Below, piece after piece: positions 1 through 64,000 of a stretch of DNA of 64,000 nucleotides. The notes beneath the pieces are model-generated. The model saw only the letters and a program-made list of their open reading frames with translations. It had not been told where the DNA came from and did not search any database. Numbering within the stretch: position 1 is the stretch's first letter; each line of letters opens with the position of its first letter. The position numbers and the translations under genes were made by a program. This DNA comes from Balanoglossus misakiensis (taxonomy: Eukaryota > Animalia > Hemichordata): assembly GCA_040954595.2 (NCBI GenBank), contig CM082594.2, positions 11,102,276 through 11,166,275 on the forward strand, in the 5' to 3' direction.

Positions 1-45
1 AGAGAGAGAGAGAGGAGGGGGAGAGAAACGGAGAGGGACAGAGAC
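1..45. repeat. (GA)n purine-rich microsatellite, intronic
   Basis: agagagagagagaggagggggagagaaacggagagggacagagac at the window start. Confidence 0.85.
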
Positions 46-105
46 TGTGTGTAATTGGATTTCCCTGTGTTTTACAACATTCTCTTATTTTTCTTATTCT
101 GACAG

Positions 106-830
106 CGGTGGACGACGTCTGTGAGATGCCCATGGTGTGGTATGAATGCCTGAGTACATGTGAATGGACATGCACGGAAGAAGGAGCACCCTTCCAGTTA
201 TGTCCCACCGGATGTGCTCCAGGATGTGGCTGCACTCCTGGTCTTGTGAGAAAAGGAGATACCTGCGTGAAACCAGATGACTGCAAAGATTGTACGTGCC
301 GTTTTATTGTATTTGTAGAGTTTGTTGTACATGATGTCTACATGGCATTAAATGTAAACGAATGGCGAATGAGGTTGAAATGACAATTCAACCTTGAAAA
401 TCACGATGGCAAGGGTAGCTCAACTAAGCCCACATTATGAAAATAATGTTAAGACGAATCGTTTTATTAGTATTTATTACCCCTTCCATTTAAAGGCTAC
501 TGCAATGGATTTGGAGGAATCCACTACTTCTCCTATGACGGTACATACACACCATTCCAGGGCAACTGCTCATACTTGCTGTCCCGCAGCGTTCCGCCGA
601 GCCCCGACTTCGAAATTTACCTTGAGAATGTCGAATGTGACGAGGAGATGTTAGCCGGTAGAAAGTGTGAGAGGCTTCTGAGAATCACCGTCGTTTATAA
701 TGGACATACTGTGGTTCTTACGAATGGTCCAAAGGTGAGGGAGTCTTATGAGCAACCTGAGAGAATTTATTTGCTCTTTGTGGCAACATGCTTATATAAT
801 AGAATATGATAAGGTTTTGTTCGTTAACAG

Positions 831-913
<83 letters not shown>

Positions 914-937
914 TATCAATATCATCACCACCATCCC

Positions 938-978
<41 letters not shown>

Positions 979-1009
979 CCACCACCATCATCATCACCAC
1001 CACCACCAC

Positions 1010-1083
<74 letters not shown>

Positions 1084-4000
1084 CCACCACCATCATCATC
1101 AGCAGTACCACCACCACATCATACAAAATTGGCATTTTCTTCCCAGATATATGTGAATGGTGTAGAGAGACGCATAACAACAGAATTTGAGATCGACGGC
1201 ATTCAAATCATGAGGCCATGTAATAGCTGGGTTGTCTATCTGCATATACCGAAAATCAAAGTGGACGTTGCTTTCTACGATCAGTACGGTGGTTGGAGTG
1301 TGACCATCCCAGAGAGTATATACTTCAACAAGACAGAAGGGCTTTGTGGTAAGTTGATCCTTTGGCAAGATATTATGTCTGGTTGTTTCAGTATATTGCC
1401 CTTTACCTTCAATAACAAACAATATTTCTAATGAATGATGTGAACAGAGAAAGACAGTTTAGTACATCCCGAAAACCAAATCCTGTCGAAGTTTCTTTGA
1501 CAAATATGCAACTTAGATCGTTCCGGACAAAGACGACATGTTACATTCATTTATAAACCTCAGGGTCTTGCAACCAAGACACATCTGATGACCGCCGGAA
1601 ACCAGATGGCACCATAACCGACGACGAAGTGGAGTTTGCTGAGAGTTGGGAGCGAGTTGAGAATGGATCCTGCTTGATTACAAGCGTGCCCAGTCGTCGT
1701 GATGTGACGCCCTCACCGGGCGCTGAAGAGGAATGTCGCAAGTCTCTGTACGAGGGCATCTTTGAAGAGTGCAACATCCTGGTGGATCCGCACACTTTCT
1801 ACCGTGCCTGCCTGTTAGACAGGACGTGCAAGACCGATCACTGTGATGTGTTGGCGTCGTACGCCAACGAGTGTTCCAAGGTGGATTTATGTCTGGACTG
1901 GAGAGAGGAACATAACTGTAGTAAGTCTCCAATTCATTATCTCACAGAAAGTGCAACAGTTATTGTGAAGAATCGGCAAGAAATTGAACAGTTCCCGCCA
2001 CTTTTTAATAACAGCTTCGACTGGGTATTGTTTTGCAGCCGTGCCATGCCCAGAAGGTAAAGTATACGAAGCCTGTCACAGACCCTGCCGTCCGACGTGT
2101 GCCACTTTGAACAAACCAGAAGATGGTGACTGTCTGGGGCCTGATTTGGAAGGCTGCTTCTGTCCAGTCGGGACAATAGAAGACGAGTTTGGCAACTGTG
2201 TGGAATCTTGTGGTGCGTATGATTGTCTCCTCTGCACAAGACACTTGCAATTTTAGTATGAAACTACTGTTTGTTGTTCAAAACACCTGACGCCATTATC
2301 TTCGATGGAAGCTAAGGATCCACACAATCTGTAACTGAACAAAGATGCAGTAATTTAGGATGTTCTCCCTGAAATTCTTTTCCGAGTTATGTCATACCCA
2401 TTCCTCGATAATATTCTACGTGTCTTATTATTTTTCAGATCGATGTATAGAAACGGACGGAACGCCTCGACAGGTAAACATTTTAACATTTAAAAAAAAC
2501 TAATAGTTGTACTTCACTTTTACTGGCTGTACTCGATTCCGAAGATGCAGGCTTTTTGTTTCATGATTAAAACCCAGGTAAATGACAACTTTGAAGAAAT
2601 CATCAGATACTGACAAAAAATGGGTGGGATTTCCTCTTGGTCTAACGGTTTATGTTCTATTCCCACATCGAATTTAGGTGAATGAAACGTGGAAGACGGA
2701 CCCATGTACCCGTTGCACCTGTCTGATTGGTGGGTTTATCCAGTGCACGGAGTTCACCTGTCCGGCTCCACCGTCTTGCCAAGATTTTAAGAGACTGGAA
2801 TCAGATCTTCAAGATGGTGTCTGTTGTCCAGATCACAAATGTGGTAGGTGGAATCACAGTCCTGTGTTGTGTCTTCATCCATATCCTGCCATTTCCGCAG
2901 AACGAAGGAAAAGAACAAGGACATTCCCGTGATTTGATCATTTTCCCAAAAATCTGTCCCCGACAGTGTTTTTTCTAAGCTTTTTATTTCGTATTTCAGT
3001 GTGTGACAGTGATCTGTGTCCCGAAGAAGCTCGTCAGCCTCCTCTGGTATGCAATGATGACAAAGAAGTCATCAACATCACCATCAATGAATGCTGCAGA
3101 CGACAGGAGTGTGGTGAGTGTTTGCCATCAGTCTGCCATATTTACTGCTCTGTGATTATAGCATAATCTGGAACGTTGATGATTGCATACCCGTCGACTT
3201 TATGATAGTCTCAGTCAAGAGTACTATATATTGTCCCAGTATTTTTTTAGGATTTTTAATTTTAAAACCAGGTTATGTAATATTATATCATTTGATGTTG
3301 TTTACTTTCAGTATGTTTACCGTGCACATCTCCAGTTATTCCTACGTGCTCTCCCTACGAAACAGTTGAGATGTATAAAGAGAACCCTGACGATTGTTGC
3401 CAATCGTATCAATGCGGTAAGCTTGTGGTTCTATTGTCTAATCTCTCTCTTCTATTTTCCCTTCCCTCTCTCGTCTTTAAGTTTCACGAGGCCAGAATCA
3501 TTTCTCCGGCCAACAGTAAATATCAGTAGTGTGACAAAATTCATAACACGAACATTTCCGCAACTGTGCAATCATTCTCTAATTTCCACAAGCGATTGTG
3601 TTTACTGCCTGCCTGTTGATTGTCTGCCCAGTAATTGCGTTCTGCTCTGGTAACCTTGACAGTGTGTAACCGTGCCAACTGCCCTGTCGACACGCTGACA
3701 TGTTCTGGCTACATGGTGAAAGAGCAGACTCCCGAATCTTTGGAAGCATGCTGTCCCGAATATGACTGTGGTAAGTGTACTTAGTTACCCTGGTATTTTA
3801 GGGAGATCTTTTTCACATGTCTCATGATCACACCGAGCCTAGTTCATGAAGTTTATCCCGACCATATGTCTTGAACTAATGGTCATTTTATGGTCAGATT
3901 TGTGTAAGTTCACAATAGAGGAAGCATTTGTATTTTTTTATGATGTGGATGATACTGCTTGTCATTGGCGTCAAAGTGATTTATACTTGTTTTGTTTTTG

Positions 4001-6448
4001 TCAGTTGTCGAATCTTTGACAAAAATTAAACAAACAACTAAGCAACAAAAGCTAACAACTACATGTGTACCGGTATATCACTATCGATTCTCCTCCAATA
4101 TTAATTGAAGTCTCATTTAATTTCCAGTTTGCAATTGCCCGGAAGAAGATCCCATCATTTGTGAGATTGTAAGTATTGTGTTTGATATCTAGGGATCCTA
4201 CGATATGTGAAATTCTACCAGTATTCTGCACGCTTTGGTGATCAGCATGTCCGATACGCTAACTGTCTATGTACCAGCCACGTCCATTGTTAATGCCATT
4301 GAGTTTTGGGTATCTTTTCATACAATGGATCCACGAAAAATGTAGTCTAAGTGTCGTTTATCTGAAAGTAAAATAACACAGAATCATCCTTTTCAGGGTT
4401 ACCGCGCCGAATTGAGGAAAATAGATGAAGCTTGTAATTGCTATGGATATCAGTGTGGTAAGTTATTATGTCATGTTTCACCCTTTTAAGCTACGCTCAG
4501 TTTAAAAATATCAACGCAAATTCTTTCAAACGGGAATTTAGTCATTACAACGTACTAATTGCAATATCATAGAAAGTTAAACACTTCTCGAAAAATGGGT
4601 ATGATATTTTAATATTTATTTGTTTACAATTTAAATTGTTTTAAATTTTAGTTCCCAAAGAGGTTTGTCTGTGGAATAATGGAACCGCCGATGTTGAAGT
4701 TCAGGTAATTGTTATTTTATTTTAGTCTACGCTGTGTGTGGGGAGGGGGTTGGGATGAGGGGGTGAAGAGGTGGTAGGGGTGGGGGCATGGGACAATAAT
4801 CTCCACAAATGTAACAAATCACGAACCGTCATTGCAATAACATATTGAATCAACCATAACCGTAATAATACTCATGCAATTTGTTTGCATAACATTATTT
4901 TCCCTGTTCTAGCAAAAATAATTGTTCTAGTCATATTGAAATTAATCCTTGCAAGAAACTGAAATGAAATAATGTGTGTACGTTTTCCATTGCAGCCTGG
5001 CACACAAGACCTAGTTGGTTTGGATCCTTGCATGATATGTTCATGTTTAGAGGACAAAGATGTGTACAGTGACTTTTACCGGTTGGTCTGTCGAAACAAG
5101 TCTTCAGAGTGTGCGGTATCTGGCCCGCAGGATTGTGCAGTTGTAAGTGTTTGGATAACATTCTTTTCTCCAGTCATGCATGTTGTTTTGTATTAAAGTC
5201 GAATGGCGAACAGAGAAAGAAAAAGAGTCTGACTTGATTTCTTTCTTCTGTATGTGTTTCTACAGGAGGCGGAATATATTCCACCTGACGATGGCGAATG
5301 TTGTGGATTCTGCAAACTTCGTTGGTGCGTTGATGAGTCAGGTAAACATGAGGTAAGCTGCTACTATTTATCTAGGTCCCTATATTGTATACGTGGAGAT
5401 GACACTGAATTCTTTTCCCATCAAATGCTGATAGTGACCAAACTCAAATATCAGATAAACAAAAACTGTACAAGTTTAGGTGAATTAACGGCATGCATGT
5501 AGTTTGAACTTGAGAACCAGAAGATTTGATGGTGGACAAGGATTTCATAATTGTGTCTTCTCTGTTGAATAGATTGGAGATAGATGGACTCTGCCAGATG
5601 CCACCAATCAGTGCGACTACAACGAGTGCTTGGCAGATGAGAATGGCGTTCCAAGACTGTATCCATACTTGACTAAGTGTCCTCCAATATCCCCTCCAGA
5701 TTGTCCAGAGCCGGTATGCTACTCTTTATTAAGCACCAAATGATCACTATTGTCTGTCTGTCTGTCTGTCTGTCTGTATGTATGTATGTGTCTGTATGTA
5801 TGTATGTATGTGTGTGTATGCATGTGTGCGTGTATGTGTGATCTTTTCCAAGTTTTTATAACTCAACATTGACGCTTGCATTTCCATTTGTTTATAGTAT
5901 TACACTCTGATGAACGACACCTGTTGTCCTTATTGTGGTAAGTATAGAATGCTTTTTGAAAATGTCTTGTGACACTTTGAATATATCTGTACTCGATCTA
6001 CAAAAGGACCATTGCCGGTGTTCTCGATACCGGGCATCTCAAAATTCCGATCCTTGTATGAGCCTGCTTTCTGTGATGTGTATTTCGCCCTCTACGGCTG
6101 AAACATTGAGAAAGGGCTTATGGTGAAACATATAGCTGAGTGTCCCATTATCACCTTCTCCCCACAGTGCTGTCGAAGACGCCTTGCAAGAACATCGTCG
6201 AGCAGATAGATGTTGTAATCGACGACTGTAGAAGCAACGGGCCGGTGGAGATGTCGTATTGTGAGGGGCGATGTGACAGCAGTGCCCGCTTCTCCCTGGA
6301 GACAATGTCTCTGGTGAAAACTTGCCTCTGCTGTCAAGTTGCACAATCCACCAAGCGGACAGTTGACCTGACCTGTGAGAACGGAAGCACAAGATCCATC
6401 GAGTATGACTTCATCGACTCCTGCGACTGTCTCACCTGTTTCTACTAA
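106..6448 (+). CDS. Gel-forming mucin / von Willebrand factor / hemocytin-like protein, 3' portion (5' end lies outside the window)
   Basis: GT-AG exons at ~106-291 (TIL), 496-734, 1147-1348 (VWD: CNGFGGIHYFSYDG...NKTEGLCG), 1564-1920 (C8), 2039-2212 (TIL), 2439-2473, 2678-2843 (VWC-like WKTDPCTRCTC), 3000-3113, 3312-3416, 3663-3769, 4128-4168, 4397-4456, 4651-4704, 4996-5142, 5266-5352, 5573-5713, 5898-5937 and 6168-6448 (C-terminal cystine knot CEGRC...CLCCQ...LTC...CDC, stop TAA). AATAAA at ~6678 and ~6974. Confidence 0.9.
830..1121. repeat. Long (CAT)n/(CAC)n trinucleotide microsatellite in a mucin-like gene intron
   Basis: About 290 bp of tcatca/ccacca units inside intron 735-1146; it generates the spurious poly-His, poly-Ser and poly-Met ORFs. 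Confidence 0.97.
5752..5840. repeat. Compound (TCTG)n(TATG)n(TG)n microsatellite, intronic
   Basis: gtctgtctgtctg...tatgtatgtatg...tgtgtg directly visible. Confidence 0.92.
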
Positions 6449-7935
6449 CTGCTCCACAACTATGTACAACTGGAAAAGGGAATATGACAAGCAAGAAGTC
6501 AAACCATGTCCTATATGGTGATGATGATTCTTTGATCTCCTATATTCGAACAAGGATGGAGACTTCTGATACAATCTATATTTTTTAGTCTAGCCACATC
6601 TAATTAATGAGTTTAACCAATCTGATAGAGAGACCTGCCTCTTATTATTTTTTCATTCATTTTGTCTTTAACACTTTAAATAAACATACTAGCAGTACAC
6701 AGTATGGTACAATTTCAGTGCATCGATTCTTGCTTTAATCTGAAGTCCATTTCCACAAATGGCAAATTATAGCATTCCAAGAAAATTATAATGGAAAGGT
6801 GCTGCAATTAAATCGACCTGGATCGGTTTACATTATATTTGTAAAATTTTGCAATAATCTGTCTAGAACTAAACCCCGTTGGCAATGTTTCGAATTCTGA
6901 ACTCTTTCCTTGTCTGTGTGAGGTACATATAGATTCAAATGTAAACTGTAGATTTGAGCGAGTTTCCGTCCTTAATAAAGTTCTATGAAGAGCCCACCTA
7001 TATTATTTGCTTGGCGGCCATCATTATTTTCACACTTTATTTGAATGCCAAAACTGAGTAAACCCAGTGTTGTTGGTTTTCGCGGATGGGTTTCGGACGG
7101 GACTGTTCACCAATCGGATTAAACAACATGCCAGCATTTGAAATCAAATCTTATGATTTTTCTATTCAATAGTGATTTATACGCGAAGCAATAAAACATT
7201 TATTAAAAAGGGCATTATATTTTCTGATACCTTTATGTTATTGTGGGTATAGGAGTAAGCATTCTTAAGAGGTAGGCTAGCAGTCATATTATAAGCTAAG
7301 ACCAGGTCACTGGCATAGATGGTTTTTCCAAAATATCTACCCGGTTATAAACACTGTTGAGTCCCTCTTTAATACACAGTACATTGTACTGTAAGAAATC
7401 TCATCTTTGTACATGTAATTTGGGGGACTCAAGACTGCATGAGTAGAGAACGCCTTCCTGTTATGTATCCTCGTTCGACAAAAGCCAATTCAGAGGCTTG
7501 CTTGAAGACAGGGCAGCTGTTCTTTCCGCCGCGTAGCTTGTACTAGCCATTGCATAATGTCTGTAGTTGAGAAACATTGTTAATAAAATTCCATGAAATT
7601 AAATTTATTAAATTGAAGTCGTACATTTGTCAGGAACGCTTGCATTAGCAAATGTTACATGTCCATGTGTAAAATAAGCGGGTATATCAGTATGTAATAG
7701 ACAGACAGAGGAGATGATATCTGAACTATAGGAATGATTACATCCTGTACTTGTATGGCTTCTTATGGAGTTTCTAAAACCTGGCTGGTTTCATAATCAT
7801 GAATTTGTAAATATTAGTTTATTGTAAGTCATTAAGTGTAATTCATACAATTGCCGTGGCATGAAATCTCCTCTTTACACGACCACGTGTATTTCTAGAA
7901 AATCTTTCAAGAAAACGGTGAATATCCTCAGGTCA

Positions 7936-8041
7936 GGAAATCCCCTCAGCTGACCTTTGACCTTTAACCTCCGTGTATCTTTCGCTGGAAGTTCCCCGTA
8001 GCGACCGACCACCTGCTCCAGCGTACAGCCGAAAATTTTCC
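7936..8041. promoter_or_regulatory. Candidate enhancer: NF-kB site cluster plus tandem DR1 nuclear-receptor half-sites
   Basis: GGAAATCCCC 7936-7945, TGACCTTTGACCTTTAACCT 7951-7970, GGAAGTTCCCC 7987-7997 and GAAAATTTTCC 8031-8041. Motif match only. Confidence 0.4.
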
Positions 8042-9913
8042 TCAAATTATAAGAAAATTTGGTGAACAAGCGTCCATGGTTTCAATATAGGCTGCCCAAA
8101 CCCCACCTACAAGGAGGAAGTTCTAACTTCACGGAAAATACACGGTAAGGTTCTGTTTGTATATTTCATTTGTTTGTTATCGTAGGTCACGCCTCCGTCA
8201 GCTCCACGTGCGCTCTAGCCTGTAGCCAGTAAACACAGCCATGCCGCCGTGCAGAGCTGAGGTTCGACGTGGCCGTCCAACCTTCCAACAACATACAATA
8301 TAGAGTTCGAATGGGCCTGGCTGCAATAATTTACGGTTTTGCCCACAACTCCAAGAACAACACACTCACTGACGCAGGCTACCGTCCAATGCGGCCAACG
8401 CTAATGCAACGTGCTCACAGGTGAAATAAGGTCACGTACGTAATGACCAGCCATATTAATTTAGAGGTGACGTCAGATATTGACGACAAAAGTAAGACAA
8501 TGTTTTCATGTGCCTTCAAAATACTTTATTTTGCTTCTGTAATATTCTGTGGAAAATTTCTCGTGTCAGTAGCTGATATCAACATGTGAAATTTACTTCA
8601 ATTGAATTTAATAGCGCCAGCTAGCGGTCATGAAGAAATCTCTACCAGTATTTCTGGTATAATCAAACATAAAGGCCCAGGTAAATTTTCATTAATAAAC
8701 TCTGCGAATCCAGAGTTAAACACATTTCATAATTATGATTTTCTCTTTGGCTTCCGCCAAATAAATATGTCTTAAAAGACAAGAGCTCGTACATTGCACA
8801 ATAATACACAACAAAAGCTTAACTGTTCGTTTCAAGTGTCTTCAATATAAGCAAAAGTACGTAAGTTTTAACCGTGTATTTCCACAAAAAATGTCATTCA
8901 AAGTCTTGATATGTAAGTAGTCTCCCAAAAGTTCAACCACAGTCTAAAGAGTTTGATATTGCCTGTTTGTACAAAATAAAGAAAAACAGATAATTCCATT
9001 TCTTAAAATTTTATAGTGGTCAGATTTGAGTGGATAGATATACATGTGTACTTGCAGATTGTAAAAAATCTAATAGAGTTACAATCGCCTATGACGAAAA
9101 GACTGTTTCACTAAACGCAAAGACAGTTAAAAATCGCAGATTTGGATCAATAAATGTACAGGTATAACTTGTTTACAAGTTGAAGGAGTTTCACCCATTT
9201 TCAGTCCGGTGCGAGGTGACCCTAACACAGTACATCACTCAACCATGAAGCATTTGAAACAGTTACAAAAGACAGTTACGAAGAAAGGCTGACCAGACAA
9301 CAAAATTTAGTCAGCCGTAACGGAGGGGTATGACGCTGACGTCATACCTAATGGTGTTGTGATGATTTGGCATTTTGAAGAAAATAAGATGGCGCTAGCT
9401 AGACATGAACCATGCACTTTTCATTTCATGTAACACTTCATATTGTACCATATCCATGTTTTACCAGGTTTTGTGATGTACTTATCAAATCAGCGACTTT
9501 CTTGTTTGATGTCGTAAAGTGTAGCTATAATGGTGAGAGTAGGTATCTCAGAACATTTTCCCGCAACAAGATCAAAGAAATGGAATAAAGTATAGGTTAT
9601 CAAAGTTGATGGAACCGGGCATGGGTCCAGAAACCAGGCACCCAAAACTCGGAGCTGAAAATAAAAATCAAGTAAATCTGTATCATTTGCACATGATTGT
9701 CACGCAGACAGCAAAGTCCATATACATCATTTATATACAGTGGCCTTGTAGTATTATCAATGGGATCTGTCGATTCTCCGAACTCAATCTTTTGTTTGCA
9801 ATACCAGTTCAAAGGCCTGTGCTATGGAAAAGTACGATTGCTATTGCGTGTGTCTCGCCAATATTTACAAAACTGCAGCACCCTTTTTTTTTAAAGAAAC
9901 GATTAAACATTCA

Positions 9914-10351
9914 TCATGTTGGTACTGTGAACCGCACACCTCTGGTGCGTTCCTTGCTACATGATGAGTTTTGTTCCAATGGTGTGAAAATTTCATTGTC
10001 CAAAACAGCGCTGTGTCGGGGACTTTTGGATTTCTTCTTTTCCCGCAGTCGTCCCGAGTGCGACACGTGCAGTTGCGTCTTCCAAGGCACACTGTAAGTT
10101 TTACCGTAATCATATTGCGGGTCGCAGCGATAATTGTTATTCCTCGTTTCGAACTCGTCTTCGAAATCGTCCAATTGGGCCTCAGCCATCATTTTGGTGA
10201 TACTGTCTTCGCTGGAGGAACTAGTCACACTGGATGTATCTGTGTCACTGCCACTGCTCGAAACCATCGCAGGCGACGTCTGGCCATCGTCATAAGAATC
10301 TTTCCGAGTAAAGGTGCCTCTTTTTGACCAACTTATCTTTGATTTGGACAT
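9914..10351 (-). CDS. Uncharacterised 145-aa Ser/Asp-rich, probably disordered protein with a C-terminal RVxF-like motif
   Basis: ATG-initiated ORF that is more GC-rich than its flanks and has protein-like composition; possible acceptor (ccttacag) 6 nt upstream of the ATG; AT-rich 3' region with minus-strand AATAAA at 8525-8530. No family recognised. Confidence 0.55.
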   Translation of the reverse strand: MSKSKISWSKRGTFTRKDSYDDGQTSPAMVSSSGSDTDTSSVTSSSSEDSITKMMAEAQLDDFEDEFETRNNNYRCDPQYDYGKTYSVPWKTQLHVSHSGRLREKKKSKSPRHSAVLDNEIFTPLEQNSSCSKERTRGVRFTVPT

Positions 10352-13300
10352 ATTTCTCTGTAAGGATATCCTCCCTCTTGCAATCGATTAAAATGTACTT
10401 CTTCTGTAGTAACGCTGCCCTTCCACCGAGTCCAGTAAAGTTGTCGATGCAGGTCAACTTTAGGACAAACGTGACGTGAAATATTTATCCCAAATTTCCC
10501 ACGGCAGTTTAGAAAGTCCAAGGAGGTACGGCAGTTTGTATGGTTCTTTGCCCTTCACAATCCGCAACAATCAACTTTCTGGCCTTCACTAGTGGTGGTT
10601 GTTCTTTACTGTTCCGAGCAACAAACATACAGTTTGTCCGCGATATATTAAGCCAGTCGATATTTTTGGCTCTTTTGTGCGTACTGCCAAATCCGAATCT
10701 ATGAAAATTGCGAAACTCCGCTTTCTTACCGCAAAATTGCGAAACAACCCACTCTGTGTTGATTCTGTGTTTGATCCAAAGTTCTTTTATACGGCAAAGC
10801 GGAACCCGACGTCCACTGGTACTAATGTAACGGACATCAATCACTTTCAGCGTCTGCTGGTTTCAAACCTCCATCGCACCAAACAGTCAACTCACTTTCT
10901 CTCCAGTGTTTATGGAATGTCCAGAGTCGATTTCAACACCTAGGCAAATCTCCGAGGGAAGAAAATTGGCAACGACCGATGATATGGTTTGGATAGCTTC
11001 TGTTCTGGTATAGCTGCTGCTCTATTTCTGGACTATTTACAATTGTTTGGGTGACCGTCTGTTCACATGGACTGAACCTGATTATTGTGTGGGGCTGTTT
11101 AATATTTCACTCTGCCAATTGAAATGCAGATCGGTGAGAGATGCAGGTTGTATATTGGTCGACAGCAGACAGAATGGTCCTGCCGACGTCACAACTGGCA
11201 TCCGGAGGTCGCTCACCTCAGAAAGGTGACGTGAACAGTCAGCAGTGAGGCTATTAATCAGCCAAGGTGCCATGTACCTGCCTGGCAGTAGTGTAGGCCT
11301 AACTGCAACGGAATAATCGATAACGAAATCACGAGATAAATTTGATACATGTACCATGCAGTAAATTCGCTCTCAAAGCTGATATATGTCTGTAAGTTTA
11401 CATACAACAACCTGTTGCGTATATTTGTAGGCTTATATGGAAATTGGCCGAATTATTTGTCACCTGCCGAGTTCAACGACACCTTTGCTCCAAAGGAAAG
11501 AACAGCTCAGTCTATTGTGTTCTGGGACCAAGTGTCAAACTACAAAGTTTCTATGTGAAGTGTGTTCTTGTTTTTTTAACTGGAAGAGCAAAGTCCTCCA
11601 TTGACAACACATACATTATGGTCATAGAGCGGACAGTTTCTCGCTGATAGGCCTACATCGTGCTGATTTTTATCGTGATGGGTACTAAGGTTGAGAGAGA
11701 GAATGAGAGATAATTTTGAAACCATTTCTTGCCTTCTATATAATTTAGTCGACTGAAAAGGAGTAAAAAATATACCACCAGATCCATTTTATCAAGTCAA
11801 GTAAAAAAACGTGTGCGGGATTTACTTTTTGTTGGTCGCATGTAAAGATCTCGGCCTCTGCCAGCTTCAAGTTCTTTCGAGATCCGTGTCCGTTTCTTGT
11901 CATCTTGTATAAAATCTTCTGTAATATGTAACCATAGTTCTATATTCTATATTTCTCCCAAAAGAAAATAATCTCTGCTTCTTTAATTCCACAACCAAAG
12001 GCTTTCAAAGCAGCATAGTGTCACCCGATCTTTACCCACATTCTTTGATTCGTCTGACCTCTGCATTCAGGGCATTGTTAGCGGTGTCTTTTGGCCCACT
12101 GTAAGAAATCAGTCACCTTACATACTACATCTGACCCGCGAGTTTCTATGGGTACCCAGGTAAACAACAATAAACAAGGGAGTGTCTACGACTTAGAGAG
12201 AGGGAGAGTGATTTTATTTTATTGCGTCAATAACTTTTAATCAGGTGTTTAGAAGAAACCTGGAGAGCAATTTGATCGTCGTCATAAAAGTTCGAAAACC
12301 CTAACTTTCCATTGGGATTTTTGTGTGGTAAAATGAACTACAAACAGACAGAAATGTCTTGCAAGAACCTCAATTCTAACGCTCTGTAACCGAACTAATG
12401 AAAATCGTACAGTCTGAGACAGATTTAGTGATTCAAATAGAGTTAGGTTTCAAGTTTATATTGGACGATTCTATCCCAGGATAAAATCGGCAATTTTAAA
12501 ACTTTTTTTATGGAAAAAGTACTTCGGTGTCAGTTCTAGTAATTAAGTTTCAAATTTTCTAGCCCTTCGATAAGGCGAGGGTGATGATTTACTTTAATAT
12601 AATACGTGTAAGAACAAGAAAATCGAATTCGATACGTGAAAATGATAGAATGTGTCCACCTACGTATGCGAAATGATAAAGTGCGGATGTGCTCAAGTCG
12701 TATTTATGGCGTGCGCAATAAACATATTCTCTTTCAAGTACATGTAATGGCACTTGGCGAAAAACAAGAAATGAATGGGGATAAAATATTCAGTCTAGCT
12801 TTACCAGATCATAAAATACGCAATATGTCTTCAAGGATATTTGTTTTAGCGGGTTGTCCGTATTTCATGACGTTTTGCACAATTGAAAGTCGTTGGCCTT
12901 TTTCTGCATGGATGATCATGCGCACACGGAATGACGTCACATTACTTCGCGTCACATATATTACAATGCGGGTATGTTTACTGTTGCTTCTTCGTGTTTG
13001 AGAGGAAATTCGGCCGGAAACTTCTCTTCTTGTCGGTCGACTTCAATTCATTCAATAAATTTAATGATGCAAAAAAACGGACACACACACGCCAGAAAAG
13101 TGACGGCCGTATAGAAATCAATGAATAAACAAAGAAATTACTGTGTTAATAACTTTTAAATGAAATTTATACCATGTTAATAATTACATGTAGGTGCGTT
13201 GCAGACAGTTTTTAATGTGGGCGTTGGATGGAATTTGGCACACAATAAACAAGTTCAGTGCAAGTTTAATCTTCACCTTAGATACACAGCATTCATTAGA

Positions 13301-15728
13301 AAAATGTCTGGTGAGAGCTTGTTGATAAATTCCTGCCTGTTGTTCTTTGGTCTTCAACTGGATCCAGTCAATGAAAAAATAAGTAAAAACCATTGTCACA
13401 AAAAAGAGGACATTCATATCATTCCATGTAGCTGTTGTTTCCTTTTATCATATATCAGTACGAGAGAACCGTGATAAAAACAAGATTTGAGAGTCAAGGA
13501 CTAGTCAGGGACGTCTTGAGTGTGGTGTCTTGGAGGTAATGCCATGGAAACGAACCACATGGATACTGGTGCATTATGGGACATTTAAAATGCAAGTCTC
13601 CAATATGTGCAAGGAGTTTTTTCAGTTTTCTTTTTCAATTAAGACAAACACAACCATAAGTACAATTTAATCTCTCTTTCACTTTATTTACGACCAGAAA
13701 TTACATAAAGTTAAGTTTTACAATTTCATATTTGCACAGCAAAAATCATATCATTAAATTTTGCTAAATCGCATTATATTCCAGGCAGTAATTTATAAAT
13801 AAAACAATCATTTTCTTTACAAGTTCATTTCAAGAATTCATTGTCATCCAATAATCATGCCAAATTCTTCCTATTTGCACTTTTTCATGCAAATATGTTC
13901 AAATATCACACGTACATAAAATAATTAAACTTTTGTATTCATGCAATAATGGAAGTCAATACCATAAACAGAAATGCTTCGCATATAAGGGTGTGATGTA
14001 CAGGTGCTTCACAGCTAGAGCTGATCAGAGTGAAAGCCAAAACTGGAAATTACAGGGGCGCAAGACGTGAGCATCCATTGTGCTTTGGTACTCCTATGCA
14101 TCACTTCCTTTCCGGGCAGACATGATGTCATAGATACTTCCTGTCGTGCACAGCAACAAAGACTTTTAATAGAATTAACAAGGTGCTGACAACTGACCAT
14201 CATTGTTGGCTGACAACCATCAATACATGATGGTTACTCAAAATAACCACTACAAATTAAACATTAAAAACCCTGTAAATTTGAAAGCAACAGATGAGAA
14301 AGATACATGGAAATAGTACATGTATCTCCATGATCGAGCTTGTTTAACTCGCCAGTGTCATTTGTAAAAACGTAAATGTCATATATGAGACGAGGGAAGG
14401 AATCAAAGTAAAGTACAAAAATGTTTGTAACCAAGGTAGTTTGAAAATCAAAATTATTTCTAATTTTGTCTGAAACTAACATGTACATGTAAATACAACA
14501 ATCTGACCTAACTCAGTAAAGGTGAGAATTGCAGGTGGATATTGGATTTGTTGAACGAGTTCCTGCAGATTAGATGTATAGTCTTTTTCCTGTCATGAGT
14601 ATCTCAACACACTTCCTTCAATTCATTGTTACCAACAAAATGATTTCCTGCGACAGTAATAACAGCAAGTCCGGCCGGTGCTAACACTGTATCCATGCAA
14701 GAAATGCTTTGTTTTCACAAAGTGACAGGATATTCATAAACCTGTGATTGCCTGATATCCTCAGGTGGACCTGGATGTCAATGACCACTTTATCTGCTGA
14801 CATCAAGGTCTCTTGCTTAAAAACAAAGAAAATGCTGCTTTCTGTGTCCACAACTATTCTACAAACTGTTTGACAGGTTTACCTGTCCACTTCCTTTGAG
14901 TAGGTTATTATTTTCAACCCCAATCAGAGGAAACAACCAGGGCCATTGTCGATATGGCCAAAATATTCACACTTAAATGAGTTCACCAAGGTCACTATAT
15001 CACTTAACAACAATAGTCTATCACCGATAGACTGTTCTACACACAGTTCCACCAGACTTGTTCAGATAACCTACTAACCAATCAGCCTTGACACTAAGCC
15101 ATTTTTTATGAAGTGTTTGTTCTTCAAGGACTGCGAATATTGTTTTGATGTGCAGCTAATATGCTATGCTGTTTGGGTCTTTCATCTATGAATCTACAAA
15201 GATAGTTCCTGCACTGATGTAAGGATCTGCTGGGTTGATCCACAGCCAGGGTTTCATGTACTTATTCACAAAACACATTATCAAAACAATCTTTGTCCCT
15301 CAACTGCCCCCTGGAATAATGATGGAAATCTGATGTTTTGGTCTGTTGCCAGATTTTACTATCAATCCCCTTTTATCAAATTTTTTATCCAAACAGCGCT
15401 TATCGGCAGAGAATAGAAACTTTGGCACAACTGTCGCTAAATAGTGGCATGATGAAATGTGGGGCATTTTATCTGATTTCCTGCCAAACTTTGAACGTGT
15501 TGAAAAATTTAAAGGGACATAATTGCTCTTTTCTCCCCACACTATTTTGACTTTTTTGTTTCATGCTAGTGGTTAGGTTGTTTTCCAAATCACATTGAAT
15601 TGTCGGTCATTGCAGCACCACTATCTTTATCTGCTTGTCTTCTATGTACTACACGTACTTTGATGATGTCATCAGTTTCAGTACTCATTCTACAGTTTAG
15701 TGGTAACCCTTGTACTTAGACATGTACA

Positions 15729-16330
15729 CAGATCCAGTGTCAATGATATGGTCTTCTCAGACAGGGCTATTCAAAGTTCAAGTTCAACAGTACCATAGAG
15801 GCATTGTGACATTGTCAGCAAGTTCAATGGTAGTATAATACAGCCACCACCATCAGCATAGTTAGTTTGGACATATTGGCCGGGTTATTTTTAAACTTGG
15901 ACAGTTTGTACTTGTCTGAATGAATTTTTAAAGTGCCATGACAAATGGTGGAACAGATCTATTGTCAATGATGTGGTCACCATGGTTACTGGACTATTTA
16001 TGAACTTCAAGGTCACTGGTGTCATAGAGTCCCTGTGAATGGTATTGTCAAACAGATCAATGATAGTTTACATGGAAAGTCAATGGCCACCCTAGATCGA
16101 TAGTGGACCTATTTTCTTCAGTTAAAACTCAGTAGTGATTCTGAACAATTGTCAACGACATTGTCATTCTAGACTTAGACAGTGGGCTACTTTTGAAGTT
16201 CAAAATCAATGTCACCATACAGATCCATTCTCAGCACAAGGTCAGCTGGAGGACAGGAGACCTTTTTTTTCTAAATTTGAACTCGGTCATGGAACTGTGA
16301 CAGTGTAAGTGATAATGTCATCATGACCCA
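15729..16330. repeat. Degenerate tandem repeat within the presumed STK11IP 3' UTR
   Basis: cagatc(c/t)a(g/t)tgtcaatgat(a/g)tggtc...g(g/a)ctatt...ttcaag...catagag recurs at ~15729 and ~15955, with weaker copies at ~16144-16240. Confidence 0.6.
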
Positions 16331-17250
16331 GGCCACTTGTTTATTCCCCACAGTTGTAGATCAGCTGAGGTGTTTATATCTCTACTGATGACAGTCAACC
16401 TGACCAGGTGGGCTAGGTTTATAGTTCTGAATCAATGCTGCAAATAATTCAAAATACCCTGTCTTTGTGGGAATCTCAATTTCACTTCAAAACAACACAG
16501 GTTTCTAACTCCTACACACAAAGGTTACTACTTAAAAATCCACCAACTTTGATGGACCCTTCACCCTAACCATTGAATAAATCAAATCCCCTACTTAGTA
16601 AACTCTTGACCTTCAGTAAAGGCTCTTCCAGACAAACGCCATTGTTAGTTTTCTGAGGTCATTTCAGGCCACAGATTTTTGCTTTAATATTGCTGTAAAA
16701 CAAATCAATATAACAATGGCTTTCATTTTACATGATGACCTTAAGTGACCCCATGAGCATGTAGCTGATTGGTTAATTTGACTTCAAATGCTACATTTAT
16801 ACTTTGGTAAATGTACATTGCACATATCTCGTCTTCAAAAATTTACCCTTTTTTTGAAAAAGAAAATGAATCACTGTTGTATCAGCATTCATATAAACAA
16901 AAACTTAACTGTAAGAACGCCAGCAAATCGTTTGTTTCTCAGTATTTGTGTAAAAAAATAACAGTCACTGCCGATGACTATTTCAGTGTCATATTCTGGC
17001 ACTGACAAAACCTTTATATAAAGGTTTCAGCAAATAAATAAACTATCCATGCTTCTTAATCTTGAAATTACAGTTTGACTGAAAGATGGACTGGCTGCTT
17101 TATCCAGTTCTTGTGGCAAGACACGTTGCATATTTCTGTTCTTTGAGCTTCTTGTTGATCACTATACCTCGGGGTCCATCAAAGCACCATCCTTTCCATC
17201 ACACACAGATGAGGCGATGGGCCATCCATCTCATAACAGCTGATACTTAT

Positions 17251-20200
17251 TTATAGATCCTGCAATAAAAAACAGAGAAATGCGTCAAAGCTTTCATCTG
17301 AAATGCCGCAACATGCACCCTGATTATTACACTAAATATTATTTTTAGATTCAAGGTTGCTAATCAGATAATTTAAAGAGCTCTGTCCATTTAGAAATGT
17401 TGCCTTCAATATCAACCAGGTTCTATTCACATACATGTACATGTATCTAGGTCAGAATGTGTTAGAGATGATATTATCTGTGTAAAATTATAGTAAATTA
17501 TAAATTTATTTTTCTTGATGAAATATATTTTAAACAAAGGGTATGATTAGCACAGTGGTTTTTTTCATAACATGGCTAGTGTTACAAGATTTACTGTGAC
17601 AGCCCTCTTGATAAAACATTATTAATTTCACATCAATGTTGATAAAAATATGACCACTCAATGTACCTCTTTGAGCTGGTTACCGCTTCATCAGATAAAG
17701 ACAGGAAACTAGATTATATGAACAGACTCAGGTATGGTATCTGATTTGCACTCTGGAAAAACACGTGAAGGTTATTACATCATTTAACCTTTTCAGTTTC
17801 AGATAAAATTTATAACTTATTAGGTATTCGGAGTGTAGGAATTTTGTCAAAACAACTGAAAAGTGTGCAAATATCTGGAACGGTTCAAGCTCCATTTTTT
17901 TAATGTTCTAGCTTCATCTTTATGCACTGGTTGGTACACTTGTTTCTGAAGTGGGTGGGACGGTTTCAATGTAGCCAGTGGAGAAATTCATGCAGATTTG
18001 CTGAGAGCGGCAGCTGTATGTTAAAACATGATGAAAGTAGATAACCCAGGCTACATCATGAGTACATTGTAGAGCGATGTAGAGACAGTTACCAAAAGAC
18101 ATTTACCAGCTGGACTTTTCTCATCCATCAGTTAGGGTTATGCCCGGGGGGTTAGGTGCCCAATAACTGGGAGGAACAGGGAGGTACATGGTGGACTGCA
18201 ACTCTTACATGGTCTATGCCATTTGTGTCACATCGAACTCTGAGATGCGAGTATTTTCTAAAGGAATATTGTGTCCATACATGAAAAATGAGACACTCTG
18301 TCAATATTTATTGATGGAACTTGAGACAAGTTTTGAGCGCAAACAATCAGAGTTAGGTGCGGACACACGCAACAGTGTGGGTGGATATTGTCTTTGCATG
18401 GATTACCGGCTTGCTGTAAAGCACAGATTCTGCTTGTAATTACTTGAGACTTCCGTACTGTGTGGGATATAAAGTAATTGATATATTCGATGGAACCAGG
18501 TGTGGTATCATTTTCATTCTATATTGAAGCAGCCAGCTTTGCCATGGGGATAGGGGAGGGGGTGGCCACACACAATCTGTTCAAGATGCAGGTGTGTCGC
18601 GTCAGTAACAGGAATGTTTGTGTTTATTGTGTGACATCCAGGCCTGGCAACCGACTTGGTTTTTGTTTGATTCCGTGGTGACAGACATAAACAAGACGAC
18701 TAGATACATCTCTGAGATCCAGAAAAGTCAAAGCCACAACCCTTCGGGTAGTTTAGTTTAGAAAATCAGGAGAAATTATCCCTGTTCTGACTGGTTCCGG
18801 CTGGTTGCCTGTTTTCACCACACAAGCTGAGTCTCAATGGAGCTGCACTTAGCAAAGTTGAATCTCGGTTCATAACTTCCTTGTACCCTGAATCACCTTT
18901 GAAATTCCCAAAATAAACTGTTGGTACTAATGGAAAGATCTAGAAGCTACAATGCTATATGTTTGAAAAACTTTAAATGGTCCATGGTTTGTCAATGGAT
19001 GGGCTAGTCCATTTGCCAGATGAGAGGGGTGAATCCCAGCTGTGACAAGCACTATCTCTTTTCTGTCAAGGGTGAGAAACTCTGTTTTGAGTTTTACTCT
19101 GTGAGCAGAAGAACCAAGTCAACAAAAGCCCATATTGAAATCAGACAATTGCATTGCCTCAGAAATGAGGAAGAAAGGGTTAACAAAAGAGCTTATCTGT
19201 CTGGCCATCCAGAAGATCAAAACATCTATTTTGTCCTCAAGATCAAAACATCTCTCGAAGAAAGGAAGACAGAGAAAAACACAGACAAAAACACAGTGAC
19301 TCAGATGTGTCGAAGACAGCATGATGAATAGACCATTCTGATCAAAGGGAGTTACCGCATGATGTTTACCAACACTGTAGAAACCCCTCCCCTGTACTAT
19401 ATGGCACACACTCAGCTAGCTGCAAAGAGATCTGTCCTTGTATATTTGCAAAGTTTCAATCCTTGGTGAGGATTTTCAGCTATACATGTCAAACTTGTAT
19501 AAACCTGTGCAGACAGAACTACCACAATGACTGTGGTGTAAAACACAACAAAGAAGCAAAAGCAGAACATGTCTTGTAAATTGACAGTTAAAGTAGTTAA
19601 TTGCCTTTTGACCACCACTTTGGTTTAACCCTGTGTTATTTAGTAATCAGTGGGCACTTTGCATTGAGGGAATTAGGGGTGGTAGGGTTAATGGTTAATG
19701 TGAGAGATGAACTTTTTGTGTGTGATTCGTTGGTCAATGCAGTGGGCGTAATATGGGGGTGAATTTCAATGAAGTTGGGCAAGTCTGGGCCCTAAATGGC
19801 AAAGGTTGGTGAGTAATGCTTTGAGGTGCTCTCCCATATAATTGCATCCCTTGCAGTGGTTTCCGCTGTCAGTAAAAATTCTCCTAAATCCAGATATGAA
19901 ACTTCCCAAAGAATATACCCTCACTGAATGACAAACAAGGCTGAGTCTTCATTCACCGACCTGTGTGGTTTTCAAATAGATCGCTTCCTAAAATTAATAG
20001 ACAGAAACGAATGACTTATGATGGCTATCATAAAACACTGCTGCCAATAGCTCAGTGAATAAAACAGCTCTGAGAATAGGGTGCTTTTTACAGCAACTTG
20101 AATACATGACTGACAGACTCCAACGTCTCATGTGATCAACAGAAGCCAATGTTTACAGCAGAGTATAACTATAAATGTAAATCCTGCTTCTGAACTTTTG

Positions 20201-23200
20201 CTCTTTTCATATGCAAGTGATCTCAGAATCAACATCCCCAGGCGAAGATAAAAGAATGGATGACTCACAGCTTAGCCTATTTTTTACCCCATTTCTTTAT
20301 ATCGGTGACAAGAAAATAGCATCAGCTACCAGCATTAAACATTTGAGACCTTATCGTGCAATCTGAAATATTCTAGTTATTGCCCCATGTTGACCTTTGA
20401 CCTGCCAGGTCAGAGTGGCTGTCTGGCATTACCAAACCAGGAATGTTTGATCATAAAAATGTTCAATGGACATGCTACCTTCGACACAGAAACTCTAAAT
20501 AATTATGCAAATCATAATCTCCAAATAGGTGTCCGGGGTTTAAAGGAATTTGACATCAGGATGAATCTCTCATCGTTAACACATTATGGCATAGTTTGCC
20601 ATATTTAAGAAAACACTTGGTACTGCGGATGTACTTATGAAATTATGATACAGGTACAAACAGATGCACCAGATGTTAGTGGACTTAATATTAGCCGAAC
20701 TGAAGTTGGATTATTAATATTCTGAAATATAATTAAGAATAATTAAAACATCACATGTCTAGTGTTGAGGCAAATATGAAAGATTACCACTGCTGCTGGT
20801 GTAAAAATAGTTCTGACTGAATGCCAAGACATTGAGAGCTTTGTTGTGACTAATCCTCAAGTTTCATTTATTGTACAATGAAATTCCCAGTGGTGTTCAC
20901 CCTGGGTTCAAACCATTGGGAGACTCAGACAACTAACTGATTACACTGAACTATTTCCAGACAAGCAGGGACAATGCCAACCCAACGCAAAACACAGAAC
21001 CTGAAATTCCTTGCCCTTTTCTAGCCAAAACTGAACAGAATTTCTCAACCCAAACCAAACAATAAGTACTGCCACGCTTATTATGATTTCACTAGGAACC
21101 TATGGTGGCGTTTTCAGAACGATTTCATTCAACTGAATGAACATCCCCACGCACAAATTCCTGGCACCAAAACCTCTGTGATAAATTGGTCTGATCGCTG
21201 TGAAAGAAAGCCAGTCTCCCATAGAGTACCATGTTGTGGTCTGACTATACCAAAAGGAAAGTTGGTCTCAGACCACATATAGAGAACCATTGGATGCTTG
21301 TCTTCTCAGATGATGTCATGGCACCAAGGGCAACGACCCAAACAATAGAGCCCACACAAGATCTGCCTGACTCCAGATTTCCAGGGAAATAGCAATTCTC
21401 TTAGTATTCCGCGGGGAGTCCCCAAACAAGCCAGGACAGGGTGATCGCATTGTACAACCCACAAAGACCACTGTATAAGTCTTAATGTTATAAAAGTTAT
21501 GAAAGCGAAAGAAGCAGTGTGTTGTGGAATGTGACTTTATAACTCACTGCACGATTCCATTCTATCTTTCTTTGAAGAATGGTCTCTGGCACAATGAAAC
21601 AAAAATGTGAACAATTTCCACAACAGCCCTCAAGTTGCCATTTTTTTGGAAATGCAGGTAATCAACATTTTTGTTACACAAGGTTCAAAAGAGATTACAC
21701 TTCATTGAAACACTTGGAAAAATATCCTGTCACTTACATGTATTGCTATCGTTGGGTGAACAATCGGTTGAAGATCAACATTGAATAATTTTTCCCATGG
21801 TTCCTTGATGGCAGTGATTAGTGAAGTGAGAGACGTCTCGGTCTCTGTTACAATGTCCCAACTTGTATCGTCATCTGTGTCCTGTAATATAAAATAATAC
21901 ATGATTGTGATGTTGCTTACAAATCATTTCAGAAGCTGGTTGACACCTCTTATGTGTGTGTTTGTTTTCTTGCAATATGGGTAAATGTATGTATGGAAAG
22001 GAGAATGGTGTTCAGTATATTCAAACAGGATCTGGGATTTACAGTTCTGTTCACTGTATCATCATTCTTCCACAGCTGCTGCACAAAGCTCTTCTGCTGT
22101 TTGTGAATGTCATTGTACTCAAAACAGAATTGAAGTCACTTAATCTTCTTTGCTCATGTTGTCAACATACAGACCAGTTCTATCTAAATTTATTCTGATG
22201 AAATGTCCAAATATCTATTTGCGTGAAAATCTGACTCCTTGCACTGTATAGTTTGTAAGTTACACTCATATGAACTATTCACCTTTCCATTCCAGAGAGT
22301 CAGTATACAAACAATAATACATATTTAAACTTAGCACTGTGGTCAAACGGTCAAACATAATCATTCTCTAGGGTACTGTGACATCGCTTCGCTATGTGAC
22401 TTGACCTCTGACCCATTCATAAATTTATCACAAGCTGGTTGGAAACAATGCACGACATTGTCAGCTTTTCGACAACCTGATCATTGTTAAATATGTTGGT
22501 TAGTAATTGGTACTTTAGGTTATTTCGGGGTTAAGGTTAAAGGTTAGGGGTCACTTGACAAGACCGCTCACGTTCGACACTTTGTTGAGAGTTGAAAGAC
22601 AGCTAAAGAGAGTGTTTAGAGAAATCATGAGTTTATAGATAAAGATGTGACAGTCTTTCAAAATTAGCAAAATTTATGATGACAATTCTCAGATAAACAT
22701 TTGAGTCAACAGTTGCAACAATGCAAACAGCAGATTTATTACAGCAAAGTGATAACATAAATTGTTATCAAGTATTTTAACACGACTTGGAAGTATTTCT
22801 GTATCAAGACTGTAGAGACAACATAGTGTTGTCTATATTATAGGAACATCAGAATTTCCCACCTAGAGCAAGTTGTTTATTGGGTGATGGCAGTAGTTAA
22901 TTCAGATTACTCACCTCATTGAAGAACTGTATTCTGATGTGACACGTTGCATCTTCATATAACTCCTGAAATGCAACCAGTGACAGGAAATTGTTGAAAT
23001 GTGCAAGAATTTCAGGTGGTTTATACTGTGGCACAGTTTGAGGGGATTCAAAGAATATTTATGACTGAAAATATCAGAAAATATCACATCAAAACAAATC
23101 TCTGTTCATCCAAGAGAATATAAACACATGTTTGACTTACTATTCCTGAGATATTGGTAATTTTTTGGTTACTCTTGCTTGTAAATTGTTTTGTTTTGAG

Positions 23201-26200
23201 GACAGCGGGGGATGGAGCCAGTAGCCGTGGCAACGGCCAATGGTGGTTTTCTTCAGCCAGGCACACATCCGTTGGCGTGACAACAACAGTGACAGGCGAC
23301 AGGGTCTTATCTCCTAAAAATAAAACAATGCTTTCAGGATAACCAGTAAAAGACTACTGTATCTGAATTCTGGAGAGGCTTACATTTATCTGAAAATCTG
23401 TTCTTTAATTGGACTTCTACAAGAGCTGAACTTATTAACATATATACTTCATAAACACCCCTAATCCTACTAACTCTATATTCACCAACTTGGTTTTGAA
23501 ATCCACTTAGCGCAACTTCAAGGAGCAACAGAGCTTCTTGTCATACACTTTGGCAAAGAGAGAGATTGATTCCCCTGACAAAGAAAAGTCTGTTGAAGTC
23601 TAAATGACAACCCTGATACTGTTACCTAGTACCAACATGAAAGTTACAAACACTTTGTCTGTTACCTAGCAACAGAGTACCGACTGTCTCATCAACTTTG
23701 ACCTCTGAAGGTGATTTTGTTCCCAATTGGCAATGGGGGTATACATGAAAACCGTTATCTCTGTGAAAAGCACACAGTAAATAACGCTGTTCGCTGTTGA
23801 TCCACAAATGCCTGAACAGCAGCCACAGAACAGACCATGTTATTTGACAAAGTCAACCAGACATTGAATATTTAAACTGCACTTGAAACTTGGGACAGTC
23901 TCAAAAATAAGGTCAATATTAGCACAGGGCGAACAGAGAGGACATGAACAAATATGAATTTTATAGTTTGGTTTTTGAATTTCACAATTTTGTATGCAGT
24001 ATAATTAACATGTGTGCAGTAAAAATAACAATTCCATCAGTAAATCCCAGATTAATTTTCTGGCTTATTTGCAAAATTATCCTGATTCCAGTTGCTGCAT
24101 TATTTACCTTGTTTGTTTTCAAGCTGTTGATATACATGTAGATACAGAGTCACAGCTGTGTCGGTCTCTACCAGGGCTTCATCAGACTGCTGCGTAAATA
24201 TCTGTGAGATGATGTGATCTACTGTGGATGACTGGTTCTCCTGACTGATTTCTTTCAGTTTATTGCTGGGATTATTGTGAAGAACACCTGGCAAATAAAG
24301 ACAAATGATTTTGATTGGTTGTCAGAAAGTATCTATGACATAACTGTCAACAAATCCTGACATAACTATAATTGACAAGAAATTTACCTGAAAGGCACTC
24401 AATGAATCGTTGACATCTATCAGAGTCTCTGACTAAAAACGTGTAACAGCCACTGTCATTAGCAAATTCTAGTCTGAACATCTGGTGACACAAACCAATA
24501 TCTATGTACACAAGATCTTTGATTGGATGCTGAGCTTTCTTTGACAACCAATCCGACGGTGTGCCTCTGTAAGAAATCAAATTGTTCAGTTTTACAACTA
24601 GGGGTTGCGAGAATCCAACTTTAAAAACAAAAGAACCCATCCAATTGATGCATGATGGCGTACTACCATATCAGGAGTCAAATCACCATGAATTCAGTGT
24701 TACATGTAGTTCAAAATGCAAAACATGTACTTTGAAATCTAGTACAACTAGTAGTCTTGCAAAGGAATCTCTGAAGAGTATACTTACGTTTCTGCCTTTG
24801 TGATCTTCAAGATGTAAACCATGTGACTTGATATCACTAACAGTGCCTGGAACTGGTCGGATTTTGAATAATGGAAAACTGGGGCCTACAACAAAGCAAT
24901 GAAATACAAATAGGATTAGAGAGGGAGAGAGGGTGTTGATTAAAAGTTTAAAGCATACATTTTCATTTTCACACTTCAAGTTTTTGTTAGATGCCACACA
25001 ACTAACCTTTAACAAGCATTCAAACTCTTCATCATCAAGTTTGAAGAGGCTCATCATGCAGTAGAGTTTCAATCGATGGTCCACAACGGTGAAGTTGTCA
25101 AAATTATACTCGATTGCGGACGCTGCTTTTTTCCGTGATTTCCCAGATTTGTGAGAGTCCAGACTGTCCGGAAATGATCCACTCCTTTCAAAGATGCTGG
25201 AGATGATGGATGTTGTTGTGACTGGTGTGCTGCTGAGGGAGTTTAGTGGTGTGATGTATGTTAAGTCGTCGTTCTCTTTTTGAGATGATGTCATCCATGT
25301 TTTGTCACTCTGTTTAGAGCCGTCGCTGTCTTGATCTAGGGTCCTTTCATACACACTTGCCACCAGACTGGCACACATGTCCGCCGTGATCGTACTGCTT
25401 GGATTGATCTCGGAATACACAGGGCTCATTTCGGCGTGCGTCGTCACATTCGTGTCGTAGATGCCACTCTCCGGGCTGTAGAGCTTCTCCGTGCTTGTAT
25501 TCCTTCCCAGCATGATGGATCCGTTGAGACTGATGCTTCGAGGGATTCCTGATGATCCACTGGAGCTGTCTGCACTGACAGTGCTTGCGTGCATGTCGTA
25601 GATGCTTGGTGCAGCTGCCTCGCTGCTTGGTGATGCAAGCACTGTGATGCTGCTCTGACTGGGGTTACTGAGCACTGCAATATCGCTGCTACTACTGTCG
25701 ATTTTTTCCCCACTGCCTTGCTTGCTTGCATTGTCTTCATGCTTACTTTGCTGAGATGTCCAACTTTGCCGTGAGCTCTTTAGCACCTCTACATCACTAT
25801 CCGCACCCCTGTGTTGAATGCCTTGATCCTGATAAGAGCTCTCTGATGGAACTCTCCCAAACGCAACATTCTCAATCGGCGTAGTCACGCTGGACTCAAT
25901 CGGCTCCTTTGGAAATCCCGGAGGATAATCCACGGAATTTACCGGCTTTCTTAACAGATCATCATTACCATGGATAGCACCCGGAATGAGGTCCCTCACT
26001 CTTTGTTCTTTCACCGGGGAACTTGTTCCGGATGCAGTTCTGGATGTGGCACTGCTGGAAGACCTCTTTCCAGTATGGGATCCGTCGCTATCAGAACTAC
26101 TGAGCATGTCAGCTGGCACCAAGGAATATCTCTGTGTGAAGGATTCCTTATTTTCTCCTTTTTTAAGAAGTTCCTGCACAACCTTGTCTGGTGGAAACTC

Positions 26201-29200
26201 ATACAAGTCTTCTTGTGGTGACGTCATCTGCTGCTCTACTTCCATCTCTCTGTGCTTGAACACCTCGGATTTGGCAAGTTCACTCTCCAGGAATTCCAAC
26301 TCTAGATTTCTGCCCTCAAAGCGTTTACTCTGCGATGCATAGACATCGTCTGTTGAATACGCTTTGATGGTACTCTCGCTGTCTGCCTGGGAAGACTGAG
26401 CAGTCAATGTGGAAGTGCTGGATATAGTCTCATTGTCAAGGATCCCTTGTTTACTCTTGGGGCTTGTCACTGAGGTACTGTCTGCTGTCAGGTATTCAGA
26501 CGATGAAGTTCTTTGCATAGAGTCGCTGAAGGAATTGTTCCTGCAGAATAACAATTAGTAAATTAATTTGAATCAGTGTCCATTTGGTCTAGCTCTCTCA
26601 CCCTCCCCAAATCTTTCCTCCAAATTTTCTCATAGCATAGCAGTTGAGACTTTCACTTACTTAGACAGTTTCCATGGTGATGAAGTGGCCAAAGGATGTG
26701 AAGAATTCATAGAACTGTAGGACCCAACTGGAGTAGACTGGTAGCTGTCTGATGGTTGGTCTATCTCAACCAGTAGTTTACTGCCACAATGTGGACAGAC
26801 CGAAATCTCTTGCAGAGAATCAAATTCTGCGAAGAAGAAAAATTGATATTACAACCAACCCTGGCAGTGTGTTGACTATTTTGAAACCTTTTTTATTATA
26901 TGTAATTCTTACCTGGGCTAGTACCCATCATGTCATCATCAGAGAGTGTGTTGAACTGGGTTGGTGTCTTGGATCTCTGGATTTTCTTGTGTGCCTGGTT
27001 TTTATGGAAAACTGAGGAGCATTTCAAACACTGTATTTTCTGATGAGTCAGAGGGACGGACTGGTTCTGTTCCATGGCTGGTGTAAGCAGATCAACTAAG
27101 GCCTGGTGAAAGATTTGAGGAAAGACATACATTGGTGCATGTTATTTCATTTTCCACAGATTCTCACAGCATCAATCAGAATGACAAAAGCATGTTCCAA
27201 GTTGCGTCAAGGAACACTGACCTTGCAATTGTCTTCATCTTCCATGACATAATCTCTCTTTTGTCGATCTTTGCGGATGTAATTGAGAGTGAGTGACACC
27301 ACCGGGACTTGGCTTTCTTGTTGGTTGTCAGAATCCGTGACGGTTTGAAAACTCGACTTCACTGTCTGAATGCTCTTCAGGTCCAGTTTCTCGATGATGC
27401 GTCCCTCCAAGTTGCGTTCCTGGATCGATTTGTCGTTGATCGTCAGCAGGATTTCTCTGTTGTCGCTGCTGGTTTTCCCAAGCATCGTCACGATGAATGG
27501 AGTAGTATCAAAAACTGCTGTGAGAAAAGTGGGATTCCAGGTATTTTTAAGGGTATCTTTCCTTGAAGACAATGTACTGTACAATAACATTCCAAAGATT
27601 ACAGCAGAGACATGTAATTAATATCTGTATAACTTCCTCCACATACATGTGGCCTTACTACTTTAAAAAATAATTTTAGAATGAAAAAAATAATTTTAAA
27701 AATTTAACCAACATACTTATATCATCAGATGTCGAGCTCATTATTCTCTGTCGGCCAGTATCATCACTTGTAAATATTTCAGGATTTTCGTGGCGTACGA
27801 CTAACTCGTCTTCCACTAGTTGACTAGCACCCTCTGCCGTTGATACGTTATCAACACTGCCCTCTATGACTTCAGCCTCTACCTCGTGCGCCGCGGTTTT
27901 CCCGTTTTCTGGAGTGCCTTTTGGATCCTGTTTTGCTGACATTACAACAAGCCAGTCCGGTCCCAACTGCTCACGAATAGTCTCAACTTTGTGTTGGATA
28001 TCACTGCCGTCGATGAAAGGTGTTGATGCTGAAACAAAAATGGTTTCAGTTTGTAAATGGATGTCTTAACAATTTTTATAAATCTCCACCAAGTTTTACA
28101 CTGGGTAATGAAGGCATTATATACACTAACCTCTTGAACCTGGTTGCGACTTGTCACTTGTTGGTTCATCGATATCTGGTCGTCTGTGTTTACTCTTCTT
28201 GGCCGATGACTTCTTGCCTTTTAAACTTTTGCCCTTTGACCCAGACTTTGTCATGTGATAAACCAGAGAGTCTGTTTCATCATCCGTGATGGCAGTTGCA
28301 TTGTGGGAAGTCAGACTCGATTCCATCCAGTAACTGTCTATACTGTTGACCGATGCTTCAAACATGGACGCCGCAGTTCTCAATTTGACAAGATCTCCTG
28401 CTGGAAGATACTGCAATGGAATACAATAGCCTAACCTTTAACAATCATCAAATCAGCAAATTCTTACCACTCGAAATCACTTAGCACTGGAAGATCAAAG
28501 AAAGTTGAAACTAGGGTCTAATGGTCTGTCACTAAATTTTTATTTAAGAAAGAGTATGATACTTGGCTGGAGAATACAAGTGTAAATGAAATGAGATAAG
28601 ATTTCTACCTTCAGTTCAGCATTAGAAAGTCTTCGGCCATCAAGAAACACCTTTTGTGTGATAACTGCTGGTGATAAGTTCTTCACCACAGAAATACGAT
28701 AATTTGGTTGGAAACAGACTGGATTCCCCTGTAGTATCAGCTGTTATGAGTGATGAAGACAAATAATAGTTAGGCTTAAGACAGACATGCATAAAACTTT
28801 CATCAAATCCTAAACAGTAACTGACTTTGTATGGTCTTTTTCAGATGCACCTGTGATGCTATTGCTCGCTACAATGTCCTATACGTTGGATTGTGTATGA
28901 CTGGTTCACTAAGATAATATCCTGGCCGTGATTTGCAAAAGAGTCCTGGACCTAGGTCAGCTTGTGCTGATTGACAGCGTGCCATGGTTTTGAGGTAGGT
29001 GAAAAAAACATCTTAATATTGGTTTTGGTTGTGGTTTCGTATGCTTTTACAATTGACGATGATAAAACTTACCCTTGTCATCAAGTGTAGCAAGGACAGA
29101 TAAATAAGCTGTACTGTTTCCACAATGCAGTTATTGGCTACGTCTAACTCCTGTAAATTCCGGATCTGTTCCAATCCTTGCAAATTCTCCAGTTTGTTGT

Positions 29201-31564
29201 TCCTCAAAACCAGTGACTCTAACTTAGTTTTGGATCTGATGGACAACGAAGGAATTCTTTCCAGCTGGTTGTATCCCAGATTGAGATGAGTGAGTTCAGA
29301 TAAATACTGAAAAGGGGAAATCAGAATAGAGGTTGTAATCAACTTTCTTGTTTCTGGTTCTGAGATTATCTGTTTGCAAAGCATCAGAATTGCTCAGTTG
29401 ACCATTTGGTAGAAAATATTCCATCCCCTTAGAGAGTCAACAGCAAAATTAATTTGCCGTTGAACATGGTTGTCATCTGTCACCATGTGTGATAACATCC
29501 AAGGTTACAACTCACCTCTAAATAATAACTGACATCTGTGATGTTGTTGTGACTCAGATCAAGTACACGAATTGCCGTCAGTAATTTCTGAAAGATAAAA
29601 TATCAAAATGTTTGTGTAATATGAACAATTTGGACGAGAGTGGCTTGGTAAATCTGCTCAGAAAGCAAAGCTAGACAAAAATGTAACGACTGAAACACTA
29701 TCAAATGAAATAACAGGGAATCAAAATGTACTTACCAGAGAATCATCCAGTTCCCATATTTGATTAAAACTGAGACTAACAGTGTGTAACTCAGGCCAAC
29801 CTTGTGCAGAACTTTTATCACCACCACATGAAGAAAATAATTCCTAAAAGTATTAAATTGAAAGATATGACATTTTATTGTAAAATACAATATTACAAGT
29901 CAAATAAACAAATCAATCAATATTATGGAGTACATTGTCCAGGTCATTCAACTGGACCAAACCACTACAGAGTGGTGAAAAACAACATTTTTCAACAAAT
30001 TCTAATAACCAACCTGTAATGCTTGTACACATCTGGTACATATCAGCACTTTGAGATGAGTTCTCAAAGCTTGTAGTCCCGTCAGTAAATGTAACGGCAC
30101 TCTCTTGATTTCAAGTGTATGAAGTTCTTGACAGTGGCAGATATTCACACTCCCTTGCAAAGTGCTTGTCCCATGCATAACCTAAGTGTCAACACAAAAA
30201 TCATAATTATCACATGATCCATAAATATGTACATCTGAATAAAAAAAGAGATTTTACACTCTCTGTTCATCTTTAGGTTATTATTTTTTGACATTTTTGT
30301 CAGTGATGGCCAGTCACTCTTTTGTTCTACCACGGTCAGAATTTTAGCTTCAGTGATACCAATCATTCCAGACTTACTTTTAATGACTTTGTTTGTTGGA
30401 TGAACTGATACAGATATTGTATGTCTTCCTTGAATTCTTTGTCATCACCTGTGAGGGCAGTCTCTTGTTCCTTGTTGCTGTCATTCTCAGCAAGATCACT
30501 GAAGAAGTCATTGAGATAACACAGCGAATTGGTTGTCAAGGAAAGTTTACCATTGCCGAGTAGGATTTTATTACCTGAAATTAAAATAGAGTGTTTTCAT
30601 GATGAAGAGTTCCTTTTATCTGTAAGTGTAACTTCACCACTTCTTACAGATTTAAACATGTATTTCAAGGACATTAGTAAATTTGCCTCAATGTTTCATT
30701 TGCTTTTATGGTTCAGTGAGCAATGGCCTATGGTATCACAGTGCATTTTATGTCACATTTCTCTATGAGTGACCACTGTGACCTAACATGGATGGTCGGT
30801 AAGGTTTCTGAATTGCTAAGTACAGGGAAAGTGTTTTATTATTAAAATCCCCATGATCTAACAAAGCTTGTCAATATTGTTTTTGGTTTCTGTATGGATG
30901 GATTATCTTATGGTACATCCATTGTCACTTGGTGGATTGTTCTAATCCAGACATGACCGGTAGCACGTCACAGGAACTGTGCGTTGTGGTGGAGTGACCA
31001 CGTTGGATTTGACCCCGAGGTTAATTACATGTACGTCGTGTTAATGACCACACACGTGACCTGACACAAAGATGCCAGCCGGGTTAAGTGCCACGTGATG
31101 CCTGAGTAGCTTTCAAAGAGTCTGTTGTCATATTTAGTAAAATGATTTGCAGTACAGCAAAACTGTTCTAATCATTTTATCTCAGATAATGATATTTACT
31201 AAACGAAGCGGGCAATCGTCTAGATCCAATGCACGTTGGGCAAAGTATCGTGGCCAAAAATAAAACATGCCAATTAACGCGACTGGTCATGGTGACAATG
31301 GCATCCCTATTGTCTTGTTCAGGGTGTGAATCACACTTTCCCGTCACATGACAATCAGCTGGTCGGTACAGGATATGGATCGCGATCGCAGGACGGACTT
31401 ACGCATTGTATTTCACGCTGATATTTTTTTTGTGGAAACGAAAATAAAAACTCACCGTCCTGCCGTAATAGTGCCGCTAACTCTCGTACCATTTTCCGCT
31501 GCCCAAGACCGGTATCAGCGGCGATATCCGGGGACGGGGATCTAGTCTCTCTACGTCTGAACAT
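17251..31564 (-). CDS. STK11IP: Serine/threonine kinase 11-interacting protein (LRR N-terminus, CxxC pairs, long Ser-rich exon, C-terminal PH-like region)
   Basis: Exons from ATG 31564-31456 (…MVRELAALLRQDG), 30574-30378, 30181-30014, ~29843-29736 (ELFSSCGGDKSSAQGWPELHTVSLSFNQIWELDDSL, typical of STK11IP), LRR exons 29587-28609, ETIREQLGPDWL, CLKC/CPHC, large exon ~26541-25007 ending VDHRLKLY, then EENHHWPLP and IKEPWEKLFNVDL (21881-21738). The final coding exon is uncertain; 17259-17251 (DL*) is assumed. Long 3' UTR probably to the minus-strand AATAAA at ~13683. Confidence 0.9.
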
Positions 31565-32212
31565 TTTTCAGGCAAAAGGTGCTGGTTGCGATGATACACT
31601 ACGCTACGTACGCACCAATCGTCGCAACATTTTCCCCGGAATCAGAAATAAATCCTCACAGAAGAAGCGATCGGAAGAACAGAATAATAGCCAGCGTCTT
31701 CTGCAGTGAATCGACGTGTCTCTACCAATGTCACGATCTTCGCGTCAGCAATATTGACGAAAAATATCAGAGTTAGATTATTAACTCACTGGAGGCGGCC
31801 ATTTTTGAAATATATTTGAGGGCGCGATTCACGTTTCTCCTCACGTACGTCCCCGAAATGGGCGGGGTTACATAAACTTTTAACGTTTCTGTCTCAGATT
31901 TTTATTCAATAACACTTACAACTTCTAACTGTCCATGCAATTACTAGATGGCAAATTAGAAGTACTGGGAAAATACCACTTTATGTCTAAATTTGGAAAC
32001 ATCTTATCCGGTGATGGTGATTGGATGAATGAACAGTGACGTTTCACAGCGCTCCCTACGTAATAGAAACCCAGTTCAAAGGTCATTTCGCCGGTAAAGT
32101 CGTCACAGCACACAGTACGTGATCGTGAGGGGATAGCCACCGCTATAAAATACTTTACATCACTCAAGAAACCAGCCTTACAGTTAGCGGCAGTATTTTT
32201 TCTTTTTTAAAG
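31565..32212. promoter_or_regulatory. Bidirectional CpG-rich promoter between STK11IP and the HIG1-domain gene
   Basis: Divergent genes; YY1-like GCGGCCATTTT at ~31795, GC box GGGCGGGG at ~31860, several ACGTG cores; non-coding + strand first exon ends at AAG|GTGAGT ~32212. Confidence 0.6.
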
Positions 32213-32929
32213 GTGAGTAGAGTGTTCTGTACCGATTTTATTTGTGCTATTTTAGTAGATCATGAAGATATTTGACGTGTTCCGAATTCATTTCAACATG
32301 TACATTTCTTACATGTACATATCGTGAGTTGCGTAAATTTGCGGAAGTCCATCAAATTCAAATGGCCTCCATTCGTATTAAACGCGACGTGTAACACGTG
32401 GAGGGTTTATGTGTACAGGTTATCTTTGGTTATACAAGGATCACAGATATTAGAGAAATGTTACGGCGATTTTCCGTCGTTTCATGCGGGGACTGATCAA
32501 GTTTGGTCGACCCGCCAGTATGCATGTATCCTCAGATTGACCTCACAGTTGTCAAGACAACGGTGTGAAAGTCTGTCACTAGTGTCACTGAAAGTAAGAC
32601 ACGGACATTTCATAGTTTCATATTCTACAAAACATCATCATTTACAAAATTATCAAACAATCATGTATCATTTCAGATCATGATGAATCTAACACATATA
32701 TCAGACTGAAGATACGAATTTAGATTCGAAAGAAATATGAAGGGCGAGTTGACACTGTCCTGAATACAGTGACACAGCAAAGGCTATTCAAATTGGATGT
32801 CTGTTTTATTTGATGAACTGTTGGCATTACCGCATATTGTATTTTTTTTCTTGTGTGTCATTAAAAATATCCAGGTAACTGATTTCTTAATGTGTTTGAT
32901 CACCAGAAACTTCGAATTGAGAAAAAAAG

Positions 32930-33341
32930 ATGGCTAAAACACTGGCCCGGGAGAGATGGGACCCAGCCGATTATGAATTTGAATCAAGTACTGATAAGTT
33001 GAAGAGGAAAGTCAAAGACGATCCGTTCGTCCCAGCTGGTAAGTATCCACAAAGATTGGCCATGCAGAAATTGTATATAGTTTGGGCCGGTTTTTCCTCA
33101 AATCACTCTTCATTATTTTTACTTATTCTTTTTTTATTCAGGTATCGTTGCTTGTATAGGTGCTGTAGGCTATGGAGCACTGTCATATAGACGGCACAGA
33201 AAACAAGGAATGTCTACCTCAATATTCCTGATGAAATTCCGTGTCATTGCACAAAGTATGGTGGTTGGTGCCATGACAGTTGGAGTCTGCTACTCACTGT
33301 TCAAGCAATATTATGGAACTCCAGAATTACCCAAAAAGTGA
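32930..33341 (+). CDS. HIGD1A: HIG1 domain family member (HIGD1-like mitochondrial inner-membrane protein)
   Basis: Exons 32930-33038 and 33142-33341 give MAKTLARERWDPADYEFESSTDKLKRKVKDDPFVPAGIVACIGAVGYGALSYRRHRKQGMSTSIFLMKFRVIAQSMVVGAMTVGVCYSLFKQYYGTPELPKK*; KL.RK.K..PFVP.G and S..LM..RV.AQ..VVG are HIG1 hallmarks. Paralogue assignment is approximate. Confidence 0.9.
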
Positions 33342-34800
33342 TTTTTTAGAATGTATAAGAACTGTTTAAATGTGTATATATATCTTCAGTCTTCACAGCA
33401 GTCTTGGACATATATACAGAATTTTAATAAAAGTTTTAATGATCATGACTAAGTTATGACTAAGTGTTGAAACCTAACTGAAACGGTACTCAAAAGAAAA
33501 GAAAATGTTAGCAGTATATGATTAATTTAACCCTTTCCTATGTTACAACTTTAAAAAAAAAATGCACGTTTGTATTTATTCTGTATATACAAAGTTATGT
33601 ATGGAAAATATTCTTCCGGAGTTAAAATGTGTGCATGTTTTAATGCATTGTGCATGGCACACGTGACACAAGGACTTGAGTTTCTGATGCATATTAAAAG
33701 GATAGTAACTGGAACTTTTGATTCAGTATTTGGTCTGTGCAACAACCATAAATTATGTATACATGCAGACAGTAAATTACCTTAAATGAATTTAGTTTTT
33801 TTTATGCTTCAAAGGTAAAGAAAATAAAGTACATTATCATCAACTGAAGGTTTTGCAATCCTGTGTTTGAACTTGAAAGCTATACACAACCAGTGTTAAC
33901 ACACAGACTACCAGCAAAGACAGATTGACACAAAGAACTTTTGCAATATAATTTATTTTTTTATTATTAAAATGTAAAAGCTTTGGAGATGTGATACAAA
34001 AATAACTGACTGGAACTTCTCATGTTAATTTATGCCTAAAATTATGTAAGTATTCTACATATAAGAAAATGTGTTCGTAAGGGACCCTGTTGTGGGGTAC
34101 CCGTCTCACATGATGTCATAGGTCATCAGGGGTCAGGGTTCAAAGGGTAAAACTACAGCTTCAAAATGCCACAGGTATCTGTTCAAAATTTTAACTTGTT
34201 GATAATATTTGTGGTATAAAGTTTATCTAGGGTTGAAATACCAACTTAATGGCAGTGTTTGTGGATAAATTAAAATTGTTGTTAGTATGATGAGTATAAA
34301 TATACCAGCAATGCATAAAATGGAAGACTATTTCTGCAAAATATTGACCTATTGTCAGTTAAGTTTAATTTGCAATACAATGTACTACAATCATTTCATT
34401 ATCATCAGATCTAATTATTAAAATTTTGCAATATCATATATTGCTTTACATGATTTTTTTAAACAACGTAAAAATAGGTGACAGTGATCATATTTACACT
34501 ATACATGTTTACATTCTGCTAGAAAAAAAAGAATGAAAATAACTATTTTTTTATGATTTGTGTGCACGAATACAACTATTGTATAAGAACCTAATCAGAG
34601 AAAAGATAAAGTGCATTTGCGTCTTGAAGGAATAAATAAGTGTACAAAAGTGAAAAGTATAAATGAGCTTGATTTGGGAAAATATACTATTGTGATAAAA
34701 GAGTTTAATAGTCCAACTGTGAGATTTACCCTGGCTCTGTTGTCATTTCAGTTTGGACGTAGGAGTTGTTTTGGACTGTATTCGGCCGTAAACGGTGGTT

Positions 34801-36719
34801 TTACTTTTTGGAAGCACTGCCACCTTTGCGACTGATCTTCTTGGACTTGTCTATTGTCTTGGGGGGAGGGGCAGCCTCTGCCTGCACATGTCTGCCATAC
34901 AAACTGAAAGAAAGAAGACAGATCTGTTAGCCTAACAATGTCTGTCAACTGCACATTCCTTCTTGACTTGGAACAAGAGGACTATTCTTCCAATCTGTTC
35001 TAAACTATGACACAGTACAATCAAATCAGAACTTACTATTTGTAGGTGTCTGATCTAATGTAATCAAAGACATGTCCAATGCCTGCCTGAAACTGATCAG
35101 CTATTGGAGGAGCCCAAGGGTTATTCTCTCCTTTGAAAAGACGTCTTTCACCAACAAGATCCAAGTTACCTGGAGAGACAAACAAAATCAAAAAGTTGAT
35201 TTTCGAAGGGTCTTGTACATTTACATTCATGAACATCAAATTTGCATTTGATCATTTTAGTATTTTCAACAAATGTTACCATGGTAACCTATGTACCTAG
35301 TTCCGGCGGCAGGACTGTTAATCTGTTGCCTTGGATATGCAGTTCTTTCAACCTTTGCAATTCTCCAATCTCTTTCGGTAAGGATATCAAGTCATTATCT
35401 CTAAGTGCAAGCTGTAGTTGGGAGAAAAAAATAAGACCAAAAGTTAGATAGTTCCAAGCTTAGTGCATTTCAGGATAAGTTTTCCTGAACTCTCAGTGGT
35501 GGCCTAGAATGGGTTCAATCTTGCATTCCTGTCTGGCTGGACAAGTGCCAAGCCGCAAGATATTGATTTCAAGGGTACTTGTACATCATCTACTACTTAC
35601 AATTTCCAGCCTCTGTAGTCGTCCAATGTCACCTGGCAGGATTTCAAAGTCATTGTCACTCAGGTAAAGGGCACGCAGTGATTCTGTGGAGAAATAGCGA
35701 AGCAACATTGAGATGTCAAGAATTTGGACTGATTGGGGTAGTGTTCCCCCATTGACTCCATACACAGTTCTCAGATATGTTTATTTACTGTTCTCATTAA
35801 TTGTTTGTGTGAAGTTCAAGAAAGAACTGACTCACCCATGAGGAAAAAGTTGCCAGGCAAACTCTGTTCATGGAGGTTGTTGTACATCAAATCTAAAATC
35901 TCGAGTTTTGGGAATGCACCGAAACCTCGTGGGAGGCTGTTCAGTCTGTTGACTCTAGAGTACAACAACAAGAAGGATATACAGTCATGATTGTGACCGA
36001 ACAGGAAAAGAGGTTGTGATGATTAATATGCTATATAGGATCACATTACCTTTGTAAGCATCAATTTACATATATCATCCGCTGACATTGGCCAGTACAA
36101 TTTATATGATAGTATGAATTGCTGGTATACAAAACTCACCCAAGATTGAGAATTTTCAGATTCGGCATCGAGCTCAGATTCACTGGAACCTCTTCTATGT
36201 GATTGTTGAATAAATTTAAAGATTCTAGACTTTGCAGTTCCACTATACTTGGAGGTACGACTGTAATGTGGAATACAGAAGAGTTGTAAAGTACACATAG
36301 TACATAATTTTCATATATATAGTAAAGATACATTGTATCACAAATGAAATTGTCTTGAATCCAGATTCTGGATTCCAGACTACAAATGAATATACTTACC
36401 AATAATTCTGTTGTGACTGAGCGTCAGCCTTGTCAAATGTTTTAGTGACACTGTTGACATGTAATAAAACAAATGTAAATCAGGAGATATGTACACATTT
36501 CCACAAGTAATACTGTATAATTGTATTTTGTTGACATTCCAAATATGCTTTTGAAAGCAATAGTTCATAATTCATATCTGCAAAATGAAAACAAGATATT
36601 AACAACTCACAAAGTCCAGGTACATCCATGATATTGGCGATGCCTTTCTCACACAGATCCAGCTCTTCCTGTCCATGTTCTTTGTTTTCCTCAACTTGCT
36701 TTTTCAGAGATTTTGCCAT
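34801..36719 (-). CDS. RSU1: Ras suppressor protein 1 (LRR protein)
   Basis: 8 exons: 36719-36611 ([27 protein letters not shown]), ~36451-36399 (LTLSHNRI), ~36261-36140, ~35954-35836 ([19 protein letters not shown]), ~35683-35601, ~35412-35298, ~35170-35037 ([28 protein letters not shown]) and ~34903-34801 ([26 protein letters not shown]…*). Confidence 0.95.
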
Positions 36720-37305
36720 TTTAGAAGAGAGAAAAATGCAATATCCTCAGTCAATATAAACAGAGAAAGGTCGCACCCACCAAAAGCCAGGAAGTAAACC
36801 GGAAGTGACGAGCAACTCCTGTCTTGGTTAATACTTAATCCGCTGTACAAAATATAGTGCGCCTTAACTGTGCATGTTTTGCTCAAAAAGTTACAATTAT
36901 TTTTATTTAAAACTATATTGACTGGAATAAGACTATACTTTGATATTGTTTACGCAAAAAAGACGTCAGATTAGTGAAAGAAATTGACTGGCGGATGCGT
37001 TTGTAAATGTGTGATAGTTCCAGACACCCATAATTCATTACAAACGAAATGGTGAGTACAACTGAAACATACACATGAGACGTTGCGTTGTTGAAATTCC
37101 TTGCATTTCAGTGTCGCTTTCCTGAATGTGTCATCCGTACATTACGTGGAACTTTTAGAGTTAAGCTTGTGTATGTTCACTTACTGAAATGTATCTTGCA
37201 AACATAATTATTCGTGTTGATAATGACCAGCAGAAGTTTGTTTGACTGTGCGTCGCGTTTCATGAATGAAGCCCTACGCGTGGTGTAATGTACATGAACC
37301 ATGTG

Positions 37306-37493
37306 GGGAGAGGGGGGGGGGGGGGTCCTGGTTTGTCGGCATACACACCTGAAAGTGTGTTCGTGGTTTACAAAATGTAATTACCGTCTCAGTGTAGGAA
37401 TATAAGCAATGTCTTTGGAAGGGCCGCTGAAAGCAGTGTCATTTTGGCCACAGGCTTCCATGCACAGCCATGGGGGGGGGGGGGGGGGGGGGA
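37306..37493. repeat. Two poly-G tracts (~37312-37325 and ~37472-37493) bracketing a 146-nt island
   Basis: Homopolymer G runs directly visible; G-quadruplex potential on the + strand. Confidence 0.85.
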
Positions 37494-38331
37494 CGCTACG
37501 ACCTGACACTCACCTTGGTCAATGTATTATGATAGTCAACAACTCTAAAATACTTGTCATCTGCTCAGAGGAATTTCATTCTGATTTTTTTAACTATTTG
37601 CAGTGATACATGATAAACTTTGGCTTCTGCGCTGACCATTGGAATTGGATGTACCAGGGGACAGAAGATGGAGCGGTAAGCATATGATTACCATAAAAAT
37701 GGTAGTAAATTGGTCGGGTCTGCAAAGTGACAAACCATCTCTGATCTAAACAAACATGCACCAATTAGTTTTCAAAACAAATGAGATACTTGTTCACTGG
37801 TTGGTTTTTGGTTCCACATGTATGTTATACTATAGTAAACTGGACTAACCTTCTTTATACACAGTGGCATATTGGTCTTCTGTTCAGCAATTTAGTTCCA
37901 AATATAGATGTAGTTGGATCTGTGGTAGAATACTTCCAAAATAAGCAAACAATCTAGTCTTGTCCCCTGGTTTAGGCAGCTTGGTAATCCATTCCTTGTA
38001 CAAAGTTCTTTTGGTGTGTGTTCTGCTACGGTCAGCACCTGCTTTGCCCTTGTCTATCTTCAGATGCCATCTGAACTCACTGGGGGGATATAGATGTGTT
38101 TACTTTATGGCACAGTCAATAAATTAAACAGTCTTCATGAGCTGTCAATGTTTTGGTCTCCATGCTGGTATGTTTTACTGATGACACGAGCTGATGTGGA
38201 TATGTATTGGCTGTTGGTGTCTATATTTGGATTAAAGAGGTTCAGCTTCACCACAGACATTCTACTTAGATCGCATATAGTTTTTGAATAAAGAGGTTAG
38301 TTGAAATGCTTATCAGAAACAACAAGGCCAT

Positions 38332-38468
38332 TGCCATCCCTGGGCAAATGTTTGTAGATGCAATCAATATTTGGTGACCTATCTCAGGGCATTCTCATGT
38401 GAAATGCACTGTCTTGCTGTAAATCATTTGTGAGAGATGAAGTGTTTGAAGCAGCACAGTGAACACAT
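38332..38468 (+). ncRNA. Candidate box H/ACA (sca)RNA in a host-gene intron
   Basis: 5' hairpin (ccctg/caggg, caaatgtt/aatatttg); 3' hairpin cactgt 38407-38412 / acagtg 38456-38461 with apical UGAG (CAB-like, 38431-38434), followed by ACA 38463-38465. No canonical ANANNA H box was found. Confidence 0.35.
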
Positions 38469-38850
38469 GCCTCTAAAAGCAGTCCACGATTGCTATCCAT
38501 CATCTACCATGATTGTCCCTGATGTCTGTCTTGATGACACTGAATTTTCATCTGTCATTTCCCACAGCAGAGCTAAACTTCCGGGAGTAGACCATATTTT
38601 CACCACTCGAAGTGTTGACAAGCATTGAACGATGTGAACCACTGCCACCAGTGACTGTGTACAGGTTCCTGGAAACAACTGTGGCAGTCCTAGTCATCTT
38701 GCCTAATACCATGCCATGAAAAACAGGATTTTGACAAGGCAAACAGCAGCAAGTAATCAGCTGTTGAATACATCACAACCAGGTCAGTTTTTGTCTGATC
38801 CATTCCTTGCAATCCTTTCACTCATTCTCAGCATTCTTTCAGTGTGATTA

Positions 38851-39105
38851 CAAGCCTAATGATTACAACTCTTTGCTGAAGGCACAAATTGGCACAATCA
38901 CAACCAGTGGGTTTTTTATTTCAAATTTATTGATATTTTTTTTCTTCTAATTTATGAATCATTTTATTTTGATTTATTTCCTTTCTACATTTTCCTTTTT
39001 TTTATTTAAAAGAATATTTAATTTTACTTTTTCCCCTCAAAATCTACTGGTTCTTGGTTGTTGCCAAGCCAATGACAGTACATGATTATGAGAGCTGAAG
39101 GCTTG
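38851..39105 (+). ncRNA. Box C/D guide RNA, SNORD97/SCARNA97(SNORD133)-like, copy 1 (predicted tRNA-Met(e) Cm34 guide)
   Basis: Terminal stem CAAGCCT/AGGCTTG; box C ATGATTA 38859-38865; D' CTGA 38876-38879; internal stem ttggcacaatcacaaccagtgg / ctactggttcttggttgttgccaa enclosing a ~130-nt U-rich loop; C' ATGACAG 39072-39078; guide GATTATGAGA 39084-39093; D CTGA 39095-39098, 86 nt from the 3' splice site. Confidence 0.85.
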
Positions 39106-39314
39106 CAACTTTCAATGTATAATTTTCGTTTTTTTGTGTGAATATTAAAACGTAATTAATGTTGACCAATGTATTTATCCTCAGATGTATGGCTGTATTT
39201 GCTATTCATAGAAGTCAACTGGAATGTTACTGGACTTCATAGTCCTTGCAGCTGTCCAGGTTAGTAATTTTTATCCACAATTCTGAGTAGTTTCCCGAAA
39301 TCTTATTATGAAAA

Positions 39315-39594
39315 TCCAGGCCTAATGATTAAAACTTGCAACTGAAGGCATTATTGGCAAAAACCACAACTGATATTTATTTATTTTCTTCTTTTGAACT
39401 CTTTGATTTTTACTTCTCTTCAGTTTTTTGTTCATCTCTACATTATTTCTGTTTCAAAATTTTATTTCGTATCTTATTTATGTTTCTCTTTTTTGCAACA
39501 TTACTTTTTCTCTTTGTTTTGTTTTATTCAGTCAAGTTGTTGGTTGATGCCAAGCCAGTGACAGTATACGATTATGAGATCTGAAGGCTTTGGA
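39315..39594 (+). ncRNA. Box C/D guide RNA, SNORD97/SCARNA97-like, copy 2 (predicted tRNA-Met(e) Cm34 guide)
   Basis: Terminal stem TCCAGGCCT/AGGCTTTGGA; C ATGATTA 39325-39331; D' CTGA 39342-39345; internal stem (ttggca/tgccaa, aacca/tggtt, caact/agttg) with U-rich loop; C' GTGACAG 39558-39564; guide GATTATGAGAT 39570-39580; D CTGA 39581-39584, 87 nt from the 3' splice site. Confidence 0.85.
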
Positions 39595-39827
39595 AATCCA
39601 TTTTGCTTTTGTCTCATGTCACAGTTTTGTTCATCACTTTTGCACAGTTTAATCAAAATTTTCTTTTTCAGGGTGAATGGGGTTTTGCTTGGAGCAGCAG
39701 TAGGTGTGGACAGCTTGTACAAATGTAAGTGAAACCCATTTCTTTCCATGATTGACAGAAACCCCCAAGTTAGCAATCCATCATTATACTGGGGTGGCCA
39801 TTTTGTTGCTATGGCAGCAGATGATGA

Positions 39828-40144
39828 TGCCCAATGATGAAACTAAGACGCGTTATGGCAAGGATTGTCTGGACAGATCCCCTCATAGCTTTTATGTCTT
39901 CTTTGCTATATATAATTTGGTCTTTCCCCTTATTAAATTTTGGTTGATTTCCTCATTTTTTTTAACTTTGTTTCGTTTGCTCGCCTTTATGACTGGTCTT
40001 TAATTTCCTTACATTTTTTTTGACATTATTTCTTTGTATATCTTTGTAAAATTTTAGTTTTTTTTGTTTTGACGTTATGATTACTTTGTTAGCTTTGAGA
40101 GTCTGTTCCAGCAGCCAATGACCAAAACAATTAATCTGAGGGCA
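39828..40144 (+). ncRNA. Box C/D RNA, SNORD97-like, copy 3 (retains only the upstream antisense element)
   Basis: Terminal stem TGCCC/GGGCA, extended by an external stem (gcagcagatga/tcatctctgctgt); perfect box C ATGATGA 39834-39840; AGACGCGTTAT 39846-39856; degenerate D'; internal stem ctggacaga...tcatagct / agctttgagagtctgttccag around a U-rich loop; C' ATGACCA 40118-40124; D CTGA 40136-40139. Confidence 0.8.
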
Positions 40145-40848
40145 ATTTTCATCTCTGCTGTTGTTTGTCAGTACTTTGATCGCTGTTAGAAAGGAAAAAT
40201 TTGAAATGAATTTGTCACAAGAATTTATGCCATGGGAAACTGAAATGGGTTGTATTCATTTTTTATTCCCAACAGGTCAAGAACATTAGAGTTGCAGAAA
40301 CATCGTCAGAGAAGAGTCGGTTATTGAAATAGCACCACCAGTGACAAGTTCTACCCGTTTCAAACTCACATTGGGGACAGTTTTGGGAACCTTCAGTATT
40401 TGTAATGTTTACACAAAAGTACCAAATAAATTCATGATGTAGAGAAACAACAATTTGCATACTACTATAATATTCAGTATTGATGTTTGAAATGATTTTA
40501 TTTGACATTTCATGTTGATAATATGAATTTACAAAGTGTTGACAAATATCATAGATGATGCTCTGGAGTATGCCTATTTTATTTTGTCATTTTATTGCAA
40601 GTTTTGGTTGGCTGAATATTCACAAGCCTTAGAATTGAAATGAGCAAGAACTAAAAATATTATGAACATAATAAGTACACAGCTGAGAAAACTTTGGTCA
40701 GTGTACATGCAATTTATTGGCTCTCTCCACTCATTTGCATACATATTGTGCAGTGTGAATTGATGGCAGTAGATACATGTAAAATTACAAGAATTATCAC
40801 ATCTCATGTACAAAGGTTACATTTCAAGTAATTTGATGTTGACACTTT

Positions 40849-43456
40849 TTAAAGTGTAGCTAATCTTTCTACAATTTTCCTGTAGTCATCCATTAGTTCT
40901 TGGAACATTTTTTCTAAATTTTGGTGCCTTTCTTGTTGACTCTGTCCTGCCATAGTTGCTGCCAGCTCTTCGGGTTTCAGAACTTTTCTCATCTTCTCTA
41001 GGTCACTTTTTTCTTTCTGCAGTCGGAAATTCAATGAAATTTGTCAGTGTTATTGCATTTACTCAAGTGAAAGTAACCGGGTTTCATTTGTGTAGAATTT
41101 GTATTCGGTAAAACAAAAGAAGCAATGTGACATTATCTGTGAGGGCGTTCCACATGAAATATTCAAATGTACATATTTCCTCTTTTTTTTTCCAAAGATT
41201 GCCAAGAACACAATTCTTACCTGGTAAGGCATGTTCAATCTTTTCTTGACATCGAGTCTAAACTCTTTAAACTGTTGGACGTTACTTTCATCAGTGACAC
41301 GCAAACGTAGAATTTCATAAATTCTTCTTGTCTGTTTCTGAGAGAAGTGTACAAAATCATGTGAGATATGGTGTATTGGTGGAGGATATTCTTTGTATTA
41401 AGCTTGTATTTTAGTGACAGTGTTTCTAATTAATTGTGTCAAAACTGTTCTATCAGTGATACAACTAGCATCATACTCGTCATTTTACTCACTTTGTTAA
41501 TTTTGAGTTTTTCTTGTGCTTCCTGTACCATGTTTTCCGAGAAGCCTTGATGGAGACATTCAGGTGCAAATGATGACAGATGCATACATGCTTTGCAGTC
41601 AACGAAGTCTCTGAGGCGTATAAAGTCATCCGATGGATCTTCCACTGAAAACAAGGAAAAAACATTTAGAAAATTGCAATATGATTTGGAAATCAGTGTG
41701 TTCTTTGAATGATGTATAGGACAACAAACATATCTTTTATATCATAGAAACTTACCTGTTATGTCCAAGACCTCAAGATCTTGTCTGTAATCTATATAAA
41801 TAGTTTCTAATAACTGAGCACCATGTCCTTGTCTTTGATATGGAGGAAGTACCAACATCTGACTGCAGAGGTAAATATTCATAAATTAGTTGATGTGTCT
41901 TAGCATGTGAGCAAGAAAGGAGTTGTGTATACAGAATTTCAACGGGTCTGCTTAATTTCTTTTACAAATGACACTTGAATATGACTGTAATACGAGTCTA
42001 CATACCTCACCCGTGGTCTGATTTTGTTAGGGTATGCATAATACCTATACACTGTACCATATCCAACAATACTGTATCTAGGTGAACCGTCAAGTGTAAA
42101 CTTCTCAAACCTGTCAATGAAAAAAAAGTTTAACCATTGACCTACATTCCACCTCGTTCTAAAGCAATAACCTTTCACATTTCCCACACCAGTTATCCGC
42201 GACCTCATTACGCGTTACACAACTGTCCAGCTGGGAAGGTTCACCCCACATAACCAGAAGCAGTTGCTTTACCCCAGTAGGCCAAAGCTACATGCAAGAT
42301 AAATGCACAGTAGTCAATTAACTTACAAAAGATAGAATTGCCAACGATCATCGTCCACATCAATGTATGACACAGCATCAATAAACCACCAGAGGAATGT
42401 CTGTAACCTTTCGTGATATTCTCTAAAGCCAGCCACACTGATGTCAACCTTGTAAATTTCAAACTGTCGTTCCACTCCCTCGGTGTTCGTCTTGAAAGAA
42501 TGCAGCAATGTTCCGCTTGGTGTGAAACTTCCATCATTGGACAAGCTGCTCACAAAACTTTCCAGATTGTCCATTGGATGAATACCTAGTTTTTCAATTA
42601 TCATTCTTGTCACATCATCCGCCTGAAAGAGAAAAGACAACCACCAAATTCAAGAATAGTCTTTCATTTCCTCATCTTGTTTATTTCAGCAACATTGCAC
42701 CGCAGAAAAGCAACACCTACCTGCACACCATCATATCTTGCAGGATCGACTTTTTCTGCGCATGATTTTCCAAGATAATAATTTAACTGTGCTGCTGAAT
42801 AGTATAGTTGAATCTTCAGATTCTTGTACCCAAAAATATTCTCACTGAAGGCAAAAAAAAAAGGATTTGACATGTAAGCAGGAAAAAACATCTGAAAAGA
42901 CTGAAACAATTGGGTATCTGGGTACTTATAGAGGTTCTCTTACTTTTGGCCAAAAATTTGATGTGTAAATTCAGGATGGAAAGCTTTGCTGTCGTCATCT
43001 ATATCACTTTGCGTCCTTACTGTAAGATATAAGTGCAGACAAATTAATATCCTGTAAGAGTAGATTCCTCCCAAGCTAGAATTATCTTGATACACACATG
43101 ATAAACATCTCAAACTTTGACTGCCCTACCTAGTTTCATAGTGATCACTTCATTGGCTGAGCAGACGTACTGCTCCATTTCAGTGCGCAACAAGGACATT
43201 TCTGAAATGTACAAAAATGAAATGTTATTTCAGTCAGTAAATTGTACAGTGTAGATGCATTGTTGTTGTCAACTTCAAATTTCATATTGTGTTTAAAAGA
43301 AATCTTTTAACAATTTTGACCTGGAAAGTATTTTTCTTGTATGCTGTGTACTTTATTTACACGGGTGCCTTTCTTAAATAAAAGAAACGTACGACAAACT
43401 TGTAATTTGTGTAATTTTCGACGATTTCAGTAGATTTCCCCTTACTCACCCGCCAT
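40849..43456 (-). CDS. HAT1: Histone acetyltransferase type B catalytic subunit
   Basis: First exon ATGGCGG|GTGAGT (43456-43450); later exons encode FHPEFTHQIFG, ENIFGYKNLKIQLYYSA, YHERLQTFLWWFIDAVSYIDVDDDRW, YRYYAYPNKIRPR, SQMLVLPPYQRQGHG (acetyl-CoA motif A), TVEDPS, RLDVKKRL, ending DYRKIVERLATL*. Confidence 0.96.
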
Positions 43457-44229
43457 GTTGGTTCTTCTTTCGCGGGGTTTCCGCACAACACATGCGCACT
43501 GACGTAAGGTCAACTTCGGTCAAGTAACCGGGACCATCCTCTTTCAAGTTGTCAAACACCCAAGGCCTTCTTTAAAAAGTTTGCCCCCACTAATATGATT
43601 TTCTAGTAAAATACTCCCAAATGAGACTACGGCGGCGGTCACCTTTGAATGGTCACACTTAATGAGTCAGTTATATGCGAGATATTGTCAATTATGTTTG
43701 ATACCCCGTTTGTTTATGAATGGCCTCCAGACGATACCATTGTTTACTATTGAGGGTGAGCTGTCATATGACCAGGAAAGCAAAAGTAAAACGTATAAAT
43801 ACTATGATCTAAATGTCTCAATGCACTGCATGACAAGTATTTAGCAGTTCAGCAGCAAAATTCGTGCAAATGTTGGTGTTAATGAGGCATAAAATTGTGA
43901 CGACGTTAAACAGACATCCCGAAATCACGAGTAAAATTTACAACTCAACCAATCAGCGCCGAGTAATCACATGTACGTTTCCCATATAAGGAAAATAACA
44001 AACAAAAACAAAAGGAATGCAAGGCTGCAGAACCTACTACTTACTCTATTTTGGGACAGTGCAGTGAAGTCCTAATCAAGGTTGGTGAACGAAAGGCAAC
44101 ATTCCTTGCATGTTTTTAACAATCTGTGGAGTTCGTTCTGTGAGCATTTCCTACCATATGGTTGTTCAGATGATATACTGTATATAAATTTTATTTCAGA
44201 GAGCGGCATCTTACAGATCATCAGAAAAT
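43457..44229. promoter_or_regulatory. Bidirectional promoter region between HAT1 and SLC25A12/13
   Basis: Under 800 bp between divergent start codons; E2F-like TTTCGCGG ~43468, TGCGCA and TGACGTAA ~43493-43508, CCAAT box ~43949. Confidence 0.55.
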
Positions 44230-54362
<10,133 letters not shown>

Positions 54363-57299
54363 ATGTTTACACATTTTTGTATCGTTTTTGATGTGGAGAA
54401 GTCTCCTTTTACAGGATTTTGGTGGAAGCCATCTGACCTCCCTGTAAAAAAAACCCTGTTGCTTACAAAGTTTGCACAAAATTAGACTTCGTTTTTGGAG
54501 TACACAAATTGCTTGACTTAAACGTGCATTGTGGTATATCTGAAGCCTGGGTCAAAGGTGACCACCCATAGTGCACCAGGGCTCTGCATTGAGCAATAAA
54601 ATTGAATTAAGTACATGATGAAAATTTTGATGTTCCCTGTGCGACTGCAGTAGCCTTGTTTTGTGTTAAAGTGTAACGCGTGCGCATTCAATGATCAAGC
54701 TTGTACACTATCTTGTGTTGCGTTCGCCGTTCCATAGACAGGAGTTTGAAGTGAAACATTTATTTTTGATGTTTAAGGTGCTAACGAAAACCCCAATACC
54801 CCAGTATCAAATTGAAAGTCGACAAAATGTTGAATTGTTGAATTACAGTACTTCTTGTCTGTGCTTTACAGACAAGGACAAGTGACACATGGACTGAAGT
54901 AGTTTTAGTCACATTTTATTTGCTAATGCTGAATTGATAAATTATATGAGCTGGATTTTATACTCCTGGAAAGTCGAGAAATTTTAAACCAAGGTCTGCT
55001 TGAAATATTAACTTCAGGTTCTACCAAATTGATTCTGTTTCCCATGGTAACATAAAATGGCGATATTTTGTGAAATTTGTACCTAGTGACACCTGGAAAA
55101 TGGTATTTTGAGCTCAAATAATCCCGGACACCCACAGGGAAGATTCCTGGAAAAGTCCTGTAATTTTGATAGACTACAAACCCCATAGCAGATAGTGCAT
55201 GTATGTAAAAAAGAGTGATAATGCACATGAGATGTTTACAGTTAATGTGTACTGCATATTAGCACCACCAGATGAAGAAGTACTTGGAGTAAACCATTAT
55301 ACGAGACTGGCAGGTAAAAAGTAATAGATTTTTGCCCCTCCCCCTCCAAAAACAGAAGTGTATTGTAAAATGCATCAAAGGATCAAAATAAGCTTCATAT
55401 CAAAGTCTGCCTGTATGTATGTGCTTGTGCTACACATCCATTCGATAGGTAAAGTCTTGCCATAGTTAATGAAGTGGTATATATATACCAAGGGGTTGAT
55501 AAATAGTTAGCAGCCACAGATTTACCTCCATTTAGAAAATGGAATGATCCACCCATAGAGTTAGGCTAAACCATAGGATTGATGAGGGTATAGTGTTGAT
55601 TTCTCCACTCAAGAATTGAAATATAAAGCGTATAGGAGCATGCGAGTATTTTATAAACCAAAAGTCCTTGTGATATGTAAATTTAAAACCAATATAAAAC
55701 ATTGGGATGTAGGAACTTTTCTATACTAACAGGAATGTGTTCATGATATTGAATTGTAGCATTGCTTGAAAATTTTAATTCATTGTCAGATACAATGTTT
55801 CAAGAAATTTACACCTGAAAAATGAATGAACAAGGCCTAAAGATAAAACATGTACCGGGTAATTTAAACTTGTGTTATACAATGCATCTCATTCGCTGCG
55901 ACATGTAATGTCTATTTTTGGCCTGCTTGTTTGGCATTATTTTATACCTACAACTTCACACCTTTCACTTCTGAAATCGTCACCCCATGACAGAAGTTAT
56001 ACTCTAATTTTACAAAAGTTTTACAATTCTTGTGTACATTTCTATTCCCATTTTGACAAAGTTGTGTTGTGTGTTCAATTTAAAATTATCCAAGTAGATA
56101 TTTTTCCCTGCAAAATTAGCATATTCATGTTCTTTTAGAATATTTGTCACCAGGTGTATTTGTTCGTTTTTTTGTAACAGATGTGGCAGCTCTAAAATGT
56201 TCAAGGGGCCATAGACTAGAAAAGCTGATACATAAGAAGTGTAATGCGGTTATTTTGGTGCTGCTACCCCCTTCCCCAAAATACTAGAGTCCGTGTTGCA
56301 GAATCCATTCATTGATCATGCTGATTGCAGTTTTGACGCGACTCGCCCGCGAATTTAGATTTCATCCTCGCCCCACCTGACGCACAGCCTCCCCCTGAAA
56401 TGAAGGATTACATGCGCGTTCAGCCTGGATTGAAAACCACGCATTTACTTGTTAGCTGTTGTTAACCTCACTGATTCGTCTCAGTGATCTCGTATCTTGC
56501 TGAAATCTTTGCAAGCTGGACAAGTAGACTCAGTAAGTTTTCAAGTATGTTTTGGTACCAACAGAAGTTGTTTTGTTTTCTTGGTGAATGTTAATGAATT
56601 CTTAAGATTGTTCTGTTTTTGTTCTACAGAGAAAAGATTGCTACAAGTTAACATGATTGTCAACCAATGAGCACACTAGGAATTGTAGATATGTAAATAT
56701 ATATATTCCATATATGGAAGAGGGTGTTGTGTGAGTAACCAATCAGATGTGAACTCTGATATAACATTTTTGGTATAGGTAGTTAAAGTTCCTGGCTGAC
56801 AGTACAAGTGCTTCTAATTCTACATCCTAAGTTGAACAGAAGTGTTTGCCCATAAAGGCAACGACTCGACCAAAGCATAGCCAATGCCAAGTGTACATGA
56901 AAATTCAAAATCTCCATACATGGTTATGTCTTTCATACTTCTGTTTCAACTTACTGAACGACTAATTTATATAACATGTTGTGTTGACCTGTTGTTGGTA
57001 AACTACTAAGTCACAGCTTAGTTACAGCTCTTGTAAATTTGACATTGTATTTATTTTGTTTTGTGTGTCAACGATTTATAAAGTTTTGCTCCCTCTCAAC
57101 AGGACTGTTTCCAATTTTTATACACATGTCAACATTTGAGATAATGGATTGAAGATAATGATTTAATGAGATGCAGTTTTGTTTCTGTGTTTTGTAGATC
57201 ATTTACAACTTGTTGTCATGGAGATGTATGAAGTGCTGGGAAATGATAAAAAATAAAGATTTTTAAAGATATGCACGATGTGTTGCTACTGTTAGACAT

Positions 57300-57330
57300 A
57301 GCGCCCTCTAGAAACAGCGCCCTCTCGAGA
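57300..57330. promoter_or_regulatory. Tandem CTCF-like motifs (possible boundary element)
   Basis: AGCGCCCTCT at 57300-57309 and 57316-57325 (reverse complement AGAGGGCGCT, the CTCF core). Motif match only. Confidence 0.35.
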
Positions 57331-58122
57331 TCAGCGCTAACTATTTTCTGACCATTTTTCAAGATTTCTGTTTGGATTCCGACTTGTAACCATCTCGTCA
57401 ACCAATCCATCGACCGGGCCATGCATCGGCTCAAGAATTTTCTGTCCAGGGTCTCCAATAGAACATATGAATTATATATCATAGTATGGACATATACAGT
57501 ACAACTTGATCCGTATTGTTAATATTGCAGTAATACTTTATGTATATAGAATCAACATATGTATACCAGGGTTCGTGCAGTGACTTTTTTCATTTTCAAA
57601 TATTGACTGTCTGTCGAAATTCATACCCTTTTGAGATCGAAAATCACGCTGTTTTTTGTAAAATTCACTATTAAGTTTTCGTGTTGTGTAATTTTGAGAA
57701 TGTTGGTGGAGAGTTCTTCGTGTCAAGGGAACGACGTGAATGATGGGGACATGAACTTTTCACCATAAATGGGTCAAATTAACGTTGATATAAACTTTCG
57801 GAAGCTTGTCTGGTTTTTACCAAACACCAGGCAAGTTGCACACACGTACCTCTCAGTAATAACGGTATGAGAGAACTGCAAATATATAAACAGCCGCAGA
57901 GGAATTCGGCGCGATTTTGGCAACAACACTTCACATATTTGAGGCTAAAAGAGTTGACGGAGATTTGTGACTTCTCACCTACTTGGCAAATCGCCAACAA
58001 TATTGTGGCCAAAAATTAGCATTATTTGTTTATTCATTAGCAATTGAAGGACGAGGACCTGAATCATTTTTATTTTTTCAGAAAGTTCCCACGCTGGTGA
58101 TCTGGTCTCTCCGTATGCAAAC

Positions 58123-61100
58123 ATGGCGTTTTATTCTTTATTTCTGCGATGCGTTTTCTTGGCTATTTTCGTCTCTTCAAAAGAAACTTTCGGCAACACT
58201 GGAGGTGCCCCGCGACTTTTACGAGACGGACATGTCGTTTTAGGAGGACTTTTTGATCTGCATGAAGACACATTCATTGCCGATGATTCTCTCGCCCGTG
58301 GACCGATAGAGGAAACGTGTATCGGATTTGATTTGGATGGATTTCTGCTTTCGCAAGCCATGGTCTTCGCTGTCGAAGAAATTAATAATCGTCCGGATAT
58401 TTTACCGAATGTGACCCTTGGATACGACCTGCGCGATATTTGTTCGTCTACATCCCAGGCTTTGATGATGACGTACGGGTTAGTCGTTTCTAACGACGTT
58501 TCCGTCAGTGCCGTCATCGGCGCCAGCGGTTCCGACACCACGATGGCCGTCGCTGAGTTTCTTAACGTGTACAACATACCGGTGATCAGTTACGACGCCA
58601 CGTCATCGCTTCTGGACGATCGGCAAAGGTACAAGTCGTTTCTTCGGACAGTTCCAAGCGATGTCCACCAAGCACTGGCCATGGTCGAAGTAATTCTCCA
58701 CTTCGAATGGGACTGGGTCGGAATTATCGGCGTGGACAACTTCTACGGTCGCCCTGCTTCGGTTGAGCTAAAACGACAGCTCGAAGCTAAAGGTGTATGC
58801 GTTGCTTTCTACGAAATGTTACCACTCAACACGCCCGACGAAACTGTTGTTTCTGTCGTCGATAAAATCGAGCAAAATCCATCGGCCAAAGTGATCGTCA
58901 CATTCACGTACACCAGCGACGCTCACAGAATTATTCAACACTCTGCACAGAGGAATCTTACAGGTGGGTGCAATTTCTGTCATTTCGGTTCTTTCGCACA
59001 TTTTGTCTGATTTCTTAAAACTTTCCTTATTCCCCCTATTGACTCCAAATATTTTTGAACATGTGTTGAGAATGATTTAAGAGAGAAAACGCTGTCGTTA
59101 TTATAGTGTCACACTCCAAGTCTCCTCAACTAATGTTTCATTACAATATTCACAGACCGTATCTTCATAGCGAGTGAGGCCTGGGCGCTGTCAACATCAA
59201 TCGCTGATACACACCCGGAGAAAAAAGCAGCTGAAGGAACATTGGGAATAATATTCCCTGAACAAGAAATTCCGGGGTTTTCGGATTATATTAGGAAATT
59301 GAATCCATTCGGAATTGATGGAGAAAATCCATGGTTGAATATCGCCTGGGAAACATTGTTTAATTGTACGTTGACAAGTAACGATACTTTGTCCCAATAC
59401 ATGGGTGATCTAGATACTAGTACCATGGAAACTGTATCTAACAGCAACGACGAAGTTAGCACAGAAATAAACTCTGTATCTATTACTGGTGAAAGTACAG
59501 GTGAGCTCACAAACAGCGACTGCACAACTGACACGACGTCACCAACACCTCGGCCAATCAGCGACAGTTACACCGAATCGGTCCCAGATCTTTACTCCAC
59601 TGGCGAAACTTCTCCCACACCACCACCGAGCGCAAGTGAAACGCTAGACACCAAGCCACCACCCGGGAGAAATGTTCCGACCACGAGACGACCGTCGTCA
59701 TCGACTGACCCTCCAAACTACTGCACTGGGATGGAATCGTTCACCAACAGCCCAGCCATGGACGCTGTCAAGAATTCCCTTTACATCTACCGCGTCTACC
59801 TGGCAGTATATTCCATCGCGTACGCACTTCATGACATGTTACAATGCACTTCACCTCACGGATTACTTTCCAACGGCTCTTGCCCAAATATGGAAAGTCT
59901 GGAGTCATGGCAACTGATGAAGTACCTCCTCCACGTCAATTTCACCGACCACTCGGGTCATCACATATACTTTGGTGAGGATGGCAGCGTGGACGGTCTG
60001 TATGACATAGTCAGCTGGCAACTTAGGGAAGGTGAGGGCGAAACTAAAGACACTAGTGATGCCGAAGCTGACGATTGTCATGGCAACGGATGCGAAAGTT
60101 TATCATTGGATGTTGTCACTATAGGCCGCCATGACAGTGGTCAGCGCGTTGGCAACCGGCTCGCCATAAATGGCCAATTTCTCTCATGGAAAAACTCGAG
60201 TCAGGTGCCATCGTCTCGGTGCAACGATCCCTGTTTGCCGGGTCAGAGAAGAAACATCATCGTTGGGTTTCCGATTTGTTGCTATGAATGTGTCCATTGC
60301 CCGGAAGGTTCGATGTCAAATGAAACCGGTAAGTATATCGAGAGAAAAAGACTGAGAGATATGTAATTTTCTGTTATCCTATCATATTTTCGTTTAATTT
60401 TTCATCATATTCTTTGCATCATATCGTTTCAGATTCTACTGAATGCATCACGTGTCCACAGGGAACATGGTCCAATGCAGATAACACTGAATGCACGGAG
60501 AAGTATCTGGAATACCTGGCCTGGGATGATCCTACGGCAATCGTTTGTGTTATTCTCATTATCATTGGACTCATCCTGAATATCACCGTCACTGGGGTTT
60601 TTATCTACCACAGGGAGACGCCCGTTGTCAAGGCGTCCAATCGAGAACTGAGCTTTCTCATGCTGGTCGGGTTATTTGTCTGTTTTTGCAGTTCCTTCAC
60701 TGTGATTGGTCGACCGACACGGGTTCAATGTATGGCCCAGGTGCCCCTGCGCAGTGTTAGCTTCACAATGTGCGTGTCTATTCTACTGGTGAAAACGCAC
60801 AGAATCATGACCGTCTTCGAGTCCAAAATCCCCAATGCGCATCGATACAGCTGCCTGGCGAAGACAAAGCTTCAGTTGTTGGCCGTGGGTGCACTGACGG
60901 CCGGTCAGATCTTCATTTCTATCATGTGGTTAGTTATCATGCCCCCGTTACCCATCTATAACACCGATTCTGCCAAACGTGTTATCTACGTGGAGTGTGA
61001 TACCAACTTCTCAGCTCCAATGATTATCATGTTTTGCTACACGTGGGTCATAGCCAGTGTTTGTCTCGCTTTCGCTTTTAAAACACGCAAACTACCCGAG

Positions 61101-61892
61101 AACTTCAACGAAGCCAAATACATCAGTTTTTCCATGCTGGTGTACTTTCTATTGTGGCTAATCTACTTTCCGACATATTTCGGTACAAATGGTCGATTTA
61201 AGGCTCTGTGTCAAGTCATCCTACTTGTCGCGTCCAGTTACGCCTTGTTAATTTGCATTTTCTTTCCAAAATGCCACGTGATCATCTTCACGCCAGAGCT
61301 GAATTGTGCCAGTCACGCGAGGAGAATGACGTTGAACCACGCCGACAGACGGACTTCCGCCCTCATGGCGTTTCAGCGACGACTCAGTCTTTACGATGAT
61401 TTGGAAAGTTGTGGCGAATCGCGAACAGGGGGCGGTGGGAACCGAGGTTCTCGTGATGTGGTGAAGAAGTCAGTATCCAACAACTCCATCCAGTCGCGTT
61501 CATCCCTGCCGCCTGTTGATGAAAACGATTCAGAAGACTTTGAAGACGATGATGACAACAGAAAATCCTCTGACAACGACTTAGCAAATGACACATCACA
61601 GAAACTGGAACCAAACGACAAAACAACTAACGTCTTGTGGAAAATAAACGAAGGATTTGAACCTGATTCTGACGGTGAAACTGCTGACAAGAATGTTTGT
61701 GACTCAGACAGCGGAAACGAAGATGGACTGTCGTCGAACAACGACTGTGATCCAGATGTCGGACAAAACACAATATTGAGTGAAGACGATTCGTCTATAA
61801 TAATTAACTTTCCACCGAACACACATCAACCCATAGAAAACAATGAAGATGAAAACCATGAAATTGAAAAACAAATTCCCCTTCCGAGATAA
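58123..61892 (+). CDS. Class C GPCR, extracellular calcium-sensing receptor / GPRC6A-like
   Basis: 3 exons: 58123-58963 (signal peptide, GHVVLGGLF, AMVFAVEEIN..P.ILPNVTLGY, VIGASGS, FLRTVPSD, WDWVG), 59156-60328 (IASEAW, NPW, VYLAVYSIAYALH, cysteine-rich domain PSSRCNDPC…CCYECVHC) and 60433-61892 (7TM: TPVVKASNRELS, KTHRI, RKLPENFNEAKYISFSM, FFPKC; acidic tail). Confidence 0.93.
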
Positions 61893-62120
61893 TACTTTCG
61901 GGCAATCTAAAGGATTAATTTCCGTATGGATTCGACCCTCCAAACTTTTCTTTCCAACACCAAAATTCCGTAGTGCTGCTCTTTCCAAATAGGGCCGTAG
62001 TCTTCAAAAATAAACCCTATCGGAAGTTAAAAAGGCAATGATGTAAATTATAGACTTTACAAAATAATGTTCAAACACATTGTGAGAAAGGCGGTGTATA
62101 TAGACACACAAAAAATCGTC

Positions 62121-62170
62121 CACCACCACCACCACCACCACCACCACCACCACCACCACCACCACCACCA
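62121..62170. repeat. (CAC)n trinucleotide microsatellite
   Basis: About 16 perfect CAC units; source of the poly-His and poly-Trp ORF artefacts. Confidence 0.95.
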
Positions 62171-62214
62171 TTGTCCTTTTACTAGACCTTCATCTATATT
62201 GTCGACTTCTTTAC

Positions 62215-62542
62215 CTGTAGTTTTGGCCACTTTTGCAATGAGTCCGGGACGTGGACGGCCTGAAAAAGACTCAGCTTTTTTAACAAGTGCTTCTTTCAGG
62301 ACGTCATACCCACACAATACCAAAGCGTACTCTAGACCAAGCCGAATGGCATAGACATCGCCATATTTACTCGCCAGGTTTGTCAGAGTAACATGTGGTT
62401 GATTCCCAAGCTGAAATAGGCATCCGACGACTGGCCATCCTGACGGACCAGGTGGGAGACCAGCAGGTTTCTTCAATAAAATGTAGTAGATAGACAACAA
62501 GATCAGAAGAACCAGGAGACCGAATTGTAACATGGTGCACAT
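62215..62542 (-). CDS. Cytochrome P450 (CYP2 clan) first coding exon only; no further exons found in the window (possible gene fragment)
   Basis: MCTMLQFGLLVLLILLSIYYILLKKPAGLPPGPSGWPVVGCLFQLG..PH..LT.LA.KYGDVY.IRLG...LVL.GYDVLKEALVKKAE.FSGRP, ending at CAG|GTAAAG (phase 1). Confidence 0.8.
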
Positions 62543-63691
62543 GAATGCATTAAAACGGCAACTTCTTCGAGTCGTCGAGCAGGCCAAATGCAAAAGTAGG
62601 CAAAGGTCACAATTTTGAAATACAATGGTCGCTTGGCTAAACCTGTAATGATTTATGAAACATAAGAAATACGTGTTGACCTCTTCGACCAGTATTTAGA
62701 CAAACTGTCACTCTCAACCTCAACTAGTTGACAAACGAGTCTGTGACCTCTTAGGGAACTTTCAAAGTCCACAAGATGCCTGGGCAGGTGAGAATACTAG
62801 TACTGGTCTTCGAATTTCTACCAGTACAAGAAGGGATTTCCCCCCTACATAGCGCCACCATGCGACGTGTCTTCGCAAGGAAGCTAGATCCCCAAAAGAC
62901 CGACAAAAATGTCGTACGTCACCTATCTTGGTTAAATTCCCCCCTTTCTCGCAATTTATTATGGTTACAGCGCCATTGTGGGGTCTTAATGGGGTTAATG
63001 TACCTTTGGCAAAACACGTACAACAAAACAAATTGAGGGACTTGTATGAAAGTCGCAATAGCTTTAAGGTTTGAAGAGAGAGAAGTGAAATCAAGTTTTT
63101 TTGCAGAGAAATGTACAGAAAGATTGTTGGAAAAAGGAAGTTCATAATATTAAAGAGTGGTTAATTCAAGGCATATAATAGCAGTTGTTTGTCGCGCCAC
63201 CTGTTTGATTTTTGTTGGTCGATTCATAGTAAAAGTGGAAGTTTCTCTCGATCGACCGTTTGAATGCGCCATTGTGTAAAAGGGGAAGAATTTTCAAGGT
63301 GAAAGTTCTGTCGACGGCAACATATTTGATTCTTTGGCAACTTAATCAAATACCCCAAGTGACCAGAAGATTTATAAAGGACGGAAATGATAATTGTAGG
63401 CTACATATAATTTTTTTTTTATTTTAAACCTTTAAGTATAAGGTTACATTTAAAGTTCATAAACCAACTCGCATAAAAATGCAAGGGAAACTGAAATATG
63501 AAATTTCGCGATGCCAGATCCAGGGTTTACCTTTCAGATTAATGCGAAACGTCAGTACGTGCATATAACTGTCTCTTGATGAGCTCTTTGATGACGTTGC
63601 CACGGTAACATGTATGGCGTAATAGTAAAAGCATTGTCATTCAAAGCGACTACACAAAGGATCGGGATATCCTGAAAGAGGCTGCTTATAA

Positions 63692-63885
63692 ACCGGAAGT
63701 AAACAGTCAAGATGGCGGCTCGCTCGAAATGCCCCAGGTTCATTATGCGTTGAAGATGCTTTACGTTTGTAGGTATTTTTGGAAGCTGTATGCGCAACTT
63801 TGAGCTCTCTTCCGCTTCTCTTTACCCCGCCGCTACGTTTGAGTGAAGTGACGCTAAAGAAAAATCGCCATGGCAAGATCTGTCA
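63692..63885 (+). promoter_or_regulatory. Housekeeping-type promoter and probable first exon of an unidentified gene continuing beyond the window
   Basis: ETS ACCGGAAGT 63692-63700, YY1 CAAGATGGCGGC 63708-63719, Kozak GCCATGG at 63870 (MARSV) followed by donor GTAAGT at 63886. Confidence 0.55.
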
Positions 63886-64000
63886 GTAAGTACACACTTT
63901 CCCCATCACCACCGTTGAAATGATGAACCTGTATGTTACAAGCCAAGCTTAGCCTGCGTTATGGGCATCATATTTGCTGGGCATGAATGTTCGCGTTTTC

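Follow-up and report, generated by a model that had tools for sequence, protein, structure and literature searches.

Three box C/D-like elements lie one after another in an apparent intergenic gap in the acorn worm Balanoglossus misakiensis, within a stretch of 64,000 nucleotides (64 kb) that was analyzed as a whole and is called the window here. The question they raise is which RNA position they guide, and whether all three guide the same one. The original prediction took them for three like guides of tRNA modification. The best explanation, in our view probably but not securely the right one, is that they represent three paralogous SNORD97/SCARNA97-type genes in introns of a non-coding host, among which copies 1 and 2 would be guides for C34 and copy 3 would have been kept for its match to the tRNA D-arm.

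The boxes and stems of all three elements were found where they had been predicted, in RNAs of 255, 274, and 317 nt (Table 1), and in each copy a 5′ C box and a 3′ D box are closed by a terminal stem. The C box of copies 1 and 2, AUGAUUA, matches the Rfam SNORD97 consensus and is followed by a 10-nt spacer and a canonical D′ box (CUGA), and both copies also have a C′ box; in copy 3 the homologous D′ place reads GCAA. Copies 1 and 2 are 72% identical in their 5′ arms and 89% in their 3′ arms. Relative to shuffled sequences, the folds gave z values of −4.0 (copy 1), −0.5 (copy 2), and +1.2 (copy 3), with only copy 1 folding better than the shuffles.

Table 1. Features of the guide RNA cluster and its predicted host transcript (window positions), with the metagenome loci bearing RNase P RNA for which coordinates are given (locus positions).
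Feature	Coordinates	Strand	Basis or detail
Tandem GGAAGT motifs between host and divergent LRR gene	36788..36811	.	2 of the window's 5 such motifs
Predicted non-coding host transcript	36984..40450	+	motif-based only
Predicted host exons	~36984 (5′ end approximate)-37051, 37604-37675, 38571-38782, 39185-39259, 39672-39724, 40276-~40450	+	motifs
Copy 1, SNORD97/SCARNA97-type box C/D RNA gene, 255 nt	38851..39105	+	motifs, R1 model, fold
Copy 1, 5′ parts	C 38859-65 (ATGATTA), D′ CTGA 38876-79		7-bp terminal stem; 10-nt spacer between C and D′; internal stem
Copy 1, 3′ parts	U-rich loop 38911-39040, C′ 39072-78, D CTGA 39095-98	+
Copy 1, D guide	39084..39093	+	10 bp with tRNA-Met(e) anticodon loop; G39090 opposite C34; duplex −13.2 kcal/mol
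Copy 2, box C/D RNA gene laid out like copy 1, 274 nt	39317..39590	+	motifs, R1 model
Copy 2, parts	C 39325-31, D′ CTGA 39342-45, loop 39374-39530, C′ 39558-64, D 39581-84	+
Copy 2, D guide	39570..39580	+	11 bp; G39576 opposite C34; duplex −14.0 kcal/mol
Copy 3, derived paralog, 317 nt	39828..40144	+	motifs, Rfam alignment, alignment to copies 1 and 2
Copy 3, 5′ parts	C ATGATGA 39834-40, degenerate D′ GCAA 39858-61	+	5-bp terminal stem; 17-nt D′ arm
Copy 3, 3′ parts	loop 39885-40095, C′ 40118-24, D 40136-39	+
Copy 3, D′ guide	39845..39856	+	12 consecutive nt equal to Rfam SNORD97 consensus positions 19-30
Copy 3, broken D guide	40125..40135	+	4-nt gap relative to copies 1 and 2, removing the G opposite C34
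RNase P/SNORD97-like locus L045	1334-1644	-
RNase P/SNORD97-like locus L074	1-237	+
RNase P/SNORD97-like locus L085	855-1101	-

Copies 1 and 2 share the guide that had been pointed out before box D. GATTATGAGA occurred only twice in the window, at 39084 and 39570, and the sequence common to both copies, GAUUAUGAGA, ends one base short of box D. The pattern GATTATGAGA-N-CTGA with at most one mismatch, itself derived from this observation, gave two matches against 0.03 expected, and 0 of 100 shuffles reached two. As originally predicted, the fifth base before box D (G39090 in copy 1, G39576 in copy 2) stands opposite C34, and both copies therefore possess, at D+5, the guide for tRNA-Met(e) C34 that is invariant in this family. 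The target block, GTCTCATAATC, was the same in 20 of 20 tRNA-Met rows, used as a proxy for the animal's own tRNA; searches for tRNA genes in the 64-kb window found none. In duplex predictions copies 1 and 2 paired with the anticodon loop and not with the D-arm, and copy 3 did the reverse. We consider it very probable, judging from these pairings, that copies 1 and 2 are Cm34 guides for elongator tRNA-Met. Their differing D′ segments, which had also been put forward as guides, are most likely free spacers, since this stretch of 10-11 nt varies freely in close homologs and no target was found.

The Rfam SNORD97 scan that had been suggested as a check returned 0 matches at gathering score over the whole window, and likewise over the 34-45 kb stretch; copy 1 was scanned with Rfam only within these two scans. 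Narrow scans of copy 2 gave chance matches only and no SNORD97 match. No copy reached the gathering score of RF01291 (45 bits). Two clear metagenome homologs likewise remained below it (31.7 and 28.5 bits), so the miss reflects the model. Such outside homologs were sought to avoid circularity, by a metagenome scan for C′, guide, and D that yielded 118 loci from 37 of the 64 parts of the collection; five matches from a viral collection, background only, brought the total to 123. A filter for C box and terminal stem kept 43 of these, and removal of three by eye (L001, L060, L093) and of six exact duplicates left 34 homologs that are distinct, not independent, and measure 147-374 nt (median ~191). 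They share the boxes, the D guide, a D′ spacer of 10-11 nt, and an internal stem, with a pyrimidine loop in 19 of 34. Their invariant D guide and 20-23 nt C′-to-D spacing were fixed by the search pattern and are not evidence, and terminal-stem covariation in their alignment was left unused because they had been chosen for that stem. RNAalifold recovered no common internal stem from the homolog alignment, and the internal stems therefore rest on single-sequence folds.

A model built from the 22 shortest outside homologs (R1) ranked copies 1, 2, and 3 first to third in the window, at 39.5 bits (E 2.7e-10), 31.3 bits (E 7.3e-8), and 16.8 bits, with the next background match at 9.9; the bias terms for copies 1 and 2 were large (24.7 and 31.8). 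For these two copies the scores agree with the SNORD97/SCARNA97 assignment first proposed. The score of copy 3 is non-discriminating, because SNORD81-type neighbours of the homologs scored 13.9-17.4 bits on R1, bracketing its 16.8. A second copy was found in the flanks of 0 of the 34 homolog loci, of which 21 are at least 2 kb long, one of the R1 flank scans covering L006-L085 only. A SNORD81-like RNA accompanied the SNORD97-like element in L035, L066, and probably L048, a SNORD79-like RNA in L061, and an H/ACA-like RNA in L071, all below gathering score; as far as their sequences tell, these are ordinary mixed snoRNA hosts. In L034, a second C-box element (2975-3125, minus strand) lies ~300 nt upstream of the SNORD97-like RNA, scores 16.5 bits on R1, and has no tRNA-Met D guide.

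What had been described as three like guide RNAs proved alike in C34 register only for copies 1 and 2, while copy 3 is a different paralog. It does not have the invariant C34 D guide of the SNORD97/SCARNA97 family and was placed as a derived member; the corresponding segment differs from that of copies 1 and 2 by the 4-nt gap plus a substitution. Because no duplex is predicted between its D segment and the anticodon loop, copy 3, as read from its sequence, cannot guide Cm34. It has a D′ guide of the human type instead. In two narrow Rfam scans of copy 3, SNORD97 was the top match, aligned without gaps over 30 5′ positions of which 24 match, the last 12 identical and in the same register, with weak scores of 15-18 bits (18.3 of the 45 for gathering; E 0.7-0.9). 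By a post-hoc figure, chance would place the 12-mer in the window 0.0023 times, and its spacing from box C equals that in SNORD97. T39853 would sit opposite G22 of tRNA-Met(e), and the predicted duplex with the D-arm (−13.6 kcal/mol) equals that of human SNORD97. The D-arm block, AGCGCGTC, was present in 16 of 20 tRNA-Met rows, including all 16 chordate rows.

Copy 3 also has its C and D boxes in perfect form, a preserved terminal stem, and the same sequence context around C′ as copies 1 and 2, and its stems cannot be aligned with theirs but still pair. In all, ~40 constrained positions are intact in copy 3, and the D guide has been hit at least twice. An NNGA at D′ closes a stem in 32 of the 34 homologs and in copies 1 and 2; the single NNGA of copy 3 lies 3 nt out of register. 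Given this degenerate D′ box, copy 3 may perhaps be decaying; that it has been retained for its D′ arm is, on its sequence, an evenly balanced proposition. No copy joins both guides as SNORD97 proper does, the D′ guide occurring only in copy 3 and the D guide only in copies 1 and 2. Since copy 3 is predicted to pair only with the D-arm, and copies 1 and 2 only with the anticodon loop, the two guides of human SNORD97 have likely been divided between paralogs at this locus. Among the 34 homologs, the full 8-nt D-arm match occurred in 0 and 7 nt of it in 2, which argues that most lineages do without the second arm. In the 5′ arms of L015, L032, and L039 the D′ spacers could pair through 5-7 nt with the tRNA-Met D-arm (UGCGC core), and those of L046, L061, and L069 through 6 nt with tRNA-Met positions 25-30; an ancient second arm with repeated losses may lie behind this, or these short matches may be due to chance.

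The loops of the three elements (130, 157, and 211 nt in copies 1, 2, and 3) are 57-62% U, and 60-62% in copies 1 and 2, against 31% T in the window, and are the U-richest 100-nt stretches on its plus strand. At 71-77% pyrimidine they form a long pyrimidine-rich internal region of SCARNA97 type, as had been anticipated. A 93-nt pyrimidine-rich loop directs SCARNA97 to Cajal bodies and was described in 2019, in the available text of that paper, as unique to SCARNA97 (Vitali and Kiss 2019, PMC6601510). Long pyrimidine loops are nevertheless common in the family, as the internal region is at least 65% pyrimidine in 19 of the 34 metagenome homologs, among which the window copies stand at the long, U-richest extreme. 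The homologs and the cluster together indicate that the pyrimidine-rich loop is widespread, not unique to SCARNA97.

A separate observation came from the metagenome loci. In 7 of the 118 (L011, L029, L045, L064, L074, L085, and L116), RNase P RNA motifs were located 79-112 nt before the same D guide; five of these loci are near-identical, and the seven comprise three sequence types. A full nuclear RNase P RNA occupies the position that the U-rich loop has elsewhere, with the C box on one side and the C′ box, tRNA-Met D guide, and D box on the other. Three loci scanned with Rfam scored 169.5 (L045), 113.2, and 79.9 bits for RNase P RNA. In L029, L045, and L064 the C box precedes the ribozyme by ~65-70 nt and follows a donor by 41 nt; the four remaining loci are cut off short of that point. 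Box D is 74-78 nt from the acceptor in 7 of 7. The whole RNA measures 445-451 nt from C to D, and the gene whose intron contains it codes for cyclin T, according to a Pfam search. No terminal stem was evident in these loci. Judging from this arrangement, a ribozyme that cuts tRNA apparently sits inside a guide RNA for tRNA modification. Insects and crustaceans are already known to have RNase P RNA in introns, and the accessible portions of those reports mention no enclosing snoRNA (PMC4287351, PMC6797745); a literature search, with most subscription papers outside its reach, found no RNase P-SNORD97 fusion. The nesting is probably more interesting than the guide trio itself.

Pfam searches placed the cluster in a gap flanked by a divergent minus-strand LRR gene (Pfam LRR), which we take to be RSU1-like, and a convergent HAT1 gene, with a HAT1 exon 84% identical to Ptychodera flava, 81% to Glandiceps talaboti, and 63% to Saccoglossus, values that most likely indicate an acorn worm of ptychoderid type. 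Across 40849-53000, HAT1 (minus) adjoins an EF-hand mitochondrial-carrier gene (plus), presumably SLC25A12-like, and the two genes are neighbours in the human genome too. The two GGAAGT motifs between host and LRR gene presumably constitute an ETS-type bidirectional promoter. In the six-exon host model the first ATG is joined straight to TGA by predicted splicing, no ATG ORF is longer than 48 codons (65 when one optional exon is included), and the 3′ end follows an AATAAA at 40425. Pfam searches of 15 of 15 open frames of the gap returned nothing at E≤0.01, and two marginal matches (E 0.04 and 0.09) fell on one minus-strand frame. The predicted exon models thus contain no coding ORF, as is usual for a snoRNA host gene; the host transcript is likely non-coding, and the proposal of a dedicated non-coding host was probably right. 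A protein-coding host was rejected on the same ORF lengths and Pfam results, and a location in the 5′ UTR of the next plus-strand gene was rejected because that gene sits past the convergent HAT1.

Predicted donors and acceptors bracket all three elements on one strand. Donors precede box C by 76, 65, and 109 nt in copies 1, 2, and 3, and acceptors follow box D by 86, 87, and 136 nt, the first two as initially reported. The gap has 7 strong donors, where shuffles gave 3.5 ± 1.7 and reached 7 in 7 of 100 cases, and the splice-site excess in the gap is not significant. The gap also contains a possible additional host exon at 38064-38167 or 38064-38295 (plus strand; acceptor 38063, donors 38168 and 38296), with AATAAA nearby at 38118 and 38287. 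Predicted intron 1 includes two poly-G tracts (37299-37326 and 37458-37492), ~160 nt apart, with a common CCATG lead-in. At 37684-37744 (plus strand), 8 nt past the predicted intron 2 donor, there is a 61-nt C/D-like element (ATGATTA ... GTGACA ... CTGA) that has no adjacent terminal stem, no Rfam snoRNA match, and a fold z of −1.7, and is possibly due to chance.

By extension from human work, the host would be transcribed by Pol II from a promoter common with the divergent LRR gene and then spliced, and the debranched introns would be trimmed to C/D termini protected by 15.5K, NOP56, NOP58, and fibrillarin. Like that of SCARNA97, the U-rich loop would route the RNP to Cajal bodies. There, probably, copies 1 and 2 would pair over 10-11 nt with the tRNA at positions 30/31-40 and C34 would be methylated by fibrillarin. 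Copy 3 would pair over 8 nt with tRNA positions 21-28 and either direct Gm22 or merely open the tRNA, and the latter may be all it does because its D′ box lacks GA. The protection from angiogenin cleavage invoked in the original prediction does not transfer as such, because angiogenin is a vertebrate enzyme; the counterpart here is likely to be tRNA stability or shielding against some other nuclease.

One further reading, which we hold to be possible yet doubtful, is a split two-handed guide in which the two arms would be carried by separate RNAs of one transcript and copy 3 would act in trans, methylating G22 or opening the D-arm and anticodon stem for copies 1 and 2, with a pre-vertebrate U-rich Cajal-body signal in all three. 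Were this so, the loop would serve the scaffold as a cargo site, one that in other animals is occupied by an entire RNase P RNA (L045, L064, and L029); unless such trans-cooperation is real, the known mechanism is unchanged. Plain redundancy, with copies 1 and 2 as Cm34 guides and copy 3 as an old dual-guide gene decaying after loss of its D guide, the D′ 12-mer a leftover, seems unlikely. The D′ box without GA, the 136 nt instead of 86-87 nt between box D and the predicted acceptor, and the fold z of +1.2 all accord with decay, but the C box, D box, terminal stem, C′ box, and 12 guide bases are intact beside a D guide with at least two changes, and the stems have diverged from those of copies 1 and 2 yet still pair.

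A multi-target cluster, in which copy 3 through its D segment and copies 1 and 2 through their D′ segments would guide methylation of other RNAs (snRNA, rRNA, or other tRNAs), strikes us as improbable. Five 9-nt probes, representing these segments and the short intron-2 candidate, had 0 matches in three files of human snoRNA-target tables, and the D′ spacer differs even between close homologs, as it does between copies 1 and 2, otherwise 72-89% identical; these results outweigh the canonical CUGA D′ boxes of copies 1 and 2, the perfect D box of copy 3, and the many tRNA partners of human D97/D133 (PMC10576143, available text). Very little credence attaches to an unexpressed cluster of relocated pseudogenes in the intergenic gap with splice-like motifs arisen by chance. 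The splice motifs alone are indeed not above chance, but the boxes and stems are intact throughout, every element has a donor 65-109 nt upstream of box C and an acceptor 86-136 nt downstream of box D, with all these sites on one strand, and the cluster is preceded by promoter-like motifs and followed by AATAAA.

Under the preferred reading of three paralogs with copy 3 kept for its D-arm match, the locus would date the human D′ guide to before the acorn worm/chordate split, which argues for long-term selection on a second arm whose support is weak, with a G-U pair at the target base. It would also offer a natural separation-of-function set for the D′ arm as an independent methylation guide versus a helper for C34.

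The family and its C34 chemistry are already known; the guide partition appears to be new, a literature search with most subscription papers outside its reach having found no printed case in the SNORD97/SCARNA97 family. According to the available text of Vitali and Kiss (2019, PMC6601510), SNORD97 and SCARNA97 guide Cm34 in human, and invertebrate genomes have one candidate each, with single candidates in insects, Ciona, and plants; the accessible part of a review repeats the single-homolog view for invertebrates (PMC7038934). The three copies here contradict this one-gene-per-genome view. In fish, LARP4 has already been reported as hosting two paralogs in one gene (PMC6601510, supplement legend). 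Going by the reverse complement of a published FISH probe, the guide and box D of copy 2 are the same 15 nt as in human SCARNA97 (PMC6601510, in part). PARIS2 data, in the portions available, pair the human SNORD97 D′ arm with tRNA-Met at Gm22, alternatively Gm10, the G22 pairing having G-U at the target base (Dataset 1), and the D′ guide of SNORD133 is given as diverged (Zhang et al. 2023, PMC10576143).

The non-vertebrate single candidates and the 34 metagenome homologs resemble the copies in their boxes, D′ spacer, internal stem, and D guide, but the former are one per genome in print (PMC6601510, as available) and none of the latter has the full D′ guide, against three copies here. Copies 1 and 2 are like human SCARNA97/SNORD133 (216 nt, LARP4 intron) in their Cm34 D guide, long pyrimidine-rich internal region, and diverged D′ guide (PMC6601510, PMC10576143, both in part), and unlike it in being longer, with loops of 130 and 157 nt rather than 93, in forming a tandem pair, and in their predicted non-coding host. 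Copy 3 is like human SNORD97 (RF01291, 142 nt, EIF4G2 intron) in its terminal stem, 17-nt C-to-D′ arm, and 12-nt G22 D′ guide; however, human SNORD97 has both guides, is short and nucleolar, and has the D′ box AAGA, whereas copy 3 has no C34 guide, a 211-nt U-rich loop, and GCAA. Non-coding snoRNA host genes of the GAS5/UHG type have short exons, no long ORF, and one snoRNA per intron. The predicted host is like them in its short exons, its lack of any ORF over 50 codons, and its one snoRNA per intron, and unlike them in that all its recognised cargo belongs to one tRNA-directed family.

Follow-up and report, generated by a model that had tools for sequence, protein, structure and literature searches.

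The 64-kb stretch of Balanoglossus misakiensis DNA analysed here (the window) carries three box C/D RNA genes on the + strand (copies 1, 2 and 3, at 38851-39105, 39318-39590 and 39828-40144), each lying in sense orientation in its own intron of a spliced host. A scan of 36700-40700 for box C, box D and a terminal stem recovered exactly these three copies, and all three parts are present in each. The features of the cluster are as follows.

36790..40450, + strand: putative non-coding host gene, with both ends and introns 1 and 2 predicted only
38783..40275, + strand: three host introns (38783-39184, 39260-39671, 39725-40275) with GT..AG joints, from run X3
38851..39105, + strand: copy 1; box C at 38859, D' box CTGA at 38876, C' box at 39072, guide 39084-39094, box D at 39095
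39318..39590, + strand: copy 2; box C at 39325, D' box CTGA at 39342, C' box at 39558, guide 39570-39580, box D at 39581
39813..39827, + strand: 5' arm of the external intronic stem of copy 3, partner about 40149-40163, -21.0 kcal/mol
39828..40144, + strand: copy 3, SNORD97-type box C/D RNA gene with the D' element only, 317 nt
39834..39840, + strand: box C of copy 3, ATGATGA
39845..39856, + strand: D'-side element of copy 3, AAGACGCGTTAT (12-mer), identical to vertebrate SNORD97
39858..39861, + strand: putative, degenerate D' box of copy 3, GCAA, 17 nt after box C, placed by the human register
39862..39896, + strand: 5' arm of the inner stem of copy 3, partner about 40086-40116, -26.2 kcal/mol
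39897..40085, + strand: pyrimidine-rich loop of copy 3, 189 nt, 71% C+T
40118..40135, + strand: C' box of copy 3 (40118) and 11-nt D-side spacer AAACAATTAAT, with no tRNA-Met anticodon guide
40136..40144, + strand: box D of copy 3, CTGA (40136-40139), and 3' arm of the terminal stem

Contigs of run X3 skip the three introns listed, with GT..AG ends, and the host is thus spliced, with a single RNA gene in each of these introns. Its longest ATG frame, in a gene model whose ends and first two introns are predicted, is 48 codons, and one of its exons bears small indel alleles at 39690-39695; on both counts the transcript is likely to be non-coding. The cluster is flanked by genes matching STK11IP and Aralar, and with these neighbours and no long frame the host is neither EIF4G2 nor LARP4. 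One low-depth X3 contig lacks the exon at 39672-39724 and joins the introns of copies 2 and 3, hinting that the host is alternatively spliced. Where the host gene probably begins (36780-36830), a pyrimidine run comes after a CCGGAAGTG motif, a combination typical of snoRNA host and 5'-TOP promoters. The CpG observed/expected ratio is 0.72 across 36780-37680 and 0.18 downstream. An ATGATTA and a CTGA about 60 nt apart (37680-37750) lie right at the 5' end of the second predicted intron; the scan found no terminal stem for this pair and Rfam gave no match, and it is probably due to chance. No tRNA gene was found within the 64-kb window. Further along, at 58063-61892, there is a calcium-sensing-receptor-like class C GPCR with few, very large exons, which has its closest matches among enteropneust proteins and near 60.3 kb shows 82%, 75% and 61% identity to proteins of Ptychodera flava, Glandiceps and Saccoglossus, respectively, and the next gene, on the opposite strand, encodes a P450.

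Copies 1 and 2 resemble each other closely at one end only. The anticodon guide GATTATGAG occurs only at 39084 and 39570, that is, once in each of them. All ten C34 guide positions are identical between the two, as are 13 of 16 positions from C' to D, and blastn matched their 3' ends at 46 of 51 positions. The spacer from C to D' is 10 nt in both and agrees at just 4 of 10 positions, which rules out a shared guide at their CTGA D' boxes. Copies 1 and 2 would, given this guide, direct methylation of C34 in tRNA-Met. Their pyrimidine loops are 129 and 155 nt long (73-77% C+T), and the loops of all three copies, compared with one another, aligned no better than shuffled sequences.

Copy 3 is built differently. 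As the preliminary description had claimed, it has no anticodon guide, its D-side spacer being A/T-rich, with one C and no G, and it carries the 11-mer AGACGCGTTAT at 39846-39856, which occurs once in the window and in neither of the other copies. The full 12-mer, in the 17-nt register from box C, is likewise confined to copy 3. Under a second-order model of the window the 12-mer has a chance of 2e-8 per site, or 6e-6 within the 317 nt of copy 3, and its two CpGs have been retained although the three introns and their exons are poor in CpG (observed/expected 0.27). The D' box had been given as GCAA/GGCA and degenerate; degenerate it is, and GCAA (39858-39861) is the version that agrees with the human register, while GGCA does not hold. 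GCAA has no terminal GA and so falls outside the NNGA definition of a D' box applied in PMC8053127. The three copies had also been treated as paralogues between which the two antisense elements were divided. The division stands, but not the implication that copy 3 is a close duplicate of the others: neither of its ends gave a blastn match to copies 1 or 2 at E up to 1, which rules out a recent tandem duplication of copy 2. What is seen at this locus is a clean reciprocal split, with the C34 guide in copies 1 and 2 and the D' element in copy 3.

The relationship of copy 3 to known RNAs was explored in several ways. The Rfam SNORD97 model (RF01291) aligned to its first 30 nt with the 12-mer intact and the same stem, at 18.3 bits (E 0.89), which is below the gathering score of 45. 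At the gathering threshold the whole window gave no Rfam match, copy 2 searched alone gave none to SNORD97, and at relaxed thresholds the region 36500-41000, copy 2 and the first two introns yielded chance matches only. Aligned by eye, without gaps, copy 3 agrees with the 5' end of human SNORD97 at 28 of 38 positions, with the 12-mer in register, so that the suggested comparison with SNORD97 came out in favour of homology. The statement that human SNORD97 holds both elements, the D' element and the C34 guide, in one molecule was borne out by the Rfam consensus and by sequences in the supplements of PMC4914119 and PMC3349704, and the consensus also has the TGCCC/GGGCA terminal stem found in copy 3. 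In the older human reference given in those two papers, the D box is ATGA rather than CTGA. Given the human and Rfam matches, and no blastn match to copies 1 and 2, copy 3 is nearer to vertebrate SNORD97 than to its own neighbours; with a low Rfam score and no C34 guide, it is best described as a SNORD97-type homologue and not as a full member of the family.

Correspondences between human SNORD97 and copy 3 include the terminal stem, the 12-mer, the 17-nt register from C to D', a degenerate D' box followed by GGA, a CTGGA/TCCAG inner stem, the last eight bases and a pyrimidine-rich loop. There are also considerable differences: the C34 guide is present only in the human RNA, the lengths are 142 nt (human) and 317 nt, with a much longer loop in copy 3, the D' boxes are AAGA and GCAA, and the human host is EIF4G2 whereas that of copy 3 is probably non-coding. 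Copies 1 and 2, for their part, resemble human SCARNA97/SNORD133 and the chicken RNA GGN68 in having the C34 guide, a long pyrimidine-rich loop and, by eye, a near-consensus D' box and a GGCT 3' stem arm. Also by eye, the C-to-D' spacer is 12 nt in the vertebrate RNAs and 10 nt in copies 1 and 2, and the C'-to-D spacer 15 and 16 nt, but the D'-side sequences cannot be aligned and the host is not LARP4. A long SCARNA97-like loop is found in all three copies, copy 3 included, which speaks against a clean match of copies to families.

GGN68 has been labelled SNORD97, but it proved to be SCARNA97-like and was dropped as a test of a parallel in birds. It has CGCG before its putative D' box, which copies 1 and 2 and human SNORD133 do not, and for this reason copies 1 and 2 may have lost their D' side independently of human SCARNA97. 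Ten nucleotides of GGN68 are, by eye, fully complementary to nt 4-13 of chicken elongator tRNA-Met (sequences from PMC3349704 and PMC6601510); this stretch, which overlaps both the inner stem and the putative D' box, is absent from human SNORD133. Eight supplements of the chicken snoRNA survey PMC2653536 list no SNORD97. A scan for box C plus the element in 26 of 64 metagenome parts yielded 119 loci, which were discarded as chance matches, none of the 119 being accompanied by a terminal stem or, downstream, by a C34 guide; a viral scan, which served to gauge the chance rate, gave 67 matches.

Several observations bear on whether copy 3 is being maintained. None of 1000 shuffles gave an inner stem as strong as the one present. 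The external stem was equalled by 5 of 1000 shuffles, whereas copies 1 and 2 have no such stem (441 and 444 of 1000). Intronic C/D RNAs that are distant from the 3' splice site generally depend on an external stem, and copy 3 lies 131 nt from that site, compared with 79 and 81 nt for the other two copies. The two haplotypes are strongly divergent across 36600-40600. Just upstream of copy 3, at 39609-39810, the second haplotype differs from the window by 15 substitutions and about 5 indels, or some 10% of positions. Within copy 3 it shows five merged events, all of them in the loop, and no difference at 93 covered non-loop positions, the element stretch 39841-39875 being uncovered (run X2 has gaps at 39521-39608 and 39841-39875 and is uninformative there). 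The chance of no non-loop change is 1e-4 at the flank rate and 0.09 at the loop rate, figures to be read in the knowledge that the boundaries were drawn post hoc and that all three runs represent one sample. The X3 contig over copy 3 (377 nt, 39915-40291) runs continuously from intron into exon and is silent on the mature RNA. Taken together, the boxes, the inner and external stems and the allelic pattern are supportive of maintenance, but not decisive.

The likely partner of the D' element is a tRNA. The proposed perfect complement in tRNA-Arg(ACG) was found in the mouse sequence (from PMC7757669), with which the 11-mer forms 11 of 11 Watson-Crick pairs, the fifth base before D' facing A22, also as a Watson-Crick pair. 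A second complement that had been suggested, in elongator tRNA-Met and with G-U pairs, was verified as well; here the fifth position is a G-U in both possible registers (G10 and G22). For human SNORD97, two duplex groups connect the D' and D guides with tRNA-Met (Zhang et al. 2023, PMC10576143), and in that study Gm22 and Cm34 are predicted in tRNA-Met, hotspots are given at positions 10, 22 and 34, and the D' guide of SNORD133 is described as diverged; the preprint predicted Gm10 or Gm22. The eight SNORD97 rows of its Dataset S4 comprise 335 chimeras with Met-CAT and one with Arg-ACG, and none with Trp. Among 45 of the 104 SNORD97 entries in Dataset S1, at least ten rows, amounting to 94 reads, have tRNA-Met linked to the D' end. 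By our own conversion, nt 7-14 are included in 83 of these reads, while one lies on nt 14-32 and ten on the 3' half. According to Vitali and Kiss (2019, PMC6601510), Cm34 is partly restored by SCARNA97 on its own, and since human SCARNA97 is without the D' element, the element is not required in cis. It is likely, although unproven, that the element has an independent function.

The reading we prefer, with a probability of roughly 0.55, is that copy 3, having lost the C34 guide and kept the D' element, specifies a stand-alone RNP that would bind precursor tRNAs, elongator tRNA-Met above all, by their D-arm. The RNA would be cut from its intron, helped by the external stem, and would assemble into an RNP through its consensus terminal C/D motif. 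The CGCG core of the element could then anneal to the D-stem of tRNA-Met on either side (nt 7-13 or 21-28) and so would keep the D-arm open. With no GA pair in the D' box, and a G-U at the fifth position whichever register is used, methylation of G10 or G22 would probably be weak or absent. Through its conserved U residues the element would accept tRNA-Arg(ACG) as well. Consistent with such an RNP, the identity to human SNORD97 is concentrated in the element and its register, and the C/D boxes are consensus, the inner and external stems are present and no allelic change falls at a covered position outside the loop. Against it, the 3' half of the element (39852-39859) is mostly paired in the folding model.

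A rather improbable alternative is that copy 3 is the relic of a dual-guide SNORD97: its C34 guide would have been lost recently, because copies 1 and 2 already supply one, and its D' element, once an accessory in cis, would not yet have decayed. By eye, deleting 4 nt from a C34 guide and substituting one base would be enough to give its spacer, and with as few as two changes needed, the guide may have gone only recently. In C/D RNAs it is common for the other spacer to add pairing in cis (45 of 104 plant sites), and the D' box is degenerate. A relic, however, sits poorly with the intact external stem, with covered non-loop positions free of allelic change, and with the partial restoration of Cm34 by an RNA that has no such element.

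Slightly less probable still is that copy 3 directs genuine methylation at A22 of tRNA-Arg(ACG), and that this tRNA, rather than tRNA-Met, is the target that fixed the 11-mer. The complete Watson-Crick match and the position of A22 would fit, and 4 of the 11 positions are wobbles or mismatches in most of the listed tRNA-Met genes, yet are the same in acorn worm and human. The human chimeras nevertheless fall almost wholly on Met-CAT, the D' box is without GA, and the accessible text of PMC10576143 names no Am22 site in Arg-ACG. Retargeting of the D-side spacer to a new RNA, whose function would now keep the gene, is very unlikely: neither C' nor box D is damaged and the spacer is free of allelic differences, but even a perfect 10-bp partner for its 11 nt would reach only -6.2 kcal/mol, compared with best possible values of -11.2 kcal/mol for the C34 guide and -13.7 kcal/mol for the D' element.

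Much of the background to an RNP acting on the D-arm has already been published, namely the SNORD97 family, its two elements, the crosslinking to tRNA-Met, and a partial asymmetry in human SNORD133 and bird SNORD97. Among the literature matches listed, which left most subscription papers outside their reach, neither a complete reciprocal split nor an invertebrate cluster of several genes was described. PMC6601510 presents bird SNORD97 as the sole exception to an invariant D guide, and as this RNA is reported to be without the D-box guide, it is a possible parallel to copy 3. The split in birds may not be reciprocal, however, since the chicken SCARNA97-type RNA keeps CGCG. A more distant likeness is provided by fungal rRNA snoRNAs (PMC5824354), for which it has been proposed that one double guide gave rise to two clustered single guides, as here; the fungal RNAs have rRNA targets and known methylations, whereas in the acorn worm the target is a tRNA and the role of the second element is putative.

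The cluster is also at odds with what has been published, namely a single gene in the invertebrates surveyed (PMC6601510) and a duplication early in vertebrates. A tentative scenario, which we consider rather unlikely, is that the SNORD97/SCARNA97 duplication predates the split between chordates and ambulacrarians, and that the SNORD97 branch exists for the sake of its D' element, whether for opening the D-arms of several precursor tRNAs in trans or for a so far unrecognised Am22 in tRNA-Arg(ACG). The C34 guide would then be dispensable in that branch, with birds and the present acorn worm as two cases of its loss. SNORD97 is the best-proven tRNA-modifying snoRNA of eukaryotes, but for its second antisense element there are crosslinks and predicted targets only. 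Copy 3 on the one hand, and copies 1 and 2 on the other, represent natural separation-of-function alleles for the role of the D' element and for C34 methylation, and this split makes the question of whether the element has a function of its own directly testable.
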